A stretch of 63,686 nucleotides of DNA, counting the filler, from Hyphochytrium catenoides (lineage: Eukaryota; Protista; Hyphochytriomycota): the NCBI GenBank assembly GCA_900088475.1. It is 11 parts of 11 records of this genome, joined end to end, with 100 filler letters (N's around TTAATTAATTAA, not from the genome) between each part and the next. Parts side by side here need not be neighbours in the genome. Positions count along the whole stretch, not along the records: positions 43,059 to 44,658 come from FLMG01000509.1; 10 more parts are not named here. One strand, given 5' to 3'. This document shows, piece by piece, positions 1 to 63,686 of this stretch (positions within the stretch are counted from its first letter, which is position 1; the number at the start of each line of letters is the position of its first letter). The position numbers were made by a program, and so were the translations under genes. The notes beneath the pieces were generated by a model. The model saw only the letters and a list, made by a program, of their open reading frames with translations. It did not search any database and was not told where the DNA came from.

Positions 1-1310
1 GGTGCTACCAGAAGCGTCCGCGTTATTAGTGGCATACAACTTGCCTCCAAAATATGAGTCCAGGCTTACGCCAAGACCTCCAGACACCACCATGGAAGCC
101 GTAGTCGTCGAACTAGCCTCCAAAGAGTTAGACGCTGTCAGTACACCACCAATATACGTGTTCTTAGCAACACCAACACCACCACTCACAATCAATGAAC
201 CCGTGCTACTATCAGAAGCCTCAGCGTTATTAGTGGCATACACCTTGCCTCCAAAGTATGAGTCCAGGCCTACCCCAAGACCTCCAGACACCACCATGGA
301 AGCCGTAGTCGTCGAACTAGCCTCCAAAGTGTTAGCCGCTGTCAGTACACCACCAATGTACGCGTCCTTAGCAACACCAACACCACCACTCACAATTAAC
401 GAACCTGTGCTGCTATCAGAGGCGTCAGCGTTATTAGTGGCATACAACTTACCGCCAAAGTATGAGTCCAGGCCTACGCCAAGACCTCCAGACACCACCA
501 TGGAAGCCGTAGTCGTCGAACTAGCTTCCAAAGAGTTAGCCGCTGTCAGAACACCACCAATATACGTGTTCTTAGCCACTCCAACACCACCACTCACAAT
601 TAATGAACCGGTGCTGCTATCAGATGCCTCAGCGTTATTAATGGCATACATCTTGCCTCCAAAATATGAGTCCAGGCCTACGCCAAGACCTCCAGACACC
701 ACCATGGAAGCGGTAGTCGTCGAACTAGCCTCCAAAGAGTTAGACGCTGTCAAAACACCACCAATATATGTGTTCTTAGCAATACCAACACCACCACTCA
801 CAACCAACGAACCCGTGGAGCTATCAGAAGCCTCAGCATTATTAGTGGCATACACCTTGCCTCCAAAGTATGAGTCCAGGCCTACTCCAAGACCTCCAGA
901 CACCACCATGGAAGCCGTAGTCGTCGAACTAGCCTCCAAAGAGTTAGCCGCTGTCAGAACACCACCAATATACATGTTCTTAGCAACACCAACACCACCA
1001 CTCACGATTAATGAACCCGTGGTGCTATCAGAAGACTCAGCACTATTAGTGGCATAAAGCTTGCCGCCAAAATATGAGTCCAGGCCTACGCCAAGACCTC
1101 CAGACACCACCATGGAAGCCGTAGTCGTCGAACTAGCTTGCAAAGAGTTAGCAGCTGTCAGAACACCACCAATATACGTGTTCTTAGCCACTCCAACACC
1201 ACCACTGATAATCAACGAACCTGTGCTGCTATCAGAGGCGTCACCAGTATTAGTGGCATAAACTGTTCCACCAAAATATGAGTCCAGGGCTACCCCGAGA
1301 CCTCCAAAAA
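1..1310 (-). repeat. Coding tandem repeat, 204 bp (68 aa = 2 x 34-aa half-units), more than 6 copies
   Basis: The anchor ccaagacctccagacaccaccatgg recurs at 71, 275, 479, 683, 887, 1091 and, degenerate, at 1295. The minus-strand unit is GSLIVSGGVGVAKNTYIGGVLTAANSLEASSTTT / ASMVVSGGLGVGLDSYFGGKLYATNNADASDSST. Confidence 0.95.
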
Positions 1311-4300
1311 CTACCGCAGAACCGGTATTTGTTGTAGTAGCTTGTGCTGTGTTGGCTGCACTAAATATCCCCTCGATGTAAGCCATACCACCAACGTACA
1401 TGCCCTTTTCAATAGTAGCACCTCCTCGAGTTGAAAGACTGACAGCTGTGCCGCCATATGTAGTAGTGTCCGTCTCTCCGGAAATATGTAACCTGATCCC
1501 AGCGTAAATGATGCCTCCGCTATACACATTTCCGGCTGCAGCAATTCCTCCGGCTGTAACAATAGATCCCGTGGTGGGACTGGAGGACTCGACACCCGAC
1601 GAGGTGACCAGCCTGCCTCCTGGCAATTGGGAAAGGAGCAGAACGGGAGGTTAGCTGGTGCCTTCCTCCTGGCAATTGGGGAAGTGGCAATAGATCCCGT
1701 GGTGGGACTGGCGGACTCGACACTGCCTACCGTTTGAAATGACGTCTCCCTCTCCGGTAAGCTGGAGTCTCACTCCGGCACTATTGGACATTGTTATGAA
1801 GTCGAAGGAGTCGGATGTCAATACCCCTATACTGAGGGCTGTCGATACGAAACTCTGTGAAGTTGCTTCAATCCGGAGAATTTCTGCGCTAGCTTTTGAG
1901 TTGTACAACAAAATTGATCCATCTTCAATCATAAGATCAACCTGGAGAATGTGACGATATACGCTTAGAGATCTCCGGAGTGTATAGTGTCAACAACAAG
2001 AACAAAATGAGACCTACGTCGTTGCGAAGAGTGACACCTCCGCTATATACTGTCGCTCCGTTATAGATTGAGGACCCGCCTATGAAGAAGTCAAAATCAA
2101 TAGATATGTCGCATCGCCAAAAACTGCATCCTTACCGTAAGTCGTGGATCCACCGTAGGTTACGGATCCACCATTGACGAGCAGGCCACCCTCATCAAAG
2201 TGATCCCTGTTAACTATCACGTGACCCTGACCCGTAACGCTAAAAGCGGAAGAATAGCTTGACCCTGGCCACAAAAGCTGGGCGTCTAGCACGTCAAAGG
2301 TTGATGCAAGACTTCTGGAAGCTCGAAGCTGTGAAATTCCCCCGTATGCGGCGGAAGCAGGATGATGAGATAACCTATAAGTATTTTGTATAAATGAAGT
2401 AGAGTTAGAGGCATGACTAACCTGTAGCACCGACTGCCTCTGGCTTAGGCTACTGCCGAAGCTGGCATCGAGTGATTCGACCGAGAGAACATTCCCTTCA
2501 CCTAGTGAGCTGTGTATCTATGAGCAAGACGAGCCGTCAGCTGTGGGATTGCTGCACCCACATGTCCACAGAAGAAGATGCCAGGAACTTACCGTTCCTG
2601 AGTTATCCACCAAGAGACTGCCGACATGAGCAGTCTTCGCGGCTGCAATACCTCCAGGAGTGACGATCGCCCCAGCCGTATTGGCACTGAATATGGTGTC
2701 GGCGTCCAGACTGGAACCCACATAAAGTGCATCTGCGATGCTTGTGAAGCCATTGGCGCCGATTCGGAAGACTGTGCTTGCATTCCACCTGATACACCAT
2801 GGAATTCATTGGGACCAACCAGAACTAGTCAAACTCAAATAAAGACGCTTACCGCCCACGTAGCAGATTCGCTGTGCCCAGGGTAGAGGCTAGGTCAATG
2901 CTTATGACGTCTCCGTCAAACGATGCGTGCGTCTGAGACAGTTGAAGCGCTTGGACATCAAGACCTGTGGCTATTGCCGAAATGCCCCCATCACTAACAA
3001 GAAGACCTTCCTCCTCAACCGTAATGCCTTGCTTCACTTGGATTTTAGTTATTGTCTCAAACCCATCCCCTGTTTGTTTGTTTGGGTGAACGTAGCCGTT
3101 AGCGCCGTGTTACAAGCAGTGGAGTCAACTAATTGTGACAGTACCTCGCACCGTCCATACTGGCACATCATTGGCTTCTGCAACTAGCATAAAGAAGTCA
3201 TCACTGGCCGCCTTACGCGTCAGGATCGCCACCGCCGTACCAACGAAGTCCTCACTAGTTGATATGACCTCCAAGGCATTCCGATTGTCCCTAGATATAA
3301 CCCTATCGATGTTTACTGCACAGGCAGGACCTCCGAACTCGCCGGTACATTTACATTCACCCGTTCGAAAGTTACAGACACCTCTACCCGCACAGAATCT
3401 GAAAGCTTTTAAGGATGGATTAAGAGAGAGTGAGCTATATCGTGATGTCAGCAGGGAGAAAACAGCGATCCAGTCTTACCTGGGGCCGCCATAGGGTCAC
3501 CGACGTCGCTTAAGGTACAGGTGACAGATGAACCAGCAGGCGTTCCGTCAAAAAGCAGAATACCAGAGGTGTCACAATAGAAATAGCTCAGTGGCGGCCG
3601 CCCTTCGTGAAAGTAGAGGTTATTTTGCACTGGAGCTAATGTAAAGTTGGAAAAGGTTATGCTGAATGCTCCACTGTCCATGGCAGTGCAGCTTGCTGCC
3701 TTAACGCTCTTCAAGGTGGTAACTGCTGCTGAACATGATGACGCGAAAGTAGCGGAGCTGGGGTTGACAGGAAATGTAACTCGACTTGTTCCAAAGACAA
3801 GGGCAAGAGTTCCGCTTAAAGACTCAATGGTATGACCACCTGTTGTGGTCAGAGCAGCCTCAATCTGTCTCTGGGTTGTGGAGTATTCCTCAAGGGGAAG
3901 CGCAGGGTCAAAACCCATGGGGCACATTTCTAGTAGCACCATAAAAAGCAGGCAGGCGGCGTAGATTAGACGAAAAGTGTACGGCATCGAAATGAAGTCA
4001 GGACCTTACCATGCTGGCAAGCATGACCAAAGTAGCCCGGGTCACAATTACACATCATAGCGACCTCCGCTTCCCAGTTGTTGTACCTTATAAAACCCGG
4101 TTCATAGCTAGCCGGAGTCATGACGTGAATATCCGCCATGCTCACACACACACCATGACCTGAACAGCCCTTTGCACAGTCAACTAGATGGACGAAGACG
4201 TAGAGATCATCAATGGGCTGTGCCTGCTTAAAGGAAGTGTGGACACTCACATCTCTGGCATGCTGTGCCTGTTCGTCCTGGAAAGCATTCACATAGCCCG

Positions 4301-4623
4301 CTTTCGCGGTTGCAAATACCAGCATTAGAGCATTCCTCTTCCAAGTGGCTCTCTTCGTTACTCAGCACCTTCCCAACCAAGGCTAAGCCTGTGGCGCAAG
4401 TCCCTAATTTGTGTCCCAATCAGTCGCCTATTTTGGTAAATAATTCTCATTGTAGGTAGCACTTACGCAGTCGGCAGTCTATACCCGTCCAGCCATCGCT
4501 GCAGACGCAGGCCTGTGAGGGTCCATCGCAGTAACCGTGGCCAGAACAAGCATTACGACACGCCAGTCCAAAAGATGGCAGCAGGGTCACGAGGACGAGG
4601 ACCAGAAACCTGATCGTCGCCAT
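1..4623 (-). CDS. Large secreted protein (multi-exon, 3' end outside window): signal peptide, mastigoneme/Sig1-type EGF-like repeats, Gly/Ser/Thr-rich beta region and tandem 34-aa repeats
   Basis: ATG at 4623 gives MATIRFLVLVLVTLLPSFGLA-CRNACSGHGYC. GT-AG exons 4623-4467, 4403-4251, 4183-4010 and 3929-3480 join in phase and give ECSNAGICNRESGLCECFPGRTGTACQR, CSGHGVC, NWEAEVAMMCNCDPGYFGHAC..CPMGFDP and FCAGRGVCNFRTGECKC. The last exon (1620 to <1) is open and carries the repeats; the ORF track missed it because it has no stop in the window. Confidence 0.85.
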
Positions 4624-5672
4624 CCTCCCGTATCTCTATCCTTACGTCTTCATTCAGTATCGACTACCATGATCGATTGCGCACACAGCCACACGAGACG
4701 AGCTATGAGACGTAGATCAGGTTGGTATCTAGCGCCGGGGCGTATGGCAAGCCTTTGCTACCTCAGAGGCTTGCTTCGGTGATGTAGTGGCGGTCTATGG
4801 TAGCAGCAAATGGAGCCCGCAAGTGATAATAAGAAGGAAGCAATGTTCTAGGCTGCCTACGGCTCATCAGGCCCTGGTGTCTTGACTATTCAATGGCCGC
4901 TTTTGATCAACTCTGAAAAGGATCTGGCCTGGGGTACGGTAGACGTAGAACAGTAGTGGCGAAGAGTTTGTAATAAGCTATGGAACGGGTAGAAGAACTT
5001 CGGAAGAGGAGGGCGGCGGGAATCTGAGCTTGCACAGTACTGTTTTATGATTACCTGACTACAAGGGACTAGATTTGGGATTTTTCTAATAGCCCAGCTT
5101 ATGCTCGGAGACGCCCGGCCCCCATAGGCAGGTCTCAGTATCATACTTGTGTCTCTTCACGACCTGCACACTTGAAGTACTTATCCCCAATGGTGCTTAC
5201 TTATTCTGAACCGTCATCACGAATCACAGATCATCTCATCGGCATCAACCATCAGCAATCAGCAACGACACTAATCGGCATTCAGTCCAAACAGTGTAAT
5301 TAGTAATGTATGGAGGAACCATCAAGGGGTTGCCGCCCGAGCTGCTTCTCTCGAGCTTCGCCCCGGAAAGTGTGGACAAGGAAAGGAGGCCAGACCATGA
5401 GAAACAAAGTAAATGAAGATAAGGAAGAGGGTCAGCAAGTAAACCAGTAGCAATCTATGTATGAGCTTCCACAAGCAACAAGAAATAACAAGCCGCGCGG
5501 GTCGCAGCTCCCCTTCGCGAGGCCGTGTAACTCTTCTTTCTTGTCGCCATACATCGGAGCACTTCGTTAAGGCTATTAAGGCTGAAAGTAGCTGGGCCCC
5601 CTTGAAATAAACGTCCTGACCGCCATGGTCCACCACTAACTATTCAGCTTATGGGAGCGGGCGACCTAAGGT

Positions 5673-7536
5673 ATGGATGCTTCCCTGGAGTTTGAGCGGC
5701 AAGCAACCCTCTTGGAGGAACAGGCAAGATTGATAATTGTGGCCGACACCCAACAAAGACACCTTTATTGATGCCTACATTTGATGCTAGGGTGACTATA
5801 TTCAAGCCATAATACTCCTAGAGAATGCATTAGCATGTAGGCAACGAGAAACTGCGGGTAACCCTCAAACGGTAAGCAAGCGGGCTTCGCGGGCGCTTGC
5901 CTCTAGGAACGCCTTGTTAAGCTTTTACGGTTGTCCTCCTACTTGTATAGGACTGGTCTCTCTGCAGCCGGCTAGCTCAACTATGCAATCTATTGGCCAT
6001 GATCTGGTTGCAGGAAGGTAGAAGGCCTTGGCTTAGAAGTTTATAATTGTATCTCCTCAGCATATCCCTATTCACGTCATTTGTGGTCTTGCCATATTCA
6101 GGGAAGCTCTCAGAGGCGCATGAATTGTTGCAGAAGGCTGAACTTCTTACTCAACATGACAAGATCGGCCGTGCCACCACGTTCAATAACCTAGCTTGCT
6201 ACTATCGGCGGGTGGGTCAGCTCCACGCTGCCGCTACAAGTTTGACACAGGCCCTGAGTCTAGAGAAGGAAGTGGACAATGTGTGTTTATTAGCGTTGAC
6301 TTCACGCTAAAGCTTCTAGGGCTTATACCCATTTCATCTCTCCTCAGACACAAAATTCTGCAGATACACATCTCAACCTTTGTGCTGTCCTATCTGAGCT
6401 TGGACGGCATCAGTCGGCCCTTGAAAACTGTCAGCAAGCCTTCCGATTGCTGAAGGTATATTGAAAGAGACAGTCAGGGATCCCTTCAGCAACTGAGCCA
6501 TCCTCCCTGTACCTGCGGTTTAGGACGAGATCCTGTCCAATCGTGAAGCAGTGNNNNNNNNNNNNNNNNNNNNNNNNNNNNNNNNNNNNNNNNNNNNNNN
6601 NNNNNNNNNNNNAAGCCGCAGTTGGCACTCCAGAGTTATGAGCAAGTACGTATTGACTGTGAATGCTCTCATACTCCGTTTGTCAGGTTTACGAAGATTT
6701 GTTCGGCAGGGTCACGAAATAGCGCGGAGACACTTGGGAAGTGATCATGGAATTACGGCGACTTTGATGAAAGCGATCCAGGGAGGTAGGCTGGGCAACA
6801 ATTTTGTTGATTGCTATCCTTGTTCTTAAGACCCATTGCTCTTACAGTCAAAAAGGCAAGGAACAAGAAGAGCGAGGTCTGTATCATATCCCCTGAGTTT
6901 TTCCCTCTCTTCTCTTGCGCTTCCACACTGGCGCCCTTTCTATAGCTCCGTTGAGCGCCAATTTATTCAACTCTGACTTTAGCTACCGGCAATAACAAAA
7001 TCAAGACCCTCAGCGAAGTCTACTATCGGACAATGGACACCATTCAAGGTACGGATCACCGTTCGCAGTCGCGCACACCGAGGTCGTCTAGAGACGATGA
7101 ATATTTACATGCTGCAAATGCACAATGAAAGCTAGAGAAGAGCGTCAGTACACGGTCTATCATTAAGTAAGGTTGGAGCAACATGGAGGTGATTACGGTA
7201 TTGACACCACCATGTAGCGGTATTTTTTTTCTTATACTTAGCATTAAACCGTATGCTTTCCGTACGCAGCAACCTGGAACCAAGCTGAGCCATGAGCTGC
7301 TTCAAGCTGTTGGGCTGATGGATAGTGGCAAAAGGGACTGTGGTCCAAAGGCAAGCTCTAAAGGGACTCTGCACAGTAGGCCTCTTGCCAAGAATCAAAA
7401 AGCTGAAGCTTCTGAGGAGAAACGCACGGATGCGGCTGAGAGAAATGAGGGCTCACAAGTCGCCGATGCAGTGCCACGCCAAGATCACGGACCGATGACA
7501 ACTGGCCTGGTGGAAATGATGTCCCCTAGACCTTGA
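5673..7536 (+). CDS. Tetratricopeptide-repeat (TPR) protein, multi-exon, spans an assembly gap
   Basis: Spliced MDASLEFERQATLLEEQ|GDYIQAIILLENALACR..LCNLLAMIWLQE|GKLSEAHELLQKAELLT..ATTFNNLACYYRRVGQLHAA..ADTHLNLCAVLSELGRHQSAL, which are typical TPR helices. The 3' end is uncertain. Confidence 0.75.
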
Positions 7537-7629
7537 AATAAGATTGAGAGTCCTCTAATAGATGTAAAGGACTCTTTACCTAGCAAACAGTTCTAGTAGG
7601 CTGACAAGTGATTGAGGTCGAACTAGTTT

Positions 7630-9400
7630 ATTCTCTGAGTACAAACTCATTTAGCTCTTGTTGCACTTGGCGGCCTCTAAATACCTCAGTATGGTTTGCG
7701 GACTGTCCTTCAGCCTGTGATCGAGATATCTTAGGAGATTCTACAGACTTCCAAAAGGAATGACAAATACAGCGTAGGAAGTTGGAGATCTGGCACTCAT
7801 TTTGCAAGAAGGGTTGAAAATAAAGCCAGCAGGAAATTGGAGTTGATGGCAACTGTCAACTTTACAGGGTTGATTTACCCTACCTGCTTGCATCTAGCTC
7901 ATAAGTTCCGCAACTGTGGACTATGCTCATGACGGTGATGGGCCTAAGGAAGTCAATCATGGCCCGTCGCTGACTGATAGAGATATGTTTGATGGTGCTC
8001 ACGGGAAACATTTGCTCTTCGACTGACCATAGAGACTGAAAACGTATGACAAGATCGCCTGAAGAATATTTTTTAGTCAAAGGGTCAATATAAGCGCTGA
8101 GCAGATGCACCTTTCCAGGGCTGGTTCTTTGAATAGACGGTACCCCACCTGTAGAGTTGAATATAAAGAGCCCCTCCGTCCAAGTACCATTCAACATGGA
8201 TTCGTGATATAGAGCATAACTTTGTGACCAAGCCAAGCATAATGCCAGTAGCCCACCGAACCTGGTGAAGAGGAAACTCAGCGACTAGAACTCTCTAAAG
8301 GAACACGACAGCAGAAGGGCTGCCTGAGTAGAGCCATTGATAACTCAAGGAGACCTTTTAATAAATGGACCTAAGGATGCTCAGCTTGTCCATGCGAAAA
8401 GTGGTAAAAATGTCGCAGAACTAATCCAGCAAAACCAAAAAAGGCTCAATCGAACTGCCAATGAGCGAGACAGGTAATCACAACTTTCACATCGTTAGAG
8501 TCATCGATCATCAAATGCTAAATTTGGGGAAATGAATAGCAGAAGTGATCGTTCTTCAACTTACAAGGAGATGACCGTCGTCAGGTAGAAGAACTTTGAT
8601 ATGGCTGTGGCATGCCCCATGTCATCCTGACTGAGTAACCCCAGCACGTAGGAGAATGGAAAGACTGAGAATAGGAACGCCAAGACATAATAGACGCTAG
8701 TTTGCGGCCGGTGAGTAGAATAGAATGCCTATGAACGATAGCTAAAGTTAGTACCAGCCACCTTGCATGCCAAGACGTAAGTGTCTCCAGCCATTGGATT
8801 GGGAACAATGCACTTAATAAAGAAGAAGATCTGAGAAAGGGTTCGCAATATCGTAATGGTTAAGGTTGCACCGAGAAAAAGGAGAACAGATCTTGCCTTC
8901 GTAGAGCATGGAAGTCCGGCGCCCAGCACTACATCATCTCGGCCGTCCGTATCGTCGGAGAGAAGCGGAACGTTTCCCTCTTCTAATCCCCCTCTTGTTT
9001 TGAGCAGTGCCCCACTCACTTCGCCCTGGTAAGAGTTAAGCAGCTCCTTCCAGCCGAGCATCTCTCCGGGTCCTTTAAGCGTCAACCGACTGCCGGGCGA
9101 CGTACAGAGCCAGCGATTGCTTGGCCGCAGAAGCCCGATGCAGGCTGAGTACCAAAAGAAGATGAGTCACAATGCACGGATCGATCGCTGACGAGATCAA
9201 AAGCATATAGAGTTGGGCTGTCTATGATAGGAGAACGCTCCGGAGAAGATTTGTTGAGCGGACCGCAGTTGATTTCTCTTATACACAGAGAGCGGTACTA
9301 GCAAGGATAGAGCCTACGTCCAGAGCTCGTGATGGTTGTGAAGGCCTTGCGCTGGAGAAGCTGCTGAAGAGATGCATCAAACGCGGGCGACGTCAGAAAG
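7630..9400 (-). CDS. Hypothetical multi-exon protein
   Basis: Several protein-like minus ORFs (7880-8236, 8581-8808, 8729-9085) flanked by splice-like signals. No confident family and the boundaries are approximate. Confidence 0.4.
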
Positions 9401-9488
9401 GTTAGAAGAAGCTCCAAAGGAAGCAAAGGACAATTCACAGCACTTCAACATGCCTCATGTCCCATGTATTCCCAGATGGCGTTAGCGG

Positions 9489-12087
9489 CTAGCCTCCCAA
9501 TGCCTCATCTGATCTATGAATGCAGCTTGTAACAACAGCTGGGAGATCAACAGACTTTGTCTCCATAGATGGATAATAAGCCAGAGGAGAGCGAGGAGAC
9601 AAGACCGAGACAGGAGCGAGAGAGCGCTGGGTCCTGTCTTTGATGAAGGTGAAGTCTGCTGGCTGCTGGCATTCAACTGGGAATCCTCTTGGCGTGGGAG
9701 CGAGAGGTGACGGTCGTCCTAGCACTAGTCGCGGGTACCGCATATGCCGAGAGGAGGGAAGTGAGGGTAGCATTTTCCTCTCTATCAAAAGAGCTTTACC
9801 GAGAGGCTCGTCCGTACCACGATGTGAGGGGTGATTGGAGATGTACCCAGCCATTCCATCGAAGGTTATCTATTTCCTTGGTATGATAGTCGAGCATTAT
9901 CTCGAGAAGGTGTTAATCGGTTCACCTATTTATCCTCCATTAGCTTTGATGGCTCTTGCAGCAACAAAGCACGATCAACTTCTTCTCATGCTGTTATGAG
10001 AAAAGGAGAAGAGAATCTCTTTTCAGGTTCCTACCAAGATAGTTGAACTGCGGTAGAGCTGTTCACATGAAGCTATTGAGCTAAAATTGGGCAATGTCGC
10101 GCACCAGGAACGTTGACATGCAACGTGTCTGAAGAAAGGTGTAGTGAGAATAACGATGAATAGGGCCTTAAGACCTATTCATGTCAGCTAGTACAGTCCC
10201 TTGGTGACAACGTCAGCAGTCATCTCATTGCAGGAAGCAGATCTCAGTAGTAGACGTGGGTTCCCATCATTCAAGAAAGAACTACCTAAATGTGCCTTCC
10301 AAAACCTCAACAACCAAATTTGGGAGTCCTTAACCTCCCGCTCCCTCCTTCGGCAGTAAAGACGACTCGAACAAGGCATCAGCAGTCCAACACCTTATAG
10401 CAGCGCGAGAGTCAGGAAAGAGGCTCTCACACTCAATGTAGGACTACAATACGTCGTATAAGATTGGGTGACAGTATTGATGGTCATCTTCCTAGTACGC
10501 ATGCTGTCCAGGTGCCCACAGCAAGTAGCTCGCTCGTGCCTTAGGCACTTGCAGAACCACGCGACACAAGTCCACATTTCCTCCATCCTTCTCCTAATAT
10601 ATGTTTCCCGTCTAGTCTCCATCGATCTATCTAGACGACTAGACTAGCTCACAGTTATTAAGTCTAAGGCGCTATTCATCATCTTAGATCTCACTCCATC
10701 CTTTACAGATACATCAACGCACGTGATCCAGTCCACCGGGAGACCCTTGGCCAAATCTGAGCATACTAGCCTCATTGAAAACAATCTCTATTACTCTTCA
10801 AAGATAAAGATAAACAACATAAAGCTTGCACTGGCAGTCAAAGTCGCTTTATAAAGCCTGACTGATTGCCGACCGCATTGGTCTTCTAGTGACGTACGCA
10901 GAACACGAGTAGCTTACCTTTTACTGCGGGCGTCGTCAACGACGGAAGCGGAGTGCTTTCTTTGAACTGCAAGCCAGCAACAGTTTCCGCCAGACTCCTG
11001 TCTGCGTGACAGGAAAGAATCAGAAAATTAGCTGTTCGCGTTTAAAACCCCGCGCGACCTGCGATCCCTGAGCAAAAGAAATTTGAAAAGAAATTTTGAT
11101 CCAAGAAAGCGCATCGAGGATGTCAGAGATACCAAACGTCATTCGTCCCAGCCGGTGGCTGGGGTCAGACGGCACTTCCTAATTCGGTTGACTCTCATCA
11201 TTTTCCTCATGCTTTAAAGTAGACACAACAGCAATTCATGTGGCACGAAGACAGATGGACACAAAGTAGAACGCAGCTTGATGTAATAAGGTCAGCTGTG
11301 CAACATACCAGGGATCTCCTTCGTCGCATTGAGCTCGTTAGAACAGAGTGCAATAGTAACAGGCTTCACGAGCCAAGCAGGACGGGTAGCCCTCTGGCCT
11401 TGGCAGATGTATCACCGATCCTAGATGCTGGCTGGCATCATGAGTTCTTTAGGAAGTGCCAGTCTCGTAGGTAGTAATGTCAATGTAGTTGGAGCTTTGA
11501 AGCTTTTTCTGCTGCCAACTGTGTAGCGTAGCTGGTGATGAGTGATGAGAGGAAGGCGACAGCTGCCCTCCAGATGCACCGCATCCACTCACCTCCAGTT
11601 GTCCCAAGTTATCCGGGTTTACATCTACAAACCCATGTTGACTCACAAAGCGAAAGGACCTTCAAATGTTGTATGAGCTTTTGTGCTTCCTTTACTTAAA
11701 GGCCCTTCGCCCATCACGACTTTTCGTTTTTCGACCAGAACAGAAGGAACCAAGATGGACAGAGCGCCGAGGGCTCAAGCTTCTTATCATTACCTTACCA
11801 GTCACGAAGGTTGATAGGGCAGTAGCTAGCGCTACGTCGTTAGCAGTGCACCCCACCTCGCTAATCAGCTCGTAGTCTCAGCGCAGGGTAATACTAATCA
11901 TCTAGTGGGTTGAAGCCAAGGAAGACAGAGTCGCTGATGGAATGGGCTTTGTAGACGAAACGTGAAAGGAGCCTTCGGCCTCTTCACCCTGGTTGGGCTC
12001 TCTCCTTTGGACTTCTTCAACCTGTATGGCCGTCTGGCAATTAGGACATCGATATTTATCAAGGACACCGCAGTAATCTTTGGACAT
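9489..12087 (-). CDS. Hypothetical multi-exon protein, divergent from CFAP221
   Basis: ATG near 12087 (MSKDYCGVLDKYRCPNCQ) and several minus-strand donors (e.g. AAAG|gtaagc near 10918), plus ORF 9489-9854. The exon chain was not fully resolved. Confidence 0.3.
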
Positions 12088-12183
12088 GGTGCCAGCTGCA
12101 ACCTGGAATCTCACCAGACGCATTATTGTAGTGGAATGTAGAGCCACCTGGTGTTGATATCACCTCGTCGTCTACCCTCGAAA

Positions 12184-15100
12184 ATGGCGCAGATCATCCC
12201 ATCCTCCGGCAGCGTTATGGTCGGTTCAGTCAGCCAACCCAAGCAAACGTTACTGGATAAGGATTATAATCGGATAGGGCGGAATGAGGTACTAGAGGTT
12301 AGGCCAAGCATAGTTCATTTCGGAGGCTATGCCCTGGGCCAGACTCATAAGCTCAGGCTGCGCATCCTGAACGTCTCGCCCTTGCCACAGCGGATGAACA
12401 TTATCCCACCCACAACCCGTTACTTCAGGATATCCTATCAAAAGAAAGGGAGACTCTCTCCTGGTCTAAGTGAAGAAGTGGAGATAGAGTTCGAGGGACA
12501 TGAATGGCGATACTATTACGACTGCATCAGAGTGCATTCTGAAGGAGAAAGCCTCCTGGTTCCCCTACATGCTTACCCAGTCAGCAATGAACTCAAAATC
12601 CCCACGAGAATAGATTTTGGCAGATGTCCCTTAGGAGAATTGGCAATAAAGGTAAGACTGTTATGTCGTCTTCGAGTCTGCGATGTACTTTACACATTCC
12701 TGCTAGCTCAAAGGTGGAGACTATCTGGTACAACTTTCACTTCTTTGGCCGCAGCCACTCAGTCGTATTTTCCGGACTTGCAGCCCCTGGCCACCTATGC
12801 CTTTTGCCTATAAGTTTTTTTATTTAAACACTGCTGCTCCGCCTCCCCACGTCTCCTTCGCTTCATCTCGAATTACCTTGCTGTTTCTTCTGCTGCTTGC
12901 GCTGTATGTTATGTATGGCAGCCCCTTCTCCACTGACTTGCGCTTTCGGTAGCGCTTCTCCCTTAGTTGTTCGGTGCCTATCCAGTTCGAGTATTCGATT
13001 GAAGTCACCAAACCACACCCAGATCTCCGAATAGAACCCGTCGCAGGCGTAATCCCTGCGAACGGCTCCATAGAAATCCGGCTTTTCTACACTCCTATCA
13101 CCCTCTCCATCGCCTCAATGGAATTCCTTACCCACCTATCGCAATTTCATTCGTCACCTGTTGCTACTCGTGTCACCGCTTCTGCCGTGGCTGGATTAAT
13201 GAAGGAGAAGATTCTTAAGGAAGCGGTGCTACATGGGGATTTCACGGCTGACGATATAGAGGAACCTGACCTCCCAGCCTCCGTAAGAAAGTACATGTTC
13301 TCTAGGTGTCCCTCCTTGTCTGTTGCTTCTTTCTCTTGCTCTTGCTCTTTCCCTAGATGTGTCTATTCTGCTGATGCACATCAGCGTAAAGAAGTAAAAT
13401 TATCGTCCTGGAATGCCATCTAACTAGCTCTGTTCCGCCAGCTTTCCGGAGAACGGATGGAGCCCAGTCTCTACCACGGCAAAGGCGCAGGCAACGTGTT
13501 GGATCCAGGTCAGTGCTAGTAAAGCAGAATTCATAACAGGGCAGGATCTATAACCTTAAGAAAGGCTACCGTTGAATTTTTTCCCCCGTGTGTCTTGCAA
13601 GCCTCAATTCTCAACTTCGCGCCTATCGCTCAGCCCTCAACTGCATCTTTTTAAAGCTCAACACTTCAGACCAGATGCCTCTATATGTTAGGCCTTTGAC
13701 GATGTCCAAAACCTTGTATGTTCGCTCTCCTTGTTCTTGCTGGGCTGATCATTGTATGTCAAGGTGGTGATTATATGCACTCTTTGCGTATCAAGCCTAG
13801 TGATGGGCCAATGCGGCTTATCTTCCCGAAGAAGCCTTCCCCTCTTCCTGAAGTGGAAATGGATGGACTGAAAGTTCCTGGTACGTTCGAGCAACATGTG
13901 GAAAAACCACCATCTTTGGTGCTTCATTTGAAAAGTCCTTGACTTCATGACACCACCTCCCTTCCTGTTTGCATGCATCGAATTTCTGTCACTGCAGGGG
14001 AGCTTAACGACCAAAAGACAGTGAACTACGTGCTTACGCAGCAACCCGGGAAGTTGACCTTGAAGGATTTGAAAAGTACCATTGAGGAACAGAGAGAAGT
14101 TAGGAGAAAGCAGCAACAAGAACAAGTATGAGCTCCTACACTTAGCTACAGACGCCCTGCTAGTATAATCCCTCCGAAATCCCATTATCCATGCATTTCC
14201 CTTTGGTCGTGCTTTGCTGAGGAGACGCCATTTGCTTACTGAAACCAAGGGTCTCCCATCTCCCTACTATGAATCTCAAGCTTGCTGAGTTTCGATGGAT
14301 GACGTTGTATTACATTCTAACGCTGCCCAATGTCAATTGTTACCAGGAGTTGATCAAGTCTCTCACCGGAAGCTCTGTGGGTGGCCTTACGCTGCAAGGT
14401 ATAGCGGCTGAGGAGGCCTTGGAGGCTCGAAGGACCAGCCGCCAGCTCAAAGAGCTATCGTTCCTCCAGGACATCACGGAGATCAAAAAGCAGGAACAAC
14501 AGAAGGAGTTTGCTACCAAGCAGGTACACTACTAGAATTGTTAGCCAGAGAGACGCCTGCGGAACAGTGTCCCTGGAAAATGTCGGTTCCGACCCACATC
14601 CGTCGCCTTCTTTACTTCATCTCTGCTCAGAGTTAGATTATGCGCCTTTCAGATTTTCTTTTTAAGTTTTCCGCTCCTATCACTTCCGCTTGCAAACTCC
14701 GTACGATCTCTCTGTCCTTTGGCCATATTTTTTACAAGGCCACTTTGCCGCTTATCGTCATACTTTTGTAGGAGTATATAGGTGAAACCCTAATGACGGA
14801 CGCGGAAGTGGAGTACGTCAAGAAGCTGCGAGCATTCGTGAAAGAGTATATGGAAAGGAGTGATAGGACTACTGCCAGGTAGGCAAACGATTTTGCGTTT
14901 CTCTCTACTTGTGTGCTAAATAGTAGCCTTCTTACGCTAAAAAAGGCGAGTGCTTTTTCTTCTAGATCTCTCCGTCTGACTGTTGTGGACTTCTTTAAAT
15001 CGTCCTATATCTAGGACGAAGTACGCAACGGAGCTTTGGGGCCCCTACGACGTACCTCCTCGCCGACCATTACTTCCAGCAGATCGTGTTCCCGCCAGTT

Positions 15101-17350
15101 GCTTTTCTTTTGAACCGAATGCCGCCGATACATGGAAAATGAGAAGGGGGAGTCTCCAGCGTCTGGTACGGGCGGTCTCTAAAGTCATTATTAGGCTTCG
15201 GACATACAAGCATTTCAAGATGATCAAAGACAGATTGGGATCAGCAAAGTCAAAAGAGGAAGTCAGAAGGATGGTGGACCTAGATAACAAAAGGGCAGCC
15301 GCGCTCGCAAACGAACTAAGTCCGGAAGACCTAGAAGAGAAGGACAAGGGAGTAGAGAATAAAGGAGGTACTCCCTTGACAACGAGAGAGAGCGGAGCAC
15401 CAGCGCTTCACCTTTCCTCTGCTACTGTCGGGTTGTCCAAGGATAGCTCTGCCATATCAGGCTTTGTGAAAAACGTTAGTCGCTGCAACATTCCCTTGTA
15501 TGATGACGGAGGTTCCGAAGCGGGAAAGGAGTTCCCAACCACCACCACTACCTCATTCCATGAGCCCAGCTTCCTCCCCCTTGTTGTACCACATGAAGCG
15601 CAGCTGGTAAGAATCGCAGGGGTCGAGGCATTCCTCTCCTTTCTTAATTCGCCACTTCTGACATGTCCGGCGACTGAAAATGCATCCTATGCTTGCTTCT
15701 TTGGATATGGTTGTTTCGGTCACGACTTCTAGCTATCTCCCGCACACACCCCAAGTACTTTTCAACTTCCGCTGTCGAAACTTCTCATGCCCAGTATTGA
15801 CACCCAGCAACCTTTAAATTGCTGGTCCGTGTATGTAGCTGGGATACACAGCCTTTCCTATGCCTCCAATCAGTATCACCCCAGCATGCCAGGAGCCTGC
15901 TCCATTACAACGGCCTTCCGGCTATGAGGATACGTTCCGTGCCTCGTACTTGGCAGCGAAGACTGAGGGCGAGAGGCAGGACAGTGCAGACAGAGCGAGG
16001 ATTGACCAGTGGTCAAGTGAAGAGGAAACGCTTTCTCGAGCTCGGGCACTTTTTGATGAAGTCACTGACGTCGTTGACCTTCTCAAACCTCGAAATGACG
16101 TGAGAATGTTTGCTCCGTACGACGACATGAATGAGGTGGATCCAGGTCAGCTCGCATCCTCTCTACTTCAGAGACCAAAGAGATCAACTTTGTTCTGTAC
16201 AAACTTTATCTATTCCCTCCGTCCTTTCTTTGTTTCCGACTTTATGGTCTCTTTTTCTGCATTATACTCCTATTTGTTGGCGCTGTGACATTCTGCACGG
16301 ACAAATACTGTTCAGCGCCGATTTGTCTTCTGATCTAACCATTATGTGCAGCCCATCATCTGCGACCTTTGGTTATTCGTCGGCCGGAGCCAGATACAAG
16401 AGAGATGCTCCATGCGCAGCGCGGAGGGACAACATCTCTCCTATCCAGTTCTGAAGACGAGCTGTCTCTTTCACTTGTATGGCGGCAGCGGAAGGAAATG
16501 CGATGGTTCCCACCAAAGATTTCATCCTCAAGTAGGTGTTCATTTCAGCTTTCAAGTTGTCGCCATGTCTCAGTACATAATGGCTAACAGGTCCAAGACA
16601 TAATGTCTTCTTGGCTTACTGCTTTTTGTTATTGCTGTATCTTAAGCTCCTTGGGAGCAATCCCATTCCATCTAACCCACATACCATTGATCTAATCCAC
16701 ATCTTGGATATAGGGCTGGTGCCAGATGTCTCAAGTCTTTGGGACTTGGTCGAAGCTCCTTCTATCCTTTCTCGACAGGAAGAAGCGGATGACCTGAGCG
16801 AAAGCGAGAGCGACGATGACACATCACTGGATAGTGCTATGCCCTCACTGGACCTTGCGCGCTCACTTTTCGAGGAAAAAGCAACTAAGCGTGAGATAGA
16901 GTTGAGTGGTACCATGGAGGTTGTTTCGCAGCAGCAGGCCAGGTCAATTGAAAGAGACGTAGCCCTTCATCGACTCGAAGAACGACATTCAAAGCTGCGA
17001 CGACAAAGCCAAGAGGTTTTGGTAAAGGTATACCGGTGCTCTTAGATCCTTCCTAGCCCTTCGGCATGGTCTCAATGTGTCGTGCTCCTTGCAAACGTCT
17101 TCCAATGCGTGATTCGTGCAGCCGTTTGAACCTTTTCTCAAATCGGACTTTCATCATTCGAATCACCCCCATGAAACCGTGTTAACTCTATTCAATCTTC
17201 CACTACCGCCATCCTTTTCTCTCTATCCAGCGAGTTCAAGATTTTGAGCCTATGCTACGTTCTCAGAGCAACGCCTTGCACCCATGGATAACCCTTACGC
17301 ACGGACAATCAAGCGAGGATAAGATCATACTAGCTGGTAACATATTCTGA
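12184..17350 (+). CDS. CFAP221: Cilia- and flagella-associated protein 221 (PCDP1), multi-exon
   Basis: VRPSIVHFGGYALGQTHKLRLRILNVS..RMNIIPPTTRYFRISYQKKGRLSPGLSEEVEIEF..EWRYYYDCIRVHSEGESLLVPLHAYPV and LSCSVPIQFEYSIEVTKPHPDLRIEPVAGVIPANG match the conserved ASH/Ig-like N-terminus of PCDP1. The last exon is 17231-17350. Confidence 0.88.
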
Positions 17351-17556
17351 TTCTGACACTCAGCAGCTAAAGCGAGGGACTAGTCTAGGGCTCTCGATTC
17401 AGCGAGTTCAAAGTTATTAGCCTATGCTACAATCTCAGAACGCCTTGCACCCAAGAATAACCATTACGCATAGACAATCAAGCGATAAGAGCATACTAGC
17501 TGGTGACATATTTTGATCCTAGCACCCACAGCTAAAGCAAGGGAATGGTCTAGGGG
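17229..17556 (+). repeat. Diverged tandem duplication of the CFAP221 terminal exon and 3' flank
   Basis: 17229-17390 and 17401-17556 align throughout (cgagttcaa..gcctatgctac..acgccttgcaccca..gacaatcaagcga..catactagctggt..cagctaaagc..gtctaggg). Confidence 0.9.
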
Positions 17557-17898
17557 TCGGTGCACTGATGAAACAACCGTTACACCTTCAGGCAATGAGA
17601 GTGAAACGATAGCGATCATGAGAGTACTTGTACGAGTATTCACTAACCTCTAGCACAGCCCATTTAATATGGTAGAAGAGTCCTTGAGACTGAATGAGAA
17701 CTTAAAGTCACAAAGCTAGGAGGCAGAAAAGGGCAAACAAGAGATCTACGCTGAAAATCCCTTTTGTGAATTAGAATACATGTCGATGGCTAGACAGGAA
17801 CCTCTCTGGCTATATTGCTCAGAGGGTATCCAAATGAGGTTCAGTGATACGTCATGGACTTTGGTACTTATCAATGGTTAGGTTAGACAGTACACCTA

Positions 17899-20800
17899 TC
17901 AGGCTTTGTTTAGGTGGAAAGCAATATGATAAGCGCATGATTCTGCGACTGCATCCGAGTCCAGGAAGGAAATATGCGCGGACCTTCCTGTTAATACGTC
18001 AACAGATGAAGACGCCTCCAATTGCGGCGGAGAGATATGGATCTTCACAACCTTGGTACTCTGTAGCCTACTGGAGACATGCGAGACCTATCGTCCATTT
18101 TATAGGAGAGAAAGATAGATAATATGAGGTTATGGTCACCGACTGAGATCGTTACTAGGGAGTACGTAGAAACAACCATAGAGTCCTGCTTAGAGGATCA
18201 AGGAGAAAGACTCACGGCTGTGTTCCCTCCCTTGGTTCTCAGCCTTTTCTATGGATAAGTATTCGTCTCTTACCATTTCTCTAAACTCCTTTCCGTACTG
18301 GCTCCTATCGCCTCCTGCAGTCTCTGTGTGCTCCATGCGGGCAGAATGTAGAGGTACATAGAGGTCATTCTCACATGAGAAGAGCACCACAGTCTTGAAG
18401 TGTTTCAGCCCTGATGAAGACAGCTGTGTTATGATTGATGCGATGTAGTGGAAGGGAGGGAGGGCCACTTACCTTGCCCTTTTGCTATTCGGAGGAGGCA
18501 GCTCTCGCCTCCTTCCTCCGTCATGTCTTTTGTGAGAAGCTGTCGCAAGCTCTGGGCGTTCCGCCATTTCTGCATCGCCCACAGTCCTGTGTTGAATAGG
18601 CCAAATCCATACCGATAACCAAGATGGGGCGAAGAGAGAGAGCAATATAGGTAGAAGTGCTCTTTGTAGGAAGCGAGGGCGGGAGCCGAGAGCGCGGACC
18701 GGATGATCAGACCACCGATAGAATGTCCTATGAAGGAAAGCAGGAACGTTTTGCCCTGGGACAAGGGGAAGGCAGAGGTGGGCAGTTAGAAGACCATTGA
18801 GTATAAGTAAGTGGTTTGAGGCTAAGGTTCGCTGACATACAAGCTGAATCCTGCTGGCTTCCAAAAACGTGACAACCTCCTTTGCCAACCTTTGGCCCAT
18901 GAGCTCAATGTCCGACGCCGTGTCATATTGATTAGCAGTTGCGAGAAGGGAGAAGGAGGCAGCAAACGGGGCAGGAGGAAGGAACTGCTGAAGCTTGTTC
19001 CTCAATTTACGCAGATCTGTCGGTTTGCCATCAAACCCATGCTGGAATACAAAGACGTGCACGGGACGTTGAGTAGATGGAGTCAGGATGCCGCAGGTCG
19101 AAACGGAAGGTGTCGATGGAAGGAAAGAGGAAAGTCGTAAAGGGAAGGACGGTTGACTAACTGTGGTGGTCGTGCTAGAGATCTCATCCTCTAGCAGTTC
19201 TCGAGAGGAGAGGCGGCGAAGATGTGAGAATTGTACTTCGAGGTCCAGACCCCCTGAAGAGCCCATGAGCGTGAACCCGAAGGCAAGTTAGAAGGGAGAG
19301 ATGGAGAACCTTTAGATTGAGGGACTGTCAGAGGTTCTGCAAGTACAAACAAAAGTGCAATCAAGAGATGCAAAATACGCTGCGGAAGAACAGACAACAA
19401 GTGTGAGCACTATGGCACAACTGAAGATAAGTGACTATGCGATAATGCTGACCTGCGTTAGGTGCTTTCTCGGCAGAAAGCAGCAATCTTTTTGCCCTCA
19501 CTGCGCGGTCGGACGTCGAAGTATAGCTCTGAACAATTACATAGACAGGATGGATGCTCATCGACACTTCTCTCGCGACGGAGTCCTTAATGGCCAGCTG
19601 CGAGGAAAGTGGAGAAGGTAGGGACGAAGCCTCAGAAAGTCGTTGTAGAGCTTCCCTTTTCAGCGCGGTGAGATTTTGGAAAGAGTCATCGTGAAGTTCT
19701 CCCTGGTAAGTCTGGCACACAGTCCTGGCACTCCAGAAAAGAGTTTTATTTTCCTCCCATTCTTTCTTGCTCTCTCGCATCTCCTTTTTTCCCACATCCT
19801 CTCCTATCTGGAGGAGACAGACGCATTCATTCCAGACCAGGTAGATGTACTCTGCTAAAGTATGAAGGTCACGCCCGAACTGCTGGATAAATATTTCGGC
19901 TATGCCGCTTTCCTTGTCCCTCTCTCCTTCATGTCCATTCTTCTTCTGCTCGAATCTTGCTAGTATAGACGGGACTTCCAGACCGTCTTCCCGTATTTTA
20001 CCCTCACTCCCTGTCCTCTCAAGCAGGGGATCAGCTGCATGCTCAGTGCTGAGAGGAGAGGAAAAAAAGTTCTCTTCAGCGTCCCATCGCAAGCTATGTG
20101 CTCCTAATCCTAGTTTTGGAGATGAGGAGGTGAGAAAACCTGTCATCCTCTGGTGTAACTCACAAAGCCAGCTGTAAGAGAAGAGAAGTTCTTGCAGTTG
20201 CCTGTCAGCGAAAGCTGCAAGTGCCGGAAGGCACTCCTCAAGATCCTCTTCTGTGTACTCTACGACAGAGCGAGGTGACAGCGAGGAGAAAGGAGACCCT
20301 ACGCCATCTCTGCCTCCGCCCCCCTGCGGTGAGAGGGTTGTTCGGGGAGATATTATCGCGCTAATGCCCTGTACATTTCCTCTTCCAGGACTGGTCCTAT
20401 ACGGCTCTCTGTCACTGCTACTTCTAGCACTGACAGACGGGATGTTGACTGTTGGGCGAGACTGTTTCGACTGGCTCCTTAGCTTCTCTTCTCCATTCGG
20501 TTGTGCTGATGCGAACAGAATCGGAGAATTGGTGGAAGTACTATGTCTTGAGGCCATTTGGGAAGCCACAGGTGGACTGCCTGGCAAGGAGGTTGTCAAA
20601 CTTCTTGACCTTCTCCTTCTTTGGCCTTCAATGCCCCTCCGTCTCTGCTCTTCCACTATTGCCATAAGAAAGTTTTCTTTACTTTCTGTCCGAGAGAGGA
20701 GAGAGTGGTTCAGCTTGAGGCCAATCCGGGATGATATAAATAGACAGTCTAGTCGACCAAAGAACATCTGTCCCAGCGAAGCCAAGTGATAGGAACGGAC

Positions 20801-21713
20801 ATTTCGTGTGAGTGGCAGTGAGATGACGTCCTCTCCCAGAGATGTTGGCGAGGAAAGGGTGAAGGAGGGAGAGACGGAGTGCCAAAGGAGTCTGATGGTT
20901 ACGATCACGTCGTTTGACTGTTCATTTCCAATGTTTTTGCCATCTCCATCTCCTTCAAGGGAAAACAGAGGGACATTAAGCTTGAAAAAGGCGCCTTCGC
21001 CAATCAATTTTGGATGGTCTCCGCGAGAGAGTGTAAAGAACCTGTTAGAGGGTCCGTGAGATAAAAGGGAGAGCAGAGGTAAAGCCCGTCAGGAGATTGT
21101 TGACATCGTAGAAGTAGCGAAGGGCGGTCTAGGAGAAGGAGTCTAAATGTGATGGCGGAGATTTCGCTGACAGCGAGGGGCCGGCTGGCATCACTAGGTT
21201 CAGGTTATAGGACGTCCACCCCCGATTGCAAAGAAGATTTCAGGTCACTCCTTCATACCTCGTGGTCCACAGGCAGCTTTCTGGGTCAAACTCGGTTTCC
21301 GGTAGTCTAATGATCCGCTTCTCTTTCCCCGTCACACGTGTCAGAGTGCGAGCCTCACCCTTTTCTTCTCTACCTACATGTTCTCATTCTCAGACATATC
21401 CGGGTGGAGCGAAGGGGATAGATGTACATATTTATATCTATAGGGAGAGATATAGAAGAAGAGAGAGATATATAGAAGAAGAGGGAGAGAGCGAGAGAGG
21501 AAGAAAGAATCTAGAGTAAGGAAGGGAGAGAGGAGGGAGTCGTATACCTTCTAGAACTCTATACGGTATGCCGGCTATAGAAGATCCTGCAACTTTCACC
21601 GAAGTCTGCAACGCGCACACTCCCTCCGACGGGAGGTGCTTTCCATAAAGCTCTCCATATTCCACGAGAATGTCATGCGTGGCGACAAGAGGACAGAATA
21701 GACCAGGAGGCAT
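17899..21713 (-). CDS. FAM135-like / DUF676 putative serine esterase (lipase), multi-exon
   Basis: Motifs HVFVFQHGFDG, nucleophile elbow SFIGHSIGGLIIRSAL, SLSSPHLG, FKTVVLFSCENDLYVPLHSARME and C-terminal GRSAHISFLDS. TGA at 17901-17899. Confidence 0.85.
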
Positions 21714-22978
21714 GGTGAGCCCTTGCTTGTCCCTATATGTTGTATATCTCCTAGGCTAGTGCGCTGTGTTCTAGCTCAGCCAAGGACAGAAGCTTTCCGG
21801 AGCAGTACCGGCTGTCAGTTATACATCCTGATCTTGAAGTTGGCACTGGTAAGGAGGACCAAACTGAACTCGTTCTCGGATGGAGCACAAGGGAAATAGT
21901 CCCAGAGTATGAGTAATCTTGCCGCTGTCCTGACTCTCACAAGCACTCGGGACAGCTATCAGTCTGTCCACACTGTCGCGGCCCGGATGACCTGAGGAAA
22001 GGGTTAATCAGGTAGACAAAGCCAGGAGGACATCGTGGATGCGATGAAGGCTCTGATACTCTCAGGACAGACAAGACGAGGTGATGATCCCAAGACAAAC
22101 CAGCAGCGAGGAGAAAACGAAAAGTGAAAGGACATTTTGAAGATTCCTCCCTCTGTTCCAGCACTCCTCCAGGACCAGAGCCATGAAAGGCGTTACGAAG
22201 AATTTATCTGCAAGAAGATTATTGGGAAACTGGGGAAGATTGGAGCATCAACGATGTCCCGAGCTGCGGACAGAAAGACTCTCCTCGTCATGTTAAGTTA
22301 TGGACTCAGTTCAATTCCTTCTCGCTCTATACCTTTGGCGATCAGATGCTCCCTCAGGTCGGCCTGTTGTGTCAAGAGGGCAAAGTTGCTCTTCAGTTAT
22401 TACCTTCCTTGGTTTTTTCAAGGGGATCAGCACTTTGGGGTGGGTTGGTGGAGCTGTTGGTGGGTCGCAAATTCTACGTCTCAAGGTCTGAAGCAGGCAA
22501 AGACCATGATGCACAAGAGGAAGTGAGTGAATGGGGAAACTGATGTGTGACCCGAAGTGCCCCATAAACCGACGCCTAGAAGTGGGCGCTGGTGTACCAG
22601 AGTCCTAGCGGTACTTTGTCATTCTCAAGGGGGAAAATCGAGGTGTAAGGCCAGGTATGAGACTGTAATGCTAATCAACGCTCGAAATTGGAACTTGGGA
22701 TCCATTGGGCATGGGCATGATAGGTAGCTCTCTGCAGCTGCTTCTGAGAAAGGCTACCTCTTCTTCTGCTGCTAGCTCTTACTCGAACTATAGATTGAAG
22801 ATCTACTCGAACTATAGAGTGAAGATCAACGCCGTGCATACCGCCCTCATATATACTAAGGGTTTTAGAGTCGTTGGGGCAAAGTAATGCAGGCAGTAGG
22901 GCTATGAAAGGTTCAGGTTCTGTTCCGAGACTTTTGGGGAATAATGTAAGTGGAGGATGTAGGATCCCGCCCATATGC

Positions 22979-25437
22979 TCAGTCCCTGTACTCTTCATAT
23001 TCCTTGAAGATAGGGCGTCGCTTCTCAGCCACCGCCGCCACTCCTTCCAGAAAGTCCTCGGATTGGTAGCACAGAGCTTGTGAGTCGGCCTCACGCCATA
23101 GGGCAGTCTCAGCACCTTGGTCCTACGTATCAATGCGAAGCTCGTAAGGGAGATAGTGGCTATGTGCCCATACAGCCCAGTGCCATTGGTCCCCTCCTTC
23201 ACGCGAACTCGTTTTTTCAACTGCTAACACTCTATACTTGACAGACAACACTGCATACATCCCATGCTCCTCTTCCTCAGGCTCATCCTCCCTCAGGTCT
23301 AATTATGTCCCTTTACCTGCTTATTACGTAAGGATCTCGTGGTAGACCTTACTGCTAGCGGAGACGCTCGCGCAATAAGTCCCGCGATCTCAATGGCTCG
23401 CGGCAGAGGAGACTCCTATTTGGGAGAAAGGGTTAAGAGTAGTACATCTAGGCTTTTGCCCTACCACCTCCACAGCCTTGGGAATAGCAATATGCACTAA
23501 GGTCAGACTGTCATTATGAAGAGAGAAAGCTGTATTGCTAAACGTTTCAGCATTGTTTTATCATACACCCCATGATGTAGGTGCTTACCTCCACGCTTTC
23601 TGCAGCCATGCCCAGACGAAGTGCCTCTTCTCCTGAAATTATCTGAAAACAAGCGCAGTTAGCGTTGGTAGACTCAAAGTGCCTACAACCACTGTTCCTA
23701 ACTCCAATCCCGGATTGTTCTGACGTACTTCCTATTCTTTTTTCTGTTTCACTTCAACTTCACTCCTGTGAGCTTTAAGCGGCCTTCGTTGTGTCTATCT
23801 CTCTGTGCTCTGCGTGTCCTTTTAACCCCCGTTGATCTTAGTGCTCAACGTTACCTGTCCTGTTAAAAGGAGCTTGTTTGCGTTTTGTGTGCCCACAACA
23901 TTGGACAAGTAGTGAGTGGCCCCCATGCCCTAGTAGCGACCGGCATGGAAAGGATGACAATCTCTCAGATTCTTGTAGTTAACACTTAGGACGGAGTGGT
24001 ATTCACATTTGCTCGGCAGAGATAAGGGCGATTTGGGAGAAAGGGGTCAACTTGACTAGCAAGGGATGGAGTCTGAGTTTCATTAGCAAAGGATTGAGAT
24101 CACGTACGAAAGAAGTCGCATATCCGTATCGCTAGGGGACTAGGATGAAAAGGAAGAAGTCATCACTGTGAGCCGTAAAGATAAAGAAAGGTACCGGATG
24201 GATGCCGAGATTGACGAACGTGAAGCCTAGGTTAGCGGTCTTTTTTACTACTCTAATGTCACAGGCCACAGCCAAGCATAAACCCTATAACACCAGCAAG
24301 CACGGTCACGGAGATACTATAAGTAACTGTTGGTTTAGCATAAGAACTGAAAAACAGGGCATGTTAACACTGCCACTTCAAAAGAGACAGGATAGGGACA
24401 AGCAAGCGAACACTCTGGAAGGGAGAATTCGGAACAACCAATCTACCGAGGAACACTTCGGAAGGAAGAAGATTAGTCAACAGCTGTGGGCTTTCAAAAA
24501 CTTCAGAACGACATACCGCGCCAATGGCGGGCCCATTGATAGCGGCAACCACTGGGACAGGAAGTTGTCTGACTGAGAGAAACCTCTCATAGAACTTTCG
24601 CATTATCATACTGAGGATAAAGCGGGAGGGTTATAAGCTTCCATGCAATGATAAGACGAAGGCTTTACGGATTAAAGCCGTTAGGGAAAGAGGGATAGAC
24701 ACCCTCATCTAGAGAAGAGAGAGGCTGTCTGCTAGGGGAAACGTTGTTGATTCGTCGAACGTATTTACCTGTTTCTTGAAGGAGAGTCATGGTGCCTCTC
24801 TCGCAACCAATCAAGGTCTCCGCCAGCAGAAAATGCCTTGCCTGATCATAGTTCTAGACTAAGCCTCCACATGAACAACTCTTTGAATTAGAAAGCAGAA
24901 AGAGACACCTTGAAGGAAGATACAAGGGAATGTATAGTAGCAGGAGACGTAAAGAACAATCGAAATGCAAGATCATGCTGTTAAGAACAAATCAAGAGAA
25001 AAGAATGAGTCACAACTGAAACCTGCGCCTGTGAGCACCGCAGCGCCGTAGCTGGAAGACTCTTGTTTCAGGCCACTGACGGCCTCTGGTTAAGCAGGTA
25101 CCCGTTAGCCTTGTCCCTCTGAAAGTGTATGGGAATGAGAGGATAAGCCGTACAGAAAGAGCTAACCTTGGAAAGCTTCCCCCATCTCTACTGTCAGCGC
25201 ATTGAACTTCTCCGGATTGTTCAGAGTTATTACGACCACTGGGGGAATATCACCAGACGTTCCAGCTTTCCTCTCTGGATGCACGAGCTCCACCTTTACC
25301 AGGCCGTCACGTAGAAGAGAAGATGAGCCAGAGGATAAGGCCCTGGACTGCTGCTCTAGCCAGACGCTCCGTAATGACAGAGACAAGCCCTTCGTGACGC
25401 GCTGCAGATGGCGGGGTTTCCCCATTGATGAGATCAT
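22979..25437 (-). CDS. Enoyl-CoA hydratase/isomerase (crotonase) family protein, probably mitochondrial, multi-exon
   Basis: Motifs ITLNNPEKFNALT, AVLTGAG, KAFSAGGDL, PVVAAINGPAIG, GLNIRLGIHP-like segment, ANKLLLTG and terminal exon ALWREADSQALCYQSEDFLEGVAAVAEKRRPIF..*. The N-terminus is Arg/Ser-rich and transit-peptide-like. Confidence 0.88.
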
Positions 25438-26324
25438 CGCAACTATGCACACAGAAGCGAAGCTCCCTGAAGACCCTTGACTGTTGTCAGAACGGTACTA
25501 CCTACTGGACGTATTGGCCACTCACACCGACGAAGGAAAAGCGATTGAGCGGAGGAGCAGCTGTGACAAAGCGAAGCTGGAAAGAAAATGAGAGGAGAAT
25601 CCGCGTAGACCGTCTCAGGACAAATAACTGAGGAGGAGCGGACGTGCAAATGGGCCAGAAAGTGCCTTCAGCTTTTACTGATGTCCCTGGTTCTGACTCT
25701 TCTGACGGATGATCTCATCTTCAACAACATCATAAGGTGAATGATACCCGGTTGCACACTGGTAGAAAACAGATTTCATCGATATCTAGCGGTTAACTAC
25801 CAGGATCATTGTTATAAAGTCCAACATGGGCGCTAGATACCAGTAATTACCCCCACAACCGTTTTATTGCCAGTCATCATCAGAACCTTCAGAAACACAC
25901 TGCTCCTGCTTGATCTTCACACGGATTAAGAGATCTTCCATCTTCCACTTAGCTGCTTGTCTGTCCAACCCGAAGATCTGTGGGGTTATACCTTTTCCAA
26001 CCTTCCAGATTAGAGAAAGCAGGTTGACATCTTCCGCCGGAAGCGCCGGGAGGAGTGAGCTATCCTACTGACCATTTCTGAAGGGTCAAACGTAGGAGCT
26101 TTTGTTTATGTCAGTGCTAATCCGCCTAATACACCCGATCTCAAGCTTCCACTTGATGTGAGAATCGTCTTGACAAGTTGCCTGACGACGAACGACAGCG
26201 CGCCGCCCAATTCGTGTTGAGACGAGAGCTTGCTGTTCGAGTTTCCATAGGAGATCGCAAAGAGCGGAAGTGACTGTACATGAGCTCTCACCGCGGGTCT
26301 GTCTNNNNNNNNNNNNNNNNNNNN

Positions 26325-26404
26325 NNNNNNNNNNNNNNNNNNNNNNNNTTAATTAATTAANNNNNNNNNNNNNNNNNNNNNNNNNNNNNNNNNNNNNNNN
26401 NNNN
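26325..26404. other. Assembly gap with artificial TTAATTAATTAA linker (also near 37501, 38988, 40874, 43003, 44703, 46401, 59470, 61083, 62477)
   Basis: An identical palindromic 12-mer with stops in all six frames sits inside each N run. Confidence 0.95.
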
Positions 26405-29048
26405 ATCAGATACATATTATTATCGTGAGGATACTCTGCTCTATGGACGCGCAGTCTTCGCTCCTGCTCCGCCTCATCGATCACCTCTCCAACGTACTCA
26501 ATCACTAAATGACCAGCACGGATCTTGTCCCTCGTGACGAGGCCCCAGCCTTTGCCCTGCCACACAAGCCAGTGAGAATGGACCAAGAAGAAACATCGAT
26601 GGGGGGCATACAGAATTCTATGCGGCAAGAACGGACGGCGGTTGCTCAAGGGCTTAGACAGAGAGTAACAAGTTTTGCAATGGCGAAGCTCTGAGGGTAT
26701 AGAGAGAGAGACGGTAGCAGGACCCTATGTATGGAGGACTAAATAAATTCATCAGCAGGCCTATACTAGACTCTCACCCCATAAAACTTGGGCATCAGCT
26801 TGGGATAGTCCCGCTTCTGAAGGGAGCGGTTGCCGCAGTCGGAGCCCATCCGACAGTTTACTCGCGCAGAGGCTTTTCCATCAACAACAACTCCATAGCA
26901 CTCAGTCATTGTGGCGCGATTGACACAATCTTCCTTACACGACTCTACATATTCATCCAGCGATGAGCCGGAGAAAGCCCTCAAAAGGCGAAGAATTGGA
27001 AAGAGCCAAAAAAGAAGCACGCAATCGAGAGGGGAAAGTAACAACAAGGCGATAGAATGCTACTGGGGACCCTCACTCTCCCACAAGTCGGTGGAGGCGT
27101 GCACAACGTAGCATTGTGAAGCATAAAAAGGGAGCAGACGCCTTCTCTACCTGTGCAGTTGCAGAATGTCTCCATAGGCTTCACTTTCTGTGGCTTACAG
27201 AGGTAGACGCTCCTCCGTATTCTCTCAAACTGTGGAGGTTGGCTGCGCACCGTCTCAAGAATACTCTTAGGCAAACGGAAGTGAAGGCGATCCGTTATAT
27301 TTGCAGCTGACGGCTGACGTAAAGGAAACTTAATGACAGGCATGACGATGGGCACGGCGCCCTCTGTATTATCGGTTGAAAAGCAGCATTAGATGAGGGT
27401 ATGCAGGTCAGTATCCGTCTCATCATTAGAGCATTGAGAGGCTCTGCCTAGATAGAAACGTACCTTCGATAGCAGCAGAGAGTTCCTCACTATCCTCATC
27501 CGGAGGCAACGTCTTCTCTGGATGGTTGCCGCAGATAAGCACGCTCAAGTTGAATCGTGCGCTGGGAGGAGTGCAGTGAGGATGATATGAAGTGGGGCAG
27601 TACATGCATCGTAATAATCCGCCATGTGTCCGACTCCCGCATACTCTACAAGCGTGATACGGGCAGGCAAAGCCGCTGATGCTTCCTGTTGAGGGGTAGG
27701 AGGTCAAGTGCTAGGTGAACAAATGGCTGAGGGTTGGCGAAGCTAGAGAAGACAAGCACTGCTGATAAGAAAGCAGGGTTAGACTTGGGCCACTGACCTT
27801 CAGTCAGAGGTCGCTTAGAGGTAGACTTTGTGAGCTCGTCCTTCCAGACGCACTTTTCATGGTAGAACTTGCCGCAGCTATATATTCTGCACTTATAGAC
27901 CTTGGAGCTTGATCGACCTGGCAGGAGATGGGATAGAATGCAAGTATTCTAAGGCACGCCGACAACGGAGAGACGGTATAGGACAGGATAGGGCTCGTCG
28001 TCCGAGGGCCTTACCGTATGACGTTTCGCGCTTGTTGCAGATAAAGCAGGTATGTCTCTTGGCGGAACAATCATCGCAGTACCAGTGCGTTTCTTCAGGG
28101 ATCCTATCCATGAAGAGACACTGAAGGTGGAACGACCGCTTACATGGGCCATCGCAGCATACTAAGTCTGAGTTCACCTCATCTTTGATGAGATTACACA
28201 GCGCGCACCAAGGTTCGTTGTAGTCCCTCTTCTCTTGCTCAACATCTTGCTCTGTAATATGCAAGGAAGAGGGGGAGAGAAGAGAAGTGGTTTTGACGTC
28301 ACTCTTAAACCGAGACGTTCGTCTTGTCCTGCTTCCAGTGCTTTCCGGTCCAGGTTCAGTGCTGCTAGTCACTGTCTCTGCCAAGCTGCTTGTCTCAAGT
28401 AATGATTCAGGCTCAGGTGCAGAGTGAGCGTCACCCATGTCCATTGGAGTCAGCTGGTCCTCAGCAGAGGGGGAACTGCACGTTGACTGGGGCTTTACAG
28501 GGGTCTTCCGCAGCCATCTCGCAAACCGAGGGTCATCGCCTGAAGTATGTTGGTGCAGCGGAGCAATGAGAAGAGGATCGTTCCTATCAACCCACTCATC
28601 AAACTTCGCACTCCAGCCCATGTAGTGTATCTAGGCAACGAGGACAAGAGGTCAGCAGGGTAAACAGAAGGCGATAGAGGAAGGCAGGGTGTGTCCTGGT
28701 CAAAGTTCCAGGCGGACTTGCGCCTATTTACCTGCATGAGGTCTTCGTCTAACTTCTGAACCTTTGCAACCCACCATTCGCCTGAGTTTGCGCACTTGAC
28801 ATCAAGCATATCACCTATCTGTATTTGTTTGGCCCAGTCTTCAGGGGGCGCCGTCTGATTCTTGACTTCCGAGCCATTGAGCGCCCTTCTACGGCCTAGA
28901 AAGGACGTAGTACGTAAGGATGTATCCCAAAAAGGGAAGTCAGAAACCGAGGACTTATATCTCTAAGACCCCGTACCTTTCGGGCCTTCTTTGATTGGCA
29001 ACAGCCTATAAGCGTCGTAGCCGCTACTGAAATTCGACTTCTGATCAT
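26405..29048 (-). CDS. NSD/ASH1-like histone-lysine N-methyltransferase (chromo-barrel-like, PHD fingers, AWS, SET), truncated by gap
   Basis: Motifs GDMLDVKC..WWVAKV..IHYMGWSAKFDEWV; PHD WCALC..LVCCDGPCKRSFHLQCL; CPYHACRVC..LLRCMYCPTSYHPHC; AWS CKEDCVNRATMTEC..CGNRSLQKR; SET GKGWGLVTRDKIRAGHLVIEYVGEVID. Confidence 0.88.
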
Positions 29049-30182
29049 GTTCAGAAATGACGGAGAATCGGTTGTCCGGAGGCAGAAGTGAACCTGTCAT
29101 TCTTTCTATGTGTTCTATAGTGTCACTTTCATCACCTCAGCCACCAGGATCTCTTTCGCCTCTCTCAGAAGCTCTAAAAATCCAGTTCCCAGACCAGAAG
29201 AGATCTGCAGTGCGGTCTGCAGATGAAGATGAAGCTTCCGATGCGCAGACCCACAAAAAATAAAGCTTCAGAATCAAATATCCTTGCCCGCCAAACCCAA
29301 ACACACTCTGACGCCAAACCCACTATATTCGCTCGGAGGTATATGTCAGCTGTACACTATGTAGCTCTTCCATACACAAGAGCAGTTGTCAAACCCATGT
29401 AAAGTGTCCAAAGTATGGGCCTGTCTTGTGATTGTGCAGAAGGGGAAAATGGCGGGAAATGATCTAGACCGAAATTTACTTTGCAGACTAGTAGACTAAC
29501 AATGCCTTCTAACCAACTTGTTAGTCTCGGCCAAACCTGTTTCGGATGGTGAGGCCCGAGGCATGCGTTTATTATATCTCAATGAAGAAGTCAATTCTAA
29601 TCCTCCGACAGAGTTATCGTAATCTTAGATAGTTTGCACTATTCTAGGCTGAGTAGCAGATGACCCACCGCGCTTGTCGTAGGAGGATGACAAATCTTCA
29701 GATTCTGATCTCCCAGACTTCTGCAGCCTCAACATGGAGCTCCTCGACGTCCTGAGGCTAATGGCGGGGCATCGTCAGGTTGATAAGCTGGGGACTGCGC
29801 TATGACTCTCTTGGCCAGGGACAAACGGTAGAGTGAAGCCCCGAAACACGATGCAACGATTGTCGGTCTGCTGCATGAGCAGCTTTTTGGTGGGGTTAAC
29901 TTGCGAGAGAGTTGGTCGCCCTTCTCGAAGTGAGGAGAATTAGGTGGCGGAGAAGATAGTAGGAAGAGACCTACTCTAGCGTGGCCCAGCCACTACCCAG
30001 CCCTGCAAACCATTACCGGCTTGGCATGTCGTGGCTACATTGCCATTGCCGCGAAATGGAGGTGACAGTGATGAATTCTCCTAGACGATGGCCTGCTAGC
30101 GCGATCGATCGACGCCTCTTGTGGGCTAAGTCAGAGCGCTGACAGCCAGCTCACCGTATTGATGTGCTTCCAGGCGCCAGTG

Positions 30183-33100
30183 TCACATCCCGTCCATCTG
30201 TCAATAACAGTCAAGACTGGCTAAGCCGAATATGGAGCGCATAGTCACAAGTCAATCTTCTCACCTTGCGCCGCATAGCTTCTCCGACATTGTCCTCGTC
30301 GCCATCGATACCGATGGCATTTATCCCAAGACTGTTGGCCGCCGCTAGTAGGGAACCTCGCCCACAAAAAAGATGGACGATAAGCGGCTTTTGCCTGCGC
30401 TGGCCTTCCTTTTTGCCGCTGATATTATCAAATAAAATGTCAATGCCACCTATCAGGGAACTTCGGACGCTCACTACCCTTTAACTGTCCTCTCTCAATC
30501 CCTTTTGCTCTTTCCGCTCTGTCTCTCCCTCTTCTTTTTGCTTTCTTCTTTTTGCTCTCCTTCTCAGTCGTCTCTCTCTCTCTCTCTCTTTCTGGCTCTT
30601 TTATTCATATCTCTCTTTGATAGCTCTCCTCTTCAATCTTTCCTCTCTTGGTCTGGAGAGTGGAGGCAGCGACTTTACCTCTTCCTGGAGTCTACATCTC
30701 TATGTTCCTGGGCTCCCATCACCTGTTGGGCGAATTGGAGAGCTTCATTCGCTGCCTTGGATCCCAGCGCCTGCCAGGGATCGTCCGGGAAAATGCTCCG
30801 CTCTGTCGGTCAGACATAACGGTTGCGTGAGCACTGCTGCGCCATTGAGCAACAAGAAGGAGAATAAAGAGACAGCGCACCCAAGAGAAAGATAAATAGA
30901 GATAAAAAAAGTGCCTCGGTTCCATAACTAAGTAGACCGGCGGTGCTGATTGAAAGCTTGAGACAAGCTCACCCTCTAAGATGACCTCAGAGGAAGGGAT
31001 GAGGTCCGGGTCTAGGGTTAAGTGGTTCCCATAGCAGAGCAAACTAGCGAATCCTGGCCCTCCTCTTCTTCTCCTTTCCTCCGGGAGCACCACAATCTTC
31101 TTCCAAAGCAGCTGGCAAAGTGTTCCCTTCGATGCAGAGTAGCAGATCCCAGCCATATCCACATATTCCATGTCACTCAAGGTCGACGCGGAGAGCGAAC
31201 TGGACGAATCATCCTTTCCCCCACTAAGGGCCAGTCTCTCATCGAAGCAGTAGATAAAGCCAAGACATCCCTAAGGTTATTGAGAGTTGCCGGTTAGCAC
31301 GTTTTGTAAGTAAACCGGGGCATTGTAACACTCGGGCAGAAATGAAAGAGAAAGAGAGACACAGACACACAGCGAGAGAGGGAGAGGGCGAGAGAGGGAG
31401 AGGGCGAGAGAGAGAAAGAAAGAAAGGAGAAGAGCTAGAAGGAAGGAAGGCGAGAGAAGCGACGAGCGAGGATAGACTAAGATTCAGGAAAGACCAGCGC
31501 ACAAATTGAAGGCAAGAAGAGCTAGCCACGTCAGAGAGGCATGCGAGACAGCCCGAGGCCAGATGAAGAGAGGAAGCGGTCTCACACGCAGCGTGGAAAC
31601 CTAGCAGGGATAAGCCAGAGGTTTGACACAGAGAAATGAACGGGTGAGGGAAACCGTAGAATTGCCTGCACCAAAGAAAGGACAAACAGACAGGTAAGAA
31701 AGGAGAACGCTTACCAATGAGATCTTGCTCAGCAGGATCCGAATCACCCTCAGACTCCATTCTGTATATTCGACGTGTGTCATTCCCTTTAGCGCCGAAA
31801 GAGGAGGAAGAGAGAGAAAGGTCGACGCGAAAGGAGGTATGATCTCAGTCCTCTGAAGGTATTTGACCGGGTCCAATAGAAGAACCTCCCTGGAGCCTAT
31901 TCAGAAAAGGAAGAGAAAGCCACGCACCACAGAAATAGGAAGACGGACAGAGTGAGTGGTTGGAGTGAGAGAGCAAGTGTGAGAGAGGGACCCAACAAAG
32001 AGAGACTGAAAGAGAGAGAGGATAGGGGAGAGACGAGCCTATAGCACAAAAGCCCTAGCTCATTATCAGCGACAAACAGAAGCTCTTAGCCATGAGGATG
32101 TAACATGAGCAAGAAGAACGAAGCAGCATGAGCGTGTGGGTCCCTGCTTCTTTAGACTTTCTAACCTGTTCGCTCCAGACCACTGCTTCCCAACCTCGAC
32201 TCGCTTGTCGTTGAAAGGAGTCCTCTTGTCGTCTTGCTCCTGTCGCTGACCAGAGACCGATAGGCGGCAAGCTCTTGACCCTGGAGGATCGTTAGGTAAG
32301 AGCAGTTAGAAGGATCACGAGGATGCTGCCAGAGAAGGAGCTGCTACCGTCTGAAGATTAAGCTGCGCCTTGGCACTTTTTCTTTGGCTTTCTTCTCGTT
32401 CTAAGGTCTGCTCTTCGGATTTGGACATCGACTCTTGGGCACTGGTAGACCCATCCCCCACCAAGGTGTCAGAAAGCGAAGACGCCAGTCTTTCCTCGCT
32501 AAAAGCTCCAAGAAGATCTGCGAAGAGTCTCCGATAGTCAATGGTTCGGCTTCCTGGAGAGCTTTGATATACTTCCACTAAGACCTCTACCTCCTCTTTT
32601 GATACGGAGGGAGAGAGAGAAAGAAGAGACAGAGCCGCTTCTAGTTCTTCAGCAAGTACGTAGCCGCTGCCTTGCTCGTCCATCCCCTCTAGAACCCCTG
32701 GCAGCTGGTTGCCCTCTCGATGGCTGAGAATCTTAAGCAATACGTCCTTTTGTCTCAGTTCTGTTGCCTGTGAACCGATAATGTTTCCTTTCTCTTCTAC
32801 CGCTAATTCTCTATGTGAATCCTGAGAGGAAACTGCAAGAAGGTCGAGTGTCGTCTCCTTCTTCTCTTCCTCTAGCGTTTCTGACGAGGGAAAGAGGTCT
32901 CGTCTATCTTTATGCCTTGATTCGTCTCTTTCTATTCGCTCTGCTAACGCTCTGACAAGGCGTTCTAAATAGCCACTTTGACTTGTAACGACTTGATAGT
33001 CTCTAGTATGGAGAGAGGCCATTCCTTCCACCCTCTCCCTCAGTAGTCGTAGGTCGTGCTCCACTTTCTTATCGTTCCTGTGTGAGTAACGAAGGCGGAG

Positions 33101-36100
33101 CGGAGCTGAGAAGAAGATAACGACTGACGCTGAGGCGTATGGGCTCATTTAGGGACAATAGGATAAATGCCTTCCAGCGAGCAGTACACAGACAAAGTGG
33201 ACGGTGGTAACACTGACCGAGGAGAAAGTTAAGGGAAGGGAAAGGGAGAAGAAGAGGGATAGAGAGCTTCATTGTTTCTTTCTCCCCTGGGGAGACGCCC
33301 ATCTAAAAGAGGCTCTTAGAGGTCGAAACCCGCATCAATTTAGGAAGGTATAGAGAGCTCAGAGGCTAATAAGCAGGATGTTTTAAAAGTGCCTAAAGAG
33401 GCTACCGCGTACCTTTCGAAGGGTTGGACGCCATATGAAGTAGCACTTCTCAAGCCTTCCCTTCCCACCATAGCTTGCCCTCTGTCTCGCGGTTGCTTAC
33501 CCCCACTAGTGGTTGAGCTAGCAGGCCCAGGGGCAGAGGAGGGCCTGGTCCTTCGTGGAGGAGATGGCGTGGAAAGTCGCGCTACCCCAGGAGAAGAGAG
33601 ATTGGGCGAGAAGGATGTAGAGTCCTCTTTCTCTACACTCAGATGTTGAGGCCCGTGATCTTGGACGAAGGCTTTCCCAAAGCCGCTAAGGAAAAACACT
33701 CATTAGTAAGTAGAGGGAAGAAAGCTACCCGATCTTGTCTACGGCGGAGGAGGGGAGAGCCCCGGGAGAACTGAAATAGGCAGAATGACTTAAGTTTTTG
33801 AGGAGTAGAAGGAGCCAAAGGAGGATAGTCGTAGCACAACACGAGAGACAGATGTCAAGCGGCATTGCAGGACGTCCGTAAGAGGCAGCGGGCACGCACA
33901 GTCTTTCTGCCCACTCTCTAACGGCAGTGACGTCTCTTGGACTTGGATCAGCCGAGAGCCACCTCCGCACTTGCCGCCGGCCCTATGAAGGGAAAGAGAT
34001 TGCGAAAGGTGAGGCAAGAAGTATGCGAGAGAGGTTGAAGCGATAAGGGAGCTAAGGTCTCATCAGGAACGAAATGTGAACGGGAAGGTAATGATAAATC
34101 AATGTGCCTCTGAAGCTACCTTTGTCTTCTCTCTCCTTGGCGTGGATGGTCTACTTCTTTCTCGTGGGGAGGGCGAAGGTTCACGAGTCCAATCACGGCT
34201 TTTACTCTCCTCCGCTCTGGTCAAATGGAGGTAGGGAGAGAGTCAGGTGTGACAGATGAGGTACTTGAGATGGTTGAACGGACAAACAGAGAAAGAGAGG
34301 CAGAGTGAATTTCTGTATTTAACAGAGAAGTTTGATACAGAAGAGGTAGAAAAATAGAGGAGATAGGGAGAGAGACGGAACAATTGAAAGGAGAACCCTG
34401 ACCTCATAAGGTTGGCAGCAGAAGAGCGCAACTGGTCTTCCCACTTCTTCTTATCCTCGAACACTCCTTCCACTACTCTCTCTGGTCTTCCTCTGGGGGT
34501 CGAGGGCCGCGATAGGCTCTTGGGCTGGCTTCGGAGAGTGTCATGGGCGAGCTGGTTCAAGGAGATGAAGGTTAAGACCCGCAGATAGAGATAGACAGGC
34601 AGGACCGAAATGAGAGACAGAGAGAGGCAGGGAAAAGAGAAAGAGAGGGGGAGAGAGAGAGAGAGAACGAGAGAGAGATTGCGGAGAGAACGAGAGCGAG
34701 GGAGAAGGGAGAGAGAGGAAGGGGCAGGGAGGAAATGAGCGCAGAGTTCCAAGGAGGTCTTAAGTGGGACCAGTAGAAAGGTAATGGTTATGAGAGATTC
34801 ATGGCTGAGCTCCATCATCTAAAGCCCAACTGAAATGCTGCCATTAGGTACGTTCAAGGCTCGGTCCATCTCTTCCCTGCTGGCTCTTCTTATCCTCGCC
34901 CGTCTCTCCCTTCACCATTGTCTGTGTCTCTTTCCCTCTGTCTTTCTCTCCTTTGGTTTAGATATCTCTGTCTTAGGATTGCAATTTTAGGCTTACCTGC
35001 TGCCTTCGATTAGGTGTGACACTTCTGCCCCTTCCATTGCTGGACGTCAGTGTAATCGGGCTTGGTTCTATCTTCGGAGAGGCTGGAGCCGAAAAAGACC
35101 CGAGAGGCGTCTCAGAGTCTCGTTCTCCGTTTCTCTCCTCGTGTCTGTCGGTCTTCTCTCTCTTGCGCTTGACTACAGTAGGGGTTGGAGGTCTGCTCAG
35201 AGGCCGTCGTTCGACCATATTATAGTCCTCCCTTCCGCGGATGTCCTCCCTTGCTGGCTCTCTCTTCTTTATCGCGGACCCCAACTGATGTCTAAGAGCA
35301 TTCCCGTCCAAGACCTCTAGCTGCAAGTGAGAGCAAGAACCCAGGAGAGACAAAGAAAACTCTTCATGAGACAGGGGGCAGGAGGTAGATCAGATGTTGG
35401 GACAACGGCGTAGTGGTAGACGCAGGAGAGGAGTGGGCCCGCAAACTGAGTGGATGAACATTGACTAAGAGACAGCAGCAATGGGAAGACATAGAATGCG
35501 ATTAAGGCGGGGGATGGGAAGGAAGAGTCATGCTCAGGAGGAAACGAAGAGAAAGGGAATGGCATGAGTGGGACCGCAGCGAGAGCAAGAACAGAGAGAG
35601 AGAGAGAGAGAAAAGGGAGAAGAAAGAGAGAGACACACACAAGCAGGAAGAAGAAGAAAGAGGTAAAAGGAGAGCAAGAGAAGAGGAGATTAACCGGAAA
35701 TATGGGAAGCGTTCGTTAACCGAGGCGTAGACTCACCGCTGGAAGGAGGTCGCGCATATGCGCTCTGTAGGTTTTGGACTCCGAGACCTCGTTCCCTTCA
35801 CATCTCAACCTCTTCAAGCTCTTACAAAGCGCAAGCGAGCGAAGAGAGAGAAAGGAAGAGAGAGAGTTATAGGAGAGATCAAGAGAGGAGAGAACGTCTA
35901 GGTGCTCAATCCCTTCTACGACTCTAAGCTGGTTGTGGGAGAGGTTCAGCTCGCGGAGGGAAGTTAAGAAGAGAAAGCCTTGGCCTATCTTCCTGAGAAG
36001 ATTATAGCTGAGGTCGAGGTACTGAAGGTTCGGGAGATAGAGAGGAGAAAGTGGTGTCTCTTCTTTCTCCCGTCGTTCTCTCTTCTCTCTTCTCTCTTCC

Positions 36101-36661
36101 CGCTCCACCCACAGGCGAGAGAGACGGTTGTGAGAGACATCAAGATGGACAAGAGATCGGAGAGGAAGGTGAAGGAGGCAATCAAGAGAGGAAAGGTGAT
36201 TTCCTTGCAGCTCCAGCCGCTGAACAGGAGAGAAAGCAGAGAGAAGAGATGGAGACCGATTGTTTTCTTGTCTCTGTGGGCACGAGACACGCAAAAGAGC
36301 TGCCACATCCTTCACCTCTAGTCCCTCGTTAGCGAAAGAGAGAGTAACAAAGGATGGAGAAGAAAGAGACTGGGTGGCTTCTCTCTCTCGGTCCTGAGCT
36401 GTCTCTCTATTCTTAGTGGCCTCACTGGGAGTGCGTGGAGAAGAGACATCTCCGCTTTCTGTGCCTAGAACTGCAGGAGAAAAGGAAGGAAACGGGTTTT
36501 CTGTTCTCTCAAGGACGGTGGCGCTTCTCTCTCTATCTCTCACTGTCGGCTCCTCCTCCTCGCGAGCTCTAGACGGAGATCGATTAGTAGGGAGTGTGCA
36601 TACAAGTTACCCACAGCACGATATCCCAACAGGGAGGAGAGAGGCGCGATCAGAGACAGGA

Positions 36662-36705
<44 letters not shown>

Positions 36706-37018
36706 GAGAAGAGAAAAAGAGAGGGAGAGGGAGAACTGAGTAGCCAGCCGGTCGCTAAATGGAGTTTCAACGGGAGAGAGAGAGAAGAAGAGAAGAGAGA
36801 TGCGCAGAGATGTGATGGGAGATGTCCCAGAGGCAAAGAGCAGGGGAAGAAGAGAGGCGCAGCCATGAAGATAAGAGAGAAACTTACTCGATGGAGCTCC
36901 CGGACGGACTTCCACTCTCAAAGGGCTCGTCACCATAAGCCGCCGGAGCTTCAGAAAGAGGAGCAGGTAGCGCAAGGGAAGGCGCTGAGGGAACCGTCTC
37001 TTCCGGACTCTGCTCCAT
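30183..37018 (-). CDS. Multidomain protein: LRR, low-complexity linker, EF-hand pair and bacterial-type SAM-dependent methyltransferase (~14 exons)
   Basis: ATG at 37018 (MEQSPEETV). All inferred GT-AG junctions are phase-compatible. LRRs LQYLDLSYNLL and LRELNLSHNQL; EF-hand-like MDEQGSGYVLAEEL..TIDYRRLF; MTase-like REVLLLDPVKYL..FLSLPP..LLWKKIV..WQALG..IVHLFCGRGSLLAAANSLGINAIGID. Confidence 0.75.
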
Positions 37019-38232
37019 AAGGAGAGGGCCTCTCCGTCTTATAAATTCTCTCTCTCTCGCGTTCTATTCCCTGCCCGTGTCTGCCTGCCATTCGCAGGTG
37101 GGTTGGCGGCTTTCGGAGTGAGCGAGGCTGGAGAAACAGATGAGGGTTGAGAGCAATGCGTGAATTTGGGGTTATCAAGAGGGAAAGAGAGCGAGAGAAG
37201 AGACAGTCAGCTCTTTCTTAGTGAGAAAGAGGGAAGGAAGGGCGGATTCCCCCTAAGACGGTGATGAAAGAGCGAAGCAAATAGCAAGGTTGATAATCGA
37301 GAGACGAGCCGCTCGCTGTCCATCATCGTAAAGAAGCGGAGGCGAAGAGAAATGGAGCTGAGGGGCAAAAATAAGCACAGAAAGTGAAGAGAACAGGTTA
37401 AATGGGAGAGGGAGAGAGAGCGCGCGAGAGAAAGAGAAAGAGACAGAGAGAGAGAGNNNNNNNNNNNNNNNNNNNNNNNNNNNNNNNNNNNNNNNNNNNN
37501 TTAATTAATTAANNNNNNNNNNNNNNNNNNNNNNNNNNNNNNNNNNNNNNNNNNNNGAGAGAGAGAGAGAAAGAGAGGGGGAGACAGAGAAAGAGAAGTG
37601 AGAGAGAAAGAGACGAAAAAGAGAGGGGGACAGAGAAAGAGAGTGAGAGAGAGAGAGAAAGAGAAGAGAAAGAGAGGGGGAGAAAGAGAACAGAGAGAGA
37701 GAGAGAGATGTCTTGATCTGCTAGAAGGAGAAGACAGTACAAGGACAAAGGACTGGAAGTGGAGGAGTAAAGATTCGAACACGGAGAGGAAGGTCATACA
37801 AGCCCCACTGCAAAGGAGAGAGAGTCATGAGAGAGAGAGGAAAACGAGAGAGCAGAGCAGAAGAGGAGAGAGAGAGAGAGAGGTGATCAGGACAACGTCC
37901 TATGGAAAGGAAAGAGACGACCAATAGCCAATGGCCAGAACGACGGAATAAGCAGAGCAGCAGTAAGAGAAAAGAGAAGAGAGCGAGGGTGGATAGAGAG
38001 AAAGTCTCTGGAAGAAAGAGCGAGGAACTTAAATGGCAAAGCTGGAGAGAGAGAGAGACAGATAGAGAGAGAGAGAGAGAAATAGGGAGAGAGCGCGAAA
38101 AACACAGAGGCCCGAGAAGCAAGGAGGCGGTATAAGAGAGAAAGGAGAGGAAGCTAAAGGTAAACAAGCAAGAGTCCGCTTATAATGTGACAAATAAATA
38201 TCGGTTCTGTGAATCACTCTCTCTCTCACTCC

Positions 38233-38265
<33 letters not shown>

Positions 38266-38313
38266 ACTCTCTTCCTCTTTCTCTCTCTCTCCATGTCAAC
38301 AGACGCAGGGCTT

Positions 38314-38830
38314 CTAGATGAGTTCTATCTCTCCCTTAAGCACGAGGTGCCTGATGGCTCTGTACCGCATGACATGGATGTCTCCTTTCTGCAGCTGGAT
38401 GTCATTCTCTCCTCTACCAAGAAAAAATAGAGTTAGAGCAAGGGACGACAAGGCAAAACGGTGGGAGAGAGAGGGAAGAGAAAACAAAGAGAGCCACAGG
38501 AAGAGAGTTAAAGAAAGAACGACACAGGAGAGAGACAGAGAGAGAGACAACAGAGTTTGAGAGAGCCGCGAGTAGGAAGAAGAAGGAGAGAGCGAGAGAC
38601 CGAGGGGAAGCATGAGAGGAAGAGAGGTATAAGAGAGAGACACACAGAGAACCACAGACAGATAAAGATGGGGGAGAGAGGGAGAGAGTGAGAGAGAGAG
38701 AGACAGAAAAGGTGACTGGAGAAAGAGAGACGGCTGCCAACCTGTCATCGGTCTGAAGAGATCCCAAGTCCGACGGTACGCGGCAAAAGACGAAAGTGTC
38801 CAAGTTTGGTCTCTCAACTGCGAGGCGGGG
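38314..38830 (-). CDS. GINS4: GINS complex subunit Sld5, 3' exons only
   Basis: Spliced VERPNLDTFVFCRVPSDLGSLQTDDR|GENDIQLQKGDIHVMRYRAIRHLVLKGEIELI* matches the Sld5 C-terminal B-domain (PxLDxxVF..LxKGxxHxxRY..I..L...G.I.LI). Confidence 0.8.
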
Positions 38831-39043
38831 CCGAAAGAGAGAGTTGTTAGAGAGGTGGGTGGAGAGAGAGAGAGGGAGAGAGACAGAGAGAGAGAGACAC
38901 AGAGAGAGGCAGGCAGACAGACAGACAGACAGAGAGTGAAAGANNNNNNNNNNNNNNNNNNNNNNNNNNNNNNNNNNNNNNNNNNNNTTAATTAATTAAN
39001 NNNNNNNNNNNNNNNNNNNNNNNNNNNNNNNNNNNNNNNNNNN

Positions 39044-39965
39044 ATCAGGAGAGAAAGCATTCAAGAGTCTCACCGTCTTTGTGAAAGACTCAAGAACTCG
39101 GAGGTTGGCCAGTCTCCCTCTCTCTCCTCCTCCTATGACTCCAACCTCTCGGAGAGAGAGAGAAAGAGGCAGCAAGGGCACCGCATTTCTATCTTCTCCC
39201 CGTCTCCTCTTTCTCTTCTTGACAATGAGAGGCGGCTGTTGACGCGGAAGAGAGGATGTCGTGCCCGAGGAGGAGAAAGTGCCAGGAATTGCCTAGCGGG
39301 AGGAGAAGGTTCAGCAGGAGAGAGAGAGAGCGAATGGACAGAAGTCGGAGAGAGAATTCTTAAAGGAGGGGGGAGGAGAGAGAGAGAGAGAGAGGGAGAG
39401 AAAGAGAAAGAAGAGAGAGAGAAGTGAGAGAAATCCCACCAAGAGGGAAAAAATGTAGGCTGCTAAAGGAGCTCGATAGAGAGAGAGAGCGCGAGAAAGG
39501 CAAAGACAGCCAACAGAGAGAGAGAGAGCGCAAGAGATAGACAAAGACAGCCAGGAAAAGAGAGAGAGGGAGAGAGAGAGACACAAGCCAGTCAGCGAGA
39601 GAGAGAGAGAAAGAGACCGACCAGGAGAGAGGGAGCTCCTTACCTCTCGTCCTACTTTAAAGTATTTCTTCCTCTCAGGATCATAGTAGAACCCTCGGAG
39701 TCCGCGCAGAGGCGCTGGAGAGAGAGATGTCTCTTCTCTCTCTCTGTGAATTTCCTCTCTTCTTTCCTCAAATGAGGCAAAGGAGGAAGAAAGAGAGGGA
39801 TTGTCACGGGAGGTGCTGTTCTTTTGCTGTTCTTCTCTCTTTCTCTTTTCTTCTTCTTGCTTCTCTCTTTGTGCTGCTAACGCAGCGAGAAAGGCGGGGT
39901 CGGGCTCTTCCTCTCGCGCTTGCTTATGTCGAGGAGAACGCGGCCGGGAATGCGTTCTTCCAGAG
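39044..39965 (-). CDS. DCAF4/WDR21-like protein, N-terminal fragment
   Basis: LRGFYYDPERKKYFK resembles the DCAF4 N-terminal GFYFDPEKKRYF motif. Donor GAG|gtaagg near 39644; truncated by gap. Confidence 0.5.
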
Positions 39966-40930
39966 AGAGAGAGAGAAAGAAAGAAAGAGAGAGAGAGTGA
40001 GAAAGAGAGAGCAGGCGAGGCGGAGAAGGAGAGAAAGGGAGGAAGGATAACAAAGTGATGACAAGAGGAGACACAATGAGAGCGAGGACCCCATAGAAGA
40101 GAGACAAAGTGGATGTTGGGAAAGGTTAGAAGGAGAAGAAAACGAAGAGAGAAGGGCCAAGAGAGGAAAGAGGTACTACGGAGCGACAGAGAAAGAGAGA
40201 GAGAAAGAGAGAAGACAGAGGATGATGACAATTAGGAAGAAAGAACAATACAGGGAACCACCAGGCGTGATCTAGAAAGGAGACAGATTACTTTGGAAAA
40301 GCAAGAGAGAGACAGGAAAGAGAGAGAGAGAGAGAGAGAGAGAAGAGAGAGACACAGAAGGAGGCGAGCAATGCGACCAATAGTCTAAGGATAACTAGAG
40401 AGAGACAAACAGTCCAAGTGCAAGCAGAATATCTGGGAACCTCTTCTGCTTCGCCTTTCTCCATCCTCTTTCTCTCCCGCGCTGCTCACGCTTCTTCTCC
40501 ATTCCTTCCGGAGAATCCAGAAACTGATGTCTGAGCCGTCTGACTTAAACCCTCTTTCTGCCTCTCTCTTTCTCTCTGTCTATCCTCTCTCTTACTCTCT
40601 CCTAATCTCCCTCCCCTCCTCTTCTCTCTCTCCCTCTCTCCGTCCTCTTCGTCTGCTTTCTCTCTCCGTTACAGCTTTCTCCACTCTGTCGTTTCCACGC
40701 TGCTCTTGATTTTCTTCCTGACCAGCCCTCTGCTACTCGTAGGAAAGCATCCAGACATGGCGAATGCCAAGGAGGGAGAGAGAAAGAGAGACAGAGCGAG
40801 CGAGTGAGAGAGAGAGAGAGAGAAAGAGANNNNNNNNNNNNNNNNNNNNNNNNNNNNNNNNNNNNNNNNNNNNTTAATTAATTAANNNNNNNNNNNNNNN
40901 NNNNNNNNNNNNNNNNNNNNNNNNNNNNNC

Positions 40931-42958
40931 ATACTTGGTCCTGTCTACCATCCTCTCTAACCCTTGCCACTCGTCCGCAGCTGACACTTCGCGCCCATCT
41001 CCTCTTGCTGCGGGAGGTTTGGCTGCCGCCCTCCAGTCCTCCAAAGCTCAGCTCCGAGCAGTTGGCTCGAAAGCGGTGGATCCAGTGCAGGCCAAGAAAG
41101 AGAGCTCCTCCAAGACAAGGCAAGAAGAGGAGGCGGCAGAAGCTATTACGGTTCTTGAAGCATCAATCAAGGTAGAAGTGTGATCCTTCTCATTCTCGGC
41201 GAGATGATGCTCAATTCAAGCTCCTCTAGGGTCAAGGTCTGCTTATCGACGAGAGCCTTTTGGAGCTAAAGGACGAAGTAGGAGTGGGAGCTCATGCCGT
41301 TGTAAGACGCTCACTCCTAACGAGCCCAGCCCAGCCACTCTCTCCGTCCTCGAAAGACCGGCCTTTACCGGCGCGAGAGGTACGGATACTCTGGCTGTAT
41401 TCCCTACCTTCTTTTCCGTTGTTCGCTTCCTCCATACCTATCTACTCTTGTCTTCTATGCGTGCTTGTCCAGCGGGTCTGGCGCTGACCTCGTGAAACCC
41501 TCCTGAACAGTCCAACACAGTGCAAAGCTTCGTCTGTCAGAGGACGCGAAGCTTGGTCCATTTCTCGTCGCCTCTTGTTCTTGGTTGCCATCTCTCATCT
41601 GAGCATAGGTGCTTAATCCGCCCGGCCGGTCTCTTGTCCATCCCTTGGCTAATAGCCTTGTGCTACTTTGGGCTCTTTAGGTGGCAGTGAAGCAGTATCG
41701 ATATGCAGGCGCGCTGCCTTCCAGAGCTGTGGTGAAGACTTTCGCAGACGAGTTTGAGACTTGGCGGCGGGTGAAGCATCCCAATATCCTCAGGCTAATT
41801 GGTGCTAGCGTGAGGCCGCGCCTTCTGCTCGTCTCGGAGCTTATGGACCTGGGTTCTCTGTACGAATGTATGAAAAGCGCGGCGGTATGGAAGCTCGTCT
41901 CATTCGCACAGATCATCAGGTAATAGCTACTCTGTCTCTCCAATCCTCACTACCACGCAGGCTCTTTATTCATTAATGCTCTTCTCCAATATCTTGTCAC
42001 TCTTGCTTCCTATTACCTTTGGCCTTCCTTCTTTCTGACGCTGCTTCTGTTCTCACCTTAGACCTCGCTTGGTGTTCCAGCGCCATGGTTGTCATTCCCT
42101 CTGAATTGTCTCTGTCTATTCAGCTTCCCTTGTGCCGTTGTAGGCTAGGATTGTTCGTGCCCGTGATACTTCTACCCTGCAGATGAAGCGGCATCTACCT
42201 CTTGATCTTCCACTAGCTCCTCTATTTTCCTTTGGGCTCTTACCCCGTGTGCCACCTTTTAGGAGGATTCCTCTGCTTGTGTTCCGCGTCTTATGACTAT
42301 ACCTGCATACTTGACAGGTTTGCTCTCGACATCGCTCGTGCTCTGGAGTATATTCACCAGGGCAACCTCATCCACCGGGACTTAAAGAGCCATAACATAC
42401 TCCTCTCTCGGGTAACGCTGCAAGGAAACTACTTAGGCTTTATGGTAGCTAAGATAGGAGACTTGGGCTCAATGAGGAAGCTCAGAGGAGAGGAAAATGC
42501 GGCGTTCACTGAAATTGGCACTTCCGGATGGACGGCTCCTGAAGTCTTTGCGTCTAATGGGTAAGAGAGACTGGAAAATGAGATGAGCGGCGGCGAACGA
42601 AAGGACAAAGAGAGACCTGGTTCAGGCTTGCATATGACGAGCCCACTCCATGTTATCGCTACTCACTCCTTCCCCTTTCGGGTTGTTTCTCACTCTTTCT
42701 CTCTCATCTCTCTCACACAGCTACACCTGCAAAGCCGATATCTGGAGTCTTGGGATTATTCTTTGGGAGATGATCGCAGCCAAGTCTCCGGCTATGGAAC
42801 TACAGAATCCCTTCCTTGGAATGCCGGCGGTGCAATTCTTTGAATTGGCAAAGAAAGGACTACGTCCTCACCTTCCAGAGGGAATGGAGGAGAGATACCG
42901 CGATTTGGTGGAGAGCTGTTGGCGTTGGGAGCCCGATGAGAGGCCAAGCGTGCTGAGG
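40931..42958 (+). CDS. Tyrosine-kinase-like (TKL) Ser/Thr protein kinase, partial, multi-exon
   Basis: Motifs EVGVGAHAVV, VAVK, KHPNILRLIGA, IHRDLKSHNILL, KIGDLG, GTSGWTAPEV, KADIWSLGIILWEM and CWRWEPDERPS. Confidence 0.9.
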
Positions 42959-43058
42959 NNNNNNNNNNNNNNNNNNNNNNNNNNNNNNNNNNNNNNNNNN
43001 NNTTAATTAATTAANNNNNNNNNNNNNNNNNNNNNNNNNNNNNNNNNNNNNNNNNNNN

Positions 43059-43550
43059 AGCGACCCTATGCAGCTGAGAATGGCAGGCGAAAAGAGAGAG
43101 ACAGACTCTGGCCCTCTCTCCGAGAAAGAGGCGGCTCGCCTTATGATCGATTTTGTTTTGAAGATTGCTTATCACGCACGAGTTGTCCGTAACGCAGTGA
43201 ACTTTCAGGTCATCCCTCAGAATGCGGAAGAGATCCTTCAGTATGACGAAGACGGGAGGTATCTCTACACCATCAATGGCATTGGCGTAGAGGACCTCTT
43301 CTATGACGAACTAGAGGCCGTAGAAAGGGAGGAGACAGAAGAGAGGCTTACCCATCTTAGGAAGGTGAGCGACGCTGGCAAGTTGGTCCTTGTGGTGGAC
43401 TATGTGGATGATGGGAAGGGCTATCTGGGGCCCAACAGACAAAGAATTGATGACTTCTTGGACAAAGTTGCTGCGGAGAGATTTTACTGCTACGTTGCGA
43501 AGAGAGACAGAGAGTTAGACCGTGTGGTGAAGACTGGACTTTATTGCTGA
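43059..43550 (+). CDS. MJ1477/TM1410-family putative glycoside hydrolase (GH114/PelA-related), C-terminal half
   Basis: AARLMIDFVLKIAYHAR..VIPQNAEEIL..GIGVEDLFY..ETEERLTHL..GKLVLVVDYVDDG..RIDDF..YVAKRDRELD follows the TM1410-type consensus throughout. The 5' part is lost in the gap. Confidence 0.82.
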   Translation, partial: SDPMQLRMAGEKRETDSGPLSEKEAARLMIDFVLKIAYHARVVRNAVNFQVIPQNAEEILQYDEDGRYLYTINGIGVEDLFYDELEAVEREETEERLTHLRKVSDAGKLVLVVDYVDDGKGYLGPNRQRIDDFLDKVAAERFYCYVAKRDRELDRVVKTGLYC

Positions 43551-43908
43551 ATCACAGAGACAGACACGTCGACTCTGACAACAAAGGGCAGAAAGTAAAC
43601 AAGCAGAGCATAACTACGCAGAAGCGGGACAGGCGACATCACGGGCGGACCAGATGCGCAAGAAACCAAAAGGAAAATGAAGAGGAGAGATCTGCGCCTC
43701 CTTCCTCTTAGTGGTGCATCTATCTCTGTTTCTTGCTAAGCCTTATTTATGAAGCTACAGTTCGCGGCGGTGCAGTTTTCCGCATACTGAAGCTTTCTCT
43801 TCTCTCCCGTCCTTTGCATGGGGCGCATGAGGAACAGTGAAGGAGGGCCTTTCATGGAATGCTGACTGCCCTACCTCAGGTCTCAATGAGAGTGTGAAGA
43901 ACTATTCG

Positions 43909-44658
43909 TCAGCTCTGGAGATGGAGGTCCTCTTCCTTGGTAAACAGCTGATCTCTCTATGTTTGCCTTTCTTTCCTTTCTCCTACCTTTCCTGTCAAGA
44001 GAGTCTTCTTGGTAGCTGCCATAAAGAAGTATTTTCTGAAGGAAAGGAGCGCATTGTTCCTTCCTGATCTAGGATAGATGGGGAGCGCCTGGTAAGAGAG
44101 GAGAACAAGGGAGACGCTTTCATTGTAGGAAAATGATCACCAACGCCATAACATCTTTCATTTTATAAAATAAAAAGTAACGACTCATCATCATTCCTTG
44201 TTTTCTTTTTCTAATGACAGACTTCAGGGAAGGAAAGACGCTCCCGAAACCTAATAGATTTGCTCAAAGCCAATGAAACTTGAGCACAAGGCCACTGGGA
44301 GAGAAGAGAACGAGCAGAAGGAAAAGAGAAATTGAGAAGGATAACAAGAGAGAGAAAGAAGAAGATGACGAGAAGAAATGAAGAAAGTGGCGACCTTGAC
44401 TCTGCTCTAGGAGCCTGTTAGACTCCAAGTTGGCTCTGTTACCTCTGTTGACTCTCATTACTCTGCTAACCCTGTTGATGACTCCGTCGCCTGCGCTACC
44501 TCTGCGGAGTTCCTTTGGCTCTGTTGATACTGATGACTCTGTCTCTGCCGTCATCAGAGACCCAGGAAAAGATGAAGTCCATTGTTTGGCTCCTATCAAC
44601 ACTAAAGAGCAATTCCACCGGGAGTCTCTAAATGAATCTCTATTGCCGCGTTAGCGGA
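43909..44658 (-). CDS. 3' exons of an unidentified spliced gene
   Basis: Exons with GT/AG junctions: ..LLEQSQ|GAPIYPRSGRNNALLSFRKYFFMAATKKTLLTGK|LFTKEEDLHLQS*. Confidence 0.35.
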
Positions 44659-44764
44659 NNNNNNNNNNNNNNNNNNNNNNNNNNNNNNNNNNNNNNNNNN
44701 NNTTAATTAATTAANNNNNNNNNNNNNNNNNNNNNNNNNNNNNNNNNNNNNNNNNNNNAGTCAT

Positions 44765-44806
<42 letters not shown>

Positions 44807-44829
44807 CAAAGAAACAGGATAGAAGAGCG

Positions 44830-46113
44830 GGGATACTGGCCCCTCCTAGCCTTTAGGTTGTCAGACTCCCAAAAAGAAAGATTGGGAAAGAGAGAGAGAG
44901 AGAGAGAGGAAGGTTGTGTGCGAGAGAGAGAGAGAAGAGAGAGAGAGAACAGAAAGGGGCATGACGACAAGAGAGAAGCTCACCTTGAGCAGAGAAGGTC
45001 CACAGCCTTCCAGTAACTGCGGGTCAGACCATGAGGCGCCGTCTGCGCTGAGAATCACTTGGAACTTGGTGACACAGTCGACGCCTTCCTTTCTCTCTCC
45101 TTCTGGGGAAGAAGACACAACAGGGTTCTCTTCTTTCTTTCTCTCTTCTCTCTCTCTCTTTCTCCTCAAGGCACAGAGCGCTAGACAGGAAAGGAAGATG
45201 CACGTCTTCTCTGCTGCTGCGCCCGCCAGAATATCTGCCACCTTCGCGTCTACCTTGGGCTCCTCAGCTCGCAGAGAGGCATTTGTCAGCTCAATCACCT
45301 AGAAAGAGAGATCAAACGCGAGAGAGAGAAGAAGAAGGAGAGAGAGAGAGAGGGAGAGAGAGACAGGCGCAGAGAGAGACAGAGACAGAGAAGAAAAGGA
45401 GAGAGAGAAAGAGGAGGGAAGAGAGAAAGGGAGAGAAAGACAAGGATGGTAGCAAGACGGAAGGCCGTGAGGCCGGGAGAAGTAGGGAATGTCAACAAAA
45501 AGAAAGTGAGAGGAAAGAGAGGAATGAGAGAGAAGAAGAGACTTCTTTCGGTCTCTATGAAGATCTGAGAGGCGAGCCATTGAACCAGAGAAGAAGAACA
45601 CGAGAAGAGATGCAGCCGCGAGGAAGGAGAAAGATTGGGAGAGACAGAAAGAAAGAAGGAGAGAGACAAAAGGAAGTGGTATTGCTAAAAACAGAGAAAG
45701 ACAGGGAGAGAAGCGACGCGGAGAAAAGAAGAGAGGCCAAAAGAGAGACGAGAGAGGGAGAGGGAGAGAGAATAAAGAGGAAGAGAGAGCGACCAATAAA
45801 AAAAGATAGTCCACAAAAGTAAGGGAAAGGCATGAAGAGAGAGAAAGAGATTCCCTGTTCTATTGTCCAGTACTTCTCTCTTATCTCTCTCTCTCTCTCT
45901 GACCTTAGCAAAGTACTGGCTCCTGCTCTCCTTGTTGTCCAGCTTCTCATAGGTCACGCCCTGTAACTCAGTAGGGATCCAGCCTGTCTCTCTCTCTCCT
46001 TCTCCTACTTTTAAGAGAAGAGAGATGAGGTCAAAGAGGAAGCGAATGGGAGGTTTCTTCAAGAGCTTGGAAGGGATCTTGGAAGTCTTCAGGAACTCCT
46101 CCCACGAGATAAC
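44830..46113 (-). CDS. Fragment with TRAF3IP1/IFT54-type N-terminal (calponin-homology-like) domain
   Basis: KLLKKPPIRFLFDLI..LDNKESRSQYFAK|VIELT..DAKVADILAGAAAEKTCIFL parallels the IFT54 sequence KLLxKPPFRYLHD..KI.FLQK..IVAG.EPE.TN.LL. Confidence 0.6.
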
Positions 46114-46758
46114 CTGGACGCAGGCCGAGGGAGAGAGAGAGTGAGAGAGAGAGAGAGAGCCTACTTTGTGACGTAGGAAGAGACCCGGGTCGAGAGAGAG
46201 AGAAAGAAAATAGGTAGATAGAAGAGAGAGAAGTAAAGAGAGAAAAAAGGAGAGAGAGAGAGAAAGAGAGAGAGAAAGGGAAGGGAAGAGACAGGAAAGC
46301 GAAGAGACAGGGAAGCGAAGAGAAAGAGAAGAGTATAAGAGCGGGAAGGAAGAGAGNNNNNNNNNNNNNNNNNNNNNNNNNNNNNNNNNNNNNNNNNNNN
46401 TTAATTAATTAANNNNNNNNNNNNNNNNNNNNNNNNNNNNNNNNNNNNNNNNNNNNATTGAGAGAACTGTGGAGATAGATAAAAAATAGGAAAGAGATAG
46501 ACCCCGGCCGCTCTTTCTCTCTGTGTCTGTCTGGCTCTCCCTCTTTCACTTTTTCCCCTTTCTCTTCCCCTTCGTCATCTTTCGTCCAAGCCTCCATTTC
46601 TTTCAATCAAACCATCAGATGCTCTAGCTCGCTGCATAAGGGAGAGTCCTCCCTTCCTTGTCCGTGCCTCAAGGAGACGTCCTGGAAAAGGAAGGAAAGA
46701 TTTTCCTTCACCAAGCACCTTCTTTCTCTCTCCTTCTCTCTCCTTCTCTTCCTTTCCA

Positions 46759-49404
46759 ATGGAGCCGGAGAGGAAGCTTGAGCGGGAGGGGGAAGAAAAG
46801 AGGCCAGCGCGGCCCAGAAGTGCTCCCTCTCCCACCACCCCACGCAGCCCTGCGCCACCGATGCCAAACCGTCCTACTCCGTCTATTACCGTCCACAGCT
46901 TGCCAGTCGCGGCGCCGGAAAGAGTAGAAAGAGAGAGAGAAAGAGAAAGAGAGAGATTTGGAGCAAGTGAGACTCCTTCTAGAGCCGCTGGGGGCATCAA
47001 GCTCCATCTCATCAACGCAAGGCCGGATCACTCCATTGACATGAACGTATGCCTCCTAGAACTCTTCTCTAAAGATCAGTATCTCCGCTACTGGAGCTGG
47101 TTTACCGGGCGAAAGGGCTGGCTTCTCCCTCTCTCTCGCTGTCTCTTTCTCCTGGGTGCTCTTGGGAACATGTCTCTCCTCCTGCTGGCAAGAGAAAGTG
47201 GTCACATGGCAATAGAGCTGGTGACCTCTTTGATGCAGGCGCCATATCTCTCTCATCTCACCGCAACCGCCAACCCTAACATGGTCCGTGTTCTGTTTCG
47301 ATCATCTTTCCTCTTTTGGTTCCTCTTTGGGCTGAATATCCTCCTTACAGCGCTCTATATCCTGCTGCTGCGAGATGGTCGATTCTTTATACTTATTGTT
47401 ACCGCTCTAGCCAACTCTCTCTCTCTCTTTGTGGACGCGATTCACTATTCTTTTAGGACGGAGGCAAAGTGGCTTTGCTTTTGTCAGGCGCTGTGCTTCT
47501 CCTTCATCGGGACCGTCTTCTACTTCAAGTTAGTGCCCACGCTGAAAGAGTCTCTTTTTCTTGGAAGAGGAGAGAATCGCTACTCTCTTGATTGTGTCGT
47601 GGGAGATCTAAGCTTTGCCCTCTCTCTCTTTCTCTTCAACGCTTTCTCTCGCCTCTTTCATGACACTCAAGGCTTCATTACCGGTGTATTCCTGCGCAAC
47701 CGCGTACGACTTCAGGTGAAGTATCACTCTTCCTCGCGGCTGACCATGGGAGAGTCGTCCTCTTCCATGCTGAGTGAGGTGAGCTGCCGCTCAGAGGGTG
47801 CAGAGAGAGACAAAGAAAGAGAAAAGATAAAGGTTCGAAACTGTGGAGCTCTGCCAGAGAGCAGTGAGGATGAGGCAGAGGAAGGCCTTGTCACTCTTTA
47901 CTCTGAGAGCAGTCGTCCTGCAGCTAATGCTAGACTTGGAGGAGCTGCGGGACCGATGAAGCCAAGACATGCGCATTCTCATAATCGCCTCTCAGCTTCG
48001 TCACTCTCAGGAGCAGAAATAATGGGAGGAGGAGGAGGAGGAGAAAAGGAAGTCGCAAAGACTCCACGGCGTTATTCCATGAATGGACCACGGCTCAGTA
48101 TCTCTTCCGGTGAGGACGGTTTTATGCCGGCAGGAAAATCGGAGAGGAGACCTTCTCCCACTTCTTTCTCTCCATCCGATGCCCATAATGAAAGCCGTAG
48201 GAGCTCTGAAAGAGGAAAGAGACATACTTTAGTTGTTACCCAGCTTCCAGAACAGAAAAAAGGAGAGAGAAGAGCCACAGAAATGGCCGGAAGGATTCCA
48301 AGTTTTTCTTCTTCTGCTTCTGGTCATCCTGTCGCAATATCTCTACCCCCTCCACTCGTTCTTCAGCATGTAAGGAGCGAGACCAGGATCCAGGGTCTGA
48401 AGCCATCTGCTGCGGCTCTTTCTCATTCCGCCCTCCCTATTCCTTCGTCACCTCCACTTGCACCTGGACTCTCTAGCCTTACAGTCGGCCTCACGGGGGC
48501 AGGAAGCAAGATCATTCTTCCTCCACTTCTTCCTCGCGTAGGATCCAAGGTCACACTTGTTCCCACTGTCTACCGCTCCAGGATCACTCTTAACCAGAAG
48601 GAAAGCCTATTGTTCTTGTGCTGCTCGGACGAGTTCGTCAAAGAAGCCTTCTCCTACTTCCAAGCGCAGTATCAGGGAATAATGCTTGCCGTCGGTCTCT
48701 CTCTCTCTGCTTCTGCTCTTCTTCTAGTTCTGGGACCACTAGCTTTCCCGCACAAGCATTCTCTCTCAGACAAAACAGCGCTTCCCTCTCTCTTGGGCTG
48801 TGCCTCTCTCCTTTTCCCGTTCTTTATCAACCAGAGTACCTTCCTCATTATGAAAGTGATGAGGCATTTCGAAGCTCTCTTTCTTTCTCTCCAGGTCACC
48901 GGGTTAGCCCTTTCATGGGGATACATGCTAAGTTTTGACGAGAGAGGATGGTTCCTTATCGCTTTGTGGACTCTATCTCACTTCTGCTTGTTCATAGACA
49001 GCGTCTTCCCGGTTGTGCATGCGGAGACGGAGCTTCAGAAGCTGATCCTTAAGTGCTTGCTAGCCTTTGTTATCGGCTACGAAGCCTGTCTCCTTGTTTG
49101 GCTACACTTAGGAAGGCTGATGAGAGACACACCAGGAAGAGATCTAGAAGAAAGAGGGGAGCAGGGGACACGAGTGCACCTCTTCGCCTCTCTCTCTCTC
49201 GATATTTGTGCGTCCTTCGTAACACGTCTCCTTCTGCTCTTGGTGCTCCAGCTTCGAATGTTTGTTAACCTTCTTCGTCACCCCCAAGAGCTGGTTCTCG
49301 TGCAGTCCGATGTCTCCTACTCTGTTCCAGAGGACGGAGGCCCAACCAAGCAGAAAATTTCTAATAGAAGCAGTACCGCTTCTAAGATCACGCCTGAAGC
49401 GTGA
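46759..49404 (+). CDS. 881-aa intronless multipass membrane protein with two homologous TM modules
   Basis: Long clean ORF with two hydrophobic blocks sharing motifs (FLFWFL..LRDGR..LFVDA versus FEALFL..SFDER..LFIDS), separated by a Ser/Pro-rich loop. Confidence 0.85.
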   Translation: MEPERKLEREGEEKRPARPRSAPSPTTPRSPAPPMPNRPTPSITVHSLPVAAPERVERERERERERFGASETPSRAAGGIKLHLINARPDHSIDMNVCLLELFSKDQYLRYWSWFTGRKGWLLPLSRCLFLLGALGNMSLLLLARESGHMAIELVTSLMQAPYLSHLTATANPNMVRVLFRSSFLFWFLFGLNILLTALYILLLRDGRFFILIVTALANSLSLFVDAIHYSFRTEAKWLCFCQALCFSFIGTVFYFKLVPTLKESLFLGRGENRYSLDCVVGDLSFALSLFLFNAFSRLFHDTQGFITGVFLRNRVRLQVKYHSSSRLTMGESSSSMLSEVSCRSEGAERDKEREKIKVRNCGALPESSEDEAEEGLVTLYSESSRPAANARLGGAAGPMKPRHAHSHNRLSASSLSGAEIMGGGGGGEKEVAKTPRRYSMNGPRLSISSGEDGFMPAGKSERRPSPTSFSPSDAHNESRRSSERGKRHTLVVTQLPEQKKGERRATEMAGRIPSFSSSASGHPVAISLPPPLVLQHVRSETRIQGLKPSAAALSHSALPIPSSPPLAPGLSSLTVGLTGAGSKIILPPLLPRVGSKVTLVPTVYRSRITLNQKESLLFLCCSDEFVKEAFSYFQAQYQGIMLAVGLSLSASALLLVLGPLAFPHKHSLSDKTALPSLLGCASLLFPFFINQSTFLIMKVMRHFEALFLSLQVTGLALSWGYMLSFDERGWFLIALWTLSHFCLFIDSVFPVVHAETELQKLILKCLLAFVIGYEACLLVWLHLGRLMRDTPGRDLEERGEQGTRVHLFASLSLDICASFVTRLLLLLVLQLRMFVNLLRHPQELVLVQSDVSYSVPEDGGPTKQKISNRSSTASKITPEA

Positions 49405-51009
49405 GGATGAAGAGCCAAAGAGAAGACTTCCGAGAGAGAGACCAAGATGGGCAGAAGAACGAGCCCTTGACTCTCTGTCCCTCCCACCGACTCTCTCTGT
49501 CTCCTCCGCTCCTGCCGACAACACTTATCTTCATACCCTCTTCAACTCTGGCGCCAGTCTATCCTCTGGCAGCCTACTCGGAAACTGAGCAAAGTGCACT
49601 TGCTGGTCGCTTGTTTAGAACTCTATCTCCGCGATTGCCGTGAGATCTCCTGGCAAATGGAGAGGGAGAAGCACTTTGAAGATGGAGAGGAGCAGGAAAG
49701 CAGAGCAAGATCATAGAGATGAGCTGATTGGAAGAGGAGACGCTTGTATTCCCTATGATACGACGAAGGGAGAGAGATGGGCTGGAGTGGGGTCTCTGTC
49801 GCGCTGAACATTATCTTCCAAGATGACGTATAGTGAGCGCATGTGGGCTGGGCCCAACTTACTATCAGATCAGAGGCTAAGATTAGTAGCTGGTCTAAGC
49901 GTAGAGGTAGATGGATAGACAAAAGAGAAGGGAGATAGAAGCGTTTGAGGCTATTGCACATAGGAGAGCGCATGTTCTACGCACCCCTCGCTATCATAGC
50001 CTTTGTCCCGGGGTATGGTGCTAGCCAGCTATCATACGCAGTGACACCTGTCAGCTATAGTCGTCTGGTTCTTTATACTTTGCAGAACTGTCATAAAGAT
50101 AAGGAGCAGGACGATGGAGGTATCGATCGGGCTGCGATTTCGACACAACGAGCCGCTGTAGAGCAGTCTTTATGTCCTTTTGGCAAGCGAAGAAGGAAGA
50201 GTGAATCTCCACTTTACAAGCTGTCTGTTTAGGTCTTTCCTCTACTCTGTTCGTGCACATTAATTTGCTTACTCAGGCGTACTAGTCCGAGAACTTAATA
50301 GCACCACGTCCAGCACTACCAAGGTGCTGTGCCGGCCGTAGTGTTAGCGTCAACCTGAAAAGAGAAACGCAGGTCGTCATCAGCCGGAAGAAATAGTCAC
50401 CACAACCTTGATTGCACGGGCAGATGTTGGCCTTGACTGTTATGAATCATTCATAAATAAGTCTATAATGGTCACACTGCCCTCATTGTTCGCTTTCCCT
50501 CTCAATATCATCTAATTGATGCATCCTTCACGTCCCTTAGACATCATGCCGCTGCTTCCCAGTGAGTGGGTGCTCAAAGGATCTATTTGGCTCTACCGCC
50601 GCTGCCGCTGCCTTTATAGGGTTACTTTCTATGACTTTCTAAGGTTCTACTCGTAGGACCATCAGAACCGCGCGTGTCCTTACATGAATAAGGCATCACT
50701 AGGGGGACAAGCAAGCCGTGCTAGCAACGGCAAACCCACTAGCTGCCCCATTTTATGATTATGAGGGCGCTCATCGGTAGAATAAAGAGAAAGCTTTGCC
50801 ATGAGGTCAGGACTGCAGAATAGCTTCACATCTCCCCTATTGCACTTTGGCTCTTCTTCTCACGTAGGAGCACTATGATTGTAAGCCTTCTCTATATCAC
50901 TCACAGAAATTTCTGCTTTATAGAAAATAGAGTCCCCAGGTATATAGAGACTAGCTTGAAGAACAATAGATATATTAGAAAAACTGCGGNNNNNNNNNNN
51001 NNNNNNNNN

Positions 51010-52914
51010 AGACCTAAGGTCTCATAGACCTGCATCCTGACTCTATCAAAAACATTTTCAACAGAGTCGACAGCTGGTCTGCAGTCAATGTGAATAGATA
51101 CTGGCTTCTGCGGGTCCGGTTTGCCGCTATAAAAATCTATAACGTAACGCACTTCCTCTCCATTCCGTTCGATAACCCAGTCATGGCGATCGAACGGAGG
51201 AGTGTAGCTGCAGGTGGTTGAACAACGGGCAATGTATGCAAAGAGAAGGTCAAGATTAGAGCCACGCAGACGATGAATAAGTATGGGCATCTATAGAAGC
51301 CAAGGTTCTTCCTCTCTTCGTTCTCTGACACTTACCCGAACCATGTCTTTAGTCTAGCCTTGGGACTCAGCTCTGTGGGCTTACCCATAAAGCGAACTAG
51401 CCGTGGGGTCTCGCCACCTCTATCATCATAAAGCGTAAGTAAAGGATGAGAAAGATCTTCCCAAGCCACGTGCACTGAGTTATCACAAAGCGTAAGTGAA
51501 GGATGGGAAAAGATTAAGACAGAAAAAGAGTGAGATACCATCCTCACTCCATGCTAGGGTGTATCCCGCGACTCCTTAAAAAAATCAGCGAGAAACTATG
51601 CAAGAGAGAGGGAATCGACGGACCAGCATAGCCTTGGGACAAGAGATAACGATAACAGCGAAAAGAGAGAGAGAAATGTCGCGCCTTACTCTCTAGGGTG
51701 GAATGCTTCCCATTTCAAAATCTCTGACCAGCCTTTCTCATTGACAACGTTGTGTATAGCCAGGACGAAGGGTACATCCTCCTCCTTTGGGTTCCAGCCC
51801 TTCCGCTGATGGTGTTGTCAAGAGCAACCACCAACCACCATAATGGATGACAAGGAGCAGCATAACAGTGCAGCGAGAGCAAGAGTGCAGCGAGAGCAAG
51901 AGTGTTTTAGCTATTCTGTAGACGCAATACTGGTTGAGGACAAGTAGACAAAGACCGCTACAAAAGCACCCGAATGGAAGAGACATTCTAACAGACTGAA
52001 AGCTGGTGATTTTGGAAGGATGTGACTTCCTTTCTCAATAACAGAGGAATGGGACAACATTGCTGGAAGGTGCGCGAAGAGTCGTAAGAAGAGGCGAGGA
52101 ACAGAGATGATCACAGCGGTTAAGAAACAGCGTCAAACAGACGACAGATATGGCGGTAGACTTTCAGTAGCAGAATCTAGGCAAAGGACGGCGATCAATG
52201 ACGGTGCTCAAAGGTAAGCAAGGCTGGCGTCTACCTTCATTGCGTTGTAATACTGCTGCTCTGAGGGATAAGTCCAAGTGGGTGCATCCGTGGGCTGATG
52301 CGCTGGCCTGTACTCTCCCATTGGGATGGAAGAAGCTTCACGATCTGTGGAGAGAGGACGACGTTGACCAGGAAGTGGGAGCTGAGACAGCTGGGGCATC
52401 ATGTTCAAAGGGTTGACATCCGTCCCTGCTTGATTCAGCGGGGAAGGACAGCTGGAGCCGTTCATTCCTCGTTCGTGACTCACGGGGCAACCAGTACCTT
52501 CTGGCGCTTGAGCTTGGCTCTGGGAGGTTGTTGCCGAAGCGGAGCTTCCGTGATCTACCGGGCAGCCTGAGAGTCTATTTCAGTCCAAATGGATCTATGG
52601 AAAGGACTGAAGCTGGAAGGAGTTGTCCTTGTATTTACGAGGCAGCAGGACGGGATGAAAGAGGAGAGGAAGCGGCAGGGGACAAAGAGAGGCGAGCGGG
52701 TAAAGAGACCTAAGAAAGAGAGGCAGAACCCTCTAATCCAAATGAAGAAAGAAAGGACAGATACGCAAATTACGAGCTCTCAAACAAAGAGAAACTTAGC
52801 CCGACTAAAGACAACCGCCGGAAACCAGTGCTCTCCCGGTAATGATGTACCTGATTGACCCTTTTGTCCAACATCGGGCGGAGTGCCTGTTGCTGTTCCT
52901 TGCACTTGGCCCAT
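51010..52914 (-). CDS. HCCS: Holocytochrome c synthase (cytochrome c heme lyase), multi-exon
   Basis: MGQ start, CPV heme-regulatory motifs, LSTDREASSIP, WTYPSEQQYYNAMKRKGW, IHNVVNEKGW, FMGKPTELSPKAR, PFDRHDWVIERNGEEVRYVIDFY and IDCRPAVDS. The stop lies in a short N gap. Confidence 0.95.
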
Positions 52915-53211
52915 TTCTTCGCAGAAGCCACCACTCTATGAAAGGCTCTATTATTCTCAACGTCTGGCGGTGTCTTGATCTCTTCAAAGACCTCTGATTC
53001 TTGCTTGTTCCTGAAAGTCTTCTGAGAGGCGATCGCGTTTACTCGTCTTGTCGTACAATCTGTCGCTCCTGCTCCAACTCTCTTGTGTCTGCCGATGCGG
53101 TGTATCTCTCTTCTGCTCTTCCTCCTTACAGACTCTTCACAGTTCTTAGCAGAGATACTCCTTTCTTCAAATCGACCCGTTGATCTCTTTCTTTATAACC
53201 GGTTGGCGATC

Positions 53212-53625
53212 ATGGACGTGACGTTTGCTCCTCGAGGGGCAAGCGGCACGGCTTCGAAAGACTGCAATGTGTGCGCGCGCCATCAGCTTTCCACTCAGCG
53301 GCGTGAGGAGGAACCGATGATGTTGTTGATGAGAATCAGCTTTACATTCCGGATAGGGGCTAGCCCTATTTAGATTGCGTGGGAGCTGTATTGACTGGTG
53401 GATACAGTAGTTGTCCGTTAAAACAGCACAAGAAGTAGATGGTACAGCCTTATTGTTCGATGTTGTACGAGGTAGATCGCATTATTCCGAATATCTGCGG
53501 CAGAATGGTTTTGGAGTGCCACTGTATCAAGAGCCTAAAATAAAGTATGCACCTGTCTGGTGCGGTGTTGTAGTAGTATTCTGTACAGGCGTTGGACAAA
53601 TCGGCTCTGGTCTTTCGCTCTCTCC

Positions 53626-53662
<37 letters not shown>

Positions 53663-53836
53663 GTCTCTGTCTCTCTGTNNNNNNNNNNNNNNNNNNNNNN
53701 NNNNNNNNNNNNNNNNNNNNNNNNNNNNCTCTCTCTCTCTCTCTCTCTCTTCTCTCCCTCCCGTCTCTCGCTCTCTCTCTCCCTCTCTTCCTTTCTCCCT
53801 CATTCATTCTCCCCCTCTCTTTCTCCTTCTTCTCTC

Positions 53837-53868
<32 letters not shown>

Positions 53869-54557
53869 CCTCTCTGTGTCTCTCTCTCTGTCCGATGTCC
53901 TCTCTCCATTCTTACACTTTTCCTCCTTGCTTATAGAACCGTTTATCTCGGTGCATCTTGTCTGCTCTCCTCTGTATCAGCACCATCTGGCAAACCTTGG
54001 AGCTTTGGCACCATCCTGCGTCTTCCCGACACTTTCCTTTCCCTGTAGACCTCATCTCTATCTGCTCCCTCTCCGTCAAACAAGTTCTGGAGAAGAACCT
54101 CAAGCCGGGAAAAGAAGGGGACATCCACGTCTTCTTCTGCATAGAAAGGCACGCTGGAGGAAGGGTAAGACGTCAAGAGAGAAGAAGTCATTAGAGAAGT
54201 CAAGGGAAAAGCAACAGCGAGGCGAGACGGCAACAAACAAGGCCTCGGACAGCTTGTGGAAGGGAATTAGACGATGAAAGCAGGTGAGATCCTTGGACGA
54301 GGGACAACCAAGGTGCATTATTCTCCTCTCGGCGTGGTGGAAGGCTTCTCGGACTCTTCAAGAGCTGAAGCGGATGTGTTCATGAACAGTCCGGCAGCTT
54401 CCTCTGTGCAGCATCAGGTCCTCTTCTTTCTTTAGTTAGCTACCGAACGCCTCAGCTTTTCTCTCTGTCTATGTCGCCATTTACTTTGAATTTTTAGTTG
54501 TATATCTATATCCAGGAGGAGTGGGCCAGCCTTTGTCTATCTTCTCGCAGTGAATGA
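53212..54557 (+). CDS. Small hypothetical protein (~110 aa), multi-exon
   Basis: Phase-consistent chain MDVTFAPRG|LSVKTAQ..EPKIK|TVYL|DLISICSLSVKQVLEKNLKPGKEGDIHVFFCIERHAGGR|EEWASLCLSSRSE*. It requires one GC donor and a micro-exon. Confidence 0.45.
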
Positions 54558-55624
54558 CGTGGGCAGATAACCACTCCGCGTCTGCGCCACTTCCTCCTCA
54601 ATCCTCTCGTCCATAACGGCCGAAGTTCTGTGTCTCTTTCAATACTTAGCTGGCTTTTAAGTGGCCAGTTTGTGCCGTCTCTCCTCATCCTTATCTTATC
54701 ACGTTTGAAGAGCTACATTGTGTGTCACAATGTGTATCTGCCCATTTCTATTGCTCTCGTGTCCTTAACGTGGGCTGTCTCGCGGTATCTAACCTTCAGA
54801 GCTCTTCGTCATTCACAAATCAGGTAAACGGCGCTAGTTCCCCAGGAGAAACGGCCCGAAAAGGGCAGGTAGAGGCTTCCGCTCCTCAGAAGGAGGGAAG
54901 GGACGGACCATCTCCTTCTCAGGCAGGTTTCAAGCCCTAGCAGGGTGCAGTTTGCTTGCCTACGGGATGGATCCTGTCACTCTTTTTGCCCTTGGTCTTC
55001 ACCTCTGCCCTCGCCTTGTCAACCCTGCCTCTTCGGTGTATTCTACACAGAATCTCCAACTTTCTAGTAAACTCTGAGCCTATCGTCGCCTACCGATACT
55101 GACCGAGCTGCATTTGCGGGATGACTTATCCAACTGTGTGGTCCTGCGCTTTAGGCAAGTGACATTCTTCCGCGGCCTTCGAGTTCACGAAGTGTCACAA
55201 CGAAGAGAGCCATGTCCAGCCTGCGTTCTCCTTACCCACAGGAGCCCGGTGAGAGTGCGGCCTCTCCACTCTCCGATCTGTCTTCTATCGATGACTTGGA
55301 CACGCCAAAGAACTTCCGAAGGAGGAAAGGGCAGAGTGGGCGGTCCACCAATGCTAGGTTGACGCCGACAGTCACCAAGTAAGAAAATAAAGATGGACAA
55401 TGGGGTAATCCTGATAGAAATGCCATGCAGAAGCGGGAGCGTTTTGGAATGGGGAAGATGTAGAACTGCACAGAAGGGTGGTGCCAACGAGAAAGTCACG
55501 GTGCAATTAGAAACTACGGGGGTTATACGTTGGAGACGGGTGCAGATGGCTCAAGGAAGTGAGAGCTTAGTCTAAGGCGCACCTGGCGATTTCTCCCTCT
55601 CTTCTTCTGATAACACCCTTCGCA

Positions 55625-58231
55625 GAGGAGTCTTTGAAGCTTTAAAGCCCATTGAGAGTCTGGCATCTGAAGTAAAAGGAGCACTGGTCGTTACAGGGTA
55701 AGTTGATGTGATCGGAAAAGCCGGCAGCGGTCACCGGATGTGGTTCCTACCCTTCATCTTTCACACCTCCATCACTTTTGGGTCTTTGGTGATCTTTCAG
55801 TAGACTCCATCAGCTCCATATACTTCTTACACTTCACGAGGATTTATACGTCCACCTTCGCATTGCTGCAGGGTTGCAGCGACAGTCGGTTTGCTCTACT
55901 GGTTCCAGGCAGTTCTGGTGCCTTTCTTCCTTGCAGTATTTCTAATGTAAGTAGGTCGTCCTTGGCCTGTACCCCTTTTACATACATTGATGTGGCATCT
56001 AAACCACTGCACGACCACCTCAGGCATACTACCGTCACCCTTGCATTGCTATTAATTGCACATTGGTGATCTGTGGATGAGTGCTTAATTTTTTCCCCTC
56101 TGCTATCTAGCTCACAATGCTCTTGCTTGGCTGTTCATCAGCAAGGTTGCTTTCCCCAACCAGCCTTCTTAGAGTTGTGCCTCTGTCCCTCTGCATCATG
56201 GCGCTGTGTCCTCCCCGAATAGAGAGTCAGCTTGTGGAGGGTTACTTGTTAATCTAATTGTGCTCTTGCTCATCTTCTCTCTTCCGCCTTGAACCTCCTA
56301 CCTATTTTTTAGGTACCTAGTGGATCCATTGGTGAACTTGCTAGACCTCGCACCAAATTACTGTTGTCTGCGATGCCGCAACCCGTTCTCCAAGGGCTCT
56401 TGTTGTTGCGTTGGATATCGACGAAGAAACCCAAGATACAGAGGGTGCAATAGGCCTCTTGCTTCTCTTCTGGCGGTTGGCATTGTGCTAGGCTTCTTTT
56501 TCCTTGTCGGGTAAGCTACATCTGGGAAAAGTGGCGACACTTCCAAGAGGTTTCATTTTATTATGCCCTTGCTTTGTCTTCTTCAGTTGCGGCACTGTCG
56601 CTGGGCGGTGTCCGCCTTTGACTGAAGCATCTCTTGTAACGGTCTTCCTCTCGTTGCAGCTATGTAACAGTTCTCCAAGTAAACGAGTTAAACATCGAGG
56701 ACTACAAGTCTGGCTACGCTCAACTGGTTCAACAAATTGAGGCCGTAGGGGCGTCTATGGGCCTGCAGATCAATATATCCACTACTTTGGCGGACAACAC
56801 GAACATGCTTATCAACACCATCTTCACGGATATTCTCTCTGTCTTGGAGACAATGTTCGTAACTACCATCTACCTCACGTATTTCCTCTGTACGAGAGCA
56901 AGACCAGGGGATGCTGGTGGAGTGTGGAGTAAGATAGATAGAGATATACAGCGATTTGTCACGTTGAAAGCATATCTGTCGCTGGTGATTGCTATCATGG
57001 TCACGTTATGCTATATGTGGCTGCACGTGGGCCTCGCAGTAGTGTGGGGCATCGTGACCTTCATCCTAAACTGGTAGGAAACAATTCATGTTCCGTTTAA
57101 GGGCTCTCTGGCCTTTCTCTCTGCCATCTGGCTACCGTTTCTCTCTGCTATCCGGCTACCGTTTCTCTCTGCTATTCGGCTACCATTTTAAGCTTCTGAA
57201 CTTAGCTCTAGTAACATTGTATCGGCCTCCTCCTCTAGACCTTTACTCTTAGCCTTAGTTTCTCAGCACTTTTAATCCGCTGCTCTCATGGTAACACTCT
57301 CTGCTGCCTCTGCAGGATCCCGAACATTGGAGCCATGATTGCGTCCTTTCTCCCTATTGGGATTATAGCTATCAGTCCCAACACCATCATGTCTCCTATG
57401 GATAAGTTTCTAGCTATCGTACTGCCGGTAAGCATTTAGCTGGTCAACAGCTCTTTCAACTTCATGTTTCCCAAATGTCACTTCCCTTCCCTGCGGGCCC
57501 ACTTGTCTGGCTTTCTCTGTCTTTGTCTTGGGCTCCTAAAGGTGTGTCAGCGTGCACAATGGTCCATCCTCTTTATAGTCAATAGTTGTGCTGACCTTGT
57601 TGTTGCTAACATCCAGGTTATGATTCATTTTGTCAACGGTAACATTGTGGAGCCCAAGGTATTCGGCCAAAGACTTGAGATGGACCCTGTTGTCGTGATT
57701 CTCTCTTTGTCGGCATGGGGACTAATTTGGGGTGTGGTCGGAATGATGCTTTCTGTGCCCTTAACCGCCGGCTTCAAGATCATGCTTGAACATGTAAGGA
57801 CGTTGCACATAAGGCGAATGGACGCTTGCACTGAATGTGATGGGCTTATCGTTGTCAGTCCTAGCCCTGCTGCTGTTATTCCCTCCTTATATAAAGCTTC
57901 ATCTGTTGCTTTGTAGTTGAAAATTTATTGCTCCCTTCTTTGTACGATGGCTGATAGTCCTCTCCGTCCGCCCACTCTCCCTAAGCTTCGCTTATGGCCG
58001 ATGGTCGTTGCCATCCTGGAAGGTCGCTTCTTTGACAGCGACTTATGGGGATCCCGAACAGAGAGCTACAAAGACGACATGGAGTACTCCTCGCTAGTCC
58101 AGGATTCTCCGTCCATTCCCCCCGCCAAACCGCTCTCACATTTTCCTGATGTAGACATCGCTCACGGATTGGATTTGCCATCCAAATATGCCAAGAAAGG
58201 CGTCCTAGATCCGATGACTACGAACCTTTGA
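55625..58231 (+). CDS. AI-2E (UPF0118/PerM, TqsA/YhhT-like) family transporter, multi-exon; 5' end unresolved
   Basis: Motifs LYWFQAVLVPFFLAVFLMYLVDPLVNLL, VWGIVTFILNWIPNIGAMIASFLP and GNIVEPKVFGQRLEMDPVVVILSLSAWGLIWGVVGMMLSVPLTAGFKI. Confidence 0.88.
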
Positions 58232-58523
58232 CAATGGTTTCCATTAGATTCCTCCTCCATACCATTGTTGCTATTTATTCATGATCAAAACAACTATAAA
58301 TTGAGTCTTACAGAAGAGAAAGCTCTTTGCTGGTTTCTCACTAGGCCTCCTGCCACCATTGTGGTGCCACCTTTGCGTTACCTCTTATCTTGGATAAATG
58401 ACCTTCCGTGCATGGCACTGCACCCTTCGCTCACCTGGATATACCCCAAGAGTTCCTTGTGAATGATGACTTGATAATGAAGTTCATCAGGCAGCGCCAT
58501 CAAGCTCTTTCTCGCGCTGTCAT

Positions 58524-59350
58524 ATGAAGAGAGTGCAGACTCTCCGACAGCAAAAGGCAAAAGCTATACTTTCCCTTGACATTGCCCAACCTGCAGAATG
58601 GTTGTACGAGCTGATCTGGCCACAATCTGGTCGCTCCCGAGCTTTCTACAGTACCTATGGAGCTGAAACTCTGCAGATGAGGGTATTTTCGCATCCTGAA
58701 TCCAGTGAAACAGTTCCCTTTNNNNNNNNNNNNNNNNNNNNNNNNNNNNNNNNNNNNNNNNNNNNNNNNNNNNNNNNNNNNNNNNNNNNNNNNNNNNNCC
58801 GCGACGAAGCCCTCAAAGACCTCATTCTGGAGCGCATCGCTTAAACAGGGAAAGCCCTATGTTCAGTGTGAAAGCTCCAAATCCTCAAGTCTACTGGGAT
58901 AGGTCCCGCAATAAGTGGCGAACCCATGTGAAGTTCTATTCTAAACATGGTGTTTAAGGGCGTTATGAAAAGGAGCTCATGGTTCTCATCCGAAAGGGAC
59001 GCCACAGCTGCTATACCGGCGTTCACCCAAGGTCTTGACCCCAAAGCATTACTAGAAGTCCTCCCGAGTGCTGCTGCTCCTCTGCAGGCACAGCAAGTCG
59101 CTGCCACGACTATGATAAAGAAAGCTCCAGCGACTGAGAAGAACGCCTTTAAACGTTTGAGGAGGATCACGAAGTGGAACATCAAGCTATGTGACTGCCA
59201 AACTCACAAGGAACTGAAGGATATAAGGAAAATGGAGGATTTGAAGCGGCTACCAAGCTACGCTTAGACGGAGAGTTTGAAGCATTACGACGTACCTTCC
59301 CCCTGCAGAAGAGAGGTCATTGGCCCATATCGCAAGAAGGGCCGATGAGC
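58524..59350 (+). pseudogene. Stop-interrupted reading frame, possibly a decayed transposon gag-like sequence
   Basis: ORFs 58524-58844 and 58947-59267 are in the same frame, separated only by in-frame stops, with no evident splice signals. AIPAFTQGL is reminiscent of gag FxxGL. Confidence 0.3.
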
Positions 59351-60199
59351 GCTCGCTGAGCGAGCATTGGTGCTACCTGATACAAGCCAGAAAATGGCTA
59401 AGCACGTAGAAGAAGGTACGCATAGNNNNNNNNNNNNNNNNNNNNNNNNNNNNNNNNNNNNNNNNNNNNTTAATTAATTAANNNNNNNNNNNNNNNNNNN
59501 NNNNNNNNNNNNNNNNNNNNNNNNNTCGTCTGTCGCTGCGTCATCTCAGATTCTCCTTCTCTTTGACCATCATCCACCCCTTGTCGCCACGGTTGCTTGC
59601 CTTTCTAACATCCCGACATCTCTCTCTCTCTCTCTCTCTTTCTCTATGTCTCTCTCTCTCTCTCTCTCTCTATCTCAATCAACCCGTTTCACAACATCTC
59701 AGTGCTTTATTTCTGGCGCCATCTCTCTCCTTAAAGCCGTTTTTCTTTTCACCTTCTATAGTCTCTCTCAGCTCCTTTCCTTACTTGTAGTCTCCTCTTT
59801 CTCTCTTACGACCTATGCATCTCTTTCTGTCTCTTTCTCTTGCTTTTTTCTCTCTTTTCTCTCGCGTCAAGAAAGTGTTCAAACTGACTTTCTCTCCCGC
59901 TTTATGCAGAGTCAGCCTTTTCTTTTATCTCGCCTTCCACAAGCGCGGGACAGGGTGAGGAAGAAAAAGATGCACAAGAGAGAGGAGAAGATTCTACACT
60001 TGTTGACCTCCTTAGCGGCGTTACGCTGCTCAGTGAGACCAAGGAGATAACGCAGTCTTCTCCTATGGGTATGCAATGTCCCTCTCTTCTTCCTATCTCA
60101 TCCAGTCTCACTTACTCCCTCTCTCTATATATCTACCTCACTCTCTCTTTCTCTCCCTTTATCCTTCTCTCTCGCGGTGTCTTTCTTTCTCTCTGTCTG

Positions 60200-60265
60200 T
60201 GTCTCTCTTTCTCTCTCTTTCTCTCTCTCTCTTTCCTTCTCTCTCTCTCTTTTTACTTCTCTCTC

Positions 60266-60331
<66 letters not shown>

Positions 60332-60500
60332 ACCTCCCTTCTCGTTGCTTGCCAAACTCTACTTTATTGGGTCCTTCTTGGTCTTCCTGGTTATGAGTCT
60401 TTTTCGAAGCCATCACTACGGTGTTTCTCCCACCAGAGCGTTCTTAGTCGCTCTCTCTCTCTCTCTCTCCCTCTCTCTCTCTCTCTCTCACACACACATT
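60200..60500. repeat. (CT)n microsatellite tract; one of many in 30.5-47 kb, 53.6-53.9 kb and 59.5-63.7 kb
   Basis: Direct reading of the sequence. Confidence 0.9.
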
Positions 60501-60533
60501 CTTTCTCTTTGTCTCTCTCTGTTCCTCGTTATA

Positions 60534-60610
60534 GATCAATTGCAGCTGTCACCTTCTCCTCATTTACCTCCTGCTGACTTCGAAAAACTTTGGGTCGGCA
60601 CTGCAGCTTT
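60534..60610 (+). CDS. Isolated exon, possibly adaptin appendage-like
   Basis: tag|..|gtaagt-bounded exon DQLQLSPSPHLPPADFEKLWVGTAAL within a CT-rich intron context. Confidence 0.3.
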
Positions 60611-62533
60611 GTAAGTGGGGCCAATTGTTGAGAGAGTGTGAGGGTTTGTGTGAGAGAGAAAGGGGAGAGAGAGAGAGAGAGAGAGATGGGGAAAGAGAGA
60701 GAGCGAGAGGAAGACAGACAGACAGAGAGAGAGAGAGAGACAGAGAGACAGAGGGATCACGCAGACACAGGTGGGGCAGGAGGCTAAACATAGTCGGGAG
60801 TCGCGAGAGAGTATACCAAACGAAAGAGAGAGAGTGAAAGAGAGTGACAACAAAGACCGAGAGAGAAACACGCGTGTCTCCTGCCTTCTGACTCGCTTCT
60901 CTCTTCTGTTTTGTCCTGATATGCAACTTCTTCACCGCCACCTCTTGGGCCTCTCATCGCCCTCTTTCACTACTACACTCTCTCCCTTCCTCTCCAACCC
61001 AACCCCAATCTTCCTTCTTTGTCTCTCTCTCTCTCTCTNNNNNNNNNNNNNNNNNNNNNNNNNNNNNNNNNNNNNNNNNNNNTTAATTAATTAANNNNNN
61101 NNNNNNNNNNNNNNNNNNNNNNNNNNNNNNNNNNNNNNTTGGACTAAGTTAGCCCCAGTTATAGCTTAGTCCGACAGAACATATACATGCAAATATATAA
61201 GGAGAATAAGGTAAATTGACTCCATTTTGACAACGGGGGGGACATCAATGCAGTGAGTGTTAATAGCTGTGTTAATGCTGTCCACTGGGTGAAATACACC
61301 ATAATTGATCTTTTTTCACTGTCAAAGTGCTTACAACATGTCAATAAAGAGGTATTGAGCTTTCAAGGTGGCCCAAAAGATCTGTATGAGCTTCGACTAC
61401 TCAGAAACAAGCCAAAAGTCGAAGAGCGAGAGAGAGATGGAGGCAGGAATGGAGCAAGAAAAATGGTGATGAAGAGGCAAGAGAGAGGCAGAGACGAGAA
61501 GAGACAGGGTGACCACTTGGAGAATAGGTACCAAGAAGTGGTAGAGTTATCTATCTTGCAAACTACTGTAAGGTTTATTGGACAAGACAGAGGAAGAAGA
61601 AGAGGTGACGAAACTATGATCCTTCCCGCAGGTGAAGCAGTGCTGATCCTTCAGTTCTGTACACTAGCCGGGCCATGACCACAATAAGACCAAGAAGCAG
61701 GTAAACTCCCGATCGTTTTGACGGAAGTTGAATAGAGGTACAAAACAAAAGCACTTGGGCTCAGTCAAGATGATCCACCAGGGAAGAAAGGCAAATTTTC
61801 AGGCTGATGAGTGGCTTTTTGTGCAATGTGTACCTGACACTGTAGCACGACAAGGCCATACATACACTGCGTGAAGGACATACCACGGACATTAATGCTC
61901 CAGCAACTTCCGACCCTCCAGCCACTCTAAAGATACAATGCCATGATCAGCCAGCACATCCAAGTCCAAAGAGAAACTGGCTAGTCCTGCTAAGAAGAGA
62001 GAGGTTCGGTGCGTGAAGGAGCCAATGGCTTTCAAAGTAGAGGTGAGAGGAGCAGCGAGATGATGAGCTGGTTGTGCTAGGCTCTCTTCTCTCTGTAACA
62101 TGTGGTGTTCAAAGGACAGCGTCACCTCTGATACAGCCATCCGAAAAAAGAAATATCCATCCCAAAGTAGACTTGGAAATTATGACTATAGACTGCTTCA
62201 ATGCACTAGAAGGACCCGAATATAGGTACTCAGTACGACTATAAGCGATGGGTCTGCTGAAATGTGTCCTCATTCCTGGTTCGTCCTTCAGTAGCACATT
62301 TTCCCTTCTTCTGATGTGACAGCCAGGCCCAAATGTGGTCCGAACCCCCAAGATAAACACTGGACAACCCAGATCTTACCTCCTTTCTTAACTTTCGGAC
62401 GATGGCATCAGAGCCAAAAGGAAAATGAACACNNNNNNNNNNNNNNNNNNNNNNNNNNNNNNNNNNNNNNNNNNNNTTAATTAATTAANNNNNNNNNNNN
62501 NNNNNNNNNNNNNNNNNNNNNNNNNNNNNNNNC

Positions 62534-62726
62534 TGGAAAGTAAGGCAATCCTTCGGTTGGCCTTTGTAGCAGGAAAAGGACTTGCAGGGAGAGGATTGAG
62601 AAGAGAGAGAAGAAAGAGACTTTGTGGGCACACAGGGCTCAGTGCAGTCCCAGCCTGAAGAGCCTCGCGGGTTGGGCTTGTAGGTAATACTGACGTGGTC
62701 TGAACAATTAGGCAGAGAGAGAGAGG

Positions 62727-62808
<82 letters not shown>

Positions 62809-63451
62809 ACGAGAGAGAGAAAGCACGAGAGAGAAAGCACGAGAGAGAGAAAGCACGAGAGAGAGAAAGCACGAGAGAGAGAAAGCACGAGAGAGACAGC
62901 GAGAAAGCACGAGAGAGACAGAGTTAGTAACAGAGCTGTGGATATGTGCAGATGGGAAAGAGACAGGAGCAAATCCGAAGAGAAGAGCGACAGCGCACAC
63001 AGGACGAGGAAGACAGACAGACAGAGAAAGGCAAACAGCTAAAGAAGGGGAAAGAGCGAAGAGACAAATACGTGCGAAGGGAGAAGAGACAGGGCGAGCG
63101 AGAGAGAGAGAGAGAGAGAGACACACATACAAACAGGGAGAGGAAATAGATGGAAGAGACAAAAAGAGAAAGGGACATAGAGAAACGACAGAGAGTGACA
63201 CAGAGAAAACACAGAGAGTGACACAGAGAGAGAGTGGGGGGGAGAGAGAGAGAGAGAGAGAGAAAGAAGGAGAGAGGGAGCGTTAGAGATATAACGAGAG
63301 AGAGAGAGAGAGAGAGATAGGTAGTCTTACCTGGGGGGCATATCGCGCTTTTGTCATAGAAAGGCGCGGCAAACTCTGCAGTGAAGTCCAAACTGCCATA
63401 ATAAGTTCCTGGTAACTCGCGACTGCCGCAGAGATTGGGGACATCGAACAC
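62534..63451 (-). CDS. Two internal exons of a Cys-rich hypothetical protein
   Basis: VFDVPNLCGSRELPGTYYGSLDFTAEFAAPFYDKSAICPP joins in phase 1 to DHVSITYKPNPRGSSGWDCTEPCVP..CKSFSCYKGQPKDC across a (CT)n intron. Confidence 0.55.
62716..62920. repeat. (GA)n microsatellite followed by a compound AAAGCAC(GA)n minisatellite (~7 units)
   Basis: Direct reading of the sequence. Confidence 0.9.
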
Positions 63452-63686
63452 CTGCTGCAGACTGCAGAGCGAGGGAGAGAAAGAGAGAAAGATAGGCTGA
63501 GTAAGAGTGATCTATAGACAAGGAGGAGAGAGAAAATTGTAGAGGGAGAGAGCCCCAGACGGAGAGGAAATGAGGGAGGGTAGAGTACAGACCAATAAGA
63601 GAAAGACAGAGAGAGAGAGACTGTGCGTGTGTTTTGTGTGGAAAGAGAGAGAGAGAAAAGGAGAGAGAGAGAGAGAGAGAGAGAGA

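What the first reader, a model, noticed from the sequence alone, without database searches (positions are those of the whole stretch)
30183..37018. LRR + EF-hand protein carrying a C-terminal bacterial-type beta-class (N4C/N6A-like) methyltransferase domain
Seen: a phase-consistent exon chain on one contig links LRRs, an EF-hand pair and an MTase-like domain (..LQT|GQELAAY..LERT|GSREVLLLDPVKYL..). The motif order is permuted, with the motif IV-like FLSLPP near the domain start and the SAM-binding HLFCGRGS..AIGID at the end. Known: that order defines beta-class amino-MTases, and eukaryotic co-option of such an enzyme is established for bdelloid N4CMT. From recall, it most resembles an uncharacterised bacterial family (TSLPD..LLWHKIV..W.xAMG..VVDPFCGxGTVLAVAN). 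Inference: a domesticated, intron-invaded bacterial MTase under Ca2+ or protein-interaction control. The altered motifs (SLPP, D>H) may mean a new substrate or a pseudo-enzyme.
Basis: partly seen in the sequence, partly recalled or inferred. Interest (0 to 1): 0.75.

Follow-up and report, generated by a model that had tools for sequence, protein, structure and literature searches.

The report
Degenerate methyltransferase-like domain on LRR protein
An intron-rich protist gene ends in a worn-down copy of a little-studied methyltransferase family shared by algae, protists and myxobacteria; it has lost about half of that family's near-invariant residues, so it is more likely a binding module than an enzyme, and its link to the upstream leucine-rich-repeat part is unproven.

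Summary
The observation mostly holds. On the minus strand, 13 GT-AG exons (37018-30183) form a phase-consistent chain of 1194 codons. The LRRs are solid by Pfam. The "EF-hand pair" is only weakly supported. The last three large exons each match, in collinear order, a family with consensus TSLPD..QSD..WIDK..WHK..RPxYSH..DPFCGxGT. A model of one family member has the beta-class (permuted) amino-methyltransferase fold.

The family is not simply bacterial. It occurs in chrysophytes, Mesostigma and Euglena, in some viral contigs, and among bacteria almost only in Myxococcota. It fits the "Clade 2" permuted MTases that Iyer, Zhang and Aravind described in 2016.

At checked positions at least 97% conserved across 107 members, the window copy differs at nine, and a second-species orthologue differs at the seven it covers. 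The glycine loop and the motif-II acid remain. This points to a conserved pseudo-enzyme or a repurposed SAM-binding domain.

Fusion to the EF-hand-like exon is likely. Fusion to the LRR part is unproven: no RNA runs were listed, and linker exons E5-E7 have no codon-usage support.

Verdict: a new variant of a known kind, of moderate interest.

The parts
36888..37018 (-). E1: start codon and 43 codons of an acidic/Pro-rich N-terminus; donor GTAAGT, phase 2
   Evidence: boundaries and phase; the proposed frame scores best by codon usage
35737..36568 (-). E2: about five SDS22-like 22-residue leucine-rich repeats, preceded by a disordered stretch
   Evidence: LRR_8 6.8e-15, LRR_4 1.9e-13, LRR_9 4.5e-6; only generic LRR relatives found
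34997..35320 (-). E3: LRR cap (LEVLDGNAL) followed by a basic, Ser/Pro-rich disordered stretch. If the donor is not used, the frame stops 8 codons later, which leaves room for a separate LRR gene
33413..34551 (-). E4 (34551-34403), E5 (34216-34120), E6 (33982-33729) and E7 (33685-33413): low-complexity linker exons. E4 is supported by codon usage and E5-E7 are not. The E6/E7 intron is only 43 nt. E4 could also splice straight to E8 in frame
32348..33077 (-). E8: predicted long helices, then an EF-hand-like helix-loop-helix pair at 32695-32489. The first loop reads DEQGSGYVLAEE. The second loop is degenerate, with Arg at position 12
   Evidence: troponin C, centrin and CDPK3, E 0.02-0.1; EF-hand clusters among the neighbours; no Pfam hit; model pLDDT 50, not usable
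32166..32280 (-). E9: 38-codon linker exon (GQELAAY..LERT)
31715..31896 (-). E10: first part of the MTase-like domain (strand REVLLLD, helix, strand-4 motif SLPP at 31813-31802, helix EYTEWSLRVIRILL). An in-frame stop lies 3 codons upstream of the exon and no Met precedes the domain start, so an upstream exon is needed
   Evidence: hhalign prob 93.7, E 1.9e-7, family columns 23-86
30973..31270 (-). E11: middle of the MTase-like domain (IYCFD, YVDM, LLWKKIVV, GFASLLCYG, DPDLIP), with a Ser-rich insert
   Evidence: phmmer against 1.84 billion proteins finds only P0001 at 2e-10 and P0002 at 1e-4; hhalign E 6.7e-8; 43% identity to the orthologue
30265..30449 (-). E12: SAM-binding half. Motif I is IVHLFCGRGS (30375-30352), then helix LLAAANSLG, then motif II AIGID
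   Evidence: hhalign prob 97.1, E 5.3e-11; N6_N4_Mtase positions 188-216 of 221, 17 bits, below cut-off; 48-69% identity over 26-46 aa to myxobacterial loci
30183..30197 (-). E13: 4 codons (MDGM) and the stop. The MTase-like domain is therefore C-terminal
   Evidence: The orthologue L001 likewise ends 10 codons after the homologous junction

Best explanation
This is a real, spliced eukaryotic gene. The host is unidentified; I only guess it is alveolate-like.

Its C-terminal ~220 residues (E10-E13) are a divergent member of the 'SLPD' family of circularly permuted, beta-class-fold methyltransferase-like proteins. That family is very probably the 'Clade 2' of Iyer, Zhang and Aravind (2016).

In this lineage the domain keeps its structural core, the Gly-loop for SAM (FCGRGS) and the motif-II acid (GID). 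It has replaced about half of the residues that are at least 97% conserved in the family: D of SLPD, F122, Q of QSD, K of WIDK, H of WHK, R of GRP, H of YSH, and D-P of DPFCG.

The most likely reading is that it no longer performs the family's reaction. It would instead serve as a conserved binding or scaffold module, possibly still binding SAM. It is attached to a coiled-coil plus a degenerate EF-hand-like pair (E8), and probably to an N-terminal SDS22-like LRR interaction domain (E1-E3). The analogy is METTL14/Kar4.

Shown: the exon anatomy, family membership by profile, the family's fold, the residue losses, and conservation in a second species.

Inferred: loss of catalysis, retained SAM binding, and the single-transcript fusion with the LRR part. 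I put the LRR fusion at about 0.55-0.6 and the E8-E13 linkage at about 0.85.
For: Gene model: all 13 exons have GT-AG boundaries, consistent phases and no internal stop.

Family membership: three exons match the family profile independently and collinearly.

Fold: the model of family member P0007 has pLDDT 80 and a core above 90. Its best Foldseek matches are TTHA0409, the bdelloid N4CMT (8s9m), CcrM, M.PvuII, M.RsrI and M.MboIIA. 25 of 27 members hit PF01555.

Residue losses: across 107 family members, D99, F122, K160 and P256 are 100% conserved, H178, H198 and D255 are 99%, and R193 is 98%. The window has P, S, M, L, K, S, H and G at these sites. The orthologue L001 has I, K, A, Y, E and L at the six of these sites it covers. 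Q143, also 100% conserved, is Cys in both copies by eye.

Retained features: CGxG, L264 and G276 are kept.

Orthologue: L001 comes from another organism and is 43% identical over E11. It has intact exons, and the same intron positions and phases at E10/E11, E11/E12 and E12/last exon. This means long-term purifying selection, not decay.

Need for an upstream exon: E10 has no start codon before the domain and an in-frame stop just upstream.
Against: No transcript data: no RNA run was listed.

By instruction, the joined spliced domain was never searched or folded. The fold is therefore shown for the family, not for this copy.

The function of the parent family is unknown, so 'loss of catalysis' is judged only from the loss of conserved residues. 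Glu in L001 and His in the window, at the D of DPFCG, may still be compatible with SAM binding. A changed active site could also mean a new activity.

Linker exons E5-E7 have no codon-usage support.

No full-length orthologue with the same architecture was found.
Confidence: 0.55

Rival explanations
1. There are two genes rather than a fusion. An LRR protein would be encoded by E1-E3 (or E1-E4), ending at the stop 8 codons past the E3 donor. A separate gene would start at or near E8; an ATG at 33148 opens the E8 reading frame. That second gene would encode the coiled-coil, the EF-hand-like pair and the MTase-like domain, about 530 aa in all.
For: E5-E7 score no better than introns in the codon-frame test. 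The E6/E7 intron would be only 43 nt, whereas the other introns are 67-523 nt. The stop-to-stop frame that contains E8 begins exactly at an ATG. Other eukaryotic family members, such as P0002 on L082, are stand-alone. No orthologue with LRR plus MTase was found.
Against: A fully phase-consistent GT-AG chain exists. Even E4 to E8 directly is in frame. E4 does have coding-frame support. No stand-alone ~430-aa orthologue of the LRR part was found. Only about 1.3 kb separates E4 from E8, and long open frames on the same strand run throughout it.
Confidence: 0.35
2. The domain is still an active SAM-dependent methyltransferase with a re-tooled active site and a new substrate. One candidate is RNA or DNA N4-cytosine, as predicted for 'Clade 2'. 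Another is a protein recruited through the LRR. The EF-hand-like pair would regulate it.
For: The glycine loop, the motif-II acid and the Ser of the strand-4 motif are kept. The domain has been conserved under selection in two species. Iyer et al. predict RNA N4C activity for S-type permuted clades (PMC4738411).
Against: Nine checked positions that are at least 97% conserved in the family have changed (eight in the table, plus Q143 by eye). At several of them the two orthologues differ from each other: K160 is M or I, H198 is S or Y, R193 is G or A, and D255 is H or E. That pattern fits relaxed constraint on an old active site better than a new, fixed one. There is no aromatic residue in the strand-4 motif. 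The second EF-hand loop lacks its Ca2+ ligands.
Confidence: 0.2
3. The MTase-like exons are a decaying remnant, that is, a pseudogenised tail that is not functional.
For: Many family-invariant residues are lost. No exon passes the Pfam cut-off.
Against: The reading frames are intact and the splice sites canonical. An orthologue at 43% identity keeps open exons, the same intron positions and lineage-specific conserved motifs such as LLWKK, LLCYGN and CGxGS. E11 and E12 have clear coding-frame codon usage.
Confidence: 0.05

Closest known systems
'Clade 2' circularly permuted MTases of Iyer, Zhang and Aravind 2016 (BioEssays 38:27, PMC4738411). This was a computational survey and the clade has not been characterised experimentally.
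   Same: The topology is permuted. The strand-4 motif is unusual and starts with Ser. The nearest prokaryotic relatives are in myxobacteria, and there are viral relatives. Distribution in eukaryotes is sporadic.
   Different: Identity with Clade 2 is inferred from the paper's description only, because no sequences from the paper were on hand. The paper reports frequent PPR fusions. Here the partners are an LRR and an EF-hand-like region, and no PPR was detected. This copy has also lost the family's near-invariant residues.
Bdelloid rotifer N4CMT (PF01555; PDB 8s9m/8s9n/8s9o; PMC8885841)
   Same: It is a beta-class permuted fold inside an intron-containing eukaryotic gene, fused to a eukaryotic domain. 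It is the second-best structural match to the family model.
   Different: N4CMT has a canonical SPPY-type site, is a proven 4mC DNA MTase, and was acquired recently from bacteria in a single lineage. The family here has SLPD (SLPP in the window), has no known activity, and is widespread in protists. Sequence identity to N4CMT is about 16%.
Type II beta-class DNA amino-MTases (TTHA0409, CcrM, M.PvuII, M.RsrI, M.MboIIA)
   Same: The fold and motif order match: the catalytic half comes first and motif I (FxGxG) last. The family's vvTSLP aligns to VVTSPP of TTHA0409.
   Different: The [DNSH]PP[YFW] motif is absent. No restriction partner or other conserved neighbour is found in 80 bacterial loci. 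The family has its own set of invariant polar residues (Q, D, K, H, K, R, H, D).
Catalytically dead MTase-fold partners such as METTL14/Kar4 and the DIRS1 MTase domain (as discussed in PMC4738411)
   Same: The fold is conserved, the active-site motifs are disrupted, and the domain is kept under selection as a binding or scaffold module.
   Different: These belong to a different clade (MT-A70 and PCIF1-like). No active partner subunit has been identified here.

Membership tests
Pfam N6_N4_Mtase (PF01555) / beta-class amino-MTase | Score above the Pfam gathering cut-off (26.7 bits) | tested here: not met
   The best exon (E12) scores 17.0 bits, E 0.006, on profile positions 188-216 of 221. E10 and E11 give no hit. 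The joined domain was not submitted, by instruction. Intact family members do pass: P0007 scores 33.9 bits, and 25 of 27 members hit.
Pfam N6_N4_Mtase (PF01555) / beta-class amino-MTase | Permuted order: strand-4 catalytic motif N-terminal, SAM motif I (FxGxG) C-terminal | tested here: met
   SLPP lies in E10 and FCGRGS in E12. The gene ends 4 codons after E12. The exons match family columns 23-86, 109-161 and 203-234 in order.
Pfam N6_N4_Mtase (PF01555) / beta-class amino-MTase | Strand-4 motif [DNSH]-P-P-[YFW] | tested here: not met
   The window has S-L-P-P. The whole family has S-L-P-D, with D conserved in all 105 members that have a residue there (of 107 aligned). The motif aligns to SPPY of TTHA0409.
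Pfam N6_N4_Mtase (PF01555) / beta-class amino-MTase | Class-I Rossmann MTase fold | tested here: inconclusive
   The fold is shown for family member P0007 (pLDDT 80; Foldseek E 4e-12 to 2zie and 2.7e-11 to 8s9m). It is not shown for the window's own domain, which is split over three exons and was not joined.
SLPD family (probable 'Clade 2' of PMC4738411) | Significant collinear profile match over the whole domain | tested here: met
   hhalign E 1.9e-7, 6.7e-8 and 5.3e-11 for E10, E11 and E12. hmmsearch scores are 17-30 bits per exon. tblastn matches myxobacterial loci.
SLPD family (probable 'Clade 2' of PMC4738411) | Family-invariant residues (D99, F122, Q143, K160, H178, R193, H198, D255, P256 in P0007 numbering) | tested here: not met
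   All nine are substituted in the window. The orthologue L001 covers seven of them (Q143, K160, H178, R193, H198, D255, P256) and all seven are substituted; D99 and F122 are not covered. S96, P98, D159, K179, C258, G259, G261, L264 and G276 are kept.
EF-hand pair | Match to Pfam EF-hand models | tested here: not met
   No EF-hand family is listed even at E<=1 for E8.
EF-hand pair | Two helix-loop-helix units with canonical 12-residue Ca2+ loops | tested here: inconclusive
   Loop 1 is D-E-Q-G-S-G-Y-V-L-A-E-E, with positions 1, 5, 6, 8 and 12 acceptable and Q at position 3. Loop 2 lacks acidic ligands and has R at position 12. The best PDB hits are troponin C and centrin, at E 0.018-0.1. Among the language-model neighbours, those with a Pfam family carry EF-hand families; the top three carry none. 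The AF2 single-sequence model is unusable, with pLDDT below 50 in this region.
Leucine-rich repeat (SDS22-like) | Pfam LRR models above cut-off, with tandem LxxLxLxxNxL units and a cap | tested here: met
   LRR_8 scores 55 bits (cut-off 27), LRR_4 50.6 and LRR_1 33.9. About five repeats plus LEVLDGNAL at the start of E3 can be read directly.

The most novel reading that the evidence does not exclude
The C-terminal domain is a functional SAM-binding module, either a sensor or a re-tooled enzyme with a non-canonical S-L-P-P site. It would be physically coupled in one ~1200-aa protein to a Ca2+-responsive EF-hand-like pair and an LRR targeting domain. That would be a new signalling-linked use of an uncharacterised methyltransferase family shared by eukaryotes and Myxococcota.
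Probability: 0.15. Interest if true: 0.7.

Novelty: new variant of a known kind. Interest (0 to 1): 0.4.

Why it matters
The SLPD / 'Clade 2' family is a conserved group with a beta-class MTase fold and no experimentally known substrate. It has been found in 171 bacterial loci (nearly all Myxococcota), in several eukaryotic supergroups, and in some viral contigs.

This locus shows that the family has also produced a degenerate, selectively maintained copy placed at the end of a large multi-domain protist protein. That is a candidate pseudo-methyltransferase.

The copy is a useful natural 'mutant' for finding out which family residues matter. It also adds to the list of MTase folds recycled as non-catalytic modules.

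It is not evidence for a new DNA modification system in this organism.

Tried and rejected
1. RNA evidence: the look-up of sequencing runs listed no run, so read laying could not be used.
3. A possible extra mini-exon at about 30809-30727 (..IFPDDPWQALGSKAANEALQFAQQ..) was considered. It was rejected because joining E11 directly to E12 is phase-consistent and aligns well to the family (KGIGLD against GGIDIL), and because the orthologue has its intron at the same position and phase.
4. A word search with the E11 open frame gave nothing, being limited to proteins of 100-320 aa. The ESM-atlas feature search with E11 gave no usable hit.
5. A metagenome scan for E11 orthologues found none.
6. An exact look-up of the E8 ORF found nothing on record.
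7. A word search with the LRR exon returned only generic LRR proteins. It found neither an orthologue nor a stand-alone ~430-aa counterpart.
8. A single-sequence AF2 model of E8 had pLDDT 50 and was not used for fold search.
9. Conserved-neighbour analysis of 80 bacterial loci found only a Ser/Thr kinase, in 20 of 80. I judge, untested, that this could be background for kinase-rich Myxococcota. No R-M partner appeared.
10. HMMs built separately from eukaryotic and bacterial members did not discriminate the origin of the window copy.
11. The joined spliced protein was deliberately not built, searched or folded. All searches were exon by exon, by reference.
Full report
SCOPE. Only the piece 26405-37456 was used. 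The gene lies on the minus strand. The joined protein was never built, searched or folded. 

1. EXON CHAIN.
Stop-to-stop frames on the minus strand, read against the sequence, give a 13-exon model. Its exact boundaries were checked by script:
- E1 37018-36888
- E2 36568-35737
- E3 35320-34997
- E4 34551-34403
- E5 34216-34120
- E6 33982-33729
- E7 33685-33413
- E8 33077-32348
- E9 32280-32166
- E10 31896-31715
- E11 31270-30973
- E12 30449-30265
- E13 30197-30183

Every intron is GT..AG with a pyrimidine-rich acceptor. All phases agree and there is no internal stop. The total is 3585 nt, or 1194 codons plus the stop.

A leave-one-out codon-frame test was trained on the Pfam- or profile-supported exons and on the neighbouring SET gene.
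- The proposed frame scores best for E1-E4, E8, E11 and E12.
- E7, E9 and E10 are equivocal.
- E5 and E6 get no support, scoring no better than introns.

The E6/E7 intron would be only 43 nt. E4 can also be joined in frame directly to E8. The chain is therefore real as a possibility, but its middle is uncertain.

2. LRR PART.
E2 carries strong LRR signals: LRR_8 at 6.8e-15, LRR_4 at 1.9e-13 and LRR_9 at 4.5e-6. About five 22-residue SDS22-like repeats can be read. The cap (LEVLDGNAL) sits at the start of E3, which ties E2 to E3. A word search with E2 found only generic LRR proteins.

3. EF-HAND CLAIM.
- Pfam finds no EF-hand in E8 even at E<=1.
- phmmer against PDB gives troponin C, centrin/caltractin, CDPK3, FAP115 and a dynein light chain as the best hits, at E only 0.018-0.2, over exon residues 128-196.
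- Among the language-model neighbours of that segment, those that carry a Pfam family carry EF-hand families, at scores of 0.91-0.93. The top three neighbours carry no family.
- Loop 1 (DEQGSGYVLAEE) is near-canonical. Loop 2 lacks its acidic ligands and ends in Arg.
- The single-sequence AF2 model was too poor to use.

Verdict on this point: a degenerate EF-hand-like pair is probable, at about 0.7. Ca2+ regulation is speculative.

4. MTASE-LIKE DOMAIN.
On its own, E12 shows only a generic motif I: N6_N4_Mtase at 17 bits against a 26.7 cut-off, with MetW and Trm11 at a similar level.

A full phmmer pass with E11 over 1.84 billion representative proteins found just two proteins.
- P0001 is an ORF fragment from a Logan contig, at 2e-10 and 43% identity.
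- P0002 scored 1e-4.

P0002 opened a family of 43 proteins. The family consensus is R.V..DAL.WL...SV.TSLPDVSEL...W..WF...F.QSD...WIDKSFL...WHKIV...GRP.YSHLLC...PDV...G.M.W.K.MG...IVDPFCG.GTVLA.ANA.G.DA.GVE.

The three window exons match this profile separately and in order:
- E10 matches columns 23-86, E 1.9e-7.
- E11 matches columns 109-161, E 6.7e-8.
- E12 matches columns 203-234, E 5.3e-11.

Most family members (25 of 27) hit PF01555 through their C-terminal motif I. The family profile finds TTHA0409, CcrM, the Adineta N4CMT and M.MboIIA in PDB. An AF2 model of the Mallomonas member P0007 has pLDDT 80 and a core above 90. Its best structural matches are beta-class amino-MTases: 2zie at 4e-12, 8s9m at 2.7e-11, then 6pbd, 1boo, 5hfj, 1eg2 and 1g60. 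MT-A70 proteins come next.

The permuted beta-class assignment is therefore sound for the family, and by collinear homology for the window copy.

5. WHAT THE FAMILY IS.
Named eukaryotic members come from Mallomonas and Epipyxis (chrysophytes), Mesostigma and Euglena. P0002 sits on a eukaryotic contig next to genes that I read as RFC-like (a P-loop motif, plus a faint Rad17 hit) and ING/SGF29-like. It is stand-alone.

A scan of one genome per prokaryotic species found 171 loci. Nearly all are Myxococcota, including Polyangiaceae, Myxococcaceae, Labilithrix, Nannocystis and Kofleriaceae. None has a conserved neighbour or an R-M partner. Nine IMG/VR contigs, one labelled as a giant-virus MAG, also carry the family.

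In place of [DNSH]PP[YFW], the family has S-L-P-D. This aligns to SPPY of TTHA0409.

This picture fits the 'Clade 2' permuted MTases of Iyer, Zhang and Aravind (PMC4738411). The paper describes them as permuted, with an unusual strand-4 motif starting with S, related to myxobacterial and viral versions, sporadic in eukaryotes, often PPR-fused, and predicted to make N4-methylcytosine in RNA. I could not compare sequences with that paper, so the identification is probable rather than proven.

I found no experimental work on the family.

6. WHAT IS SPECIAL ABOUT THIS COPY.
I aligned 107 members (27 proteins plus 80 bacterial loci) and read off the near-invariant positions. The window and the orthologue compare as follows.

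| Family position | Conservation | Window | L001 orthologue |
|---|---|---|---|
| D99 (of SLPD) | 100% | P | not covered |
| F122 | 100% | S | not covered |
| Q143 (by eye) | 100% | C | C |
| K160 | 100% | M | I |
| H178 | 99% | K | K |
| R193 | 98% | G | A |
| H198 | 99% | S | Y |
| D255 | 99% | H | E |
| P256 | 100% | L | L |

Both copies keep the structural positions and the SAM-loop positions: S96, P98, D159, K179, C258-G259-x-G261, L264, G276 and the motif-II acid.

'SLPP' and 'D>H' are thus real.

The orthologue contig L001 (1388 bp) holds the end of E10, then E11, E12 and a short last exon. Its introns fall at the same positions and phases: 0 at E10/E11, 1 at E11/E12 and 0 at E12/last exon. 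They are much shorter (70 nt at E10/E11, and by my reading about 230 nt at E11/E12), and all frames are open. Lineage-specific motifs are shared: IYC.D, LLWKK, LLCYGN and CG.GS.LA.AA..G..AIG.DG.E.N.

This is the signature of a domain kept under selection after its ancestral active site was abandoned. Where the two orthologues differ from each other at former invariant sites, relaxed constraint is a better fit than a new catalytic set.

7. FUSION.
E10 begins three codons after an in-frame stop and has no Met before the first strand of the domain. The domain therefore cannot be expressed without upstream exons. E9 and E8 are joined to it by clean sites. I put the E8-E13 linkage at about 0.85.

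The link from the LRR part to E8 depends either on the weak exons E5-E7 or on a direct E4-E8 splice. The LRR frame would also end 8 codons past the E3 donor if that donor is unused, and the E8 frame opens at an ATG (33148). I put the full LRR fusion at about 0.55-0.6.

8. ORIGIN.
Subgroup HMMs do not tell a eukaryotic from a myxobacterial affinity. An insert between QSD and WIDK is shared with eukaryotic members, which hints at descent within eukaryotes. 'Domesticated bacterial MTase' is possible, but the direction of transfer between eukaryotes and Myxococcota is open.

VERDICT. The thing is a new, degenerate, fused variant of a known but uncharacterised MTase-fold family. It is most likely a non-catalytic module. 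Interest is moderate.

Noticed in passing
window 26405-28962, minus strand (runs off the piece edge at 26405): The downstream neighbour on the same strand is an NSD-like histone lysine methyltransferase gene. It has a weak Tudor/chromo-like match, three PHD-type fingers (PHD, PHD_NSD, PHDvar_NSD), an AWS domain and the start of a SET domain, spread over several exons. It is separated from the MTase-like gene's stop (30183) by about 1.2 kb.
   Followed up: partly
L002-L081 (genome contigs): Bacterial members of the SLPD family are confined almost entirely to Myxococcota (171 loci found, 80 kept). They are orphan genes with no restriction enzyme or other conserved neighbour. A Ser/Thr kinase lies within 5 kb in 20 of 80 loci, which may simply be background.
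   Followed up: partly
L083-L091 (viral contigs): Nine IMG/VR contigs, one of them labelled as a giant-virus MAG (GVMAG-M-3300014204-73), encode family members at 30-36% identity to the Mallomonas protein. This agrees with the viral relatives mentioned for 'Clade 2' in PMC4738411.
   Followed up: no
A1 / P0007 numbering; family-wide: The family carries its own set of invariant polar residues (D99, Q143, D145, K160, H178, K179, R193, H198, D219) instead of the classical DPPY-type site. This suggests a chemistry or substrate different from known amino-MTases, and no experimental study was found.
   Followed up: partly
window 33728-33686, minus strand: The putative 43-nt E6/E7 intron contains a TACTAAT branch-point-like motif. 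All other introns of the model are 67-523 nt, and many hold long CT/GA dinucleotide runs, for example at 36740-36650 and 34700-34620.
   Followed up: no
L001 (Logan SRR28521184 contig, 1388 bp): This is the only detectable orthologue of the degenerate domain among 1.84 billion representative proteins. It has the same intron positions but much shorter introns (70 nt, against 444 nt in the window). The source organism is unknown.
   Followed up: partly

What the first reader, a model, noticed from the sequence alone, without database searches (positions are those of the whole stretch)
43059..43550. Prokaryote-type TM1410/MJ1477 glycoside hydrolase in a eukaryotic contig: HGT candidate
The ORF tracks the Thermotoga TM1410 / archaeal MJ1477 family closely, including the VxDYVDDG and terminal RELD motifs. 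The family is related to GH114/PelA alpha-1,4-galactosaminidases that act on biofilm-type exopolysaccharides. The visible part is intronless but shares a 1.6-kb contig with putative spliced exons and host-like GA-rich sequence, which argues for integration over contamination. Inference: a role in degrading bacterial exopolysaccharide or remodelling the cell's own matrix.
Basis: partly seen in the sequence, partly recalled or inferred. Interest (0 to 1): 0.7.

Follow-up and report, generated by a model that had tools for sequence, protein, structure and literature searches.

The report
Bacterial-type sugar-cutting enzyme gene in a eukaryote
The stretch is the last 163 codons of an intact gene for a TM1410/MJ1477-type (CAZy GH191) glycoside hydrolase, a family otherwise seen only in bacteria and archaea here, sitting in eukaryote-like DNA and shared with one other unidentified eukaryote: a credible old gene transfer, but of a kind already known.

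Summary
Window 43059-43550 (+) is an ORF open to the piece's left edge. It matches NCBIfam TIGR01370 (MJ1477/TM1410), E 7e-35, profile 177-312 of 315, and solved TM1410 (2AAM/9EUZ, now CAZy GH191), E 2e-23. VVDYVDDG, RELD, the catalytic Glu and every well-conserved family column in the covered part are kept. The Asp nucleophile lies beyond the edge.

The eukaryotic setting is supported indirectly. The only close relative among 1.84 billion representatives (P0001, 72-73% identical) lies on a 3.6-kb contig whose gene has a 97-nt GT..AG intron and a plant-like GH16 neighbour. The ORF and its flank have similar depth. Downstream, 1.1 kb holds nothing recognisable as a gene. A contig from a run guessed to be RNA carries a GT..AG joint inside the ORF.

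The next relatives are at most 57% identical. Those whose context or name could be read are bacterial or archaeal. In a careful tree the two eukaryotic sequences form one clade (100/99) inside prokaryotic diversity. The donor is unresolved. Non-synonymous difference is 0.19 against saturated synonymous sites, so the gene has long been kept.

The substrate is untested, and TM1410 itself showed no activity on galactosaminogalactan. The relative has no visible export signal. The host lineage was not identified. Verdict: a new member of a known kind, of moderate interest.

The parts
43059..43547 (+). Last 163 codons of a GH191 (TIGR01370, MJ1477/TM1410 family) glycoside hydrolase gene. It is the C-terminal half of the (beta/alpha)8 barrel, and the 5' part is cut off by the piece's edge.
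   Evidence: It is 71-73% identical to P0001. pN is 0.187 against pS 0.90 versus the relative.
43548..43550 (+). TGA stop codon of the gene.
43290..43292 (+). Glu78 of the fragment (VEDLFY), equivalent to the general acid/base Glu225 of TmGH191.
   Evidence: Residue numbers come from PMC12054363 and were mapped through the alignments. The column is 100% Glu in the family.
43392..43415 (+). VVDYVDDG motif, with D114, Y115 and V116 nearly invariant in the family.
43509..43520 (+). RELD motif near the C-terminus.
43365..43557 (+). 193-nt interval with GT..AG ends, inside the coding exon and running past the stop codon. It is skipped in one 203-nt contig of run X4 (RNA by guess). The joined form would end ...LTHLRK plus six residues and then a stop.
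   Evidence: tables 5 and 8. The frame was read. The GT is not kept in the relative L001.
43551..44602 (.). Purine-rich 3' flank (3' UTR and intergenic) with no recognisable gene.
   Evidence: It is not conserved with L001.
44603..44658 (.). Edge of a high-copy repeat. Depth is 20-50 times that of the rest, and many contigs diverge at 44599-44605. It probably explains why the assembly ends here.
   Evidence: tables 2 and 7.

Best explanation
The ORF is the 3' end of a nuclear gene of a eukaryote. It encodes a GH191 glycoside hydrolase (TM1410/MJ1477 family, TIGR01370), a (beta/alpha)8-barrel enzyme with an Asp nucleophile and a Glu acid/base. An ancestor shared with at least one other, still unidentified eukaryote took the gene from a bacterium or archaeon long ago. 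Since then it has gained a spliceosomal intron (shown in the relative) and has been kept under purifying selection. By analogy with Env-GH191 and PelA it most likely cuts an alpha-1,4-linked galactosamine-rich polysaccharide by a retaining mechanism. Shown here: family membership, an intact acid/base residue, a eukaryotic setting for the relative, and the absence of close relatives elsewhere. Inferred: the direction and age of the transfer, the substrate, and where in the cell the enzyme works.
For: Family: E 7e-35; TM1410 E 2e-23; all conserved columns kept; Asp156/Glu225. Glu is present at 43290-43292. The Asp is present in relative P0001 as YLD, D54. Eukaryotic setting: in L001, exon 1 matches TIGR01370 positions 42-114 and exon 2 positions 120-312 (188.8 bits, above the 181.25 cut-off). 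The two exons are in different frames and separated by a 97-nt GTATGT..TAG interval that holds stops. The neighbour is a membrane-anchored GH16 whose best named hits are plant XTH proteins. In the window, 1.1 kb downstream has no gene, tRNA or terminator. ORF and flank depths are similar, and two forms occur at 220 against 212. A GT..AG joint on the + strand occurs in X4. Transfer: the exhaustive search gave P0001 at 73%, then 53%. The word search gave at most 57%, and the metagenome scan at most 50%. Contexts and names that could be read are prokaryotic. In the careful tree the pair has 100/99 support and sits inside a 97/84 group of prokaryotic sequences. Selection: pN 0.187, pS 0.90.
Against: The window's own 5' part, with the nucleophile, any intron and any signal peptide, is not in the piece. 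Eukaryotic origin of this very contig rests on the flank, on depth and on one short contig from a run that is RNA only by guess. The best DNA holder may be the sample the window was assembled from, so it is not independent support. Neither eukaryote could be named, because run and organism names were coded. The representative library has no taxonomy, so more distant eukaryotic members may be hidden among the 379 hits. The tree's root is assumed (P0005, a long branch). TM1410 showed no activity on or binding of galactosaminogalactan, so the substrate is open.
Confidence: 0.72

Rival explanations
1. The contig comes from a bacterial or archaeal contaminant of the sequenced sample.
For: The family is otherwise prokaryotic. 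The visible ORF has no obligatory intron. The 50% GC content is unremarkable.
Against: The ORF is followed by 1.1 kb without a gene, which is unlike prokaryotic gene density. There is no terminator after the stop. The nearest relative by far (72-73%) has a spliceosomal intron and eukaryote-type neighbours. The best prokaryotic match is only 57%. There is a GT..AG joint in X4, and depth is like the flank's.
Confidence: 0.05
2. The gene is old in eukaryotes and inherited vertically. It only looks isolated because the lineages that carry it are poorly sampled or because most lineages lost it.
For: Two eukaryotes with saturated synonymous divergence share it. The pair has a long stem and no resolved prokaryotic sister. 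GH114-type genes are reported in fungi, chlorophytes and brown algae.
Against: The exhaustive search shows no further sequence above 53% identity. The fragment matches prokaryotic TM1410 at E 2e-23, but no fungal GH114 structure such as Ega3 appeared even at E up to 1. The pair lies inside a supported prokaryotic group.
Confidence: 0.1
3. The gene is eukaryotic, but it belongs to a second eukaryote in the sample (prey, symbiont or co-cultured organism), not to the organism the genome is named for.
For: The assembly is very fragmented. Two forms differ at 14 of 205 bases in X2 and X3. A differently labelled organism B holds the locus at 95-99% likeness.
Against: Three runs of two samples, six years apart, in one study all hold it under the same organism label. 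There is nothing positive for a second organism.
Confidence: 0.1
4. The copy is a decaying or silenced relic whose transcript is spliced into a truncated, inactive form.
For: The only X4 contig on the locus skips 43365-43557. That removes beta-strands 7-8, the DYV and RELD motifs and the stop codon. No unspliced X4 contig was laid. 6 of the 14 listed differences in the ORF between the assembled forms are non-synonymous.
Against: There is no stop or frameshift in 163 codons. All conserved columns are kept. pN is far below pS against the relative, and the skipped part is the best conserved (77%). Contigs drop rare variants, and the depth there is only 4.
Confidence: 0.07

Closest known systems
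TM1410 of Thermotoga maritima (TmGH191; PDB 2AAM, 9EUZ, 9EUX)
   Same: Same family by sequence (E 2e-23, about 40% identity over 141 residues). The acid/base Glu and the PQN, DYVDDG and ELD motifs are shared. The Asp nucleophile motif YLD is shared by the relative P0001.
   Different: TM1410 is bacterial, and most prokaryotic homologues carry an export signal or lipobox. The eukaryotic relative has an intron and no visible signal. The eukaryotic pair has an insertion after the YLDxxD strand (10 residues in P0001, 4 more in the window). TM1410 showed no activity on galactosaminogalactan.
Env-GH191 (PDB 9EP5; 99% identical to a Myxococcus fulvus protein)
   Same: Same CAZy family. It is the only member with shown activity: it cuts Pel-type alpha-1,4-poly(N-acetyl)galactosamine and prefers GalN-rich stretches.
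   Different: It is much more distant from the window (E 8.6e-11, matched only to residue 119), so its substrate cannot simply be carried over.
MJ1477 of Methanocaldococcus jannaschii / NCBIfam TIGR01370
   Same: The window fragment matches the model's C-terminal 136 positions. The relative's exon 2 alone passes the curated cut-off.
   Different: Many JGI records still call family members 'cysteinyl-tRNA synthetase'. From my own knowledge, this goes back to an early claim for MJ1477 that was later given up. It is not a lead for function.
GH114 (Ega3 of Aspergillus fumigatus, Pfam PF03537) and GH166 (PelA hydrolase domain)
   Same: Same barrel fold and the same Asp/Glu pair, according to PMC12054363. 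Pfam PF03537 gives a weak match.
   Different: They are separate CAZy families. The fragment scores 17.3 bits against a cut-off of 27, and no Ega3 or PelA chain matched by sequence at E up to 1.
Bacteria-derived GH114 gene of Bracteacoccaceae green algae (PMC11811186)
   Same: This is a published case of the same kind of event: a prokaryote-type endo-alpha-1,4-polygalactosaminidase-like gene taken up by a narrow eukaryotic clade.
   Different: The family label (GH114) and the host are different. No sequence comparison was made here.

Membership tests
CAZy GH191 / NCBIfam TIGR01370 (MJ1477/TM1410 family) | Whole-protein score at or above the curated cut-off of the family model (181.25 bits) | tested here: inconclusive
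   The window fragment scores 120.5 bits on 136 of 315 profile positions, so the rest of the protein is missing rather than failing. The relative's exon 2 alone scores 188.8 bits, and exon 1 adds 48.9 bits on positions 42-114.
CAZy GH191 / NCBIfam TIGR01370 (MJ1477/TM1410 family) | Significant sequence similarity to the founding members TmGH191 and Env-GH191 | tested here: met
   E 1.7e-23 to TM1410 chains and 8.6e-11 to 9EP5.
CAZy GH191 / NCBIfam TIGR01370 (MJ1477/TM1410 family) | General acid/base Glu (Glu225 in TmGH191) | tested here: met
   Glu78 of the fragment, nt 43290-43292, in VEDLFY. It was mapped through, and the column is invariant.
CAZy GH191 / NCBIfam TIGR01370 (MJ1477/TM1410 family) | Nucleophile Asp (Asp156 in TmGH191, motif YLD) | not testable with these tools
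   It lies upstream of the piece's left edge. It is present in the relative P0001 (D54). A 1663-nt contig of run X1 reaches 1120 nt further upstream, but its letters could not be read here.
CAZy GH191 / NCBIfam TIGR01370 (MJ1477/TM1410 family) | (beta/alpha)8 barrel fold | not tested
   Inferred from sequence identity to a solved structure. No model was built, because half of the barrel is missing.
CAZy GH191 / NCBIfam TIGR01370 (MJ1477/TM1410 family) | Endo-alpha-1,4-galactosaminidase activity | not testable with these tools
   Shown only for Env-GH191 and not found for TmGH191.
Pfam PF03537 Glyco_hydro_114 | Score at or above the gathering threshold (27 bits) | tested here: not met
   The fragment scores 17.3 bits, E 0.003. 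The relative's exon 2 scores 47.4 bits. The Pfam model spans both GH114 and GH191-type proteins (all hits carry PF03537).
Horizontally acquired gene in a eukaryote | Nearest relatives outside the recipient clade are prokaryotic, and the recipient sequences nest among them | tested here: met
   for contexts and names. In the careful tree the pair has 100/99 support inside a 97/84 prokaryotic group. The rooting is assumed.
Horizontally acquired gene in a eukaryote | No broad distribution in other eukaryotes | tested here: inconclusive
   No sequence lies between 57% and 71% identity in 1.84 billion representatives or in the word search. The library carries no taxonomy, so distant eukaryotic members cannot be excluded.
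Horizontally acquired gene in a eukaryote | Physical integration in eukaryotic DNA (introns, eukaryotic neighbours, host-like depth) | tested here: met
   For the relative: an intron and a GH16 neighbour. For the window the evidence is indirect: a gene-free flank, similar depth, and a GT..AG joint in X4.

The most novel reading that the evidence does not exclude
This could be the first eukaryotic branch of GH191, and one that has changed its job. It has lost the export signal that most prokaryotic members carry, so it would work inside the cell. Its output would be set by splicing out a 193-nt intron-within-an-exon that removes the last two barrel strands and the stop codon.
Probability: 0.15. 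Interest if true: 0.55.

Novelty: new member of a known kind. Interest (0 to 1): 0.35.

Why it matters
GH191 was defined in 2025 from two bacterial enzymes. The one paper on it in the searched library does not mention eukaryotes. A eukaryotic lineage that has kept such a gene under selection since before two of its members diverged to saturation would extend the family's range. It would also add a clean, intron-bearing example to the list of prokaryote-to-eukaryote transfers of polysaccharide-active enzymes. It bears on how protists deal with cationic, galactosamine-rich biofilm polymers, or make such polymers themselves. It does not open a new kind of system. Similar transfers of GH114-type genes into algae are published, and the substrate of most GH191 members, TM1410 included, is still unknown.

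Tried and rejected
(1) Exact look-up of the window's 160-aa product found no record, so the missing 5' part could not be fetched. The X1 contig that holds it cannot be read with these tools.

(2) Naming the host failed. Run, organism and study names are coded. The paper search for the relative's run id found nothing. The relative's GH16 neighbour has only 30-37% identity to plant XTH proteins. An atlas lead to an Oomycota cluster scored 0.89, below the level that counts.

(3) The atlas search with the window fragment gave nothing usable (best 0.75).

(5) No Rfam, tRNA or terminator match of any weight was found on the piece, and the tandem-repeat scan gave three weak rows that I did not follow.

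(6) Flank ORFs as 'spliced exons' are rejected. They have no family match and no conservation with L001.

(7) P0131 is a 5572-aa hit with 26 matched stretches. It is a repeat-rich adhesin-like protein whose weak repeats add up, so it is not kin.

(8) P0133 as sister of the pair has only 70% support in a quick tree. Its cluster-mate sits among bacterial two-component genes.

(9) The DNA-run joint 43601 to 43673 (AG..AG, side 30) is taken as an assembly-graph effect, not an intron.

(10) The relative's two exons were searched one by one by reference and were never joined, so no search or fold of the joined protein was made.

Full report
**What is there.** The piece 43059-44658 begins inside an open reading frame on the + strand. 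The frame runs for 163 codons to a TGA at 43548-43550. Nothing upstream of 43059 is genome, so the frame is cut by the piece's edge.

The translation matches NCBIfam TIGR01370, 'MJ1477/TM1410 family putative glycoside hydrolase'. The match has E 7.2e-35 and 120.5 bits, with residues 16-156 on profile positions 177-312 of 315. The score is below the whole-protein cut-off of 181.25 bits only because 57% of the profile has no counterpart in the piece.

Against solved structures, the best matches are the three TM1410 entries (2AAM, 9EUZ, 9EUX) at E about 2e-23. By my count from the printed alignment, 57 of 141 positions are identical. Env-GH191 (9EP5) follows at E 8.6e-11. Pfam's broader Glyco_hydro_114 model gives only 17.3 bits.

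**What the family is.** A 2025 paper (PMC12054363) made TM1410 and an environmental enzyme the founders of a new CAZy family, GH191. GH191 shares the modified (beta/alpha)8 barrel and the Asp/Glu catalytic pair with GH114 (Ega3), GH135 (Sph3) and GH166 (PelA).

The putative catalytic residues of TmGH191 are Asp156 and Glu225. Mapping these through the alignments gives two results:
- Glu225 falls on the E of VENLFY. In the window this is Glu78 in VEDLFY, nt 43290-43292.
- Asp156 falls on YLD, which lies just upstream of the piece's edge. It is present in the closest relative (YLDIID, D54 of P0001).

In an alignment with 100 prokaryotic homologues, every column that is conserved in at least 85% of them and covered by the fragment is kept in the window.

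On function the paper is sobering. Env-GH191 cuts Pel-type alpha-1,4-poly(N-acetyl)galactosamine and prefers GalN-rich stretches. TM1410 neither bound nor cut fungal galactosaminogalactan.

**Is it a eukaryotic gene or a contaminant?** The word-index search found one close relative, P0001, at 71% identity over the whole fragment. P0001 lies on a 3615-base Logan contig, L001. Three features of L001 point to a eukaryote:
- The gene is in two pieces in different frames. L001:469-741 matches TIGR01370 positions 42-114 (48.9 bits). L001:839-1531 matches positions 120-312 (188.8 bits, above the cut-off on its own) (Pfam agrees).
- The 97 bases between them (742-838) start GTATGT, end TAG and contain stops. 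That is a spliceosomal intron.
- The contig carries CT and GAGC microsatellites. Its neighbour is a 469-aa membrane-anchored GH16 protein whose best named relatives are plant xyloglucan endotransglucosylases at 30-37% identity.

I searched the two exons one by one by reference and did not join them.

On the window's own piece the evidence is indirect.
- **Flank.** The ORF is followed by 1.1 kb that is purine-rich. It has no ORF above 112 aa, no family match, no tRNA, no Rfam match of weight and no terminator after the stop.
- **Depth.** In the public runs that hold the stretch, the ORF contig and the flank contigs have similar depth. X1 shows 7.1 against 5.2-9.1. X3 shows 360 against 261-284.
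- **Two forms.** Two forms differing at 14 of 205 bases stand at 220 against 212 in X3. This looks like two alleles or two young copies.
- **Spliced contig.** A 203-base contig from run X4 joins 43362 to 43556, with GT..AG ends once the cut is shifted by two. X4 carries another organism label, is 95-99% alike, and is RNA only by the tool's guess. If X4 is RNA, the locus is transcribed from the + strand and seen by a spliceosome.

The best DNA holder may be the very sample the window was assembled from, so it is no independent witness.

**Distribution and origin.** The exhaustive HMMER search of 1.84 billion representatives gave P0001 at 73% identity and then a drop to 53%. Only 8 proteins reached E 1e-30.
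- The word search with P0001 listed 120 of 677 hits, none above 57%. The named ones were Spirochaetes, Synechococcales, Acetothermia/Bipolaricaulota, Gammaproteobacteria, Methanomethylia and Njordarchaeia.
- The species-genome scan gave Spirochaetota, Aminicenantes and Planctomycetota MAGs at 41-54%.
- The metagenome scan gave nothing above 50%.
- The contigs of five of the closest non-eukaryotic hits (P0002, P0125, P0126 and P0284; P0124's contig holds only the gene) show dense operon-like gene order. They carry PIN/AF2212/TrkA genes, PKD-dockerin fusions or two-component systems.

In a careful maximum-likelihood tree (48 rows, 214 columns), the window and P0001 form a clade with support 100/99 on a stem of 0.56. 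The clade sits inside a 97/84-supported group of 43 rows. That group leaves out a Planctomycetota clade and the two distant rows P0004 and P0005. Inside the group the clade's position is an open polytomy (quick trees agree). So the donor is not resolved, and the root rests on a long outgroup branch.

Between the window and L001, synonymous sites are saturated (pS 0.90) while pN is 0.187. Only the coding part is alignable. Together this fits one old uptake before the two eukaryotes diverged, followed by long purifying selection.

**How it most likely works.** The fold and catalytic pair are shown or strongly implied, which points to a retaining glycoside hydrolase. The substrate is inferred by analogy with Env-GH191 and PelA: an alpha-1,4-linked, partly deacetylated galactosamine polymer. 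I put this at about one in three, given TM1410's negative assays.

The site of action is open. 46 of 54 full-length prokaryotic homologues start with a hydrophobic stretch, often with a lipobox-like Cys. The relative's exon 1 starts MAQMDPYNP..., 20 residues before the family's WxYQLQ start. It has an in-frame stop just upstream and no hydrophobic stretch. An unseen upstream exon cannot be excluded. As modelled, though, the eukaryotic protein would stay inside the cell.

**The odd splice.** The interval 43365-43557 that X4 skips is 193 nt long and lies wholly inside sequence that is clearly coding. It is the best-conserved part against L001 (77% in tblastx). It also includes the stop codon. 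The joined form would end ...LTHLRK, then six more residues and a stop. It would lack the DYV and RELD strands. The GT is not kept in L001. I read this as an intron-within-an-exon used in a minor or regulatory isoform. With one contig at depth 4 it is no more than a lead.

**Comparison and novelty.** This is a member of GH191/TIGR01370 on every defining feature that could be tested. The nucleophile, the fold and the activity could not be tested on this piece. GH114-type genes of bacterial origin in narrow eukaryotic clades are already published, in Bracteacoccaceae green algae (PMC11811186). GH114 genes are also listed for brown algae, chlorophytes and fungi (PMC11468063).

I found no paper that mentions a eukaryotic GH191, but the library is limited. 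It is therefore a new member of a known kind: a sound, moderately interesting transfer candidate, and not a new type of system.

**Limits.** The host lineage is unknown (names coded). The 5' half of the gene is missing. X4's nature is a guess. The representative library has no taxonomy.

Noticed in passing
window 43365-43557: One 203-nt contig of run X4 (RNA by guess, another organism label, 98.5% alike) joins 43364 to 43558 with GT..AG ends. It skips 193 nt of conserved coding sequence and the stop codon. No unspliced X4 contig was laid on the skipped part.
   Followed up: partly
window 43259-43463 and flank: Runs X2 and X3 hold two forms of the locus, differing at 14 of 205 bases, at near-equal depth (220 against 212 in X3). 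Of the 14 listed differences inside the ORF, 8 are synonymous and 6 are not. They could be alleles of a very heterozygous or mixed sample, or two young copies.
   Followed up: partly
window 44603-44658: Depth rises 20- to 50-fold, and several contigs with different continuations meet at 44599-44605. This is the edge of a high-copy repeat of unknown kind, with no Rfam or tRNA match.
   Followed up: partly
L001:1735-3144 (-): The neighbour of the relative's gene is a 469-aa protein with a short N-terminal part, one membrane span, a Ser/Gly/Thr-rich linker and a GH16 domain. It is only 30-37% identical to plant XTH proteins and has no close relative in 5.8 billion proteins.
   Followed up: partly
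L001:469-741 and prokaryotic homologues P0006-P0060: 46 of 54 full-length prokaryotic family members start with a hydrophobic, often lipobox-like N-terminus. The eukaryotic relative's first exon has none (highest 12-residue hydropathy 0.19).
   Followed up: yes
hits: Many JGI records name family members 'cysteinyl-tRNA synthetase' or '..., unknown class'. From my own knowledge, this label is left over from an early claim about MJ1477 and does not describe the function.
   Followed up: no
P0131: A 5572-aa repeat protein ranks ninth in the exhaustive search through 26 weak matches to residues 45-88 of the query. It looks like an RTX/cadherin-type adhesin, and the score is an artefact of summed repeats.
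   Followed up: yes
L002:8239-9664 and L003: The best prokaryotic match to the window (P0002, 57%) is a 242-aa form that lacks the N-terminal third of the barrel. It sits next to a PIN/AF2212-like pair in an archaeal-looking contig. It could be a truncated gene or a wrong start call.
   Followed up: no
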